Assembly (NCBI GenBank): GCA_027923505.1
Contig: BROI01000001.1
Span: forward strand, 2,046,001-2,110,000
DNA length: 64,000 nt
Source of the DNA: Mayamaea pseudoterrestris
Taxonomy: Eukaryota
Reading direction: 5' to 3'
Below the pieces are notes generated by a model. That model searched no databases, was not told the DNA's origin, and saw nothing but the letters and a program-made list of their open reading frames with translations. The translations under genes and the position numbers were made by a program. Shown here one piece after another: positions 1 to 64,000 of this stretch (position 1 is the stretch's first letter; each line of letters opens with the position of its first letter).

Positions 1-567
1 GTGCATCCATGATGCTTGGGTTGCAGCCATGACGTTTCGCGTCGACCAGCGCAAGGACGTAATGGCTGGAAGATTTGGATTCATCGAGCGCCACGTTTGA
101 TTCAAGGTGATATTCTGCTGCTCCAGAAACTTGCCGAGCTCAAAATAGACACAAGGAGACTCGGGATGACTGCAGTTGAACATATGGCGGCGTTGGCTGT
201 TTGTGAGACTCTTGTCGACGAGACTTTTTTGTCGAGAGATGCTCGTCGTTCCTTTCGAGCTTGTAGACAGCTGCATATATTGCAAGCTTGCAAAACTTGC
301 GACAAGAACTAGACATACTATGACTGACAAACCAAACCGAAATAGTCTCATGGAAGCTAATAGTCAAGCTGTTCAATCATGGCATGACAGCGTGGACCGA
401 TCATCCAATGCGGAAAAACTGTCAGGCAAGTATGAGTACCGTAAAGACCTGATGACGTTTTCCATCGAATTGCCTTCCGTTGACTTTGAAATTTGAAATT
501 CGACACAAACGATGTGCGCGCAATTGAACCCTACAGTACACTTGACACCACTTGATCGATCCAAAGC

Positions 568-1409
568 ATGACCATGGTGCTTGGAACAAGAGGAATGTAA
601 GTTAGAAAGTGCAAAAGGTTAAAAGCTAGAGTGCTGCCGCGTGCGAAGCGAGATTTCCGCAATCTTTGTCATCGTCATTGTCCGGCAAGTAGAAGGCTCT
701 CACCGCTCACCGCTCGCCCCTCACTGCTTGCCGTGATGCCAACAGAAAGTTGGTTGCTGCTCTTGGTTGTTCTATTGCGTATGCCTTTACACTATTTGGA
801 AGTTTCAGCCGACAGTCATTCAACTTGAAGCTTGGCGTCGGCGAGGAGCAGGAAATTGAACTGACGATACACTTTGGCTACCACGGCTACTGCATCGATC
901 ATCCTAGCGTAGGATGCACCAACTATGCCAACGATGAAGCAATACTTCAGCCAATCGACGAGGAGTTGCTTCTTCAAGTGGGACAGTACTTGTCGTACGC
1001 TTCCATTGGATTGGGTTTCATAGCAATGTCCTTCATCGGTATGAGCCTCTTGGTTGATTTTAAACGAAAAACGCACGTCATATGGGGCATGCTGTTGGGA
1101 ATGACACTTCCACTGTCTTCGTTCGGAGTAAGTTCATTGGCATATGCCTTTACTGACTGCATCAACCAAGACGATCCTTCGCAGTTTCGTTGTCGACCAG
1201 GTTTGGGCAGCATTCTCGCATTCGCGGGAGGTGTCCTGTATTTTGTCACTACTTGCATCCTTTGCTGCTGCTGCATCTCACAGCCCGTTTTGGAGGAGGT
1301 ACGATTTCAAAATGGACCCAAAGTGGAAGAGGAAGCTGGGTCCGTCCTTGATTCGACAACCTCGGAGCCTTGCGCGGAAAGCAGCATATCGTCACGGTCC
1401 GAGGAATAA
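568..1409 (+). CDS. Claudin/tetraspan-like 4-TM membrane protein (2 exons; intron 597-745)
   Basis: ATG at 568/574. GTAAGT donor at 597 and AACAG acceptor at 745 join in frame (…TRGI|KLVAALG…) to the 750-1409 ORF. Four hydrophobic segments, a G-Y-H-G-Y-C…C first loop and a Cys-rich juxtamembrane segment (ILCCCCI). Confidence 0.65.
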
Positions 1410-2133
1410 GGGTCAACGGCGTTCTTTGAAATAATAGATATATATGTAAGAATGGAATGTAAAGTATATGTTGACTGCTCAACCGGTTAAGCTAGCTAAT
1501 TCGGCAAACGATACTCGGACTTTCGCACACATCGAACTCGCGCTGGTTCAATCATGAGTGTGGTACTTCGATTCTTTCCTTTAGCGTCTTGACTAACATT
1601 TCTCCAGTACCGCGCATAAACATCATTGCAGGTCAGGAGTCAAGTGATCAAGCGATACATAGGACGATGGCAAAAAATGGATCGATGCAAAGCGTCGAGA
1701 CGGGACCAGTTCTGGGCGTCGGCGTCATCATGAAAAGTCGAAATGACTCATTCAATGACTGCAGTCGTGCATTCTAATCATGCGCCCAAAAATTTGGAGT
1801 TGTGACCAAAAGCATTGGCGGTTGCAGTAGCAGCCGCATCGAAACAGCATGACGATGGCATGACGAAGACGACCTCTCTCTCACACAGGTTTGTTCATTG
1901 GCATGAGCAGTCCGTCTAAAATTCACTTATTGTCGAGAGAGTGGGACAGACAATAGCATTGAGGCTGCAAGGAACGAGGCGGTAGCGCAAATAGGTCAAC
2001 CCTCACTGATTAGGCAGCTCGTCGCCCTACGTCAAACGACCCTTCTTTCTTTGACTTTTCCGAAAGGTCGAGAGAGACTGTTGCATATATCAGCCACCAA
2101 GTCTTTGTTTTTAGTGGACTCATATATACCACG

Positions 2134-4789
2134 ATGCGAAACGTCGCTTGCATTCTATTCCCTGCCATCGCTTCCATTTCCTTCACGTCAGCAGCAACTC
2201 GATGCCCTGCCAACAAAGACATTTCAAAAAAGTATCTCAAAGCTGTCAAGTCGTCCAAAACCAATGTATTTTATCCATCTGCATATTTTGTTGGATCTGC
2301 CGCCAAGTTTGTCAGTGCCACTGGCTTGAAGGAGCTTAACCAGCCACAACTTTGCGTCGACGGCGCCACTGTTTCCACCAAGATTGCCTTATATGACGAC
2401 GGCACTCATGGAGACGACGTTGCCAATGATGGTATATATTCTCGTGGCTGTGTCCATTTTTGCGAAAAGATTGTTAATCTTGGTGATATTTGGAACTTTG
2501 CCTACCAACAAAACTTTAACATGGCCGACCTGACCGTGGTTGATGCGTCCTTGAAGGGCAAGATTCCGCATCACGTTGTTCGGTCGCCAAAGTATCCAAA
2601 GGCAAGGATATATGTGACATCGCATGCGGCCTTCTTTGTGGATGATCAGCGCTACTACATGCCGACATGGCCGCTTGATTTTGTAAGTGCCGTTGAGTGT
2701 TGTGAACATTGTAGAACGCTTTTCGCCACGAGCCCTTGCCCTCGTGATTTTGCCTCACCGCCTGCCTTCTTTAACAAATCCAGGTATGGGACTATGCGGG
2801 TGCCAGGAACGTGGCAGTCTCTGCAATCCTCGATATTTTTGGTGACGTCTTTGACTGGTTTAGCATGACATCCTTCGATTTTAATTTCCGCTATTGTGCG
2901 GCGTGCAAGGCTATTCCTGGCGCATACAATATCAAGTATCATGGATGGGAACGTGTTGGAGGTGCTACGGCGTTCCGTAGGCCCGGAGAACTTAGCGACT
3001 GTGACTTTGCCATGACAGGATTCCCCATTCTCCGCATGGTGGGAGGCGTCAGTAATGAAGACATGTTAACCGAGTTCCTTGGCCAGATACATGAATGGCT
3101 GCATGGGGCGGCTGGCTTTAGCTACCAACGATATTTAACAAATGCGAGGAAGGGCGATGGGATGCATGTGCCAGGCACTTGCACGTCTGACCACAGCCAG
3201 CTACAAGGACCACTCTGGGACTGGATTCAGGGATATCCTACATCTGTTCCACTGTCGTATTGCGATGGTATTCCAAACTGCTACGAGAAGGCATATGATT
3301 TGGTTCGACTGCAACCAAACGCCGACTGTAATACATGTCCGGACTCGACACTTTCAACCTGCTGCTCCTTTCGGTACGAAGACGCCATTAATACGCGAGA
3401 GCTAATGCTAAGCAAGCCTGAGCTCTACCAGGCTTCGCCGTTACTGCAGTATATTGCTGGCGTTCTACCATATGAGAGTATACCAGCAAATAAAAAGACA
3501 TATTACTGTATGGGAAGTGATACTGACTCAGGTTGCGGCCCAAATAAACCGGCAGGGCCCTGTACGACGATCCCGGTGAACGACAAGGACCGTTCACGCG
3601 TGACATCAACTTTTGTGACGCGGTACACTTTGGACGAGTTAATCGGAAGTGTCGGTGGTCGTCGAGATCCTCCATTTAGGAAGGAGCAAGCCTTCCGAAG
3701 TGCTCCCATCCTCATTGGTCAACGACCTCCAGCAGAGGCCGAAATGGTATTCTGGACGCATTACTGGAGATACCAAGAGCAGGAGAAAAATCCTTGGACT
3801 AGAGTTCCTAATACCTTTGGCACCCGTCGAGTCCCGCTGGTAACGTGGTCGTATACGACGAATGGTAGATCAACGGTCCATTCGAGGTTTCACGGTGTGC
3901 CATGCGGAGGAGGTCTGCAGGTACAAAGCTGCAGTACCGACAGAACCGTTTGTGATGGATTTCGTTGCGGCAAGGATGCAACATGTTACCCATATGACGG
4001 CAGACCATTGTGTGTCTGTAACGATGGTTTTTGGGGCGACGGCAATCTTTGCCAGCGGCCAGGTGTTTCCGAGTCATACGACAAAATATATCCATATCTG
4101 TGGAGTGCGCATGAGCTCTTCTACAACGGCGATGCAGAATACTACCCCAAGTATACCGTCAAGCAGTGGTGCTATGGTGACCAAGTCGACTGGCCTGCTC
4201 GCTTCTCGCCAGCCAGAATCGCTCCTTACCCGGGAGGATTGCCCCAATATGCGCTCATGGGCTGCGGAACTACAGTTTGTACATTGGCAGAGCGTTGCTC
4301 TCAAGGTGTTTGTGTTCCGCTTAAACAGCCGGTCCCAACGCGAAGGCCAACAAAGGCTCCAACGCGGAACCCAACAGCTCATCCGACGTCAAGTAATTTC
4401 CCCTCGTCAGTGCCCAGCGTCTCGTCGCGTCCCTCATTGAGTGCTTCGCCGTCAGCGACACGAGTAACCTTTACAGCCAGCTTTCGAATGGCCTCAAGGG
4501 CTGCGGCTCAGTCCAAGAGACAATGTGGATGTAAGGCTCGCTCCGACACCCGTGCCAGTCGTCGGGACCATGCTCAATGCATCAAGCAGATCACAAACAA
4601 CGTAAGTAACAGGTTGATGAAAAGCCGGTATAGTCGTCTCTGTCATCTAACTCAAAGATGCCTATGTTGCGGTTCCTCCTTTAGTTTCTGCGAGCAGATT
4701 TGCAAGCTGGAACCATTAGATCCAAAGACCAGGACGCTTGGATGGCCAAATTCAATCGGAAACTAAAAAAGACTTGTCGCCGCAAATGA
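2134..4789 (+). CDS. Secreted putative zinc metalloprotease, copy 1: signal peptide, choice-of-anchor-X-like motif, HExxH domain, EGF, P/T/S stalk, basic C-terminus (introns 2683-2783, 4602-4684)
   Basis: Splicing joins ORFs 2134 and 2811 (WPLDF|VWDYAGARNV) and adds a last exon FLRADLQAG…TCRRK*. Motifs LYDDGTHGDDVANDGIYS, HEWLH (3090-3104) and CDGFRCGKDATC…CVCNDGFWGDGNLC (EGF). Confidence 0.8.
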
Positions 4790-5721
4790 TGCGACGTTAA
4801 CAAAGCTTATGCGAGTCTTACCCGCCCATATGTACGTTAAATTGAAAGATCAGAGTATATTAAATGAAAAGTTTGTAGAGTTACAGTTAAACTTTATTCC
4901 GCTGATAACCCATCATTCTCGTACAAGTCTGCGCGACTAGTCGAACCATGCCAAGCTCCATGTACTGTACAGCTGTACGCCCTGATTGCGGCCCACTTGC
5001 AAGATTTAGTAACGTGGCTGGCATACAGGCTTGCGAAACTGTGACCGGCTGCCCTTTCGGCGCTTCGTCCGCAGCGGGCCTGGGTGCGGCAATGGAGCTA
5101 CCGTGGCGCGAATCATCAGCTCGAGAGTTGCAGCTGGATCGCGCATCGTTGGTATGATAATGACACGAACATATTGTAGATCAATAATCGAAGCATTAAG
5201 CATGCAAGCATCGTCGAGCCAGTAAACTTGTAGTTTGTGAAATACATTAGGTGAGCAGGATGAGTACTCCGCCTCAAAAATTTGGTACGATTGAAATACT
5301 CCCTAAGGAACAAACTGACTCCGTTTTCATGACGAACTGACATTTTCGGCCAGTGTGCATTGGTTTGCTCCGTGGCGGTCGAATTCGAGCTGTTTGTGTT
5401 TCATCGAATGTGTGTCGCTGTCCGTTGAGCGCAAGGGAGTCACACACATACAAACCAAAAGTTCGATTCGACAATGGTGCAGTCATCATGAAAGGACTCC
5501 GCGCACCACCCTTCAAGCACGACCAGAGACTCTTACAACCTGCAAAAGACTCTCCATTCAGGCACCTGCTTACGAGACCAAAGTCACTGTCAAGTTAAGC
5601 TTAGATCCCTAGGTTCAGACTCGGCACACTTTGTTTTAGTTGAAGTTGCTTCGTTTTTGCCTCTCCTGGTGTCGTCGTGTCGACTATACCTCGAACGAAG
5701 CAACAAAGCGGACCGACAACT

Positions 5722-8357
5722 ATGCCATCAATCTGCCGTTACCGCCAGACAATCCTCTTCATAATCTTGCTACAATTACTACAGTCTTCTTCTATATCTG
5801 CCACAACAACATGTCCACTTCCTCAAGCAATCTCTGCCAATTTCCTTCAAGCCATCAAGCCAACCAAAACCAACGTCTTTGTTCCATCCGCCTACTTTTT
5901 TGGAAGCGCCGTGAAATTTATCAGCGCCACAAACCTCACCAGTTACTCTCACAATATGCTTTGCGTCGATGGGGGCACCACTCCCACACGCTTCACTCTC
6001 TACGACGACGGAACCCACGGCGACGATGTTGCCGGCGACGGCTTGTACACTCGCGCCTGCGTTCACTACTGCCAATCCTTCGTTGACTATTCCGACATTT
6101 GGAACTTTGCCTATCAGCAAACAATTGAGAGTGCCGATCTCATTGTCGTACGACCCGATTTGCAGAACCAAATACCCTACCATGTCATTCAAAGTCCAAA
6201 ATACCCCAAGGCAACCATTTACGCAACCTCGCATGCCGTCTTTTTCGTGGACGATCAGCGCTACTACTGGCCTAATTGGCCTCTTGAATATGTGAGCGAA
6301 AAAAGCATTGCAAGCGTCGTCAATCGTAAACTCCATCTCACATCGTCTCCTTGTTATACAGGTCTGGGACTATGCTGGCGCACGCAATGTGGCCGTATCG
6401 GCCATTTTGGACATTTTCGGAGACGTGTTCGACTGGTTCAGCATGACACCTTTTGACTTTAACCAGCAGTACTGCGCTGCCTGCAAGGCAATTCCTGGCT
6501 TTTACAATGTCAAGTACCATGGATGGGAGCGCATCGGAGGAGCCACCGCCTTTCGAAGACCCGGCGAGTTAAGTGACTGTGATTTTGCCATGACGGGCTT
6601 TCCCATATTGCGCATGGTGGGCGGTGTGAGCAATGAAGACATGGTGACAGAGTTTCTGGGGCAAATACACGAGTGGCTGCATGGGGCGGCTGGGTTCAGC
6701 TATCAACGTTCGTCCCCGACCAAGGCGAGGGCTGGTGACGGAATGCATGTCCCAGGCAGCTGCACATCAGACCATTCGCAGCTACAAGGTCCTCTCTGGG
6801 ACTGGGTCAAGGGTTACCCAACGCCCGTACCCGTCTCCTACTGTGTTGGAGTCGCCAACTGTCATGAAAAGGCCTACGATTTGGTGCGGTTGGAGGCTAA
6901 TACGGACTGCAGCACTTGCCCAACAGAAAACCTTGCCTCTTGTTGCTCCTTCCGGTACGAGGATGCCATTAACTCGCGGGAGTTCATGTTGAGCAAACCA
7001 AATATATTTCAAGCATCTCCACTACTGCAGTACATTGCTGGTGTCTTGCCGTACAGTGAATTTCCATCAGACAAAAAGACTTATTACTGCATGGGCAGCG
7101 ATACTGACAGTGGATGCGGTCTCAACAAACCGCAGGGCAACTGCACCGTTCCGGTGAACGATGCAGATCGGTCGCGGGTCACCTCCTCATTCGTGCAACG
7201 ATATACTTTGGAAGACTTGATTCAGGGTGTTGGAGGATTCCGAGACCCGCCGTCTAGGAGGGAGAGGGACTTTCGCAGTGCACCCATTCACCTTGGTCAA
7301 CGCGCGCCTTCTGAAGCTGAAATGGTATTTCGGACGCTATTTTGGAGAAATCAAGAGGAGCAGAGTGAACCATGGACAAGAAAACCAAACACGTTCAACA
7401 CGCGACGCGTTCCACTTGTAACGTGGTTGTACATGACCAATGGCCGCTCAACCGTACATTCCAAGTTGCACGGAATCCCCTGCGGGGGTGGGCTTCAAGT
7501 GAAGAGCTGTATCAATGATCAAACGGTGTGCGACAAGTTTGTTTGTGGGGCAAATGCGGCATGCTATCCATACGATGGACGGCCTCTCTGCGTTTGCAAT
7601 GACGGATTTTGGGGAGACGGTAACCTTTGTTTAAATCCCAGTGTGCCTGCAGCGTATCCTAAGATTTTTCCATATTTGTGGAGCGCTCACGAGCTATACG
7701 TTAATGGAACGAAAGCGCAGTACTACCCGAAATATACGGTTAAACAATGGTGCTACCCTGACAATGTCGACTGGCCTGCCCGGATACCAGAGTCTGAAAT
7801 CGCGCCGTACCCTGGAGGTTTGCCCCAGTATGGGCTGAACGGTTGCGGAAGCACATTATGCACTCTTTCAGAACGCTGCTACCAGGGTGGATGCTTCCCG
7901 CTCGGACCGACGACGTCGCCCACAAGACCACCAGTAGCAACGCGTCAACCGACGACGCAAAGTCCTTCCTCTTTTACTCTTCAAAAGGTACCTGCAACTA
8001 CGCAAGCACCTAGCAGTCAGGCTCAGGCACCTTCGCCTTTCAAGCCCTTGTTTAATAAGGTTGTGAGAGCAGCTAAAAGCGCAAAGATTAAGTGCGGTTG
8101 TACGCCGAGTGCTGCGACTAACTTGGCCGCGAAGAAGCGAACTCGATGTATTACTCGTATAGTCAACAAGGTACGCAATTATGCAGCAAGCCTTGAAATT
8201 AAATTGTTGCAACCGAAACGACTTACATAAATTTTCTTCTTGAACTTTGCACCTTTAGTTTTTCGATTTAGACCTTACATCAGGAAACGTGAGACTAGAG
8301 GACAAGGACGGTTGGACGCAGGCATTTAACCAAGAGTTGCAGCAAAGATGCTCTTAA
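5722..8357 (+). CDS. Secreted putative zinc metalloprotease, copy 2 (tandem paralogue; introns 6292-6361, 8171-8258)
   Basis: Collinear with copy 1, with long identical peptide stretches and the same two intron positions. Carries LYDDGTHGDDVAGDGLYT, HEWLH (6668-6682) and an EGF domain. Last exon FFDLDLTSG…QQRCS*. Confidence 0.8.
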
Positions 8358-8555
8358 AGTAATAGCGCACCTTGATTTATAATTACAAATAAATAGGCTA
8401 TCTGCCATTGCTGCTAGTTACGCCGCCCACGCGCCGCCTCTCTATCCGCTCAAATTGCTGTCGGCGATGGGCATTTTTTCGGTGTCGGCAGTTCAGTCAG
8501 TGACGAGGAAGGACTTCAAAAACAGAATAAACAGTAGGGCGAACCAGTCGATTTT

Positions 8556-9861
8556 CTAATAAAGACTGGGCGATGCAGCGAATAAACTAACGGTGGGCCC
8601 TAACCCCGTCGGGTTCGAAAGTGCCGGCGGCGAAGAGTCTATTGCCGTCGGCTCCGACGACCGTGGCGAAGGGCGAAACGAGTCAACATTCGTTGGCGGC
8701 TCTCCTGAAGTCGGAGATATTTGGGGCGCTCCAGTCGTAGGCCTGTTCGTTCCAGAAGTTATTGGCTAAGCAATGATGATTTCGTGAGATGAAAATCGCC
8801 TTCGGTACTTTCGTCTATCAAAAAGGTCTTCAACTTACCGGGCGACTGTCGATCGAGGTTGGCGCGGGTGTTCCTGCATTTGATGGTGCAAAAGTTTCTC
8901 CAGTGCTTGGTCTTACTTCAAGATCCGCAGTTTGTGAGAAGGGGTTGTTACTTTGCAGCGCGGTTTGCAAATTGGCAACCAAACCGTCGCCGTCGAGAGT
9001 GAGCGCTAAGGTAATGGCTTTATCGACGCTCATTCGGTCCTGCTGCCGGCCTATAAACGTGACAGATAAGACATAGCCAATCGACAAAGGATCGGACCTA
9101 AATGTAGTAGCTGTACTCCCGACAGCGGAAACGTCAATGCCTCGCTGTTGGAAGTATGTGATAATGTAGTCTCGCAGATAATCAATTGTCACTAAGGACG
9201 CCTGAACATAATCGTCTGTTGTCTGCAGTCTCCTGCCTTCAGCAAGCCGTCTTGGCACAATATACTCAATGTCAAAAGGGGTTGCTGCAGTGATTGGTCT
9301 GGTCGTTGGAGAGGCAGTCGGTCGCTTCGCCGATGGAGTTAACGGACTGGGTCTGCTAGGTTTCGTTGGAACGGGGTCGACGAATGTGCCTTTGCTGACC
9401 TTCGACATTCCTTTGACCTTCGACATTCCTTTGACCTTTTTGCCCCCTATTTTGGGGTTCCTTGCAATCGTTTCTCGACTATCTGTAGATCCTTTTGGCG
9501 TTTTGGTTGTTGCAACTGGACTCACTATTCGTTTCAGCGACTTGCTATCTCTTCTTGCTGAAAAGTCATTGACGGCGGACATGTTTTGCGAATGTCGCCT
9601 TTGCCGACGAGTAGCTTGCCTAGATGAAGACACTTCGATCACATGCTGCAAAGAACTTCGTTTCACCTTGAGCTCTCCCGTGACAATATTTTTGCTCATT
9701 GTCGCAGAAATCGTTTTCAATTGACGATCACTCGTCGATGTCCCAGCTCCATTTTGCCCGCGGACTGTAGTTCGATGGATGCCATTCTGTGCAAAGAGTG
9801 GAGTAATCCAGCAAGCAATGACCAACAGCATTGGTGCGGCTACTCGGATGTGTCTTCTCAT
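8556..9861 (-). CDS. Secreted RXL-motif, Lys-rich, mucin-like protein with a probable SEA-like globular domain (intron 8766-8838; 3' end uncertain)
   Basis: Signal peptide (MLLVIACWITPLFAQ), RQL/RRL/RRLQ motifs, KVKGMSKVKGMSKVSKG repeat and PT-rich linkers. GTAAGT donor at 8838 and TTAG acceptor at 8766 continue into a P/T/S-rich exon. Confidence 0.65.
9395..9437. repeat. 18-bp tandem repeat (about 2.4 copies) encoding KVKGMS units on the minus strand
   Basis: TGACCTTCGACATTCCTT repeated directly in the sequence. Confidence 0.85.
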
Positions 9862-10198
9862 TGATGGTGTCAGAATAATTCAGTAAATTTGGATCTTTCT
9901 CGTTGTTGACCAAAACTTTTCGTTTGTTGCTCACGCCTTGGGTTTTAACTTGGCATTGGATCCATGTCTTGCGGGATGGACAAACCAAGGTCGTGCGGGC
10001 ACTTTCACTGCATTGTCCATGACCCAACGGTCGAGTCATTTACGAAACGTCAAGACATCGCACAGGTTTTGTTTGCAAACCTCGCACGCAGCGAATCGCA
10101 TCGGTTTTGCTCACCTAATCGTCGCCGCTGCCACGGAAATTGCAAAGCTTGATGAACGTACAACCAAAATCAGGCAGCCAACCGGTATCAGCGATACT

Positions 10199-10657
10199 AT
10201 GTCTTCATTATCGTCTACCGAGACTACACAGACGGCGATTCGTCAGTACAATGAGCTGATCCAGGAACAGCAACAACTCGCACAGAAAATATCGGAATTC
10301 GAAATGGACCGTCACGAACACCAGCTTGTGGAGGAAACACTCACGCCGCTTGATCCAAGCCGAAGAGCCTATCGACTTGTCGGCGAAGTGTTGGTCGAGC
10401 GCACCGTTGAGGAAGTGTTACCGTCAGTGAAGAAAAACTTGGATAATGTAAGCATGCAGTGCGACTATGCCGGGCATGTCACGCGTCACTGTACACTCTC
10501 ATCATTTCATTCTGTTGTCCATATTGTCTTGCAAACACTATCCTGTCTGCAGATTGATACTACAATAATGATGATGAAGAAGAAGCTACAGGAATCTGCC
10601 AAGGAAGCAGCAGAAGTTAAAACAAAGTACAATTTACAGACAGAACCTGCACGATAA
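10199..10657 (+). CDS. PFDN2: Prefoldin subunit 2 (intron 10448-10552)
   Basis: LAQKISEFEMDRHEHQLVEETL…RRAYRLVGEVLVERTVEEVLP is typical of prefoldin beta subunit 2. There is an in-frame 105-nt GTAAGC…CTGCAG intron. Confidence 0.9.
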   Translation: MSSLSSTETTQTAIRQYNELIQEQQQLAQKISEFEMDRHEHQLVEETLTPLDPSRRAYRLVGEVLVERTVEEVLPSVKKNLDNVSMQCDYAGHVTRHCTLSSFHSVVHIVLQTLSCLQIDTTIMMMKKKLQESAKEAAEVKTKYNLQTEPAR

Positions 10658-11233
10658 GCTTGAAACTACCGCTAATTGTGCGCTAAGGAAATAACCTCTT
10701 TTTGCTTTCACTTTGCGTCACGAAGAACCCATTTGCTCGCTCCATTAGCTCCAGTAGTTTGTCGTTATCTTTCTGCGTTTATCCTTGCTGTCCGATGCGT
10801 TCACAGACATGCACTCGCGATAGTCGCGTTCCATGTCATGCTCATCCAATTCAAACATTAACATTTGTCGCAATTGTTGGGACACTTGCTAGACACGACG
10901 CCAATTCGATGATGGAGCAGTCCGACAAGCTACGACCGAGCCAGCTACCTTGTCAAATTGTAAGGTCCAACGCAGCGTGCTTTGCGTGAGAATGGAGTCT
11001 CACGTTGCCGGTAAATCTTGCAACCTTCGCACCTCTATTGCCAGCCTCGTCAGCTGCATGAACGACTAGAAGATTAAATCGCTTTAAATTTAAAGTGTCA
11101 AGCAACACTCCCAACACTCCAACTGATTTGACGCTCCGGATGGTTGCAGTCGCGGCGCCACGGCGTCGCGCAGCATCGAGCAATTCCTCATTCTCTACAA
11201 ACCAACTACCGGTAGCAAATAATCACATCAACA

Positions 11234-12442
11234 ATGAAGTCGCCTCCTGCTGCTTTGGACGACAGCAATGTATCATACGACTCACTCGGTGTGGCATCCA
11301 CTGCTGTATGCGACGATCGGCAGAGGCAGACTGCCGCAAACGGTTTGCTGATGGATCACCCAAACCTTATTACCTACCACATTCTTTGCATGTCTTTGAA
11401 GCATCGCCCTTTCTTTTCAGCTGTTCGGCACATGCTCAACATGAATCCAAAAGCGGCTAACGTTCCCAAGGAAGGCCAGTCGGCGCTCCAGGTTGCCGTA
11501 CAGTACAATTGCAGCATTGATATTGTCGAGCTTTTGATTGCTGCGAATCCAATGGCGCTCGTGGTGACGGACCCAGAAACAAGTCTAGATCCGCTGGCGT
11601 ACGCCAAGCGCTATCGTCTAGACGACGGTGATTTGATCGAGCTGCTGAGTTGGCCAGTGTCTCACTGGCTCAATGATGCAAATGGCGACAAGGAAGAGGA
11701 TGGAATGCCGTCAAGCTGCAAGGACAAGGAGAACGCGTGTCCGAGCCTCTCGGAGTCGCAGCTCCGCCAACAGCTCCATTCGCCTCAACGCGCCGTCTCA
11801 AAAGAAGTTCGCTTTGCTCGCCAAGAGCTCAACAATGTCAAGGCGTTGTGTACATCAGCCGTTAAGGGGCAAAAACTGGAGACGCTTTCGTTTGAAGATT
11901 ATTTCCAGAAGCTTGAAAAGAGAAACGAGAAACTGGCGCAAGATCAGCGAAATGCGCTGGATATGATGGAGCAAGCTATGGTCACACACATGACATGGTT
12001 GGAGCAACGTTTCGAAACGGCTATTGAAGAAAAACTTAAGGCCGATTGCGCAAACGACGAGCTGCATCACGTGATGGGTCGGATGGAAACTGAATTGCGC
12101 CTCGTACAAGGGCGATTGGCGTGCCTTGAGCTTGACATGGCGCAAACGGTGTATAAGTTGGGGAGTCTGCACGATTGTCAAGGCTTGGAGACGTCTCGAA
12201 GCAATGTTTCGGGGCGCCAACATGTTCGAAAAGGTCGAGTAGTCACGCCTTCTCCCACTCCAGTCGTCTTTTGCTCTCGTCCAAACAAGACGCCGAAAAT
12301 CCTTGATGACGATGTCCGGTCATTGCTGTCGGAGGATGAGATTGTTCCGCGCGGTCGGCAGCTTTGTCTAAAGGCGAGCAAACAAGTCTCTCCGCTTGCG
12401 CGCATGGCGGTGCTTTTCAAGGAAGGAATCCTTGCGCAGTGA
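11234..12442 (+). CDS. Ankyrin-repeat-like plus coiled-coil hypothetical protein
   Basis: 402-aa ATG ORF with GQSALQVAVQYNCSIDIVELLIAANP (ankyrin-like), followed by heptad-rich E/K/L segments. Confidence 0.65.
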   Translation: MKSPPAALDDSNVSYDSLGVASTAVCDDRQRQTAANGLLMDHPNLITYHILCMSLKHRPFFSAVRHMLNMNPKAANVPKEGQSALQVAVQYNCSIDIVELLIAANPMALVVTDPETSLDPLAYAKRYRLDDGDLIELLSWPVSHWLNDANGDKEEDGMPSSCKDKENACPSLSESQLRQQLHSPQRAVSKEVRFARQELNNVKALCTSAVKGQKLETLSFEDYFQKLEKRNEKLAQDQRNALDMMEQAMVTHMTWLEQRFETAIEEKLKADCANDELHHVMGRMETELRLVQGRLACLELDMAQTVYKLGSLHDCQGLETSRSNVSGRQHVRKGRVVTPSPTPVVFCSRPNKTPKILDDDVRSLLSEDEIVPRGRQLCLKASKQVSPLARMAVLFKEGILAQ

Positions 12443-12672
12443 AACGTGCGAGCAATAGCTTATCTTAACTCTAACATTGAGCAGAATATTCCAGCAGCAA
12501 GAATAGGCTGGACTGCTGAACACGAAGAATATTAGGTTTCTTCTCCATCTATATGTTATTACCGAAAAGGAGCAGCAAAGTCTACAAGTATCCATACAAC
12601 CAACATAGTACAAGGACGCCACTGCCGCTTTTGGCTGCGTATCACTATGAGCATGTACCTTGAAAACTCCGC

Positions 12673-13095
12673 TTGCCTGGTCTCTGCGATCATGAGCCTG
12701 TGCTAAGATTGACCGTCAGTGAAGCTTTGTTAGAAATGGTTCCTAAGCTACAACCTACGCACGTATTTGCCAACACGGGCTGGCATCACGATAAAGGCGC
12801 GACGCCTACCAATTTCGGTTGCACTCTCCAAAAGTTTATGATTGATCCAAATGTCCAGGCGTCTGCCGTCACTAATTTTTGGGTGCAAGAGTCAGATAAT
12901 GTGGAAGTACCTTTGCATGGCTGTGAATCGAGGGTTTTTGACCGTATGAAGCCTACGGTGGGTGTTCCCCGGTCGTGGTACTTTGACGATTTACATGGGC
13001 TATCGATTTTGAATCAAGAGTTGAATCATATGCTGCTTGACTTAATTTGTGGATCAAATGATGCCACTTCGTGCGACATTGACAAGGCGGAGTAA
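12673..13095 (+). pseudogene. 5'-truncated SGNH/PC-esterase-like fragment
   Basis: PTHVFANTGWH … WYFDDLHGLSILNQELNHMLLDLIC resembles the C-terminal N-x-G-x-H and DxxH blocks of SGNH-fold proteins. There is an in-frame TGA at 12661 and only about 230 bp to the upstream gene, leaving no room for an N-terminal half. Confidence 0.4.
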
Positions 13096-13331
13096 GGAAA
13101 AGAAGTATAGAGTAGTTATTTCGCGATTTTATTGTGACGCGCGACATTACTTTCTTAGCCTAGTAAATCCAGTGTCGTGCTGGACTGGCTCGCGCTGCAC
13201 ACGTTACGCGCATTTTTTGGCGATCCCTTTGAGAAATCCGAATGACAAATTTGTTGACACGATGATGGCTCAATGGGCAGTGGCTGCACTTGGAGAGTGA
13301 TGCATTCTTGGTACATGCTCAACCATCAGTA

Positions 13332-16141
13332 ATGGCATCGACCTTCTGGGAATACGCTTCGGCCTGGGTCGACGCTGCCTGGTCCCCATGCGGAAATTAT
13401 TATGGCCAAGTGCCACCAGACGAGCCGAGCTGTCACCAGGAAAACATCAGTCAAAGCAGCTCAAATAGAAGAAGACTACGTACGAATCAAACTTTTACTG
13501 CCGACGATGAAATACTGAGCTTGGAAAGTTGCACTAACTGCAGTAGCGAGGACAGTAGTTCTGGCGGCGAATGTTCCGCACCTCTCAATGCATCTTTGAC
13601 TTCGACAGCTGCGACTTCCCGGTTGAACAGCGAGGAATTCATGCATGGCATTCGAGCATGTATTATCGATGAGCTGGTGCTTGCTGTGGATGAAAAGACA
13701 AACGAAAGAAACGATCCTATATCACTTGCGACGTCGGGTGATGGCACGTCTTTCCAATCCACGCTTGTTTCTGCCGAGAAGGAGCTTGACGCAATCCTGC
13801 AAGCAGACAGTCCAATGCTGGAAGTACTCAGCCAAGCAGACTCAGGCGACATAGCTACAGAGCAATTGGATCTCCTTCAGTCGCAATTGTCGTTTAGACA
13901 TGCGACTGATGCGACTACGATCAACTTTCCCACTTCGTCGCCAGCTAACGTTCAACAGCAACACTATTTAGTTCGCAATGATTACTTTGACGACGATTCA
14001 ACATTGGTCAATTCCAAAGGCGACGTCAGTATCGAGATTCCTCTCACCAAGACACTATGGAAAGACTGCTGGTTCGTCTCTGCTCATGATACGATTATGG
14101 AATCATCCGTTTACCAAAGTGACAATGACGAAACGAGTGAAGGAAGCGATATCTTTTCGGCGCTTTTATCGGCAAGCGGACATGTGCATGGCCAATATGA
14201 AGACAACCTCATTACGTGCGACGGCAAGCGCTCCTTGAACGACCTCGAGAAGTCGCCGTGCGCCAAGCGACATGTACCGGCCACGGTGCACCAGCCCTCT
14301 AAAGGCTTTCGCGCTAGCTTGTTGGAAGCAATGGATAAGAATACTGTAATATATGATGAGAAAGACAGCAACATCAGTGGTGACATTAAGGGGGAAGAGA
14401 CCTTAAGTGCATTATCAGGAATTTCGCTTGGTGATGTTATCACAACGCACGCGCATTGCGATGCAGCCGACGGAGAACAATCGTCTAGTAAATTAGAAAC
14501 AAGTGCCAGGAATGAACTTGCAAAAGATGCTGACACTGAGTTGTTTCGCGATGTCCCGGACATTTTGGCATGCAGGACAAGCGGCCTCACAAAAGCAAGT
14601 CCTCGTCACGCCGAGGTTTGGAAGAGACGTGAATCAAAGTCGGGGTTTCAAGTCGTCAACCCTTCGATGCTATCAATTGCACCGGTAGCAAAAATAGCCA
14701 AGGAGACCAAGTACGCCAACGTTTGCAAAACAAGCTCATACAACGGAGAATTATTCAGCGTTCCGAGAACTTGTTGGGCGCCTGAAAATAGAAACCATAG
14801 TTGCAAGACAGATCAGCGCCCAAGTATTAATTTTGTTTCAACACTCGCTGAGACTGCTCTACATTCTCGTACGCAAACAAAAGATACTCCATCTATAAAT
14901 TCCATCGCAAATCTCGCAATGTATAAAGGCTCGCATCTTGACGCGATCAAGGATACGCCAGACAACATTTCGGTAAGCCTGTAAGTACTTTGTCAGAATC
15001 CATGGCACAGACGCAGACTGGCGATGTCACCCAACTAACACCACCACCCCTTAGTCTAAGTCTGCAAGTTCGCGGCGAGGCTGTCGAAAGCTCCTCCCTG
15101 AATGTACTGTATGAACACGATGATAGCGACGCAGAGTCACAAAGCACCGGTCCCAGCAGTGACGGAGAGAACAGAGGCCATCGATACAGGATCAAAACAG
15201 GTTTGCTGATGCTTGTCGCTAGTGAAACAAGTACTTTCGTCGACGCAAGAAGACATGATGATATACCAGAAGCATGCATGATCGACGAGCACGACAGTTT
15301 AAGCCGACTCTTTTCTGGTTGGTGCCATCTCCATGCATCCCACGACAATGCTGCCTTGAAGACACCGTCACCCAGGGTCCGAATTCTCAAGTCCATGAGA
15401 GTAGAGGGCGCTGTCAAGGCTTCTGATGTGCGTTTGCTGCTGGAAAGCGATCACGACAATTTTAATGAGCAGATGAAAAATGCTCTTGAAGCCGTTCACT
15501 GCATCTCGACTTTTCTGCTACTATTTCTAGTTCCCTTGACGTTGGCAAGTCTTGTTGCACTTGTCTTAATATGGGCGCGGAGTGATGTTTGTCTGCAAAT
15601 TGCCCTCGCAGCATATTGTGCGAGATTCGCCTATACTCTACAAGCCATTGTTATGGTAGCAACCTTCTCGAGCGCCAAGTTTGACGTAATTGCCGCTGCA
15701 GGTGACATAAGCTGTTTCCTTGGCGCTCAAGCCTTGCAGGGTCGCGGACGCGCAGATAACACTTGCACAGACTATCATGATTTGAAGACCGTATTACTCT
15801 ACTGCATCTTTTTTGGGTATGTTGCACTTCGCGGGTGGCAGCAAGCTACTAACGAGTGTGTGGCACCAGTGCACGAAAGTAATACCAGTATGGGTCCGTC
15901 TGAAATTATTTGGAGTTTCAAATGTGCCCATGAAGTTCATGCGATCGTTCCCGAGTTGCACGAAGTTTTCCAAGAGCCATTGGGAGCTGCAAATACGACT
16001 GCCGTGAGCCGTCTCACGCTTTTGGTAAGCGATCCAGATCAAAAGGCTTGTGCTGCGCTGGAGAGTGAACTGAGTACAACTGATCTTTACAAACGAGGTT
16101 GTGTCCGATTCTTGAGACGAGCAGATGTACGCTTTGCGTAA
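13332..16141 (+). CDS. Large Ser/acidic low-complexity protein with C-terminal transmembrane helices (intron 14981-15054 joins two ORFs)
   Basis: GTAAGT at 14981 (phase 2), CTAAC branch site and CCCCTTAG acceptor at 15054 join the 13290 and 14990 ORFs in frame. Hydrophobic segments FLLLFLVPLTLASLVALVLIW and others lie near the C-terminus. Confidence 0.6.
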
Positions 16142-16259
16142 TATATAGCATTCTTACATATTGTATCATCTCGTGACCTGTTGTTTCATTCAATATCCGT
16201 CTCTGGGTCTTTGACAGTCTGCCGGACCCCTTCCACCTCTGTAAATCGATACGATTCGT

Positions 16260-17174
16260 TTACGAATCCGCACTAAGCAGCTGTCGTTCTACACGCTCCA
16301 AAGCAGTTAATGACTCCACAAGCTGTTCTCTTGATACTTCAAAGAACTCAACGGGAACGGCTATACGCAGCTGCTCCATTCTTCGACAAGCCAAACTAAC
16401 GGCAGCGCAAGCGAGCGACATGATCGGCAGCTGCAAGCACCATGAGGAAAAGATAGTATTGTTGACAAGCCACCATGCATCTGTAACAATCTGTTGCTGT
16501 TGTTGCTTCGTCAAGATATTGGGGCTCGTCTCGCCATTTGACAATCTGTTTGCGAAAATGTTCTGCACGACGAGTATGACAGCCCGGTGCGGCGACGAAA
16601 CAAACGTGTCAAAACCAATCCATCGCAGAACGTGCTGCTCCAGCTGTATTATCTTCTTCTTCATGTCCCAGTATGATTCGTCAAGCAAGGGTGGTTTTGC
16701 TTTCCAAATCAAATGAATTTTGCCCTTTTGCTTGTTCGAGCCATTGTCGGACGAAGGTTGTTTCAAAGAGTCGCTGCCACCAAAATCATTTCCTGCCGAG
16801 TCAGTGTTCATGCTTGATGTAAAGTCAATCATTTGAATACAGTTGATGACATCTCGAAGTCGTCGCGACTCCTCCGAAACCTTGGCGCCGAGGAATAGGC
16901 AGGCTCCAAGAATTTCCTTGTTGTCGGCGTCGCCATGTCGCTCACCAATCTTATTTGCCGGATTCTCCATTCGTCGCCGACTATAGTAACGAATCAATAT
17001 GCAAGCTATCGTATATTGCGTTTCAACGGAGAGTCGAAGGACTCGACAAGAGACGCTCATGGCGCAAAGCAAGGGTTGGAGCGTTTCATCGAGGCGACGT
17101 GCCTTCGATTCGTCCATTTCGAGTCCGAGAGGACTCGTTCGAGTCAGATCAAAATGCCTTTCCTCTGACTCCAT
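16260..17174 (-). CDS. Transcriptional-type cyclin (cyclin L/K/Q family)
   Basis: Cyclin box ACLFLGAKVSEESRRLRDVIN … IIQLEQHVLRWIGFDTFVSSPH. Confidence 0.85.
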   Translation of the reverse strand: MESEERHFDLTRTSPLGLEMDESKARRLDETLQPLLCAMSVSCRVLRLSVETQYTIACILIRYYSRRRMENPANKIGERHGDADNKEILGACLFLGAKVSEESRRLRDVINCIQMIDFTSSMNTDSAGNDFGGSDSLKQPSSDNGSNKQKGKIHLIWKAKPPLLDESYWDMKKKIIQLEQHVLRWIGFDTFVSSPHRAVILVVQNIFANRLSNGETSPNILTKQQQQQIVTDAWWLVNNTIFSSWCLQLPIMSLACAAVSLACRRMEQLRIAVPVEFFEVSREQLVESLTALERVERQLLSADS

Positions 17175-17514
17175 TTGAGTAGCCTAAAGAGGACTATATA
17201 GACAAGAAGTGTCGCTGCTTCGTTCATTTTTTCTGCATCGTTGTTTCGAGTTGACGAAGATCGATTTGTAACTGTCGCTTCGGTATTTATGACGTCGCTA
17301 CGGCATTCGATCTGCCGCGCCGCCGCGCATTTTCTTCACTCTCATTCCATGACCTATCGTCGTCGACAAATGCTATGGACTGCCAAATAAGCATTGGGTT
17401 GTATTGTGAAAGATTCTTGAAACGTTAAAGTCTTTTTGGAAGTCACGTATTGAACCGCATCGCTCGACTGGCGCGCCTGCAGCCTGCAAATCGCCTTGCT
17501 CACAGCTCACAAGC

Positions 17515-18336
17515 ATGCCATCACGCAAAAGCAAACAAGCCGGAGGCAACTTTCCACTCACATACTACGAGCGCACCAAAAAGTTTGCCTCGAGCGAATA
17601 TGGAACGACATCGTTGCGTCTGGCAGGTCACTCGCAGTATCAGCTGGGAGACTGTGGGCTGACCTTGTCCAGACTGGGAGACACGGCCTTGTGCTCACCC
17701 AGTGGCCACTTGTATGAGCCAGCAGCCATGCTGGAGTATTTATTGGAGAAAAATGCAGAAATTAAGGAACTCAAGGCACTGTATGACGCTCAGCAAGCTG
17801 ACAAACTGCGAAGAGTCGAGGTGCGAGACGAAGCAGAGCAGCATGCCAAGAAAAAGGCTTTTATTGACTCGCAAAAGATGATCAAGCGTCAAAAACTGAA
17901 TGCAAATGATAGCAAGCATGTTTCCTACGATCAACTCAAGAGTGCCAGCTACTGGCTCAGCGATTCGCAGCCTCAGCTAGATGCGAATGATCAACCCGAC
18001 AAGATTCAACCTCCGTCGGATCGACCACTTTCTCCTCACTCCCAAGACCAAATATCGCGAAAAGAACTTTGGGAGGTCAAACTGCAGTGGCAGGAAAACA
18101 AATTGGTTTGCAGCGTTTCCAACAAGGTGTTGCGCAACAGTGTGGTTGCCTACTGGACCAGTCGTCAGGAACCGGGCCGCCTCGTTTCGCAAGACAGTTT
18201 AGACTTGCTGGATGGCACTTGTCATGAGACGGGCAAGAAAATCAAGTACATTCGCAAGCTGCAGTCCAGTGGAACGAGTTTCAGTGGTTCGGCGCAGCAA
18301 ACGGAAGCCACAATGTATCGGCCGACCATTACTTGA
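17515..18336 (+). CDS. NOSIP: Nitric oxide synthase-interacting protein homologue (RING/U-box-like)
   Basis: N-terminal MPSRKSKQ…TYYER…YGT…RL…SQ…C.LTL…SPSGHLYE..AMLEYLL and C-terminal LQSSGTSF match the NOSIP family pattern. Confidence 0.8.
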   Translation: MPSRKSKQAGGNFPLTYYERTKKFASSEYGTTSLRLAGHSQYQLGDCGLTLSRLGDTALCSPSGHLYEPAAMLEYLLEKNAEIKELKALYDAQQADKLRRVEVRDEAEQHAKKKAFIDSQKMIKRQKLNANDSKHVSYDQLKSASYWLSDSQPQLDANDQPDKIQPPSDRPLSPHSQDQISRKELWEVKLQWQENKLVCSVSNKVLRNSVVAYWTSRQEPGRLVSQDSLDLLDGTCHETGKKIKYIRKLQSSGTSFSGSAQQTEATMYRPTIT

Positions 18337-18748
18337 GCGAGCATGGAGACGAGAAGCTTAGTATAGAATTACATATTCAGCTATCGGCAACGGTTTTAGT
18401 TGTATGTAGCGGTAACCTTTGCTTCATTTTTGGCTGTTAAGCAGAGAACGGCACTATCACTCAAGTTGGTAGATCTTGGCTAGCTAGTTTTTTGGCGATT
18501 CACAGTGCGACAGTCGGTTAGGAGACGCCAGAACCTCTCGTGTCGTCGAAGGAACAAGCAGAAGGCCGAACGAACAAGCATCAAGACAGACATGGTCGTT
18601 CTCACAATGCTGCTGGTTGCCGCAGGGTATTCCTTGTATCAGAGACACGGCGGCGGCGATTTGTGGAGAAGCTGTACGTGCGACGCGAGTGAAGCAGTCG
18701 CGAATGACGGTGGGGAGGAGCCGTTGATTTTTGACTACCGAAAAGACG

Positions 18749-20130
18749 ATGGAGAAACAGCAGCGTACGTCAAGCCGATGGAGTCTCGGATTGCTTCTGA
18801 TTAGTCAATGTTTACTACTGAATGAATCTGTGAATGGGCTCGCAATGCGTCCACCTCGGAGAGAAAGGACTCGCTACTTTTCGCAGCAGCTACTCGTCCC
18901 TCCGTTGGAGCGACTCGATGATGGACGTTTCGATGAAGCATCTTCTTGCGACCTTTCAATTTTGTATACAAATGACCCTCATGCAGTCTCGCAATGGCTT
19001 TTGGAACATGTTGATCCAAATGGATGCATGCTCGGATTTGATGTCGAGGTAGGTTACTTCGTGCGGCTGGATTTGATGTTACCTTAGCCTGCGGGTTTGA
19101 CACCTGGAATATAGAGGCAGAACGCAGTATTGCGGGATCTTATGATCTGTCGTGATTTAATATGCGCTCGACTTTTGATTGTTGAGAAAAAGAGAGAGCA
19201 ATGATGATCAACCAGCTACTCTGTAGAGGTTTAGTCGCCGTACAACCATGCGGATATCCTATAACACTTGCAAGACAAGTGAATGAGCTCTCTCGTGATT
19301 TTCGAAGGTTTTGCTTCTGTTTAAATCTCTGATCGCAATGCTAACGGCCATGTGCATTTACCTTTCTTCTGCAGTCTGTTCCAGACGCCCCATGGGTGCG
19401 AAGCAAAGCCAGTTTCTTGGGGCCGGCAACCGTTCAAATTGCCACGACGCGAGCGGCGCTCGTCATTCAATTGGTCAAGCCAGATGGTCGCTTCAGCCAG
19501 GCGTGTGTACCATTGCTGGAAGCAATTTTGAAGGATGAAAAGATTGTCAAGGTTGGCTGCGCCATTGATGATGACATGCTTGCACTGCGGAGTCGTTTCC
19601 ATGGGCTTGAAGCTTTTGGTAGATTAGAGTTGAGCGGAGTATGTGCCACAGAACCAGGTCAATCTGTTGGTTTGAAACGATTGACTGATATGATACTCGG
19701 GCTGGACTTGCCCAAGTCAAGGAGATTGGCGGCGAGCGATTGGAGTCAAGTACCACTGTCACCTGCTCAGATTGCGTATGGCGCTCGCGACGCCTGGGCT
19801 GGAGCCGCCATTGCTGCCAAGCTTGCTGAACTAGAGCCGAGTTCATTTGCCTTGGAACAAGTGCTCGAGCGACTGCGATCATCATCAGTCCGATCCTTGC
19901 GCGAGCTGGAAGACCAGCGACGGAAGCGAAAGCAAGCCAAGATTTTGCTCAAAATGCTACGCAAACTCACAACCATCACCACTACCACCACCATGTCTAC
20001 TGAACCATTGGCGTCATTGAGGCTCAACTTGGCTCGCGAGGCGAAGAAGAGCTTGACCGAGTACCGTCGCGAGACGGATTTGCCATTATATCAAGTGGAT
20101 TTGATGACGGCTGGTAATTTTACCTCATAG
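18749..20130 (+). CDS. DEDDy 3'-5' exonuclease (WRN-exo/EXD2-like), possibly organelle-targeted (intron 19049-19374)
   Basis: ExoI LGFDVE| joined in frame to …ATVQIAT…KVGCAIDDD…GLKRL…SDWSQVPLSPAQIAYGARDAW (ExoIII YxxxD). N-terminal hydrophobic signal-like segment. Confidence 0.85.
19192..19294 (+). ncRNA. Intronic box C/D snoRNA, predicted LSU rRNA 2'-O-methylation guide
   Basis: Perfect 8-bp terminal stem GAGAGAGC (19192-99)/GCTCTCTC (19287-94), C box ATGATGA (19201-07) and variant D box ATGA (19283-86). The 11-nt AACCAGCTACT (19210-20) is complementary to conserved LSU AGUAGCUGGUU. It ends 80 nt before the 3' splice site. Confidence 0.75.
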
Positions 20131-20350
20131 ATGTTCGCCTTGTACATATATAATCGTATCCTGTATTTCAAACGCCACTTTTTTGCTATAAATAGTACAA
20201 GTATCATACTGTATAACGGCGGGGAAGAGAAGAGGCCCTGTTTGCGATACACCGCTACGACACGAGCACGTTTTCTTTTAATTTCTTTTGTCGCAATCAC
20301 AATCACTTGATCCACCATTGGATCTCTTCCTTCCTGGCAGACACTCTACT

Positions 20351-21739
20351 ATGGGTATTCCAGGCTTGCTTCCTGAAATATTGGGTTGTGTCGGTCGTCC
20401 CACTGATTTGCGCGCCTTTAGTAACGGTGTCGCTCATGGCAGCGACAGCGATTCGCTCGTGCCTCTGCGCATCGGAGTGGACGTTTCGACTTGGATCCAT
20501 TCGGCTAGCTACGGCCACAATGATGAACTGAGCGACGACCGTCACTTGTCAAACTATGGAAGAGCCGAGTTGCTGAATAACGACAAGACTAATATCGAGA
20601 AAGGCACAGAGAATGAGACTGCACCTACCATTTCATCAGAGGTTGAACAGGCTTATATAGTCAAGTGTGTCTCAAACATTGTCGGACGCCTGCAGCGGCT
20701 TCAACTAGAGACAAAAGGCGAAGTATTGGCTGTTTTGGATGGAAATACTGCTCCCATTAAAGCGGCGCAGGTGCAAGTCCGAGCGCGCAAGCGCAAGCAG
20801 GCGGAACTGGAACGAGATCAGCAAGTGGATCAAACTGGCGACGAGGAGGCACTTGAACGTCGCATCAAAATGAGTAAACGGGCTGGAGCCGGCAAGTACT
20901 TTACTGCTATTCTTGTTGCGGTACTTGATCAGCTGCGCATCAACAAAATTCCCTTTCTAGTTGCCCCGTACGAAGCTGACTCGCAGCTTGCGTATCTGTC
21001 ACTGAATCGATGGATTGATGTCATAGTCACAGAAGATTCAGACTTGCTAGCCTACGGAGCCAGTCCTATTTTATATAAGCTAATTGAACACATTTCCAGT
21101 GGCGATCCGATTGGAACCATGGTCAGGAAAGAAGACTTGGCAGCACACAAGGACTCGTCGAATTCAAGTCTCAACCTCACCGACTTTAATGCGCTCACAA
21201 TGGCTGTCATGTTTGTCGCCGTTGGGTCCGACTATAACATTGAGACAAAGATTAGGGGTATTGGCATCAAGGCGGCTTGCACTATAGTGAGGGACGTATT
21301 TTTCGGAGCTGCAAAATCCAAAAGCAAGGCGGTCATACTGGAGCAAATTTTTGCAAGGACGTTTAGCGCTGGCTGGGACCAAAACTCGCTGACGGAAGAC
21401 TTTAAGGAAGCTTACAAGAAAGCATTCATTGAAGCATTGCTCATGTTCCGGCACCCAGTTGTTTTTGATCCAATTCGTGGCGAATGTGTGACCATGGGAA
21501 ACGAACATGGCGATCCCGATCTCATGACGTATGGGCCTTACGCCGTGCTTTTTGCCGATCCAGTACGACGTGAAACGATCGTCGGCGCCTTTTATGATAG
21601 AAAAGTTGCCATTTGCATTGCGGAAGGTTGGATCTCGCCGCGCACGTTGCGCCCTTACGAAGGAACGCAGTCACAGTTGCCGGATTACGTTCTGGAAGTC
21701 ATTGCTGCGATACCTCCTATACTCGCCGATGATGAATAG
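20351..21739 (+). CDS. EXO1: XPG/FEN1-family nuclease, EXO1-like
   Basis: MGIPGLL…IGVDVSTWIH (N region), VLDG, VAPYEADSQLAYL…VTEDSDLLAYG, GSDY…IRGIGIKAA (H3TH) and FRHPVVFDP. Confidence 0.85.
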   Translation: MGIPGLLPEILGCVGRPTDLRAFSNGVAHGSDSDSLVPLRIGVDVSTWIHSASYGHNDELSDDRHLSNYGRAELLNNDKTNIEKGTENETAPTISSEVEQAYIVKCVSNIVGRLQRLQLETKGEVLAVLDGNTAPIKAAQVQVRARKRKQAELERDQQVDQTGDEEALERRIKMSKRAGAGKYFTAILVAVLDQLRINKIPFLVAPYEADSQLAYLSLNRWIDVIVTEDSDLLAYGASPILYKLIEHISSGDPIGTMVRKEDLAAHKDSSNSSLNLTDFNALTMAVMFVAVGSDYNIETKIRGIGIKAACTIVRDVFFGAAKSKSKAVILEQIFARTFSAGWDQNSLTEDFKEAYKKAFIEALLMFRHPVVFDPIRGECVTMGNEHGDPDLMTYGPYAVLFADPVRRETIVGAFYDRKVAICIAEGWISPRTLRPYEGTQSQLPDYVLEVIAAIPPILADDE

Positions 21740-21813
21740 TTGAAATTTGTACGGTAAACATTGTTACTGTGAAAGTGACCCGACAGGTCGGTGTGGAGCC
21801 TAGATATCTTTAA

Positions 21814-22497
21814 CTAAACGCCAGTTCTATCGCTTGACGCATCAGTATCACTGCTCGCTGAGCGCGTCGGGGTCAGTGTCTCGATGCGAGAGCAAGAGGC
21901 TTGAACCAGACTTGCAATGCCGCCCAATAAGAAGCAAATTGTACCAGAAATAAATATAATAGCGACGAACTTGTCGACATCTTCGCTTCTTCCCAAAAAG
22001 GAGAGGTCGACTACGTAGGGAACGGATGCAACCATGAATATGAGGCACCCAGTTATGTAAAAAACGCCGACTACTAATAAAGAGTACATATTCTTTTTTG
22101 TACCCTCCACCTTGAAGAGCTTGTGCGAGTCGAGCAAGACGCCAGCCATGAAAAGGCCGCTTCCAATAATGAAACAACACGCGCCAGGAGCGCAATTGTC
22201 AACAGCGGGCAAAAAGTATACGCTTCCAATGAAGTACGCAATCGAACCGGAAACGTATAGGTAGGATATCCAAGTCGATGAGGCTGCTGCAGCACTTTTG
22301 CTTTTGACAATTGTTATTGAGTTGATCATGCCGCCAATGACAAAGAAGAGACTCCCAATGACAAAGCACCAAGCTCCAATGAGAGCGCCGTTGAGAGACG
22401 GCAAAAACATGACGCTACCTCCCACGTAAAGTAGTGATCCAATTACATAGAAGAGTGCGCATGCGATCTCTCGATGCCGTCCTTGGCAAGCTGGCAT
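21814..22497 (-). CDS. YrhK-like repeat multi-pass membrane protein
   Basis: Three repeats of YxxGSxxF/YxxGSxxFLP…GAxCFxIGSxxF, giving six hydrophobic helices. Confidence 0.7.
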   Translation of the reverse strand: MPACQGRHREIACALFYVIGSLLYVGGSVMFLPSLNGALIGAWCFVIGSLFFVIGGMINSITIVKSKSAAAASSTWISYLYVSGSIAYFIGSVYFLPAVDNCAPGACCFIIGSGLFMAGVLLDSHKLFKVEGTKKNMYSLLVVGVFYITGCLIFMVASVPYVVDLSFLGRSEDVDKFVAIIFISGTICFLLGGIASLVQASCSRIETLTPTRSASSDTDASSDRTGV

Positions 22498-22878
22498 TGT
22501 TCACAGGCAGCAAAAGATTCCCGCGGTCGATGGTCACTCGAGAAATAGGGTATTCGCTCCACCGTTATGTTTCGCAAGTAGCTTTTTCACCGCATTGGCT
22601 GGTTCTTACTGGTAACGTCACCGTTTTGCGTGTATTTGACGATACCGGCCATCACAAAAGGAAGCAAGGAGGAATCCTGGAGAGTTTTGGTGCGAAAGAA
22701 CGGAAAAGCATTAATGGGCGTCTGCGCTTTACTTCCGTTTCGGCGATGCCGCGCCGACCACGAAAATTCGAAAGAACAAAATCAACATCTCCCTCGATCA
22801 CCATCTACTGTTAGAGACTCTCATTGACTTGTTACAGCACTATTCACGAAACAATCAACCTATTCTGAAAATACCACT

Positions 22879-24117
22879 ATGGAGGTTGACTCATCATCCC
22901 CATCGCTACCTCTCGATCAAGTCCAGATTATGATTCAGGCCTGCTTGACAGGAAACATTTCTGTCATACACGAGCTAGTTAATACAAACTCTATATACGC
23001 CAGTGAGCAAGACCCAACTACAGGTCAGTCTCCCCTCATGGCAGCTTCCTCGCTCGGCAATGGTGCACTCGTCGAGTACCTCTTGGAGAATGGCGCACCA
23101 TGGAACGCAGTCGACCGGCAAGGTTTATGTGCGGGCGACTATGCGACAAACAATGAGCATTGGGGCGTTGTGAACTTGCTCGTCGACTGGGGCGTTCGAT
23201 CCGAGCTCATATTGGGCATGGTGGAACGTGAAACCAAGCAGCAGTTAGGAATTGTCTCGCTGAATGCAGCCTCACATAACAATGCAGATGGCGCGAATGG
23301 ACAAGCTCGTCCAGTCGAATATGAACCATCCACCAAACCCGACTATTTGCGCCAGCGATTGCAATATACACCTGATGGTAATGCTCTGCTGGATTCCGAC
23401 CAGGACGCTGTCATGATGGAGTGGGAGCGTCCGCTCATGGAGGCGCACGCGGAAATATTAATGCAAAAGGCCAAGACAGTCCTCAACGTTGGCTTTGGAA
23501 TGGGCATCATTGATACGGCATTGCAGCAACGGAATCCTGCTCTGCATGTCATTATTGAGGCTCATCCGGATGTTTATCAACATATGCTTGCTCAGCAGTG
23601 GGACAAGAAACCAAATGTTCGCATATGCTTTGGAAAATGGCAGGATGTTCTTCCGCAGTTGATAGCTGAGGGACTCACTATCGATGCCATATTCTACGAC
23701 ACTTACGGTGAGCATTATTCGGATCTCGAGGATTTCCACACCCTCATGGTGCAGCTGCTGAGCAAGCCGGACGGTGTTTACTCCTTCTTCAACGGGTTGG
23801 CACCCGACAATCTCTTTTTTCATGGCGTTGCCTGTCAATGCGCCAAGCTGCAACTCTCGCAACTAGGACTCGATTCAGAGTTTTTGCCATGTGAGATTCA
23901 GGTCAAGAATGAAGTGTGGGAAGGTATTCGTCGCAAGTATTGGCATGGAAGAGATACATACTATTTGCCACAATGCACGTGGAACGCACACTTTCTTGCG
24001 ACGGGTCAAGTGCTAGACGATCCTATTCTTCAGCAGGTCAAGAAGAATAGCGGTAGTGCAGTGACTGATGTTGCGAGCGACGGCAAACGACAACGAGTGA
24101 TGGAAATGAATACGTAA
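22879..24117 (+). CDS. RMT2: Protein arginine N-methyltransferase 2 (ankyrin + RMT2-type SAM domain)
   Basis: GQSPLMAAS…LLENGAPWNAVD, AVMMEWERPLM, VLNVGFGMGIID, IIEAHPDV, IFYDTYGE, YSFFNGLA. Confidence 0.92.
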   Translation: MEVDSSSPSLPLDQVQIMIQACLTGNISVIHELVNTNSIYASEQDPTTGQSPLMAASSLGNGALVEYLLENGAPWNAVDRQGLCAGDYATNNEHWGVVNLLVDWGVRSELILGMVERETKQQLGIVSLNAASHNNADGANGQARPVEYEPSTKPDYLRQRLQYTPDGNALLDSDQDAVMMEWERPLMEAHAEILMQKAKTVLNVGFGMGIIDTALQQRNPALHVIIEAHPDVYQHMLAQQWDKKPNVRICFGKWQDVLPQLIAEGLTIDAIFYDTYGEHYSDLEDFHTLMVQLLSKPDGVYSFFNGLAPDNLFFHGVACQCAKLQLSQLGLDSEFLPCEIQVKNEVWEGIRRKYWHGRDTYYLPQCTWNAHFLATGQVLDDPILQQVKKNSGSAVTDVASDGKRQRVMEMNT

Positions 24118-24138
24118 AAATTATTAGCGTTGTATCTA

Positions 24139-26166
24139 TCACGTTGAGCCCCTGCCGTTTGATGCGTAGGAAGTGTGTTTTCCTTGTTGTTGCAACTGGA
24201 GCATTTGATCCATGGTCGCTTCCATAAGCTTCATCGATTCTTTTGCTTGGCGGACATCTCTCAGAAGAAAGAGCTGCATCACAGCAATTGAAAGGACAAA
24301 CGGCAGTAGTGGTTGCCGACGAAGCGAGTCCCAGTAACTCATGTGAACGGGCTTTGTTATCACTTTCTTCACTGGCTTCTCTGTCGCAGTCGTAACAGCG
24401 TCCCCCAAAGCTGCACCCATGTATTTTGCAAATACTTGAAAGGAAGATTTGCACTCCGACGATGTCGTTCGGCTGATAATGCCTTTGAGCATGGTGGACT
24501 TCACAAAGACAATATCAAACTCAATCGTCACAGCGACCTTGTCCCCTCGAGCCTCCACTAGCACGCGATCAGAGACATAAAAGCAGTCCACCATGGGTAC
24601 ATCTTTGACAATAGTTTTTGTTTCCAGTACGAGTCCGTGTTTGCCATAACGTCGAAGCGATTGATCCTTTCTCGCAGCTGCCTGCGGTGGCGCCATTGGA
24701 GCATTGACTGGGTGTATATATGATATGGTTCGAGTGTCGTTGGAGCCTTGGTTGCTCCATGGTGATGCCTTTAATTCGGAGTCTCCGCGGCTTTCCATAA
24801 ATTTGGAAATCGAATGATTAGCGTCGTCGTGCAGAAACAGCTCGTGGAACCTGTCCAGGTCGCAGTCCAGCACATGGTTAGTGACCACCTTTGTCGGATA
24901 ATTGTTTTCAGTGATAAGTTTCTCCCAGTCCTCTTGGTCCGTTTTCGCGGGGCTGTCCGAGCTAGGGATAGGTTCCTCATGTGATGCTTGCTCGAGCTGA
25001 GTTTCATTTGCCACCCCCGATGAGTCCGCTACATCCACTGCCTGACCATCAACCTCCTTCCGAGACGCTAACAGCGAATCAGAGGTTGTGCTGTGGCTTA
25101 GTCTGCCTTGTCGGTCACCAGGTTGAACACGTTCCTTGTGAAGCGCCTGCAGTGACGACTCTATTCCAGCGGCATTGTGTACGCGACTAAAGCAATGTGT
25201 CGCTGCCGATGCATCGCTGTCACCATTGACAATTATCTGAATCACTGCAGCGACATTTTCGTCGTCCAAATTCACTGCGTCGAGTTGCTTTATGTGTTGT
25301 ATGTCTTTCCAGTGCATCAAGACTTTCAGCTTGCCCCAAAAAACAAATTTGTGACCGACAAAGTAGATTGCTTCGTTGCCGGCATAAAGCTTGCCGTCGA
25401 CGCCATTGTATTGACATGACATTGGCGGAAGGGAAAGCTTACCAGCAATAGCTTCCACGGCTTGAACATCCAATGTAGTTGCTCCTACTTGCGTAAGCTG
25501 ATGGTCGATGTAAGCCGACGCTGCCTGGGAGAGGGACGAAATGTTGGGTCGCTTTTCTGACTCATCGTCATCTGCTGCATCTCCAGGAGCAAGGGGCTTT
25601 GGCACCTCATCATCCGGCAAGCTTGAGCTACTCGAACGAGTTGTAGGTCCCAGAAGCTTGGAATCGGAATTGGTCCGTTCGAGCACGCTTTCGACTGGGG
25701 TTGACACTTGCTTGACTGACGAGGTCGAATCTGCCGGTTCCATGAGTGCATCATTGTAAACATTCATCAGGAAAGCCCACATCTGGTCTCTTTTATATGT
25801 ATGATCCGTAAGAGTAAAGACATGGCTGATTTCTCGCGTTGTGTCGTCGTTCAAAACAGTGATGTCAATACCATGTTCCTTCCATTTTAGGATTTGCTTG
25901 ACAGTTTCCCATCGCAAAAGCTCCATCTTGTCCTCCAGTAGCAGATATGAGGTCATACCTGTAAAATATAATGCTTCATTTCCTACATAGAGAGTCCCTG
26001 CGATTCCTTGATAGTCAATTCTAGGATATTCGCCCAAGATATCGCTCCCCAAAATGCTTTCCACATTCAACGTTGTTCGGCGCACCACCAAGCTTGACAA
26101 GTTTTCCGACATGTTATCCGACCAGCAAGCAGCGACACACAAAAACAGCAACACCAATAAGGGCAT
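24139..26166 (-). CDS. GRAM-GRAM-VASt (StARkin) lipid-transfer protein, Lam/Aster/GRAMD1-like (start could be 26112)
   Basis: Two GRAM-like units (GTLYVGNEALYF; GKLYAGNEAIYF), a VASt domain (RTISYIHPVNAPMAP…DVPMVDCFYV…FVKSTMLKGII) and a C-terminal TM plus coiled coil. Confidence 0.85.
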   Translation of the reverse strand: MPLLVLLFLCVAACWSDNMSENLSSLVVRRTTLNVESILGSDILGEYPRIDYQGIAGTLYVGNEALYFTGMTSYLLLEDKMELLRWETVKQILKWKEHGIDITVLNDDTTREISHVFTLTDHTYKRDQMWAFLMNVYNDALMEPADSTSSVKQVSTPVESVLERTNSDSKLLGPTTRSSSSSLPDDEVPKPLAPGDAADDDESEKRPNISSLSQAASAYIDHQLTQVGATTLDVQAVEAIAGKLSLPPMSCQYNGVDGKLYAGNEAIYFVGHKFVFWGKLKVLMHWKDIQHIKQLDAVNLDDENVAAVIQIIVNGDSDASAATHCFSRVHNAAGIESSLQALHKERVQPGDRQGRLSHSTTSDSLLASRKEVDGQAVDVADSSGVANETQLEQASHEEPIPSSDSPAKTDQEDWEKLITENNYPTKVVTNHVLDCDLDRFHELFLHDDANHSISKFMESRGDSELKASPWSNQGSNDTRTISYIHPVNAPMAPPQAAARKDQSLRRYGKHGLVLETKTIVKDVPMVDCFYVSDRVLVEARGDKVAVTIEFDIVFVKSTMLKGIISRTTSSECKSSFQVFAKYMGAALGDAVTTATEKPVKKVITKPVHMSYWDSLRRQPLLPFVLSIAVMQLFLLRDVRQAKESMKLMEATMDQMLQLQQQGKHTSYASNGRGST

Positions 26167-26381
26167 GTGGGGAGTGAGTGTTAGACGCTTGATGTAATCA
26201 CTTGCTTATCGAAAGGAAGGAGATGATTGAAGAGTGAAGCCGCATCCGATGCAAATGATCGAATCTGCGATGGCATTGACGTCGTCAAACCGGTACGACA
26301 TTTACTTTTCTTTTTGGAAACGGATGACGACCATCAAAGCGTCACATCTCCCATCTCCTACCTGTCCCTCCAACCACCAGC

Positions 26382-27188
26382 ATGAGCGTTGACACTTCAA
26401 TCGAAACTAGCATTACCCAAGCAGTGAACAAGTACTTGGAAGACAACCATGGAAGCTTGGATCCCATTGCGAAGCGACAAATTAAATCATGGAACTTTGA
26501 ATGGACTAGCGCTGGGCCTTTAACTGACGAACCAATAGGGACTACATTAAGACCTTCCGACACTTTTTCGGGACAACTGACATGGAAGATTGGCAACTCT
26601 GAACATCCAATTCATCTTGTTTTATCAAGCTCCTGCGTCTGGACGGAGACGAGTCTCGACTGGACGTGCCGTGTGCGAGCCGAGGTTGCGCAGCCGCCGA
26701 CCGAAACGAAGCAACGAAAGATTTTCAAACGACTGCTTGAACGACTCGAAAAGGATGACTACATTTCTAAATTGTTTGTGAACGGAAAGAAGAAGGACAA
26801 GGAACGCGACGCCAATGATGATGTTGGTGAGGACGACTCTTCCCCTGACGGTCCCATTCTCGCGGAAGCTAGCATTCGCACCCCAAATAGCGGCTTGGAG
26901 GAGCGCGTCTTTACTGATCCAGACGTTGCCGAAGGCCTTAGAAGATCAATTTGGAACACGGCTCAGGATCCTATTGATATACTAGAGTTTGTGATTCAGT
27001 ATCTTCCATTGTTGCCGTGTGTTGGCTCGTCGCTCGAGCAGCGGCAGCCGTCAATGACTAAATTGGCCAATCGCGCCGCTCTGCGACTATTGGAGGATGC
27101 CATGTGTGATGCTTGTGAAAGGGAAGGTGAAGAGGAGCTTGTGCAAGATTTGCACATACAACAAAAGAAGGTTCGAACGGAGGATTGA
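26382..27188 (+). CDS. Hypothetical protein
   Basis: 268-aa ATG ORF with protein-like composition. No recognised motif. Confidence 0.65.
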   Translation: MSVDTSIETSITQAVNKYLEDNHGSLDPIAKRQIKSWNFEWTSAGPLTDEPIGTTLRPSDTFSGQLTWKIGNSEHPIHLVLSSSCVWTETSLDWTCRVRAEVAQPPTETKQRKIFKRLLERLEKDDYISKLFVNGKKKDKERDANDDVGEDDSSPDGPILAEASIRTPNSGLEERVFTDPDVAEGLRRSIWNTAQDPIDILEFVIQYLPLLPCVGSSLEQRQPSMTKLANRAALRLLEDAMCDACEREGEEELVQDLHIQQKKVRTED

Positions 27189-27862
27189 CTTTGCATTGAT
27201 TTAAGCCAGTCCCTGTTATGCAACTTTGTTGGAGTGGAGAAGTTAAATACACCAATGTAACCAGATTTTGTAAACTCGCATACTATAGTTATTTATAGAC
27301 GGTGCAGATCAAAGTAAAGCACGGAGCTGATCGGCAAAGAAGGCGGAGCTGTGCGTGAACTGTGAGTCGTTCAGGAGTCGACCACGACTTACCTGTGGCC
27401 TCATTCGGAACTGTCATAAGCTACTTTATGCTACTTATACATGAGGACAAGGTGTTCCTGAGTCCTGAGACGGTAAATAGCTAATGCTACGCATGCTTTG
27501 ATATCAAAGGTGAGCATCAAGCTGTCTCTGGCCAGCGCAAGCAGTCTTGCAGTCTTGTCGTGACGGCCGTTGTTGGGCCTGCAAATGGCCTAGGATGTCC
27601 TAAACCATTGGGGGCAATTGATTGACACAGGCTATGGGACAATACATGCATGAGTCATGGTACGACCACATTACATTGACTATAGTCTATCTTGTACACA
27701 TGTGACATTCAATGATTCACGTGGTCTTCCTTTGAACTTCAATGTGGGCCAACGCACGGGACGAAAATGTCATTGATGACCAGACTTAATTATTCTACCG
27801 TCGCTTGCACATTTTCAAAATTTGATTGACAATCGACTTGCTATCTTCGACTACAAGCAACC

Positions 27863-28388
27863 ATGATCGGATATGAAGATGTTATGAATGTTGTCACCTC
27901 GTGGGACCTTCTCAAGGCACAGCCAAACTTTCGAGAGACTGCAGGAGAGCTGATTTTCGTCCGGTAAGTCGTCGATTCATGATTGCAATGATGGATGATG
28001 GATGGATTCATTTCTCACTGCCAATTGCTTCCACGATTACAGAATCTTTGAATTCGACACAGACTTGATGAAGCTTTTCAAGTTTGACAAGGCCGATGTC
28101 AGAGCCAACGCCAAATTCCGAGCTCACGCCGACTCCATGGTGGACATGATGGACATGGCGGTCTCGCTCCTTGGGCCAGATTTGGATCCTCTGGCGGAAG
28201 ATTTGCTTGACCTTGGCAAGCGACACATTGCCTATGGAGTGCAAATGGAGTATCTGCCGATTATGGAGCGCGCGGTCTTGCATGCAATGGAAGAAATGCT
28301 GCAAAAGAATTTCACTTCAAAGGACCGAAAATCATGGGAGCTAGTCTTTCATTTCATGATCACCAATATGATCAAGGGCATGCGCTGA
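27863..28388 (+). CDS. Single-domain 3/3 globin (intron 27964-28042)
   Basis: Exon 1 MIGYEDVMNVVTSWDLLK…AGELIFVR, then phase-2 intron, then IFE…KLFKF (CD1 Phe), FRAHA (distal E7 His) and LGKRHIAYGV (proximal F8 His). Confidence 0.9.
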
Positions 28389-28683
28389 TCATGTAGACAG
28401 TCAGTGCCTACCGCATTACTTCATTTCATATATTAAATCCGACCAACAGTAACTCTGTTATATGCGAGTAAGCAGAGTAGTCGTGATCTCGGTCGTGAAG
28501 AAAACGATGCGCATGTGCCAGTACGACGTAACCTCATCCTCAAGTACCATCCATTGCTTTGCGACATCCAAATCGTCGGAACGCGCAAAGGATTCGCTGA
28601 TCCATGACACGCTCATTTGCAATATTCTCTGGCAGAACTTGGTCTCTCACTGTCCTTTCAGCATCATTATCCACTACCAAACC

Positions 28684-29901
28684 ATGTCTCCTCGTGCCAA
28701 TCAAACAGAGGCAGTCGAAGAGTCGTCGGTCGGATCGTTTCACGAGGTTGATCGCGTGGAAATGGACGATTCGGATCACGACGAAGACGCTTCATCGTCA
28801 TCGCTCCGTTCGGCGTCACTTGTAAATCTCACCACGGACAGCAAAACGGCCAAGGCGCATAATGGTTGGATTTGGAATTTGATTGGACTTTTTTCTATTT
28901 TGGGTTTTGGCATGTCCGCCTTTTTGATGAATCAACTCGTTCATGCGCGCGAGGAGCTCGAGGCGATCCGCAGCGACTCCGAGACGTTGTTCGCTCACAA
29001 GCAAATCATCAACAAGAACGCAAAGGCGCATAACTGGCTTGCAGGTCGTGTAGAAAAGTTCTATATGAAGGTCGAGTCGCTAGAGCAAGACGTTGCTGCT
29101 AGTATGGACGTTTTGTCGCAAGAAACGAGTCGTTGGGAAGATGCGTTTTTGAACGTTGCTGATGAATTGCATAATGCCACCTCTTCTCTGCGCGAGCTTG
29201 AGACGGAGGTCGCGGCTTACAAGTCACGTAGTCTTGGAAGCGACTCGCTAAAAGCGGAGCTCGATCCAGTGCCGCAGTTGCTCATGCGTGACATTTGGTC
29301 GGATGATGAACGTGAGGTTGTGCAAGCGATGAACACTTTGCTGACCTTTGCGCGCGATGAAAGCCTCGTCGACAAGAAGCTCAGTCTAGGTTTTGGGCAT
29401 GTCAATGTCATTTTGATCATGGCTCGATGGAAAGACTCGGTTTCTATTCAGCGTTACGGTTGCCAGATGTTGAGTACATTGCCCCAAGCCATGCTCAAGC
29501 ATGCGGCGTCAGTCGGCGCTCTTGATGCCGTGCTGTTAGCGATGAAGCGCTTTCCAAGCGACGAACATTTGCAAGAGCAGGCTCTTTATACCTTGCATCA
29601 TCTTGTTGCCAAAAATTCCGGTAACATGATGCGATTGGTGGAGCGCTTGACCGCCATGCCGATTGTGCTCGACGCGATGCGCTCGTTTCCTGACAGCGCC
29701 GTCGCTCAGTTTTACGGCATTCGACTTCTCAAGGTATTGGGTTCAAAGCATCAATTTGTTGCTGCAATCATTGAAGCTGGCGGCCTGGTGGTTCTCGGTG
29801 ATACGTATGCGCGTTGGCTTTATAGTGTCGACGAGCTTGAGAAAGGTGTCGTGGAGCTGGCTCGCACGACCATGGCAAGCTTGGTCAGCAAGGCAGCCTA
29901 G
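28684..29901 (+). CDS. Single-pass membrane protein with coiled coil and C-terminal armadillo-like repeats
   Basis: TM WIWNLIGLFSILGFGMSAFL, then heptads, then repeats such as GALDAVLLAMKRFPSDEHLQEQALYTLHHL. Confidence 0.7.
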   Translation: MSPRANQTEAVEESSVGSFHEVDRVEMDDSDHDEDASSSSLRSASLVNLTTDSKTAKAHNGWIWNLIGLFSILGFGMSAFLMNQLVHAREELEAIRSDSETLFAHKQIINKNAKAHNWLAGRVEKFYMKVESLEQDVAASMDVLSQETSRWEDAFLNVADELHNATSSLRELETEVAAYKSRSLGSDSLKAELDPVPQLLMRDIWSDDEREVVQAMNTLLTFARDESLVDKKLSLGFGHVNVILIMARWKDSVSIQRYGCQMLSTLPQAMLKHAASVGALDAVLLAMKRFPSDEHLQEQALYTLHHLVAKNSGNMMRLVERLTAMPIVLDAMRSFPDSAVAQFYGIRLLKVLGSKHQFVAAIIEAGGLVVLGDTYARWLYSVDELEKGVVELARTTMASLVSKAA

Positions 29902-30057
29902 CGAATTACTTTTGAGTCCTACTCGCTGCTGGTAGATGATATTTACAGTAATTCTTGATACATTACTTATATCTATTTATTCAAATTCAAGCAACAATGC
30001 GCTAAACCAGTAGTAGCATCAGCAAATGAATCATCCTCATCGCAAGGAACCAACAAA

Positions 30058-33000
30058 TCAGCGCTTTCCCCTGTAAGCACGGTTCATTTCTTGGCGTCTG
30101 CGGTCATCCATGGCCTGTTGTTGCTTCTTGAGTTGTCGGAATCGTTCGCGGATCGCCATGCAATTCGGCACAGGGCACTTGTTTGCCTTGCATTGTCGAG
30201 CGTGGATTTGAAGAAGGGCCCAAATGCGCTTGCACACATTGCATCCTCCAGATGCCTTGACCTGGCACTGAGCACCGTGTTTCAAAAGGCCCTTCATTTT
30301 GGTACAGTTGGCTGAAGGGCACTTTGACGAGTTGCAAGTCGCCGCGTGCAGCAATAGGGTCATATGCAGCTGTATACTTCGCTGCCGCTCCTTTCGCTGC
30401 GCCGCAGTCAACTCTTGCTGCTGACCACTACCAACAGGCATGGGTTTGAGCTGATGAGGATGGCGTGGGATTTTCGGATTTTGGACGCAGTCTTGGCACT
30501 GGTCAAAGTCGGCACATATAGAGCAATGGAAGCGATAGCCCGCCAGAATCTCGCGTGAACACGTCGCACATTGCTGTACAAATTTTGGAGCGTCGCGGTT
30601 GTGAAGGTGCCACAAAACCATCATCGATGAGTGCTTGGCCCTTCGAAGCATATCAAACTGATAATGGTTGCCTTGGCACAAATTCAAAAACGCTTGTCGA
30701 TTATTCAGAAATTCGCAGTCCAATTCTTCTTCGTCGTCGTCGAGTACCTTTACTATACGACCTCTGCTATCCGTCGTGGTGAGATTCTTTAGCTCTTTCT
30801 CGCTCTTCTTATTCTCCTCTTTCACAACGACGGTGTCATCGCTCTTAACGTTGCCGTCGACGTCGCGTTTCTTCGCCGCCATTGCAGCAAACTTACCCTT
30901 TCGATGCGCAATGTCAGCTGGAACTTGCGTCGTAGGAGCTGCCTCACTCGGTGGGTCCGTTGTCGTCTCAATACCATTCGACTTCGCTTCCTCGACTTGC
31001 GACTCTATCTGCCCGGGCTGAGACGGCACTTCTTCTGGTTTCGCCTCGGCATTAGAAGGCGTCTCCAAGTTTTGGTCTGCCGCTACAGCTACTCCATCCG
31101 TTGACGGATCAGTACTTTGTTCTGTCGCTTCGGCTCCAGACTCTTTCGAATCTTCCTCCATCGGTTGTGGACCTGCCGAAAGCGTAGTTTCTGGGGCAGC
31201 ATCACCTTGTTCGGCAACAGCAACCTCCGAGTTTGAACAATCAGGATTTTCCTGCTTTGCTTCACTGTCGTTGGAAAGACCATCCGCGATTGGGGCAGCA
31301 ATGACAGGCGCACTTGCGTCGCTAGAGGACAATGTTTTGGCGGCTTCATTACCATCGGAATTAGGTGCGTTTAGAGTTGTTGCTGCTGGTGCTCCTTCTC
31401 CATTCTTCTTGTCCGACGGTGCTTCTTCCTCCTTTGCAACAATTAAACCCGTGATAAGCTCGTCGTCGTCGACTTCAGGCAGCTTCCACGTTATGTTGTG
31501 TTGGTCGCGATACTCTTGTATTTCCTTCGGAACAGTCATGTACTCTTCCTTTGTGCCTCTCCATCCAAGATGAGCCACAATGAAACTTTCTTTCATGGGT
31601 TGAATCGTCTCGCCAAGTTTCATCATAACGTAGTCTCGAGCACCTTCTTCTAGGCTCTTTTGGTCTTGACCGGCGGGGAAGAAACCACTAGCTTTTAAAG
31701 CTTCCTCGTCGTAACCCGTTGATCGCGTGCCACTCCGACCGGACTTCTTTTTCTCCTTTGCTTTAGCCTTTTCCTTCTTTTTGCTGCCTTCCGAACTCGA
31801 CTTCTTACCAGACTTGCCTTCCTCGAGGTCCTTGATAATGTTTTCCACCTCAGCTGGAAAGTAGTCACCTTCCATGTATGGTACAATCGTCGCATCGTTC
31901 TTGGGATCGGCGAAGTACAGGTCGTACATGTTCGTAACAGTTCCAACGATACCTCGCCGTTGACATTCCACCAACATATCGATGTACCACTGACGCAGTC
32001 TGTCGTCTCGGGGAGTCTTTTGATCTTCCGGCTTGGCGTACAATATGTAGTCGTCGCCTTTCAAAGGCGGGCATGCCCAGATATGCGCCGTTGCATAACC
32101 CTTTCGACGAACATAGTCAAGATACGCGATCAAAATCTCGTGATAGATCAGTGTTCTCATCGATCGCGGCCTCATGTAATGGACACTGTCAAGATAGGAG
32201 ACGTAGACGGTTCGACTATTTGGCGCTGGGTTCTTCTCGTCGTGTTCATATACGTATAATCCAAATAGCACAACATCCACTCCGTCAAGATTCTGGAATA
32301 CAACAATGCACTTGCATCTGTAAGTGAACTCGTCCGGGTAGTTCTTAAACGCGTACCTCTTCTTCATGCGTTCTCGAACTTCCAGTCGCCGGTCCATCGA
32401 CGTAACTTGTCGAATCGTAATGTGGCCGCCCATTTGGATCTTGCTCATTGCTTCCTCGATAGATGTTTTCTCAACTTCAGATTTCTCCTTCGCCGTCCTA
32501 TCCATGTAATCATCGACACGCTTGCGGACATGATGTTCCAAAAATTCAGAGAGCTTCGTTCGAGGAAGTTCCTCGGCCATCGGCGTCGTAGACGTGCCAT
32601 CCAACTGACCATTGCGCTTGCGCTCCGAAATAGTGCATCGCGGACAAGCGTACTCAGATCGCTGATCCTTATTCTGCCGCGTATTGAACAAGGCGCAGAT
32701 TTGATGGACCCATCGTTCGCAGCGGTCACACTGCACCCAGCTTTCTTCGTGGACTTCATCATTCTTCTTTTTCGTCAATTCTTCCTTCTTGACCTGGATA
32801 TCCCCAAGATCAATTGGGAGATTGTCGCGGAGCTCTTGAAAGCACTGATGGCACCAGTGGTATTGGTTGTTGCCACCGACGTAGTAATAGCTGTTGCGGC
32901 GGATACGCTTCGAAGGACAGTTCATGCCATTGCAGTAGAAAACTGGCGGTTCGAATAACAATTTTTCGCACCCGCATAAACTGCACGCTTCGCCATTTCG

Positions 33001-35082
33001 TCGCTTGATGTCCTCCTCGCGGTTGACTTGTTCCATCATCTTGGCGTACTCTTCTTCGAAATTATCCTTCATCTCCTTTGCCATATTGTATACTACCGAG
33101 CCTTCAGGGTTGTAGAGCATAGCATTGTCAAATGTCAGTTTGCAATGATACTCGAACTCGTCAAGTTTGTGATAAACGCCATTTTCAACCTTCTTCCGAA
33201 TCGTGCCAAGATCCATCGGCTTTTTGATGACTTCAAAATAGTCAGGCAGTCCGAGTTCGACCGGATCGACAGGCGAATTGAAAACCCAACCATGCTGATG
33301 CGACTGCATAATTTTCAAAACGTCCATGCATTTCGTCTTCAGCTTGACCGGATTAAGTTGTAACCCTTGGTTCAATGAGGCCAAATGAGTTTCAATTTGC
33401 TCGACAGAAAAACAGTTGATCAGCGTATGGTCCTCGCGCGGCTTGGGCCCGCTATGTTTGGGCATGATGACCTGCCCATTCGAAAAAGCAAGACCAGGCG
33501 TATTCGCAACGGCTGGCCGGCCTGGATGCATCACCATATTCGGTCGAGACGCAGGTGCTCCTGGCGGTTGTGGCTGCTGCATTGACATCTGTTGCTGTTG
33601 TATCATTTGCTGCTGCTGTGGCAGTTGCGGCATCTGCTGCGAGGCGAAATCAGATGCAGGCCCCAAACCCCCGTCATTCGTCCGTCTCCGCTTCGTCGCC
33701 GGCTCCATTGCTATCGCCGTAGGCGCCACTGAAGTACCTTGAGATAATTGGCCTTGCTGCGACTGCTGTTGGACCACCTGCCGATGACTCTGCTTAAGTG
33801 CTTGCATTTGCTTTTGCTTCTCGTGACTTCGATGAATCGCTTCCCGCACCGGTCCACAGACTGGACAACGTACATCCTTGCAACGATGATAATGACTCAG
33901 AACATAGCGACTTGATACGCAATGAGGCACCAAACACTTTTGATTCTTGCATTCAGCAATGTGCTTCCATAATCGCTTCATTCCAGCGCAATGTGGAGTG
34001 ACTGGGCACCGCCCATCGTCATGTTGGCACTTGGCGGCATGCCGCAGTAACAGTAACCGCTGCTGTTGATGCCTCAAAACTTGCTGTCGATCGGAAACGG
34101 TCCGAGACGCTGCGGCTGCCGCGGCAGAAGCTGCTCCATTCGCTCCTTCAACCGGCATCATTACTGCTTGTTGTTGTTGCTGCGGAGGCTGTGCAGACGC
34201 CAATGGCGCCGACGGCTGAAAGTTTAGCTGCTGCGGTAACTGCTGCAGAGGACGTTGCTGCGTCCCTTGCTGAGGCGCCATGACTGGATTAATGTCAGAA
34301 AGGTTCACCATCTGACTCTGCTGCGGCTGTGACTGCTGCTGCATCATTTGTGGCTGTGGCTGCTGGTTCGACAGTGGTTGAGGCTGCATTTGCATAGGCT
34401 GCGAAACCGTCGATGGCTGCTGCGCCATTGGCTGTCCAGGTTGCGGTGGACGTTGTTGCTGCATCATGGCTTGCTGTTGTTGCATCTTTTTCGTCTTCAT
34501 TCCAATATTAATGGCGAGCTGCTGCAGTCGATTCTTCAAGGTCGACGCATCATTGTATTCGTCAAATGACTTTGCGGATCGATACAAGCTTTCCTCCAGC
34601 CTCTTGGCCATTTGCGGTAGCTTCTTTAACCATTCTTGCGGCGCGTTTGGCTTTCGTTGCTGCAGCAAGTGTACAATCTTGGCAATCATTGTTCGGCGTT
34701 CCTGTATATCTCGATCAGACTGCCATCCGCCGTTTAAGCCAGGATGCTGGGCGTAACTCTGTTGTTGCTGCTGCTGCTGCTGCGGAACAGTTTGATGCTG
34801 TATTCCTTGCACAAACTGCTGCTGCTGAGGGGCAGATGCTGGTTGCTGATTATACTGCGAAGAGCTGGCTGCTGCTGCATGCTGAGGCGGATTTGACGAC
34901 GCTGCCGACATCATATTAGAAGACTGTGGTTGTTGCTGCTGCTGTAGATTGTATTGATGTTGCTGGTTTTCCTGCGGATTTGGCTGCCCATTATACGTGA
35001 TAGTCTGCTGCTGAACGGGTTGCTGCTGGGCTGATTGTTCACTTGGCGGTGGATACTGGATCGAAGTCGTCTGCAAGTCCAT
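30058..35082 (-). CDS. CBP/p300: CBP/p300-family histone acetyltransferase
   Basis: Gln-rich N-terminus, KIX-like helical bundle, TAZ1 ([10 protein letters not shown]), bromodomain ([16 protein letters not shown]), RING/PHD, HAT (YLDSVHY, HIWACPP..GDDY), ZZ and TAZ2. Single 1674-aa ORF. Confidence 0.97.
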
Positions 35083-36304
35083 GGCTCTCCAAAAAGACTA
35101 CCGCCGCAACGCAATATTAATCAAGTACTAGATTTCACCCCTTTTATAAAGTAAATGTCGCGTTGTTCAATGGAAAGTCAAGTGATGGGCGGCAACAACG
35201 AGCAGCGTATTTGTTCTGTAAAACTGCAAGGCGAAATTAGTTAGGCATCGCTTCACGACGAACGAAGAAACCAAATGCATCTCAAGAAATAGATCTTTCA
35301 GACTTTGCATTCGCATATAATAAGTAACAACGACCAAGTCTGTCCGTGACAATTTACAAAAGCAAGCAAGCTTGATGGTATTTTCTCTTGAAAAATAAGG
35401 AAATCGCTGCATTGCGGCGGGAACAACCGCTCCAAAAATTCCTTTCTTCCGCAACAGCATTCACAAGGCAGTTATTTCCCTGCATGCACAATAGCGCAGC
35501 AATCAAAGCAAAAACAACCATCTTCTCCACCCATCAAGGCTCATCGACTTGCAGAATTTCCACTCGGCGTCACCTCCGCATCTGGGTCCGTAGAACGCCG
35601 TAGGAAGTCTACTATCCAGACTCGCACCACGCTATTTCTCGCGGCATTTTGCTCGGTTTCATGCCGGACAAATCTTCATTTCTTCCATATATTATATACG
35701 ACAGCTCATAAGCATCAATACTCTTCTCCATGGTGCACATACCTTGGTGACAATGGGTGTTCGTCCAGATCACAGACGCGCATCAACACGCGGCGCCGCT
35801 GGATCGTGTGGACGACGAAGGATCGCCTTCGACGTTTCAAAATTTGGTGCCGGTCCGATACATACAAAAACTGGAACAGCTGACGCGGCGTGCGACGAGA
35901 AATCGAAACGTTACTAGCAAGAAGACGTTATGAAGCGTTAAATCGACAGCAAGCCGAACTTTGTGACGGAACAGATTTTATCATTCATACCGTGTATCAT
36001 GCCTGCGATTGCCAGCAGTATACCAGCTCATAAACTTGCTTCTTGTAACTTCTCATACTCGAGGCATCTTAAGATCATTCTGAGTGCAGCGGCAGTCGAT
36101 TCTTCGTAATTGCGATAAAGGTCTACTAGCGCATAGTATGGTGCAACTTTAAATAAACTATGGTTTGTGCGCGAATGTAGCTTGTATTGCGTTTTCATAT
36201 AAATAAACCGTTGCTATACACAAGTGTTGCATTGCGGGTCAAAGCGTGACAACGCATGGCCTGGCCGACAATTGCCTATTGCAATCGCCAAGCGCGTAAC
36301 ATGC

Positions 36305-37291
36305 TCAACCTTCCATAAAGTCTCCAGCCATTGCCACCGCTTGTAATACAGCTGCCTGCAATGCATCAATATCGCTCGCTGGCGATGGAAAGGCATAAGG
36401 TATTTGCAAAATCTTGGGCTGTTTCAGCGTAGCATCATCGTCGTCGTCGTCAGCATTCTCCCCGTCCTTCCTGCTTTTTACATTGGCCAGTACGTCAACC
36501 TCATGTGCGCTCGCCTTGACAATCAAGCCAGCCGGTCCAACGGCAGCGACGGCAACTTGATCTACCTCGTAAAAGTCGTATTGCGAGTCAGTCGCCAAGT
36601 TGTAGGCAACCAGCGCCTTGATTTCGGAATGAAAATCAGGTTCATTCAAGAGTCGCTGCAGCGAGGAGCAATCACGCGTCAAGAATCCAGCCGTTTGCCA
36701 CCAGTCGGGGTAGCTGTCTGTTTCTTTCAGCGCGTCGTACTCACGAGCCTTGGCCGAAACTTCCTCATGATGATCACAGTCCCACTCCCACTGTTGTATT
36801 TGCGCCGTCGCTTGAGTGTCAAGCTCATGCATATTGTCAATCAAACACTCCTCCTCCTCCGTCGATTGACAAGGTTTCGGAAAGGCGACTGGAACTAGTA
36901 GCGTCAAGCATTCCTCCTCGCACAATACAACCTCCAAGTCCACGTGTGCCTCATCGTACTTTGTCACTTGCACATGTTCAATTTGGTGCAACGCCATTTT
37001 ATGTGGTCCAAAGGCGACTGCGAGTCGCGCCAAGCTGCCGAGAATGTTTGGTGAGTGTAAAAACGGAGGAGGGCTTGTAAACGACTCGTTGGCGTCAACT
37101 TCTTCGTCGTCTTCATCGCAGTCGTCCAAGGCACAGTACTCGTCTGGACTATAGTAAATGGTTGCGGGTCTCGTAGTCAAGCTGCTGCGAGCTGTAGTAT
37201 GTACCAATGGCAAGAAAGCGTTCACGTCTACAAGCAAAGAAATGGCAATGGCTAGAAGAAGGCAGCCTCGGCATTGAAGCAGCTTCAACAT
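36305..37291 (-). CDS. Predicted plastid-targeted acidic protein (possibly DUF2470-like repeats)
   Basis: Signal peptide ending VNA|FLP (ASAFAP-like), followed by an S/T/R-rich transit-like stretch. The domain guess is weak. Confidence 0.65.
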   Translation of the reverse strand: MLKLLQCRGCLLLAIAISLLVDVNAFLPLVHTTARSSLTTRPATIYYSPDEYCALDDCDEDDEEVDANESFTSPPPFLHSPNILGSLARLAVAFGPHKMALHQIEHVQVTKYDEAHVDLEVVLCEEECLTLLVPVAFPKPCQSTEEEECLIDNMHELDTQATAQIQQWEWDCDHHEEVSAKAREYDALKETDSYPDWWQTAGFLTRDCSSLQRLLNEPDFHSEIKALVAYNLATDSQYDFYEVDQVAVAAVGPAGLIVKASAHEVDVLANVKSRKDGENADDDDDDATLKQPKILQIPYAFPSPASDIDALQAAVLQAVAMAGDFMEG

Positions 37292-37911
37292 GGTGATGTT
37301 TCAACAGCCCCAAGCAAATGAGCTGCAACAAGATGCGCTTGACGAATGTATCAAGGCTCTAGCTAGATGGTCATGTAATAGTATACGCAGTCTTTTTCTT
37401 TAATAGCTGACCACCTTGTCAAGGCAGCATCAACTCTGTAGAGGGTGCCGATTTGAATTGTGCAACCATGCAGAAGGCGAGATGGCTTTCTCTTCGCGAG
37501 TGGTTCTCAAATGAGTCATAGCGGTTCTCATTTTTAGCTTGGCTTGTTTTAGTTACTGTAGTGTTTTGATATGCAAGCCACACCATTAGTCGAGACGAGA
37601 ACGTCTTTAACAATGACCAAGTCAGTTTATGCAAGACAGTGGATGCGTTGAAGCTGAAGGGGAGACGGATAGTTGAATAGTATACGACGATCTTAACACG
37701 CACATATAAGGCGTTTGATGAGCTGTTTAGCTTGATAAACAATGCGGGATAATATAAAGCTTCTTGTTTTCGTTCCCGCAACGTAGCTTGCCCTGCGTAT
37801 TCTCGCGCATGCTCTTTCTGCCACTTGCGCTCTCTGGATGATTGCTTAGACGTCAGCTACCCTGCCGAACTCACTCCCTGTAAACCGCGATACACCCAAA
37901 CCGCCGACTGC

Positions 37912-39234
37912 CTAGATGATACTTTTACCCATGAGTGACGTAATGATTTGAATGCCAAGCTCGACCGTTTCCGTCACACCCTGCGCGTGCGAAAGACTCG
38001 GATTCACTTCCACAACGTCGGCGCTCGCCAAGTTACCAGTCAGTGCGACAGCCTCCGCAACGTAGTGCGCCTCGCGAAAGGTTAAACCTCCTCGGACCGT
38101 CGTACCCGTAGCTGGTGCCAATACTGGATCCACTGCATCAATGTCGTAACTGACATGGAGTGGTCGGTGTGGATCCTTGGAAAGCAAATGGTGAAAGACC
38201 ATCTCCATGACGTGTCCCATGCCGTGTCGGTCAATCTCGTGCATTGTGTATGCTTGAATGCCAAGTTTTTGAATGACGCGACGTTCCTCCGGATCAACGT
38301 CGCGCAATCCAATGTAAACAACCTGCGATGGATCCAGTCGAGGTGAATCTTTCAACCACTCCATGCCGGGTAGAGAGTGCCAACCATTTTCGGCGTCGTC
38401 CTTGTCGTTCGCAAAACTCGTCACTCCCCGCATCAACATTCCAACAGGCATGCCATGCATATTCCCCGACTCCGATGTCAATGGCGTATTCAAATCAGCA
38501 TGCGCGTCAACCCATATAATGCCAGTGTTTGGTGCATGCATCAACACTCCGGCCAAGGTGCCGAGACCAACCGAGTGGTCGCCTCCCAGCGTCAAGGGAA
38601 ACTCGTTGCGCTGGAGCGACTCGTAGACGGCGTTGCGGACAAGCTTTGCGCCAGCACCGACGCGTCTGCAGTTTTTGGCGTTTATCTTCTTGTCGTTGAT
38701 TGTAGTAGTTTCAGTGTCTTGGTTCTCCTTGACGATACCATTATCACTTGTCTGCTTGTCAAATTCCAAATCCCCCAAGTCATTGACTGTCCATCCGAGT
38801 GACTGCAGATCCTTGACAAGTCCAGCTTGTCGAAGCAGCAATGGACCATCATCCGTTCCAACGTGCGGCTGGCCATCCGTCATGGGCGCGCCCAACACGG
38901 CGCAAACGTTGCCTGGCGTGTGACGAAAGAGTTGCTGCCGCGTCGATAGGAAAAAGGTTGGCAAGACGCGATCTCTCACAAGGCCATGACCGGCTCCTGT
39001 TCGACGAGTAGATAAATCTTCACCTACGACTCCATCTTTGTTTTGGTCAGAGGAAGAAGTCGTTGTTCTTCCATTGTGCATCCATCGAGTCAAGAGGTCC
39101 GTGCTGCTGCTGGTGGCGGTCGGTGTCGCGAATCTTGTTCTTCGAATAGCTGCAGCTGCCTGGCCACGACTCACCGTACGCATAATGCCGCAGTTCATCA
39201 TTCCTTCAAATCGTTCGTTCGCTTCTACGTACAT
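37912..39234 (-). CDS. ARG: Arginase (true start probably near 39183-39201; mitochondrial-type presequence)
   Basis: GGDHS, WVDAHADLNTP..S.SGNMHGMP, IGLRDVD, SYDIDAVDP..APATGT.V.GG and VEVNP. Confidence 0.95.
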   Translation of the reverse strand: MYVEANERFEGMMNCGIMRTVSRGQAAAAIRRTRFATPTATSSSTDLLTRWMHNGRTTTSSSDQNKDGVVGEDLSTRRTGAGHGLVRDRVLPTFFLSTRQQLFRHTPGNVCAVLGAPMTDGQPHVGTDDGPLLLRQAGLVKDLQSLGWTVNDLGDLEFDKQTSDNGIVKENQDTETTTINDKKINAKNCRRVGAGAKLVRNAVYESLQRNEFPLTLGGDHSVGLGTLAGVLMHAPNTGIIWVDAHADLNTPLTSESGNMHGMPVGMLMRGVTSFANDKDDAENGWHSLPGMEWLKDSPRLDPSQVVYIGLRDVDPEERRVIQKLGIQAYTMHEIDRHGMGHVMEMVFHHLLSKDPHRPLHVSYDIDAVDPVLAPATGTTVRGGLTFREAHYVAEAVALTGNLASADVVEVNPSLSHAQGVTETVELGIQIITSLMGKSII

Positions 39235-39539
39235 GGAGTGCAGGAACTGCGACGAGAATATATGCAGCGTTGGTGGGAAATGGCCGTGACGAAAAGGCGC
39301 GGTCGAAGGAATCCTTGAGTGTCACTCCACGACTCATTTTGGCGATAATGAAACCTTTCGGTGCTTGCGATGATCCTCTCGCATTACTGTATGTCCGATG
39401 CAACGACAAGTCATGATAAGATCATGAATGCGATGGGTTGGTAAGCTAATCTGTTAAGCTATTCGCTTGCTGAGCGACGCGGATTGTCAAATGGAAAGGC
39501 AGTCAAAAAGGAGCTTCTTTATAATGGTATTGCTATAGT

Positions 39540-40985
39540 TCAGTCCTGCAACTGCACCACACCCGCTCGCTTTTTACCGGCTCGGAGAGTGAGTTCGTTA
39601 CTCTCCATAAAGTCTGATGCTGTCAGCGATAGTTTTTCATCCGTCAATTTTGTCTCGCCTAGTCGACCACCACCACCTTGGATGAGTCTTCGGGCCTCCT
39701 TCTTACTATCCACTAACTCGAGTCGCAGGAACAGATCCAATACACTAATGCCAGCTTCTAGCTCTTTGCTCGTTATTATAATGCGAGGAAGACTCTCCGT
39801 AGAGGATCCGGATCCTTTGAACATGCTTGATATTGTCTCGTGTATGGCAGAAAGACACTCTCGACCGTGTAAGAGCGCAGTCGCTTCGTCAGCTAGTATA
39901 ATCTTGGCCTGGTTAATCTCCGCACCTTCAAATTTTGAATATCCCTCAATCTGATCCAATGACAGCTCGGTAAATAGCTTCATAAATCTAATGACATCGT
40001 CATCGGCCGTGTTTCTCCAGAATTGCCAGTAATCATACTCAGAGAGCTTGTCCGCATTCAACCAGACGGCTCCTCCAGCAGTCTTACCCATTTTCTTTCC
40101 ATCGCTCGTCGTGATGAGTGGTGCCGTGAGTGCAAACAGTTGCGCACCTTCGATTCGTCGACCAAGCTCCGTGCCGCTCACCATGTTACCCCACTGGTCG
40201 CTTCCACCAAGCTGCAAGATTGTTCCGTATCTGCGATATAGCTCCAAAAAGTCGTATGCTTGTAATATCATGTAATTGAATTCCAAAAAAGAAAAGGGCG
40301 CTTCGCGAGTCAGTCGTTGCTTGACTGATTCGAACGACAGCATTCGATTGATCGTAAAATGAGTTCCATAGTCTCGTAGAAAATCAAGATACTTGAGTTG
40401 ATTCAACCAATCATCATTGTTGACCATGACTGCATCAGTGTCCTTGTCTCCAAACTGCAAGAACTTTGCAAAGACCTTGCTAATGCCCGCAATGTTTTGC
40501 TGAATCATCTCCTCCGTCAACATGACTCTTGATTCGTCCTTCCCAGTAGGGTCGCCGACTTTGGATGTTCCACCGCCGACAAGTACCACGGGCTTGTGCC
40601 CGCTCTGTTGCAAATGTCGCAGTATCATGATTTGTAGCAAGGATCCTACATGAAGCGAATCGGCAGTCGCATCAAAGCCCAAGTAAGCAGATTGTACTCC
40701 AGTCGAAAGTTTTTCGTCGAGCTCGACAAGTCCCGTACATTGATGCAGAAACCCCCGATCGCGCATCACTTTTAGAAATGGAGATTTCACTTTTGATAAT
40801 GCATCGGCTTCTTGCGCGTAAATGGAAGTGTCTTGGTCAGCCATGGGCGATGCGACGGATGATGCTGTCGAATGCAGACGCGTTTTCGAAGCAATGTTAT
40901 GCGGAGAAAACGCTGATTGAAAAGCACGAGCGCTTTTTAAAATGCACGAGGCAAACAAGAGACTCATGCTTATACGATGTATCAT
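39540..40985 (-). CDS. tyrS: Tyrosyl-tRNA synthetase, bacterial/organellar type
   Basis: YLGFDATADSLHVG (HIGH), GGSDQWGN, KMGKT (KMSKS) and a C-terminal S4-like domain. Presequence MIHRISMSLLFASCILKSARA|FQSAF. Confidence 0.95.
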   Translation of the reverse strand: MIHRISMSLLFASCILKSARAFQSAFSPHNIASKTRLHSTASSVASPMADQDTSIYAQEADALSKVKSPFLKVMRDRGFLHQCTGLVELDEKLSTGVQSAYLGFDATADSLHVGSLLQIMILRHLQQSGHKPVVLVGGGTSKVGDPTGKDESRVMLTEEMIQQNIAGISKVFAKFLQFGDKDTDAVMVNNDDWLNQLKYLDFLRDYGTHFTINRMLSFESVKQRLTREAPFSFLEFNYMILQAYDFLELYRRYGTILQLGGSDQWGNMVSGTELGRRIEGAQLFALTAPLITTSDGKKMGKTAGGAVWLNADKLSEYDYWQFWRNTADDDVIRFMKLFTELSLDQIEGYSKFEGAEINQAKIILADEATALLHGRECLSAIHETISSMFKGSGSSTESLPRIIITSKELEAGISVLDLFLRLELVDSKKEARRLIQGGGGRLGETKLTDEKLSLTASDFMESNELTLRAGKKRAGVVQLQD

Positions 40986-41419
40986 TCTATTACTCGGTTG
41001 ACTCACGGGATCAAGCCTGACTTGGTCGTGGAAATAAGGTTGCGCAATGTAATTTGGAGCCATGCCAAGGAAGTTTCGACGGAAGCGTGACGCGCGTACG
41101 TACGTCGTTCGACGTCGCAGTGGTTCAGATACTCGTGACTCAGAGTCCCGTAACGACATTATCGCTGATCCTTCATTTCGAATGCCGCGCGCAACGACCA
41201 TCTCACTTTCGACAAGCAGCCGCACATCCAGTCTCATCGCTAGACAAGCATCAGAGTCTCTCCTTGCTTGTTATCTGTCACTTACCGTAGCATTGTATCA
41301 TGTCACGTCGATCAGGCCGTCCTCAGGACCGCAACAATAAAATTCACGCCATCTCGTCTGTGGTTGAGACACTCTGCCGCCAGCAGTTGGCGATAGCTGG
41401 AAGTACCACCGACTCGGAC

Positions 41420-43575
41420 ATGAGCTGGATGGATGAACAGCTACAGGTACGTTAAGATTGAGTGTATAGGAATAAAGAATATGTATATCGAGTCCAAGTC
41501 ATGTCTGACAAGCTGCTTTCTGCCTTTTCTAACAGCTCTTTCAAAGTCGCGCTCGCGCATGCGCTGGAGCTGCCGTAGTTTCCTATTCGTCGGCTGCAGA
41601 CTTTGCTGGACGAACCGCAACGAGTGATTGGGAAACGGAAGAGGCTCGCATTGATACGCTTCTAGTCAAACATTTGAAAGCGGAGCTGGCTCGAGCCGGA
41701 CTCTGCTGCGATGGCAAGAAGTGCATTCTTCAAGCTCGCTTGAAAGAGTTTCTCTATCCGCAATTCCAACCGCAATCAATCAGCAGCAGCGAGGAGGATA
41801 TGGCGATGGATGTTGAACATGGAAATGACGGAGAAGAGGCTTTTAATGCTGCTGGAGTTAAGGAGCCGACGGGCGACAAGAACGTCTTGGGCCCGCGCAC
41901 GGATCTTTCGCCGGTGGAAGAAGCCGATTCACCTACTGACGGTCCAGACTCCCATGGACTGGCTCCACAATCTAAATCTCAATCTACTTGTGGAGCGGAT
42001 GCAGCTGGGGAACTAGATACTGACCAATACATGGGAGCGAGCGTTGCTGCCGCTAAGATGTCGGTTGATGTCATGGAAGATGACGCTCCCAAAGCCAACA
42101 AGGCCTCGAAAATGTCAATTGACGAGCCGGAAAAGATTGCTGGTCCCGACGTCGTTGACAATGATGCCAAAATGTCCACTGACGACGTTGCGCATCTGTC
42201 GCCCAAGAAATTTGAAGCGGGTACCGATGAGAACTTGAATCTCAGCCACCTTGGAGCTTCGCCCGGTCCCTCGGTACCAAAGATTCAATCTATGTCTCCA
42301 GTGGTTCCTAGCAGCTGCGATCGAAAGCGCTCGCGCTCACCACTTGGCATGGTTCAGTCTGCTTTGCAAATACGCTCTCCAAACTGCAGCCAAACAAAGG
42401 TTCAGAAGAAGTATCCTTGGCCCATGTCCCAGTCAAAGCAGCGCAAGAGTTCGGGCGATATTGACATGGTGGATGCACAAGATCTGTCAGCAACATTTGC
42501 TGTTCAACCTCCTGTTGCTCGATTATATCCAAGTGCTTCTCCATACAACTTTGCGTCTGCTACGACGGCCTCCGTAGCGCCTCGTGCATTCCAGGCAGCT
42601 CTCAGCACCAACAAGGTCGTCCCGGTGGGATTCATGGCGCCATCAAACGCAGACGGAGGCACTTCAGTTCTCAAGGGCGATGCACGAAAGAAAAATGAAG
42701 ATCGCAAGGCTCGCATAAACAACAAGATTAGAGTAAACGGACGTACGGACGAAATTCGAGCCATGGTACGTGTCGTACAAGGTTAGCGAGCAGCCTCGAA
42801 AAGGTGCATTGAGTCTAACATATCTTATACCTTTCTCCATTGGTTGCAGAGCAAGCCAGTTCCGCCTACGAAGCCATTGCTGCCCACTATATCGCATACG
42901 CAGATCTTTACGACAGTCAAGTCTGCAGGAAAGACAAATCCTCCGGCCGCCACTGAAATGAATACCACCAAGATGCTCCAGCAACAAATGCGGGAAAAAG
43001 CTATGAATGGCAGCAACTTAAACTGGGGTCAGACGATGGCGTCTGGCGTTGCTTCAAGTGCAGCAACCAAAACTACAAGTGTCAAGGCCGCTGGCGTTGC
43101 TGGCGTTCACAAGACACAAATGACCGAGTCGCTGAAGAAAGACAGCAACTTTAGTCCAACTCAGTCTGTACCAAGCAAGCAGCCAACGCTACACAAGAAG
43201 ATAGTACAAACCAGCCCGGTGCGCGCCATGTCCAGCCAGAAACCGACACCTGCGTCGCCATTTGATACGTACGAAATGTCTGATGGCGAGAACCACACAG
43301 TCGATTCGGAAGATGAAGAGGAGCGCGAAAAGAAGGCGAAGAAGTACATCCCCAATTGGGCGCGACCGCTGAATCTCAAAGTCATTTTGGAGAAGCAGCA
43401 TAAGCGCACAGATGATCCGGATGATACCTTCTTCCGCGTCACTACCTGCGACTTGGACGCCATTTTTGGCACGCTGTCTCACAAGTCCTACAGTCATCGC
43501 AACTCCACTGGCGACTGGGGTGATGATCATCGGCCGCACGAAAATTTGGTTCCCAAGCGCGCAGTTGGCTACTAG
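41420..43575 (+). CDS. INCENP: INCENP-like protein with N-terminal SAP domain and C-terminal IN-box (introns 41447-41535, 42766-42849)
   Basis: LLVKHLKAELARAGLCCDGKKCILQARL (SAP). C-terminal YEMSD…DSEDE…IPNWAR…DPDDTF…CDLDAIF…HRNSTGDW resembles the Aurora-binding IN-box with a TSS-like motif. Both introns join in frame. Confidence 0.7.
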
Positions 43576-44046
43576 GGCAATCCAATCTTGGGTGGAAATA
43601 TTCATGGCGAGCTTGTGTCATACTAGGTTCAACCTGAATTCTCTCCAGAAACATAAAATTTATAGCAATCATCATTGTCATGAACGTCTTTATGCTTTAA
43701 CAGAAGCTGATTCGATTAACTTTGCTACGTTTCGCATTACCTTTCTACGTAACGGCATGCCTAGATTATGGTACCGATGTGACTTTGTATTTCGCGAGTG
43801 CGACATCGAGATTCGACCGCGCATTCGCGACCTTCATTTTTTGGTGTGGAGGTGTTCTCTGACTTGGTTTAGCGACGTAACTAGTCATTCAAAAGTCTCT
43901 TGACGGATAGCATCAGTTGTTATTTTTTGTCTCTGGCTTTGTCTGACCATCCTCAAAGTTTCCGTCGTTCGCGTCGTCGCGCAGCGCATTGAAATTCACC
44001 CTTTGTCACTTGCACTTGACTTCAATTCCCTTGGTATCTTGGTACC

Positions 44047-46718
44047 ATGGTCGAATTTGGATTAAAGCTTGAAGACAATAAGGTTGCCGCTTGGGGAGAT
44101 CATTACATTCGCTATGAAGTGCTGAAAGAATGTCTTGATAAAGCCAAGAAGGTGCGGACCAAATTGGATCAGCTGAAGGAGAAACGGCCCGATGAGTATA
44201 TGAAAATTGTCGAATCAATGCAAAACGGACTACCAACGCCAAGCGCATCCAAGGAAAATCTATTGGCAACTGGTTCCGAAAACGATGAAAAGTCTCCTGG
44301 AGGACTGGAAACAATTGTCGAGCAAGAAGCCGAACAAACGAAGCCTCTTCTTCCCCAGACTCCGCCTCGTCCCGACGCCAACTACGGAGCGTTGCAAGAC
44401 ACGCCTTCCTTAATTGCACGATCCATGAGTACACTTAGCGAGTATTTAGGAATATCCTTTGAGCGACAAGTTCGCGATGCTGTCAAGGAACTCGACAAGT
44501 ATGCTCAGGAGTTTGACGTACTTCTCATGACGGACGTTGAGCGAGTGAATTCCTTTTACAATCGCAAGCTGGCCGATTTGCAAGGTCGTTTGGATCTACT
44601 CAAGGACGGAGTAGCTCAGACTTATAGTAAGCGACTGGTCGATCCAGAGACGATTCAGCATGGCGAAAATGAGTACTTGGAGACACCGCTTGTCCGCAAT
44701 CGCAAGAAGAGCATGGTCTTGGAGGCGGTGGAAAAGATTCAGCGACGAGGTTCGCAGCTTATTCACCGACGACCGTCGCCGTCAATGGACAATACCAACA
44801 CGCCATTAGGTGAAGGCGTCGGAGAAGAGAACGATCAAGATTTGAAGCAGGAAAAGATTCAGTGGGACCGTGAGGTCGAGTCGATTCAACGTGCGCTCAT
44901 GGATTTGTATCGACGTGCCAAGCTGCTGCAAAATTATGCCATTATGAACTATACTGGATTCATCAAAATTGTCAAAAAGCACGACAAGACACTCAAGGAG
45001 CATAAAGGCCGTTATCAACAAGCCATTCGCCCCGAAAACATTTGCAACGAAGGCAAGGCTGTTGAAAAGCTCGGCGAATACATGGAGAAGCTATACGCGG
45101 CTTGGTTCTGTGACCGAAATTTAAGTGAGGCGCGAGCGCAGTTGCTACCAAAGCGAGGGGACGGGCTGGAAATGGATTGGTCGCAGATGCGACTCGGATG
45201 TACGTGCAGCATGAAGCTTGACACGGCTTCAAATATTGCTCGTGATGTTGTTCTTACGCATCCTCTTTTCTTATTGATAGACCGCATGGGCATGTGCTCA
45301 ATACTTGGACTATGGGTTTGCTGGGACTGCATATGGGGGATGGTCAGCCATGGCGATCCAACGATTGGAGGGCGTGCAGCATTTCCGGTGTTTCGGGCGT
45401 GTGGCGGCCTACTGCTCCTCCAATGGTTTTGGGGATGCAGCGTCTGGATTTGGACGAGATATCGGATTAACTACATATTCCTCTTTGACTTCAATCCAAA
45501 TATGTGTGCAAGCCCCTTAACCATCTTTAACGAAGCTGTCGATCACTCGCTCGTGTTTTTGTTTATCATGTTGCTGTACTACAAGGCTGGAGCACATGCG
45601 ATTCCAGTCCATGCACCTGCTGGCATCTTTCCGCTAGCACTGATACTTTATACCATATACAATCTGCTGCTGCCATGGAGAACACGGCGGCTGATGTGGG
45701 GAACTATCTGGGGAGTTGTGACGGCACCTCGAACTTCACCGACGTTCTTTGATGGCTACGTCGGTGATATCTTTACCAGCATGGTGAAAGTCTTTCAAGA
45801 CTGGGCATGGACGCTCGGCTTTGCTCTCTCTGGTGACTGGCTGTTAGATCAGGATATCGCGGAATCTGGGAAACATCGATGGTCGCATACAACGTGGTAC
45901 AAGAATATCCTCATTCCCTTACTCACGCTCTTGCCGCTTGTGATTCGCTTCAATCAATGCCTCCGACGATTTGCAGACACAGGTCAGCGATTTCCTCACT
46001 TGGCTAATGCTTTCAAGTATGCTCTATCACAGACTGTCACTCTGTAAGTGAGATTTTTAATTGTTGATCGATTATTTCGAGCAAAACTGTGAGCTCATCG
46101 CTTGCCCTTCTCTGCAGGTTCGGTGCATTCCATCCCTTATATATGCTTAAAACGCATGACACGACATCAATTCGGTCCGGAAGTATTTTTCAAATATTTT
46201 GGGTGGCCACGTTTGTCGCGTCTTCCCTTTATTCTTTCACGTGGGATGTGTACATGGACTGGGGTCTAGGACGACCAGCTTATAAGTTCCTTGGTCCGCG
46301 TCTCATGTTCCCGAAACAGTTCATTTACTACATCATCATCGCCTCCGACTTTGTGTTACGGTTTGCATGGGTGTTGACTCTTGTTCCACCAAACTCGGGT
46401 GCCGACTTCGCACTGCCACAATATCTGACGGCTGTCTCCATGATGCTGGAATTATTTCGTCGTACCATCTGGGGGTTCCTACGCTTAGAAAACGAGCACC
46501 GCAATAACACAAGCGGCTATCGTAGGGTCGACTTCGTCCCGTTGCATTTCAGTACAGAACATAGTCATGGTTATAACCACGAAAAGGAACATCGTGGCTC
46601 ATCGGTATTGTTTGAGGTGGTGGTAGTGACACTACTTGTCTTGGCAGCATCGGTCGCAAGTGTAGTAGCTGCTCAGCATCAAACGGAAATGGTTCGACTA
46701 CAAAATAATGAGTTATAA
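44047..46718 (+). CDS. XPR1: SPX-EXS phosphate exporter (XPR1/SYG1/PHO1 family; introns 45200-45280, 46044-46117)
   Basis: MVEFG…YIRYEVLK (SPX), NYTGFIKIVKKHDK, RINYIFLFDF, GDIFTS, RFNQCLRRF, WDVYMDWGL, ELFRRTIWGFLRLENEH. Confidence 0.93.
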
Positions 46719-47108
46719 GTTAGTTAGCCATTTTAGCGCGCAAGACCGATTGGCAATATTGCCGAAGGATAATGTATATATCTTGTAGAGCCATTAGACA
46801 TGCTTATGGCATTCGTAACGTCGTTAATTGTGGTTACTAGGTCCTCGATGCGCGGAAAGGTAACGTTTGCATCGGAGCTTCAACAAACAAAAAAGTTTGC
46901 ACTGTGCTGCGCATCTGTAAGAATAGGATGGCCTCCTACTGCCAAAAGCCAACATTAATGGCTTCGTCGATAATGTGCTCGCGCTTGTCAATGCAAATGA
47001 AGCAGGAAAGCACCAAGAAGCACGGTTAAGTGCACCAGCACTGTAAATTCCTACATGGCCACACACAGATCACTGCCAAGTGTATATCCAACACATGTTC
47101 TGAACGCC

Positions 47109-49439
47109 TTAGCAAGCGTCTCGGACGACGGTCGTGCGCATCAACTCTCTCAAAAACATGGTAGCATAGGACCCAGCAGGAAGGTCAAAGCAAACTCTCA
47201 CGTGCAACTCGTCATCAGTGGCGAGTCGACTGCAAGATAAATTGGTTGCGCGCCGAATTAAATGCCGGTAACTGCCCTTCGCTGTCGATTCCGGAGGTAC
47301 ATCTTCTTTAGTAAAATTAACTCCATCCTGGGCAAGAAATTGTTCATACAACTTTCCAACGTCATTTTTTGGGAGCTCAACTCCGTGACCAGGAAGTGGA
47401 AGAACAACATCAAATATGGAGTGGCACCCCAAGTCTTTGTTGGTGACAAGGTGTATTGAGCCGCTGGATGCTTCTATTACCAGGTCACCAGACACAACGT
47501 TATAGCCATGCAGTTGCAGTCGCTTCGTCGCCATGATATTAAACACATATGACTGATACGCTCCGACCCAGAATGTTCGTTCATTGTAACCCAGGCATCT
47601 AATCGCCGCAAGTGGATTGTCGTTGCCGTGTCGCTTCAACCCCTGCAGAATGATTCGTTCGCGTGCCATTTTACTATTGCGCGGCAGTTTCTTATACGTA
47701 AGATTAACATCACCGTTAGAATTACTCCAGACTTCTCGCACTGCGCGGATATCTTCCGCCTCGGCAACCAATCCGCCACAAAGTATGCGTCCGGTCATCA
47801 GCAAGTCAATTGCTTTTGTGTAATTCTGCTGCAGCATTGCACGGCCTATATCAAACGCTCGTACACCAACGGCAGATGTGAGACCTGGTTCGCCCACGCG
47901 TTGTGTTCCATAAAAGTTTACAAAACCAAACGTTCGGACTCGGTCTACCATGGCTTCTACATGTGCCATGTCAGCAGATACAAACGACTCCTTCACAAAG
48001 CCACTATCGAAATCGACTTGCACCCTTTGAACATTACGCACGACAAGCTCGAAGCGATTCCCTTCAAGCATCCCCTTGCTTAGTTTCCAGTCAACCTTGT
48101 AGATTGTTCCTATTTCAATGCCCTGCCTTTTGAGAGCATCTGCTTGCTTCACAAGTCGCTGCGGCGAAACATTGGCCAACGTTGCAAACTGATACGTGAC
48201 CGCCCGCATATCTTTGATACCAGCAAGGCCAATGTCGGGCTGCCGTATTTTGACGACGCGTTGCAAGGTTTGCTGGAGGGTGAGATGCTCCATATGCGTC
48301 TTTTTGATGACGCATAATGTGTTTGGATAAGGATCGGCAGTGCCCTGGTTGCGCTCATTTTTGCTGACGGCACGTCGACAAGAGTTCTTGCTCCATTGTA
48401 CTGCAATAGCGACACCAATTGAGCCATCCGAATGCCGATAATCAGTGATTGTATTTGTACAAAGCGATTTACTCGATTGATTGCTGATTGTCTGGTGAAT
48501 GACTCGTCTCGACTCTCGCGGCAATTTGCGCTTCAGCACTAGATTCACGGCCGCTAGTATGTTTTCCCTATCAACTTTACGCTTGAAGAATGCGTATAGC
48601 GCCTTGAGATCAGTGGATGGATCATCCAAGCACGGAACGAGATCATGAAAGCGGTTATCGATTGCGATGCGAATATTGTATTCCTTCTCCGAGCCGCTAC
48701 CAATCGACTCTCGCAGGATGGACTCGGCGACAAGTAGCGGAAATAGCCGACGAAAGACATTATGGAATTGGGTCCTGTCAAGCGTCTTGTTGTTGATAGT
48801 TATGGGCGTGATCCAAATCTCACCAACCTTGTTGCTCGTCATGTCCTTTACGGTCAAAGCTGCTTCTGCTACTTCGTCAAGCTTGCGAATGGCTTCCAGG
48901 CTCGCTTCGGTACCTTCTTCAGTCATTTGTAGCTCCATTTCGAGAATCTTATTCATAGACAGCGCTGGTTTCTCATCGGTCAGAGCGAGCAATGTCGATG
49001 CGAATGTTTCAGTGTTGCTTCCATTGGCAGCTTTGAATGCAGGTGGCACTGAAGCTCCCTGCTGCCATTGACTGGCATCAATCGGACGAGTATCAGCAAT
49101 TCTTATGAAATTCATCTGCTCTTCCGATAGTCCGGGAATAATTCGTCCCTCTGCCGCTATTTCGCGAACAATGAAATCCTGTGGAATAGACTTGATGGCA
49201 CCAACCAATTCGGTCGAGAGAAACGACTGACAACCCTCAAGAGCTGCTGATTGTTTGAAATATTCATGAGGCAAGGGATGATTTAATGGTAACGGCGAAG
49301 CAAAGACGGGTCCTATTCCAATCGTCGAGTAGCTTCGTTGCAGCGTCGAGTGGCTTGAAATGTCAATGTCGTCCATGGCAAAGCTGGCAAAGGTTTCGTC
49401 TTCGGCTGCTGCTAGCGAAGATGGATCCTGTTCGTTCAT
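47109..49439 (-). CDS. PUS7: TruD-family pseudouridine synthase
   Basis: IKSIPQDFIVREI, AGIKDMRAVTYQ (catalytic Asp), GNRFELVVR, GFVNFYGTQRVG, AYQSYVFN, FDLPAGSYATMFLRE. Confidence 0.92.
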   Translation of the reverse strand: MNEQDPSSLAAAEDETFASFAMDDIDISSHSTLQRSYSTIGIGPVFASPLPLNHPLPHEYFKQSAALEGCQSFLSTELVGAIKSIPQDFIVREIAAEGRIIPGLSEEQMNFIRIADTRPIDASQWQQGASVPPAFKAANGSNTETFASTLLALTDEKPALSMNKILEMELQMTEEGTEASLEAIRKLDEVAEAALTVKDMTSNKVGEIWITPITINNKTLDRTQFHNVFRRLFPLLVAESILRESIGSGSEKEYNIRIAIDNRFHDLVPCLDDPSTDLKALYAFFKRKVDRENILAAVNLVLKRKLPRESRRVIHQTISNQSSKSLCTNTITDYRHSDGSIGVAIAVQWSKNSCRRAVSKNERNQGTADPYPNTLCVIKKTHMEHLTLQQTLQRVVKIRQPDIGLAGIKDMRAVTYQFATLANVSPQRLVKQADALKRQGIEIGTIYKVDWKLSKGMLEGNRFELVVRNVQRVQVDFDSGFVKESFVSADMAHVEAMVDRVRTFGFVNFYGTQRVGEPGLTSAVGVRAFDIGRAMLQQNYTKAIDLLMTGRILCGGLVAEAEDIRAVREVWSNSNGDVNLTYKKLPRNSKMARERIILQGLKRHGNDNPLAAIRCLGYNERTFWVGAYQSYVFNIMATKRLQLHGYNVVSGDLVIEASSGSIHLVTNKDLGCHSIFDVVLPLPGHGVELPKNDVGKLYEQFLAQDGVNFTKEDVPPESTAKGSYRHLIRRATNLSCSRLATDDELHVRVCFDLPAGSYATMFLRELMRTTVVRDAC

Positions 49440-50955
49440 TTTCAATTGCTAATCAGGAGTCTAAGTCATAGCAGTTCATTGTACACGCACATTGGTTAAC
49501 AGGACGAATATTATGACGACGGTGCGGGTCGGAGGATGAATGCCATGGTGAAAGGCGATTGTCATTCTTCTGTCGAGCCATCACCACTGCGACAAAAACT
49601 ATGCACGGCACATTTTTTGCCTCCTCAACGCGATGCCATACCCGTAGCACGATAGCGAGACCAAGTCCCATTACACGAGAGCATAAGCAATACACAATGT
49701 AAGTCTAAGAAATAGCAAATACACAAGAGGTGACTTGGAACTGTGCAGCGAGGCTTTAACCTACTGGATGATTTTGCCCCCTTTCTCATCTGCAGCATCG
49801 TAAGCGGCTTTAATCTCAAGCATCACAATTCGCCTAGATGTCGATCAAACACAAGATTTGATGCTGCGAAAGACCATCACGGGTGAAAATCTACATGTTG
49901 TGCTCCATACCAAAAGCTTGACGTCATTGCAATCTTGACACTACCGTACGGTGGATCACAACCACACTACTGGAAGTATCCTATATCATGTCGGTTACCA
50001 GTACGAGCAACGAGGACGACTACTTCATTCGAAAGGGGATTCACATACCTTCGCACCAAATCACTTCATCGTGGTCGGCAATGCAGTGTAGCCGACGTGT
50101 CTCGCCGACGTCTCTCGCCGACCTCTCTTGCTTGTGTCACTATAGGCTATTACGGTCGCCTAAACTAGCTCACCCTTGGGCCCAGCTGCTTCTTCGGTTC
50201 ACAAGGGCAGACTGCTGTCGACCATTTTTCTTCGGCATGGCTCCAAGATACTGCTTCAATAAAAGGTTGACTTCTCAAACAACCTCGCAAGTCGTGGCCC
50301 TCGCGTGTCACTGCAAGTAAACGCGAGCTCTCGGCAGCTCTGGAAGATCGAAAGTGATGATGTGGCTGTTCATGGAGACTTGACGAAAAGTTTGCGTTAA
50401 CCGCCGTCCAAGAGGTTTTCATTGTTTCGGCGACGTTAGCTCGATCAACCTCGTTGACTCGTGGATGAGCGACGGACAGGCGAGTCATTGCCGCTTGAAC
50501 CGTGTTCGGCTAGTCGTAAATAGTGCTCTCCTATTGGCGCAAGAAGTCATTTTCGCCTTCTCCGTGACATCAGAATTTGGTTTGTCCGCTTCCATCAAGT
50601 TCCGTTGGTCAGGGATCTGTGAGCGAGCCGAGCCTCCAGAGTTCGTATGCATCATTCTCCGGGTCCGTGAGCGTTGGAAGAACGCGATGTCGCTAGTAAA
50701 AGCTGCTGACGTGTCAGAAGAGGTCCTAATTCGCACGCACGTCGACCTCGGCGTTGGGATTTTAAGTCGTGGTCACATAATCGAAGCGACCAACTCCGCG
50801 TGAATGAAGCCGCGCGAAGGCTTTCGCTCCTTGCTTCTCTCATAAAACTTTTGCCCGTCGCCTCTTGTCGACTTGTCTTGCACAAACTCCCTTTAGCATT
50901 CGCAATCATCTTCGCAAACCTTTCATCCTCGTAGTCATCTCAAAGCGTATTGAAT

Positions 50956-52416
50956 ATGACGACATCGAATTTCGGTCTCGACACGGTGAACATTTCGTTC
51001 CTCACCAACCCTGGCGACAAGAAAACCTTGCCGCTCGTCATTACGCCTCGTTGGAACGATAGTCTGCAATTTTGGATTGACTGGGCCACAAATAATCGTC
51101 CTTGGTTGAACGAGAAGCTCCTCCAATACGGTGCCATTCTGGTCCGAGGTTTTCAAGTCAACAGTGCCGAGGACATGGAAGCGGCCATTCAAGCCTACCA
51201 ACCACGACTTAACAATACTTACCGAGGAACATCACCGCGCAACCTTCTTGGAAGCACCGAGTACATTTTCTCAGCAGCAGAAGTTCCAGCGAACTACCCC
51301 ATTGCGCAGCACATTGAAATGTCCTTTTTACCGGCGCCACCAAAGGTAAGAAGAATGCAAGCAATTCGAATGTCAACGCCTTGACGCCCATGCACGTCTC
51401 TCACCATTCCTCTTTCTTCATTATAGCAATTATATTTCGGCTGCCTGAAACCAAGCAAATCATCGGGCGGCGAGACGGCGCTCGCTGACTTTCGCAAGGT
51501 CTACGAAGATGTTCCGCTAGAATTGAAGCAAAAGCTGCTCACCAAGGGGCTACAGTACACGCGCACTCACAAGAAGCAAGGCGCCTACTTGACCTATGAC
51601 GTGAGTGACATGCTTGGCTGGCCTAGTCTCTTTGGAACGGACGACAAGCTTGAAGTGGAGAAAATGTGCAAGGCGGAAAACATTCCATTTTACTGGCAAG
51701 GCGATACCTTTGTCAGCGTTACCCACTCGCAAGCCTTTCAGCTACATCCCATTACACGCGAGCATGTTTGGTTCAATCACACTCAAGTCTTTCACTGGAC
51801 CACGTTTCCGTGCGAGCTTTGGTTTGCTTTCAAGCGCACATGGGAGTTTCGCCTCTTGCTGCAGTGCCTCTTGGTCGGCTTCTTTTCAGTCATCAAGTAT
51901 GGTTTGCTTCGACACAAGATGAGCCTGGACGTTTCCTTTGGCGACGGCGAAGCAATTAGCGCCTGGGAAATGTCGCAGATTCGTCGCGCCATTCACAAGA
52001 ATATGGTTTTCAACCGGTGGCAAAAGGGCGACATTTGCATGATTGACAACTTTGCCGTGAGTCATGGCCGTCAACCGACGTACGACAAGGGTCGCAAGAT
52101 TGCCGTTGCATGGTCGGAGCCACTGCAAAAGGCCAATGCCGTCAAGACGTTGGAACCGCTTGTCGAGTACGAGAACCCTCAGGAGCGAACGCCGACTGAG
52201 ACACCCATGCCAACGCTTACCGCGGAAACGAGCAAGGCGTTGCTCGCCGAGTTGCATCCTCACAAGAAGCTCGAGGATCATGTTCAGCGCGCATTTGCCA
52301 AGGATGACTTTCCCGATGCTGCCTTTCACAATCTCAAGTCGCTCTTTCACGAGGTCAAGCAGAAGAAGATGCATCACCGGAGCTTTAGTCAGCCTCCAGT
52401 CTTTGAATACAAATGA
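50956..52416 (+). CDS. TauD/TfdA (clavaminate synthase-like) Fe(II)/2OG dioxygenase (intron 51346-51426)
   Basis: YGAILVRGF, HIEMSF (HxE), GGETALAD, HPITREHVWFNH, WQKGDICMIDNFAVSHGRQP. Confidence 0.9.
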
Positions 52417-52518
52417 GCGGCAAGGCGGAAGGCGTGTACAAGACTTTACATAAAATCAGACTGGCAGGATCCATGCTGAATCACTATACGTTTACATAAT
52501 AACACTATGCAGTTTTAG

Positions 52519-52566
52519 CCATTTACGTCTTGGTATTGTATTCCATTTACGTCTTGGTATTGTATT
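52519..52566. repeat. Perfect 24-bp tandem duplication in the 3' flank of the TauD gene
   Basis: CCATTTACGTCTTGGTATTGTATT x2. Confidence 0.95.
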
Positions 52567-52939
52567 TTGAAGGAAAGAATTTGTAATCGTCCAAGCAGCT
52601 CTCGCCTGTCACGCGTCATGCATAGAACAAGTGAACGTATCTGTTATACCGAAGGATCACTTTAGCTTCAAGCCTAACGCAGATAGAGATCATCCTCTCA
52701 CCCAATACTACATTTGCTGTGTAGTAACGGCATGTAGTCGCATAGCTAACGAATGGAATCGCCAGCGGCGCGGCAAATTCACTTCCAGTAACGCTCCGAC
52801 AAAGCGTGACTCTGCGAAAGATCCGTCACCTCCATCGCCACGATCACACACCAAGTCAATCAACCGAGTCATCCTTACACATTTGAAGTCCAATTGCTAT
52901 CAGATCACAATATTCAAACCACCTGCCAACTATAGCATC

Positions 52940-54481
52940 ATGGGAAACATTCCTCCACACATGCTGGATCAGATTCGGCAGGCACAGGAGCGCGCCCAAG
53001 TCACTGACAATGAGGTGCAAGCCGGTCCAAGCAAAAAGGCTCGCCTTGCCTTTCTGCAAGCCTCCAAAGCATCCGACGATATGAGAAAACCTGCCGAAAT
53101 TATAAATGCGGAGTTAGCAGGCCTTGTTTGCTGCTTTTGCGAAAAGTCTTTGGCGCCAATGAGCAAGACGGATGCTCGAGCCGCGAAACTGAATCTTCCA
53201 TGTCGTCACGCCTATCACTTGGATTGTCAGTGCGCACACTGGTATCAGACCATGCTAAATCAGCAAGATGAGAGTGACAATGGCGAGTCAAAGGTGCCTG
53301 CTATTCCAGTTGAAAGGGATGAGAGCGACTGCAAGTGCATCGCATGCCACCAAGCAGTGGAACAAACGCAGGAATTTGCAGCCGTCAATGTTCCAGCCAA
53401 CACTGCCGACGCAGAATCCAAACCATCTGCGTCAAACGACCCATCAGCCGACGCACCACCAGCTATTTCCAACATTCTAGAGTCGGAAGATCCAAGCATG
53501 CACGACATTCTTATGGACATTCGAAGCAAATTATGGGATTCCAACCACAAGGTTGTCAGCGCCGCCCTGCGAATGCTCGTGCAAATCATTCATTCGGACA
53601 TTGAGAGTGACGCAGGTTCCGAAAACGACGAAGACAGCGATGATGACGAAGAAGACAAGGATGACTACAGTGACTTGGGATTAGCCATTGGTTTGCCAGT
53701 GGTTCTTGTCCACTGCTTGTCACGACACGGAGCGGAACATGCCGACGTTCCAAAAATGGTTCTTGGCGTCTTGGAGTGGCTTGTGAGTCGGGAGGAACCA
53801 GCCTGTCGCATCATACCGCGGATTGACAATGCCCTCCTTAGCATTGTCGAGTCCATGCAGCGAAACGCTAGTGACGGATCTCTGCAGTACTTGGGACTGC
53901 AGGTGCTCAACAAACTCTTGACCAGCGAGACAAAACTTGCACTCAACAGCGCCGGAATTGTCGGAGCAACCTTTCAAGCCATGCAAAACAACAAGGAAAA
54001 CACTCTTGTACAGGAGTCGGCCTTGCACTTTCTCAACAACTTTACCACCAACTCTGACTTTGCCACGCAAGCCGTGGCTGGTCATGATCAAACGCTCCGT
54101 GAGCGACACGCCCAATGCTTGGCAGGATCCCTATTTTGTGTCAGCAAGGACGCTACCAACGACCCTGATTCTATACTCGCTTGCGCACAATTGATTCTTA
54201 CAGTGGCAAGCCTCGACCACGACTTCCGCGCAGCCATGCATAAGGTGGCGGGTGCGCCTATCAAGCAAGTGTTTGTCAACTTTGGAACAAATGCTCAAGT
54301 CAAGGCGGCATACCGCGATGTTCTAAAATGCCTTATATCGAAACCAGCCGTAGCAGGTCCTGGGCCCGAGAAGGACGCTGATGCGCAAAAGGTGCTGGCT
54401 CAACCAAGCGAGCCGGCGGCTGCTCCACCTGAATGTGACTCTAAATTACCCGCGGCCACTACTTTAAAACCAGAAGCATAA
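52940..54481 (+). CDS. RING-H2-like plus armadillo-repeat protein (putative E3 ligase)
   Basis: CCFC…LPCRHAYHLDC…(insert)…CIAC, followed by ARM-like helical repeats (SIVESMQRN…LQYLGLQVLNKL). Confidence 0.65.
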   Translation: MGNIPPHMLDQIRQAQERAQVTDNEVQAGPSKKARLAFLQASKASDDMRKPAEIINAELAGLVCCFCEKSLAPMSKTDARAAKLNLPCRHAYHLDCQCAHWYQTMLNQQDESDNGESKVPAIPVERDESDCKCIACHQAVEQTQEFAAVNVPANTADAESKPSASNDPSADAPPAISNILESEDPSMHDILMDIRSKLWDSNHKVVSAALRMLVQIIHSDIESDAGSENDEDSDDDEEDKDDYSDLGLAIGLPVVLVHCLSRHGAEHADVPKMVLGVLEWLVSREEPACRIIPRIDNALLSIVESMQRNASDGSLQYLGLQVLNKLLTSETKLALNSAGIVGATFQAMQNNKENTLVQESALHFLNNFTTNSDFATQAVAGHDQTLRERHAQCLAGSLFCVSKDATNDPDSILACAQLILTVASLDHDFRAAMHKVAGAPIKQVFVNFGTNAQVKAAYRDVLKCLISKPAVAGPGPEKDADAQKVLAQPSEPAAAPPECDSKLPAATTLKPEA

Positions 54482-55009
54482 AGTAAATTCGGTAGAAGAG
54501 ATTATTGTGGCAGGATCTGTCCGGGCATGGTCCACGACAATAATGGAGGCGCTTCCAAGGCGCCCGTTGGCAAACATTAGAGTGCCACTTCCTTAACGGA
54601 TGAAATATCCGCGGGTCTTTACGGCGCGAATAACAAACGCCCTAGTGAAATTAGCATGTGCGTGCAAACATCACCGATTAACCACCAAAAAGCAAACATT
54701 AGGGTGCTTTTCCCATCGAGCATAGCGAAGCCGATCCAATGGACCTGCCAGTTTAGCTATGGTACCGGATCCGCCAGAAGCGACAATCATTGGAGCACCA
54801 ATGGCAGGGCCTACTTGGTGAACCCAACTGTAAATTCAGGTCACCAATCGTTTTCTTTTGTTGGCGTCGTCATTTGACATTTACTTAACCCTGACAGATG
54901 ACATTGGCGACTGTGGCGTCAGCTCAACTGACCAATTATATGTCAGACGAACGCCGGAAAATGTCATTGTTCGCTTTCACTGGACGCAGAGCATTTTTGG
55001 CTCGCACGA

Positions 55010-56323
55010 ATGCGACTTGCGACCAACATTGACATTTTCGAAAGCCTCAAAGGCTTGCCAAAGGTCACCAAGTTTGCTTCACAACAAACGATCAATCAAG
55101 TCACCATGGAACGAAGTAATTTTGGCTTTCCTACTGCCAATGCAATGGCAAGCGAGTCTCAACTTCGACGTTTTAGAAGCTTCTATCAATCGTCATTGCC
55201 GCCGCCGACGCAGCCGCATCTTACAGCCCAAGCATTCCGATCGACTCAACAATGGACGGGTTCACCTGCACAGCAGTCCCCCATGTCCCCTGCCGATCCC
55301 TTTGCAGCTCAAATGTTAGCGAGATCACAAAGGATGCAAATGTTAAGAGAAGGTTTCTTTGCGCCATCGCAAAGCTTTGCAAGTGATCTTCCACCACCTC
55401 TTCGACAGCAACATCGGCAGCGACAGCACTTCATTCAAAGCATTCCCCCTCCACCTTTATTCACGGAGCCATCAAGACGGGTGTCAGTGAGCTCTATTCC
55501 TTCTTCTGATGCTGCATACATGCAAAGCTACCTGCGAAATGACCCTCGCTCGACATTTGCAGTCCAGCCGCAGGCACAAGCAGTGCCTAACATGAACAAC
55601 TACTCGCTGATGCGGCGAGATTCGACATCCATGATATCACCAAATTTGTCTGTAGCGGGAACAAACTATCCTGTGCAAATACCTTGCTCGTATATCCCAT
55701 CTCCTTCTCACATCCCGACGAAATTGCATAACTTGCAGTTTGGAGGCGAGCCAAAGCCTGCCGTAGTGACACCTCAGATCAACCCGAAGCACTACTTCCC
55801 AGCAGCATTCTATCCCTCTTCAAGCGATGTTGTCATTGAGTGGTCCTTCGACAAAGAGGGAGAGACTCGCTTTCCGGGTAAGAATAGGCTGTTTGGAGAG
55901 TTACTATTGGCTAATCACGGAGCGTATCTCGCCTGCAGATCCAAAGCCCAAGTTTCATCTCTCGTTGACGCAATAATAGACGCGCTGCTTCAAAGTCACG
56001 GACACTTTGTAGTTCCGCAGCGTGTCAACGACAAAGTCCTCTGGAAACGAGCCGACTTTGACATGGCGCGGGCCTTTTGCGTCCATCGCTTGCAGTTTCT
56101 GGCCATGAGCCAGGAGATTGAACATCTATCCCAGCCTACCGATAATCCCGCCACCCGTCAGCACATTGAAACGTCGACGGCAAGGAGGATGCATCGATCG
56201 AACGCCAAGCAGCCGCGGCGGCAATCGATAGCGGCCGATATGCTCGACGACCAACACACCGAGGATGATTTGATTCAAGTGAAATTCAAACGTCCGCGGA
56301 ACGATAGGCCAAGTAGTAAGTGA
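55010..56323 (+). CDS. Pro/Gln/Ser-rich protein with a C-terminal DUF6824-like domain
   Basis: PSSSDVVI…FPGKNRLFGELL…Y…K…VDAIID…GHFV…W…D…AR…HRLQ follows the diatom DUF6824 pattern as recalled. Confidence 0.65.
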   Translation: MRLATNIDIFESLKGLPKVTKFASQQTINQVTMERSNFGFPTANAMASESQLRRFRSFYQSSLPPPTQPHLTAQAFRSTQQWTGSPAQQSPMSPADPFAAQMLARSQRMQMLREGFFAPSQSFASDLPPPLRQQHRQRQHFIQSIPPPPLFTEPSRRVSVSSIPSSDAAYMQSYLRNDPRSTFAVQPQAQAVPNMNNYSLMRRDSTSMISPNLSVAGTNYPVQIPCSYIPSPSHIPTKLHNLQFGGEPKPAVVTPQINPKHYFPAAFYPSSSDVVIEWSFDKEGETRFPGKNRLFGELLLANHGAYLACRSKAQVSSLVDAIIDALLQSHGHFVVPQRVNDKVLWKRADFDMARAFCVHRLQFLAMSQEIEHLSQPTDNPATRQHIETSTARRMHRSNAKQPRRQSIAADMLDDQHTEDDLIQVKFKRPRNDRPSSK

Positions 56324-57673
56324 TACGATAGTAAGAAGTTCAATTATTATGTGCGCTACTACGCTGGACTCTCTACCGGTAACCAGCAACCTGCGTGTTG
56401 ATTTCACTTCGACACCTTGTGCCCGGCTGTCTTCGGTACTGGTAATAGTATCCCATGGTTCAACTTGTAGTTGATAGATGCGAGATGCTCATGAATCAGT
56501 GGACATGGCAAAGAATGCTTACAGGCATAGGATGGGATTATGTTGGATCCGACGTTAAGGTTGAAAGTGGAACATGTAGGTGGCAGGTGCTTGCTAAGAG
56601 TGGCCGCAGAAGTGCAATTGCTGAACTATATCTCGCGCTAGGTTTTAGGCATGTTCATACTTAAATATAAATGGTATTTTATGCGGGACGCGAGCAACTG
56701 CACCGTCGATAAGTGTACCGGTACGGTTATTGGCGCGGATAGCGACACCATATGCACCCACCGGAACGTAACAAGACATTCCGCTCCGAAGGCGCTCTCT
56801 CTAGTTTTGCCATCACATGTAAGTGGCAACGGACGAGTCTAATGGATAAAAGCGACAAAGTTGTGCCAATGTGCCGTCCGCCGCATTGTAGCTAGTGGCA
56901 TGGAACAGAATGGCGCAGCCCATTCTTTTGGTCGACACGTACCAATGATTGCCACATGCAAGGCGCTCCAAATAGTTTACATGCACCCACACTCCTCAAG
57001 CATCAAGCACAGGCCAGGTCATTGCTATCCCGGATGTCATGTGTTTAGTTGTTGCGAGCTTCAGAGGAAGGGCCTGGGCCTGAGCCTGGCGGGAGTCTCA
57101 TAAAGGTCACAATGGAACGATTTTAGATCCTGGGATCTTCCCGTGAACCTACCGCTCGGTAATTTCGTCGAGCCACAGCTGCTGGTCACATGAAAGACGG
57201 TCGTTTGAAGCCTTTTCAGCCTTGAGCCTCCAACCGACCAATGACCGCAACCTTTTTCTTCATCGCTCTCCGAGCCGAAAACGGCTCCACGATTACGTCG
57301 ACGTCGCTCTTCCTCCGAGCCTTGCCGCAGCAAGACTCATTCTGACGAAAAAGCCGCATGGCCTATTGGGTGACCAGCTGTTGATATTTTTCTGTCGCAG
57401 ATGGTCAATATCTGTTTGACTATTGCCCTTAGAAACCAAGCGAGGATGAAAAGTCCCGCTTGTTTATCGAATTTCAGTACCGATACGATGACGGACAATC
57501 TCCGAATGGCCCTAACCCGGAATCCGTCGTCAGTCCATGACCGAGGCCTTTCTTTTCGAGCGCGTTGTTCTTGTGGATTTTGGACCACAACCTCCGAAAC
57601 CGAAGAGGCTCTCGGCCTTCACCATTAATCTGCAAAAGACTGCATTAACCGCTCATTGCATCGTTAAATAACA

Positions 57674-58423
57674 ATGTGCAATCCTCATCTTACTAAAACA
57701 GTTGACATGAGAGCTTACTGCCATGCTATTAACTCTGGTATCGTGCCAACGGTGACCAGTATGCCTCTGAAACCTTCTGCTGCTGCTTCACCCAAGGCCT
57801 CATTGTGCTTTGCCACGTCCCCAACGTCGCAAGCGTCCCCATCTCCTACAACTTCATCAAACAAGCGATCACTATCTCAAGTCAGTGGCACTGGCGAGTG
57901 CAGCATTGAAGCTCGATCCGCCGCAGATATTCCAGCCGTCCCACGTCAACCATCGGATGCGCCATGCACGAAACTATTCAACGCGTTCATACAGCGAGCG
58001 GTTCCTCGATTCATCACGGCCAATCCTCGAACTCGCGGCATGCTTGTCGAACTGATTATTCGCAAAGTGGAAGAAGTGTATCCAGATGCGTTTGTGGAAT
58101 ATTGCTCATCCTGCAACTGCGGACGAAGTCGCGTGGTTCCTCGAGATCGCATCCGCGCATTTGCGGCGAGCAAACTCATTGAAGCTTCCAAGAGTCAATT
58201 GGTGCAAAAACAAATAAAGGCGGAGAAACGTAAGCTCATTGCGCAAAAGGTTCAGGAAGCGAATGCGGCCTTGCGCAAGCAAGATAGTGAGGCTGCTGTT
58301 GCACTCAAGCAGCGTGTTTCGCAGGTTCAGTTCAAGCTGCCTCATGAGGAATTTGGACACGAAGATACGCATTGTAATGATGCAGGCAGCACTCAAAGAA
58401 TGCAGACGGAACTTAAAACATAG
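57674..58423 (+). CDS. Hypothetical protein, possibly a divergent DUF6824-like domain
   Basis: 249-aa ATG ORF. LFNAFIQRAVPRF…RGMLVELIIRKV…FV…RDRIRAFAASKL parallels the helical core of the upstream gene. Confidence 0.55.
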   Translation: MCNPHLTKTVDMRAYCHAINSGIVPTVTSMPLKPSAAASPKASLCFATSPTSQASPSPTTSSNKRSLSQVSGTGECSIEARSAADIPAVPRQPSDAPCTKLFNAFIQRAVPRFITANPRTRGMLVELIIRKVEEVYPDAFVEYCSSCNCGRSRVVPRDRIRAFAASKLIEASKSQLVQKQIKAEKRKLIAQKVQEANAALRKQDSEAAVALKQRVSQVQFKLPHEEFGHEDTHCNDAGSTQRMQTELKT

Positions 58424-58796
58424 ACTTGGCCAACCATACACTTTATAATTAATGGGATTTTTTAGCAAAGAGAAATGAACGTAGCCTGCGATCGCCGAGC
58501 GTCTCATTCTCACTTCAGTGACCAATAATGATGGCGACGTAGTTGGCTGCACGAGCCTATCATGAAGCTTTAAACACAATGAGAGACAATCGTAGTCGAT
58601 CCAAACTTTGCAACCATAAAAGGATTAGCTACCCTTTCTCTGTCCCTGTCTTACCGGTACTCTTGCTCCGGCAGACGGCGACGAAAGATCTCGTCCATGC
58701 GATGCGAGCAAAGCAGATGCGCAGCGCATTTGAAAGGAAGGAAACAAACATTAGAGAGACTTGTGAGCACCAAGTATACTTGTATTGATTTTCATC

Positions 58797-59999
58797 ATGT
58801 TTCTCTATCGCTCTTCTGCAAGGACGGCGCGACAGCTGAGTCACGTCGTTGGAGTAAGTCATGCGCCTGCGTTTATCAATGCTGCCTCCTTCGATTGTTT
58901 TCGTCGGACAGTCGACAGCACTGCCCGTTTTGAAAGACTTTATACATATAATCTCACAAATAATCATAAATTGCAGCATAAACGCTCCATGGCTACCGTT
59001 CAAATGGCTGTCCGCGAGGCAATCAACCAAGGGATTGACGAGGAAATGGCGCGCGATCCATCCGTATGGATTTTGGGCGAGGAAGTTGCCCAATACCAAG
59101 GAGCGTACAAGGTTACCAAGGGTTTATATGAAAAGTACGGAGATGCTCGTGTTATCGACACTCCCATTACTGAAATGGGATTTACTGGATTGGCCATTGG
59201 AGCCGCCTACAAGGATACCAAACCGATTGTGGAATTCATGACGATGAATTTTAGCATGCAGGCGATTGATCAAATTGTAAACAGTGCAGCCAAGCAATTC
59301 TACATGAGCGCCGGAGACATTGCTTGTCCAATTGTCTTTCGTGGACCAAACGGTTTCTCGGCTGGAACGGCGGCCCAGCATTCGCAATGCTTTGCCGCGT
59401 GGTACTCGTCTTGCCCTGGCCTCAAGGTTGTTGCTCCCTACTCGAGTGAGGATGCCAAGGGACTCATCAAGGCTGCCATTCGTGATCCAAACCCAGTTGT
59501 TGTCTTGGAGCATGAGTTAATGTATGGCGTTAGCTTTCCCATGTCGGATGAGGCGCAGTCAGAGGACTGGGTGACTCCGATTGGCAAGGCCAAGATTGAG
59601 GTTCAAGGCAGTGACGTGACTCTCATTTCATTTTCCAAGACTGTCGGCCTATGCATTGAAGCGGCAGAAGCCATGAAGGAAAAGGGCGTTTCCGTAGAAG
59701 TGATCAACTTGCTTTCTCTGCGTCCGCTGGACCGCAAAACAATTATTGAAAGCGTCAAAAAGACTGGCCGAGTCGTCACTGTCGAACAAGGATGGCCTCA
59801 GTGTGGCATAGCCTCGGAGATTGCTGCCATTTTGATGGAAACTGATGCATTTAATTACCTTGATGCACCCATGGAGCGTGTGACTGGAGCTGATGTTCCG
59901 ACGCCCTATGCGGCCGAGTTGGAGATTGCATGCTTTCCAGTATTGGATGATGTAGTTTCCGCCATTGAACGCACCACCTATCGTCGCATGGTTGCTTAA
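58797..59999 (+). CDS. PDHB: Pyruvate dehydrogenase E1 beta, mitochondrial (intron 58854-58976)
   Basis: [13 protein letters not shown]…[17 protein letters not shown]…[11 protein letters not shown]…[15 protein letters not shown]…AAQHSQ. Arg/Ser-rich presequence. Confidence 0.97.
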
Positions 60000-60233
60000 A
60001 TTTGCTAGGTCGCTGCATAAATAGTCACCGTAATTAATCTATTTGTTAATAGGACAATCTGTTTCGTTAATGCATGTCTATCTATCTGTTTCTATTTGTA
60101 TATATTTGGAGTGCATGGGAATGATGCGACTCCTGTCGAGATTTTGGAGCTTGCACAATCCTGTTGAAAATCAATGATAAGAAACAGGTAAGAAGATAAG
60201 ATGCGACAGTTCATGCTCTTCTCACAATTGTAT

Positions 60234-60313
60234 TTCCTTCCATCTGATTGATGTTATCATCAGGTGATCATTGAATGTAGTTAAAGGTTGAATTAATCGT
60301 CATGTGGAAGGAA
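60234..60313 (-). ncRNA. Putative orphan box C/D snoRNA
   Basis: 9-bp terminal stem TTCCTTCCA/TGGAAGGAA, C box ATGACGA (60303-297), D' ATGA, C' CTGATGA (60263-257) and D box CAGA (60246-243). It ends 73 nt before the 3' splice site. Confidence 0.55.
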
Positions 60314-60333
60314 TGCATCAAAGAGGCTGCCAA

Positions 60334-60429
60334 TGATTTCTCAGATTTTATTTTTGTACACTTTACGTCGAATCAGCATGACCAAGAGGTCAATCTGTCC
60401 GCCCGACGATACTATCCTCATTGAAACCA
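60334..60429 (-). ncRNA. SNORD43: Box C/D snoRNA, U43/SNORD43/snR70 homologue (guide for the SSU rRNA decoding-site Cm)
   Basis: Stem TGGTTTC/GAAATCA, C box ATGAGGA, guide CGTCGGGCGGA followed by D' CAGA, C' ATGCTGA and D box CTGA. The guide is complementary to SSU ACCGCCCGUCG with one U-U mismatch. CGGGCGGACAGA matches human U43 as recalled. Confidence 0.82.
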
Positions 60430-60473
60430 GCAACCGTTGATAAAACTAAAACGACACACGGCACATACCTGAT

Positions 60474-62390
60474 TCATTCTTCGAAATGCAACTCGCGCTC
60501 GTCCGCTAGACCGCTCCCCTCGGGGGGTCGATACGTGTCTCGCAAGTTGTAGATCAAGGACAGAGAATGCTCCACATCCTCAAGCTCGGGCAAGATGCCA
60601 GTTTTCACATCGCGGTTGTAGAAACCCTTCATCGAAGGCCCAAACACTGACTTCATGTCAGAACAGGTCTTTTGCAAGAAACCGAACGAACGCGTTGAGT
60701 TGCCCAAGACCGAAAGCGTTGTCGTATGTGCCTTTAACTGATACATTGACTTCCAGTAGGATCCTGCCGCATATCCACCTTGCGTCAGCTGCGCCATACT
60801 CTGAGGGAGGACAGTCGCCAGCGACTGCTCGGGCTGATAGCGAACACCCATGCCTTCCATGAGGCAAAGCGTCTGCTCCGATATGGTCGTTCCGAGTGAG
60901 GCGGGTCGCATGGCTGCCGCCAAGCAAAAGTGAGTATGGTTTGACCGGTCTGTCGGAAGTGGGGAACATGCCGACAGTATGCCGTTCTCCGTAGTGTCTT
61001 TCATCCAAAGTCCAGGAAGTTCCTCTCGAGCTCGTTTGCACGACGTTTCTTGTTGGTGTTTCATGCGCAAATCGCGCTCCACACTCGTTCCTTGCTGCAG
61101 CTTGTTGATGGAAAAGTCGGTCGTTGGTAGCAAGCTATCCAATTCAAGCATTAAATGAGTGTTAGACGGCTTCATGGTTGTCAAAAATTCGGCAAACGAC
61201 AGGTACGGAACAGTTCCAAACGGAAATTCGCCTCCATACGATCCGCCGTAGTACGAGTTGAGAGCAATCCGCGCCGACTGGGCGGCTGATGGATGCAGCC
61301 TGTAGCACAAGGTGGCTGCTTCCAATGCAGCGGCAGCTTGCATGATTGAACAAGTATTGGAAAGCGGCAGAATGGCGTGCGCATGCTGAGACTGCTCCGC
61401 CAAGGCAAGACCCGTTTGTAATCGTCTTCGAACGTTCTGCACCTGCTGCGTCCGCCACGTTGGAATATCGACATGCTCCGCCTCTAAAGGCCCCATACTA
61501 GAGTCGTCTTGCTTCTGCTGCTCACTCATGCTGATCATCCACCGACTCGCCGACGGAACCTCCTGCTCCAGCTCCTGCAGCAGCTTGGTGGCCAAACCAT
61601 CGGCCCAGCTGCGACTACCTGCCACCACAACGCCTCCGCACGAGTCGCATTCCTCCAGCAGCCAGCGAAGTCGCTCCAAACAGTCATTTTCAAGCCACGC
61701 TGGCATGGTGTGTGTGTACGAATAGTAGTCGTAGTCTTGATCGAACGATGTCGTTGGTAGACTCAGCAGAGACTTGGGGTGATGGGGCGGCGCCAAGTAG
61801 TCGAACCAGCTTGTCGACGACGCAGCTTCCTTCTGTGTAGAGGTACGCCAATACTCTTCGAGTTGCGATTGTAGCAGAGGCTGCGTCTGACTCTTGAAAA
61901 GCTGTTGCTGGCGGTTGGAAATCTCTTGATCGTCCTCGTCCATCATGTCGTTTTCCTCATCCCAGTTCACTTGCCGCGACTTGCTTTGAAACGTACTCTG
62001 CGATCGATAGCGACTATGTGCATTCGTCGCCATGACTGTGGCAGAGTTTAAAAAGTCGTCAAACGCGTCGTTGACTGGTAAAGCTGCATCAGACTCCTGC
62101 TGCTGCTTCAAATCCAACCGCTCCGTTCCTCCCTTCCAGCAATCATTCACAACGTCGTCCGGTAGTAACGCACTGCTCCGCCGCCGCACCATGTTTCGTC
62201 CCTCATCGACGAACAAGACGCGAGGAACGTAAAGACTGTTGTGTAGAAGGTGCGAAAGGTTTACGTCGCAGTAAGCTTGATCATGGCTAGTCGAGGTGGC
62301 CGCCAAGCCTTGGAGGTTGATTAAATGAGTCGTCAATTCGCACGCCTCGGCGCCGAGTGCAAGATGCAGAATCTGGCGGCGATTGGACAT
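60474..62390 (-). CDS. MSTO1: Misato/DML1 tubulin-like protein
   Basis: RQILHLALG…THLINLQ…YVPRVLFVD (Misato segment II), WFDYL..PHHPKS, ERLRWLLEECDSCGG. Confidence 0.8.
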   Translation of the reverse strand: MSNRRQILHLALGAEACELTTHLINLQGLAATSTSHDQAYCDVNLSHLLHNSLYVPRVLFVDEGRNMVRRRSSALLPDDVVNDCWKGGTERLDLKQQQESDAALPVNDAFDDFLNSATVMATNAHSRYRSQSTFQSKSRQVNWDEENDMMDEDDQEISNRQQQLFKSQTQPLLQSQLEEYWRTSTQKEAASSTSWFDYLAPPHHPKSLLSLPTTSFDQDYDYYSYTHTMPAWLENDCLERLRWLLEECDSCGGVVVAGSRSWADGLATKLLQELEQEVPSASRWMISMSEQQKQDDSSMGPLEAEHVDIPTWRTQQVQNVRRRLQTGLALAEQSQHAHAILPLSNTCSIMQAAAALEAATLCYRLHPSAAQSARIALNSYYGGSYGGEFPFGTVPYLSFAEFLTTMKPSNTHLMLELDSLLPTTDFSINKLQQGTSVERDLRMKHQQETSCKRAREELPGLWMKDTTENGILSACSPLPTDRSNHTHFCLAAAMRPASLGTTISEQTLCLMEGMGVRYQPEQSLATVLPQSMAQLTQGGYAAGSYWKSMYQLKAHTTTLSVLGNSTRSFGFLQKTCSDMKSVFGPSMKGFYNRDVKTGILPELEDVEHSLSLIYNLRDTYRPPEGSGLADERELHFEE

Positions 62391-62857
62391 GGTAAAGCAT
62401 GCGTCAAATGCATATACTTAGGCTAGCAGGATCAATGCTGATACATGTTGACAAAGGACAAATCGAATGGTGTTGTGAAGAATGAGCGGCTCTGCGTGGC
62501 AAGCAACTCCTCGCGCGGGCGATGAGCGCGTACCGGTACTCAGTCATTGCGGTGAAAACTGCAGTACGTCGTAGAGTACTGGCATTAGTCATTTTGCAGT
62601 CATCAAACGCGCGAAATCGGAACCCATGCCGAACTCCAAGCACCAATCGCAAGCGCCCAAAAGTGCAGCGGTAGGAGTCGGTCGGGTGTGGCCATTCGCA
62701 AATGCGGGCAATACCGCTTCACGATCACCGCGTCGCCTATCGCTTCGCTTGCAGGAGACAATAGTAGCGCTGCTACTTCCTCCGCAGACTCGCATCTTTA
62801 GCGTGGACCTGAGTCAACGAGCCACTGTCAGAGCAACTACCGGTAGTGCAAGTGATT

Positions 62858-64000
62858 ATGGAAGCGCCAGTTTCGTTGAGTCCGGCAAGTCGCGTGACGC
62901 AGCAATCCACTGCGCCGGAGGGAGAAGCGGAGCGTTTCACTGATGCAGGTCATGACACGAATAATGCATTGACCATGGCGCAGGAGGAAACGGTGCGTCG
63001 ATTCGCCGCCTTGCTCTCCAGCGACGGCAAACCCGCGCCGCTAAAGGACCTTTCGTCACTGCTGGCTTCGTCCGTGGCGGAGGATTCGGTCATTTTGACG
63101 CTGCCGCTGCTGGATCTGCGTTACGCGGAAACGGACAATAGTTCGAGTAGCAGCAGCAGTGCGTTACCAAAGATTGGAGAAAAGAAGGTGATTCATAATG
63201 CTCATTGCAATAGTAGCAGACCAAGCATGACAGCCTCCGTCTTGTCAGGAACAAACGTTGATGGTGCAGGGGGATCTCTGCAGGTGACAGACTCCACCAA
63301 GGCATCATTATCAGCTACTACAAGTCACACCAAATCCACCTCCTGGACCAAGTCCACGTTAGCGTACGCCTCCCACGCGCTCGCCACCAACGTGACGGAT
63401 TTCTTCTCCAACCTCATTGACTCGCGGGTCAAGGCCTGGACGCTGCTGTTGCTGCGGCATTCACTGTCGACGGGCGACACGGAGAGTCGGGCGCGCCTCC
63501 TGGGCATGCTGTCCACCTCCATTTTAGTGCAGCAGGCAACCACCAATCTAAAGACCTTGCCCATGCCGTCGTCGGCGGCGGGGCAGCGCAAGGAAGCCGA
63601 TGTCATTTTGCCGCTGCTGTTGGAAGTGTTTCTGCAATTGTCGATTCAGGACAAGCCGTCGACGATCAAGTTGCTGGCGCCGGGAACTATATCAGGTGCG
63701 TACTACTTGTGGTGTGTGGTATCTTTGATTTTTAACACTTTCGCTTACTACCTTCTTTACAATTGCAGCTGACTTTGAACAAGCCACATTGTCGCCAGGA
63801 GCACTCAAGAAAGTTGTTATCAATCTCGATACCGGCATTATGCTTAGTTGCATGATTGATCAGGCCAGGCTTATTGTCTTCAAGGCTGTCGCCAACGTCA
63901 CCAAAGCCAAGCTACCCTCGTCCATGTCAACCGTCGGGGTCGGATCAACGGAAGACCATGCAAACACGGACAGCAGTAGTAAGGAAAAGCCTGCAAAGCA
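62858..64000 (+). CDS. Hypothetical protein, runs off the window (intron 63696-63768)
   Basis: ORF NVTDFFSNLIDSRVKAWTLLLLR…LPLLLE…APGTIS| continues in frame after the intron as ADFEQ…LDTGIMLSCMIDQARLIV to the window end. Confidence 0.7.

Follow-up and report, generated by a model that had tools for sequence, protein, structure and literature searches.

In the freshwater pennate diatom Mayamaea pseudoterrestris, the gap between a Misato-like gene and a convergent pyruvate dehydrogenase gene carries two box C/D units in tandem. The reading in which these units are two C/D snoRNAs with predicted U34- and U43-type rRNA targets, most likely released from a spliced intron of the Misato-like gene, is considered reasonably probable as a whole. 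In an earlier sequence-only reading of this DNA, it was proposed that ORF-based annotation had missed two C/D snoRNAs at this position, a proposal that is supported by the Rfam search and by the analysis of guides and targets. A dicistronic snoRNA cassette within a non-coding intron had also been described; of this claim, the snoRNA pair is upheld on the same two grounds, and the intron is suggested by signals in the sequence. Throughout the text, the window denotes the whole stretch of DNA that was analysed, 64,000 nt in length.

The locus and its candidate intron

The features of the locus and of the candidate intron are as follows.

60474..62390, minus strand: Misato/DML1-like coding region, the host gene, with its stop TGA at 60476-60474
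60468-60463, minus strand: candidate donor CAG/GTATGT, with ATCAG between the Misato-like stop and GTATGT
60161..60468, minus strand: candidate intron of 308 nt, bounded by splice-like signals
60192-60188, minus strand: branch-like CTTAC, whose A (60189) precedes the AG by 28 nt
60163-60161, minus strand: candidate acceptor CAG, preceded by a pyrimidine-rich tract
58980..59999, plus strand: pyruvate dehydrogenase E1 beta-type gene, the convergent neighbour (Transket_pyr and Transketolase_C domains, both at E ~1e-41)

The Misato-like and pyruvate dehydrogenase E1 beta-type genes converge, with 474 nt separating their stops, the latter gene ending with the stop codon at 59997-59999. The minus-strand long ORF at 60474-62417 encodes a protein that matches the hypothetical protein MPSEU_000075700 of M. 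pseudoterrestris with 100 % identity. The Pfam domains Tubulin_3/Misat_Tub_SegII are present in homologues of the Misato-like protein, and because a direct Pfam scan of the window protein itself detects Misat_Tub_SegII at E 0.0099 only, the name 'Misato-like' is fair but weakly supported. The protein ends in ...HFEE, and since a 67 %-identical homologue (P0002) ends at the matching ...RFEE, the TGA at 60476-60474 is taken as the genuine C-terminus. The order of stop, ATCAG, GTATGT and acceptor CAG was found exactly where the sequence-only reading had placed it.

For two introns of the window, RNA-like contigs provide confirmation in the form of GT..AG joints. These introns are at 58854-58976 (123 nt), upstream of the pyruvate dehydrogenase E1 beta-type segment, and at 63696-63768 (73 nt), the contig joints running from 58853 to 58977 and from 63692 to 63766 (runs X3 and X4). 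A survey of donor motifs yielded about a dozen more probable introns joining long ORFs; this donor-motif list was used instead of a collection made by ORF joining, which had returned 5298 candidates that displayed no donor signal. The probable introns of the window measure 73-144 nt, the clearest having the donors GTAAGT, GTACGT, GTGAGT and GTGCGT, among which GTATGT is absent, and the clearer ones contain CTNAC approximately 20-30 nt before the AG. Because of this size range, the 308-nt candidate is an outlier, as had been claimed; it would be the window's longest intron, with a GC content of 0.386 versus 0.473 for the other introns. When compared with the introns of the window, its donor, branch-like element, tract and AG conform to U2-type GT-AG signals.

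The co-occurrence of these signals around the unit pair was assessed by placing a 196-nt segment at 18144 positions on both strands, with criteria that were set after the candidate had been viewed: a donor motif no more than 50 nt upstream, and a branch, tract and YAG no more than 100 nt downstream. A donor accompanied 675 placements and the downstream set 275, and only 13 of the 18144 had both. Some of these 13 bracketed placements will be real introns. The fold of the whole candidate intron is no more stable than that of shuffled sequences (z -0.25), with no stem spanning the 20-nt spacer between the units. As the spacer has neither GT nor AG/GT, a layout of two introns that abut with a zero-length exon was rejected, and a single intron with two snoRNAs is proposed.

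The 3' end of the second unit lies 73 nt from the acceptor, a distance that agrees with the earlier description, and approximately 47 nt from the branch-like A. Mammalian work attributed to Hirose & Steitz in 2001 is said to place the optimal distance to the 3' splice site at 70-80 nt. The processing of C/D snoRNAs depends on the position of the branch point, as cited in an excerpt of PMC13736004. In human cells, 3'-UTR introns located beyond ~50 nt from the stop trigger decay, according to a passage in PMC5238794; the candidate junction, 5 nt past the stop, would lie well within this human-cell limit, which is a rule from animals applied to a diatom host. Judging by its sequence signals, the unit pair appears to be carried in a 308-nt 3'-UTR intron that is maintained behind the Misato-like gene.

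RNA-like contigs end at 60498 on the Misato side and at 59985 on the pyruvate dehydrogenase side, positions 60101-60400 are uncovered, and no contig joint spans the candidate intron. Whereas runs X3 and X4 are RNA-like, runs X1 and X2 resemble DNA from a relative with 95-99 % identity, for which the indels listed in the interval are a 1-nt deletion at 60319, within the spacer, and one at 60442, located 5' of the first unit. Both listed indels lie outside the units, a distribution that, with two events only, is compatible with possible constraint on the units. A bacterial promoter and terminator scan of the region found nothing, a result of no relevance here.

Box architecture and family similarity

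Unit 1, which starts 45 nt past the Misato-like stop on the minus strand, and unit 2, which follows after 20 nt, comprise the following elements.

60429-60334, minus strand: predicted snoRNA unit 1, 96 nt, closed by a 7-bp stem UGGUUUC/GAAAUCA (60429-60423 with 60340-60334)
60421-60415, minus strand: unit 1 C box, AUGAGGA
60405-60399, minus strand: unit 1 predicted guide core, CGGGCGG
60397-60394, minus strand: unit 1 D' box, CAGA, non-consensus
60392-60379, minus strand: unit 1 5-bp hairpin, UGACC-UCUU-GGUCA
60378-60373, minus strand: unit 1 C'-like UGCUGA, poor (or the overlapping CUGAUUC)
60361-60353, minus strand: unit 1 predicted extra pairing, GUGUACAAA
60344-60341, minus strand: unit 1 D box, CUGA
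60314..60333, minus strand: spacer of 20 nt between the units, containing neither GT nor AG/GT
60313-60234, minus strand: predicted snoRNA unit 2, 80 nt, closed by a 9-bp terminal stem (60313-60305 with 60242-60234)
60303-60297, minus strand: unit 2 C box, AUGACGA
60287-60274, minus strand: unit 2 predicted guide core, CCUUUAACUACAUU
60271-60268, minus strand: unit 2 D' box, AUGA
60262-60257, minus strand: unit 2 C' box, UGAUGA, perfect
60246-60243, minus strand: unit 2 D box, CAGA

The coordinates, boxes and stems of both stem-closed units, 60429-60334 and 60313-60234, were confirmed. Box C/D RNAs were recognized by a C box (RUGAUGA) close to the 5' end, a D box (CUGA) close to the 3' end and a short closing terminal stem, and both units have this architecture, each box with at most one deviation. 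The departures are confined to position 5 of the C box, which is G in unit 1 and C in unit 2, and position 2 of the D box, where unit 2 has A. These two positions oppose each other in the k-turn as a non-Watson-Crick pair, and the k-turn motif itself is defined by two sheared G-A pairs and a G-C pair. The critical G-A positions are intact in both units, and the departures are what a functional k-turn would tolerate. In unit 1, 17 nt separate the C box from CAGA and 28 nt separate the C'-like element from the D box; its CAGA D' box is the same variant as the D box of unit 2. In yeast, divergence of the C'/D' motifs is described as tolerated (excerpt of PMC3116282).

A loose stem-closed C/D pattern occurs four times in the window compared with a mean of 1.94 in 100 shuffles, so that a single C/D unit is unremarkable by pattern alone. 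When a stem of at least 7 bp is required, two matches are observed versus 0.81 in shuffles, and the two longest-stemmed matches of the window are the adjacent units 1 and 2. The features that go beyond chance are the side-by-side position of the two best matches, the Rfam match and the rRNA targets. With regard to folding, unit 2 has a z-score of -3.41, with 1 of 200 shuffles as stable, and unit 1 a z-score of -1.61, with 17 of 200 shuffles reaching its stability.

The Rfam check that had been proposed for both units gave a divided answer: unit 2 matched SNORD81 and SNORD34 below their gathering scores, and unit 1 had no family match. In a search of the 64-kb window on both strands with 4227 Rfam families, unit 2 matched SNORD81 (RF00136) at 37.4 bits and E 0.0013, which was the only match with E<=1 anywhere in the window; in a 4.5-kb search, the E value was 9.2e-05. 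This score is below the SNORD81 gathering score (37.4 versus 50), and the match to SNORD34 attained 25.6 bits (E 0.12; gathering score 38), so that by gathering score unit 2 falls outside the SNORD34/snR62 clan CL00055. At the gathering threshold, the full window gave no Rfam match. The agreement between unit 2 and SNORD81 is confined to the boxes and their spacing and the guide letters differ, which places unit 2 outside the SNORD81 family. The weaker SNORD34 match tells more, as the CUACAUU core and D' box of unit 2 stand in the same register as in the SNORD34 consensus. A 116-nt Rfam search with unit 1 returned only noise (E 3-5) and no member of the U43/snR70 clan at E<=10; neither sequence nor covariance-model similarity to the SNORD43/snR70 clan CL00059 was detected for this unit.

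Predicted rRNA targets

A guide was expected to have approximately 10 nt or more of rRNA complementarity, with the modified nucleotide opposite the fifth position upstream of D or D'. The stand-in for diatom rRNA was found by searching JGI metagenome contigs with the complement of the guide of unit 2, to which a short LSU motif was added. The resulting target word, AATGTAGTTAAGGGAAGTCGG, was present in 110 contigs; of seven that were scanned with Rfam, six had an LSU_rRNA_eukarya match with AATGTAGTTAAGGGAAGTCGG inside it in every case, and the seventh (L188) had 5S rRNA matches only. The metagenomic contig L118, a complete and intron-free rDNA unit (SSU 1601-3398, 5.8S, LSU 4085-7422), served as the stand-in. 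Its numbering was equated with that of yeast because the lengths are nearly equal and, in the case of the LSU, because of the SNORD34 register, rather than by an alignment with yeast rRNA. In viral contigs, a 15-mer target pattern gave 115 stretches, which were taken as chance matches, and a 22-mer pattern gave no matches. On L118, the complementarity available to the predicted guides amounts to 14 bp for unit 2 and to 7 + 2 bp plus 9 bp of extra pairing for unit 1.

The best rRNA complementarity of any part of unit 2 is a 14-bp duplex (one G-U) between CCUUUAACUACAUU and LSU 1886-1899 of L118, which is also the lowest-energy duplex for the guide across the SSU, 5.8S and LSU of this contig. 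U1888 of the L118 LSU faces the fifth guide nucleotide counted from the D' box AUGA, the position expected on this stand-in for a guide of the LSU uridine of the Um2824/Um1888 type. Excerpts of PMC8817022 and PMC5699541 equate Um1888 of yeast (snR62) with human Um2824 (U34), Um1882 (AtU34) and Dictyostelium Um2170, and the U34/snR62 clan has been assigned to the last ancestor that all eukaryotes share (LECA; PMC3511168). Because of the U1888 register and the published site equivalences, unit 2 is best read as a diatom guide of the U34/snR62/AtU34 type, predicted to direct methylation of the yeast Um1888 equivalent. Since eukaryotes differ at the LSU position that faces guide nucleotide 10, a U at this site in Mayamaea, and with it the 14-bp duplex, has the status of a prediction.

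The lowest-energy duplex of the first spacer of unit 1 in all L118 rRNA (~5.3 kb) forms with the SSU stretch CCGCCCG at 1636-1642, so that C1639 lies opposite the fifth nucleotide from CAGA. The contiguous guide measures 7 bp and consists of G and C only; a U-U mismatch and two more G-C pairs follow. In the second spacer, GUGUACAAA perfectly matches 9 bp of the SSU at 1626-1634, 1 nt upstream of the guide duplex, and the SSU target stretch is present exactly in all eight SSU 3' regions among the fetched loci. On L118, with the yeast numbering inferred, the register is that predicted for a guide of the decoding-centre cytidine Cm1639/Cm1703. An alternative assignment of CUGA at 60376-60373 as the D' box of unit 1, with a 9-bp match (one G-U) to SSU 963-971, was rejected, as no C' box follows and the duplex is at chance level. 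According to excerpts of PMC8817022 and PMC5699541, Cm1639 (snR70) corresponds to Cm1703 (U43), Cm1641 (AtU43) and Dictyostelium Cm1715; the U43/snR70 clan, with an archaeal counterpart, has likewise been placed in the LECA (PMC3511168). A literature search for a paper linking C1639 to a bacterial equivalent returned none that was useful. Because its target register and its extra-pairing design copy those of yeast snR70, unit 1 is read as doing the U43/snR70/AtU43 job, i.e. as a predicted guide for the equivalent of yeast Cm1639 in the SSU decoding centre.

Shuffle tests of these targets that place no constraint on position are weak. Of 3000 shuffles of the unit 1 interior, 41 produced a bipartite rRNA match of at least 16 nt, and of 3000 shuffles of the unit 2 interior, 186 produced a G-U-tolerant run of at least 14; the best duplex energy was reached in 62 of 200 shuffles for the unit 1 guide and in 22 of 200 for the unit 2 guide. 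The weight lies instead in the positions of the matches: for each unit, the best of all duplexes within ~5.3 kb of rRNA coincides, correctly registered, with a known methylation site, of which there are only a few dozen, and both predicted sites are common to yeast, human, Arabidopsis and Dictyostelium. The prediction that the pair represents two genuine tandem C/D snoRNAs, of LECA age as judged by target site, is supported.

Biogenesis, rival readings and related systems

If the favoured reading is correct, transcription of the Misato pre-mRNA would run through the snoRNA cassette, and the 308-nt intron would be spliced out 5 nt behind the stop. Snu13-type proteins would bind both k-turns, and exonucleases would trim the debranched intron to the outer ends of the pair, each snoRNP protecting its RNA. 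Because the two units share one intron, a cut within the 20-nt spacer would be needed to separate them, failing which a twin RNA would persist; the intron fold predicts no stem there on which an RNase III-type enzyme could act. A bolder and quite improbable version holds that the intron serves solely as a snoRNA carrier and is located 5 nt past the stop so as to avoid mRNA decay, that a twin C/D RNA of ~196 nt persists and serves both ribosomal subunits, and that fungi and diatoms share the design of a short guide plus clamp. Stable multi-snoRNA forms have been observed in Ostreococcus (excerpt of PMC7671301), which leaves room for such a persistent twin RNA. If this version were true, one twin C/D RNA would act on both the SSU decoding centre and the LSU, and the occurrence of a short guide with a flanking clamp in fungi and diatoms would mean that this arrangement is either ancestral or forced by the target.

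The origin of the RNAs is the point on which the nearest rival differs. Both snoRNAs could be real and yet be derived from an unspliced 3' UTR or read-through transcript, or from an independent dicistronic unit with a promoter within the end of the Misato-like coding region, a scenario that is unlikely on balance while having an appreciable chance of being right. Two snoRNAs per intron require an endonucleolytic step in any event, the polycistronic snoRNA clusters of yeast and plants operate in this manner, and independent or polycistronic clusters are described as common in plants, Chlamydomonas, Euglena and Ostreococcus in the excerpted part of PMC7671301; in addition, GTATGT is not the commonest donor in the window. 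A non-spliced origin has to contend, however, with a full bracket of splice signals around the pair, found at 13 of 18144 random placements, and with a donor directly past the stop in which the exon ends in CAG. The branch-like CTTAC and its spacing are as in confirmed introns, and excision from an unspliced 3' UTR would destroy the tail of the host mRNA, which also argues for release from a spliced intron.

The other rivals concern the reality of the units. In one of them, judged improbable, unit 2 is the sole functional snoRNA, and unit 1 represents either a degenerate copy or a hairpin that resembles a C/D RNA by chance and lacks a genuine target. This reading draws on the absence of any Rfam match beyond noise for unit 1, its modest z-score of -1.61, the 7 bp of its contiguous guide, its degenerate C' element, the shuffles that attain its values (41 of 3000 and 62 of 200) and the 0.81 units with a 7-bp stem that the loose pattern leads one to expect per window. 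Against this, unit 1 has a well-supported snoRNA as its neighbour on the same strand, 20 nt away, its k-turn-critical G-A positions are intact, and its design copies that of yeast snR70; moreover, its best duplex falls exactly, and in the right register, on a LECA-age site whose adjoining 9 nt are matched by its second spacer. That neither unit functions, both being box-like motifs arisen by chance in ordinary intergenic or 3'-UTR sequence, is very improbable indeed: the loose pattern does occur about twice per shuffled window and every Rfam score is below gathering, but the whole-window E value of 0.0013, the adjacency of the two longest-stemmed pattern matches, and the mapping of two guides and an extra pairing to two sites conserved in four eukaryotic groups speak against chance.

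The two RNAs, which are new and unannotated, belong to functional classes of great age. A literature search on diatom snoRNAs found no diatom snoRNA catalogue; a diatom paper uses a snoRNA only as a qPCR reference, and snoRNAs are unmentioned in the genome paper for M. pseudoterrestris (PMC9724779), which reports RNA-seq reads for the strain. The locus could seed such a catalogue. In a stramenopile, it offers candidate guides for two of the most conserved ribosomal ribose methylations. It also suggests that a short 3'-UTR intron may be retained because of the RNA it carries in a compact genome of 30.6 Mb, and that a second lineage may have a decoding-centre guide relying on extra base-pairing. 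From a practical point of view, the locus illustrates that genuine genes stay hidden in 'intergenic' gaps when annotation relies on ORFs, and that looking for introns of unusual length is an inexpensive means of detecting them. Two-gene clusters within an intron, on the other hand, have precedents in the green lineage, and introns of non-ribosomal genes commonly serve as snoRNA hosts; neither the 3'-UTR position so close to the stop nor the stramenopile's snR70-like clamp amounts to a new principle, neat as these details are.

Among known systems, unit 2 is comparable to U34/SNORD34 (RF00147), snR62 (RF01205) and AtU34 of clan CL00055. It resembles them in its length of ~80 nt and in having a single active guide upstream of D', and it shares the CUACAUU register and the predicted LSU uridine Um2824/Um1888/Um1882 with U34/SNORD34. 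It differs from U34/SNORD34 in that its score is below gathering and that in boxes and spacing it is closer to SNORD81, as well as in its D box CAGA, its C box AUGACGA and its tandem position behind a non-ribosomal gene.

Unit 1 shares the predicted target Cm1703/Cm1639/Cm1641 with U43/SNORD43 (RF00221), snR70 (RF01238) and AtU43 of clan CL00059. As described in an excerpt of PMC3116282, yeast snR70 has a conserved non-consensus D' box, one of the shortest guides and a stem between D' and C', and it makes an extra pairing just upstream of the target, the engineered introduction of which raised methylation five-fold. Unit 1 likewise combines a short guide, a non-consensus D' box, a D'-C' stem and predicted extra rRNA pairing just upstream of the target; however, the extra pairing resides in the D'-C' loop of snR70 and in the second spacer of unit 1, a location reported for other single-guide snoRNAs in the same excerpt of PMC3116282. 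Because there is no detectable sequence or covariance-model similarity, unit 1 has in common with U43/snR70 the job and the design only, and not family membership.

The arrangement of the pair recalls the intronic clusters of rice, Chlamydomonas and Ostreococcus, in which more than one snoRNA likewise occupies a single host-gene intron and a polycistronic precursor is implied (excerpt of PMC7671301, which refers to Chen et al. 2008 for intronic snoRNA clusters). In contrast to these clusters, the candidate intron of M. pseudoterrestris would lie wholly within the 3' UTR, 5 nt past the stop, in a diatom host, and the spacer is only 20 nt long with no evident stem. With regard to mammalian host genes, in which a branch-point distance rule applies, the placement of unit 2, with 73 nt to the acceptor and ~47 nt to the branch-like A, fits the rule, whereas those genes carry one snoRNA per intron and the candidate intron carries two.

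Start of the Misato-like gene

The deposited gene model of the Misato/DML1-like gene (P0001, 591 aa) begins with MTEYR, which is then joined to LYVPRV (window 62180-62720, minus strand). An in-frame upstream start, MSNRRQILHLALG... at 62390, is colinear with the 67 % identical homologue P0002, unlike the start of P0001, and the window protein's sole Pfam signal, to Misat_Tub_SegII at residues 5-89, falls inside the stretch that follows from 62390. The 5' exon and intron annotated for this gene are probably wrong.

Probable chance matches and public contigs

Two further loose C/D-like patterns were found in the window:
15255-15307, plus strand, loose C/D-like match with a 6-bp stem and the D box CCGA
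58017-57953, minus strand, loose C/D-like match with a 6-bp stem and the D box CCGA

Since their number does not exceed that in shuffles and neither has Rfam support, both are probably due to chance. Unit 1, the upstream of the two candidate box C/D snoRNAs, shares a 10-nt identity with 18S rRNA (GACAGATTGA; unit 1 60396-60387, SSU 1228-1237 of the complete rDNA unit L118), which is in the sense orientation and not complementary; with approximately 0.35 such matches expected by chance, it is probably meaningless.

Contigs from the public runs X1-X4 are 95-99 % alike to window 55001-64000, with many differing sites and small indels. They derive from a near relative or from a set of divergent alleles and are not the same sequence as the window. 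In one X2 contig, the likeness ends left of 60237, right where unit 2 has its 3' end.

Metagenomic rDNA contigs carrying the unit 2 target word

The LSU target word of unit 2 is present in L131, L194, L138 and L123, metagenomic rDNA contigs that also contain group I introns in the SSU and/or LSU (Rfam Intron_gpI, 59-104 bits). Among the 110 contigs with the word, TG occupies the two nucleotides 5' of AATGTAG in only one:
L170, metagenome contig of 2117 nt, 5.8S and LSU

With this TG, the predicted duplex of unit 2 would grow to span all 16 guide positions adjoining D'.
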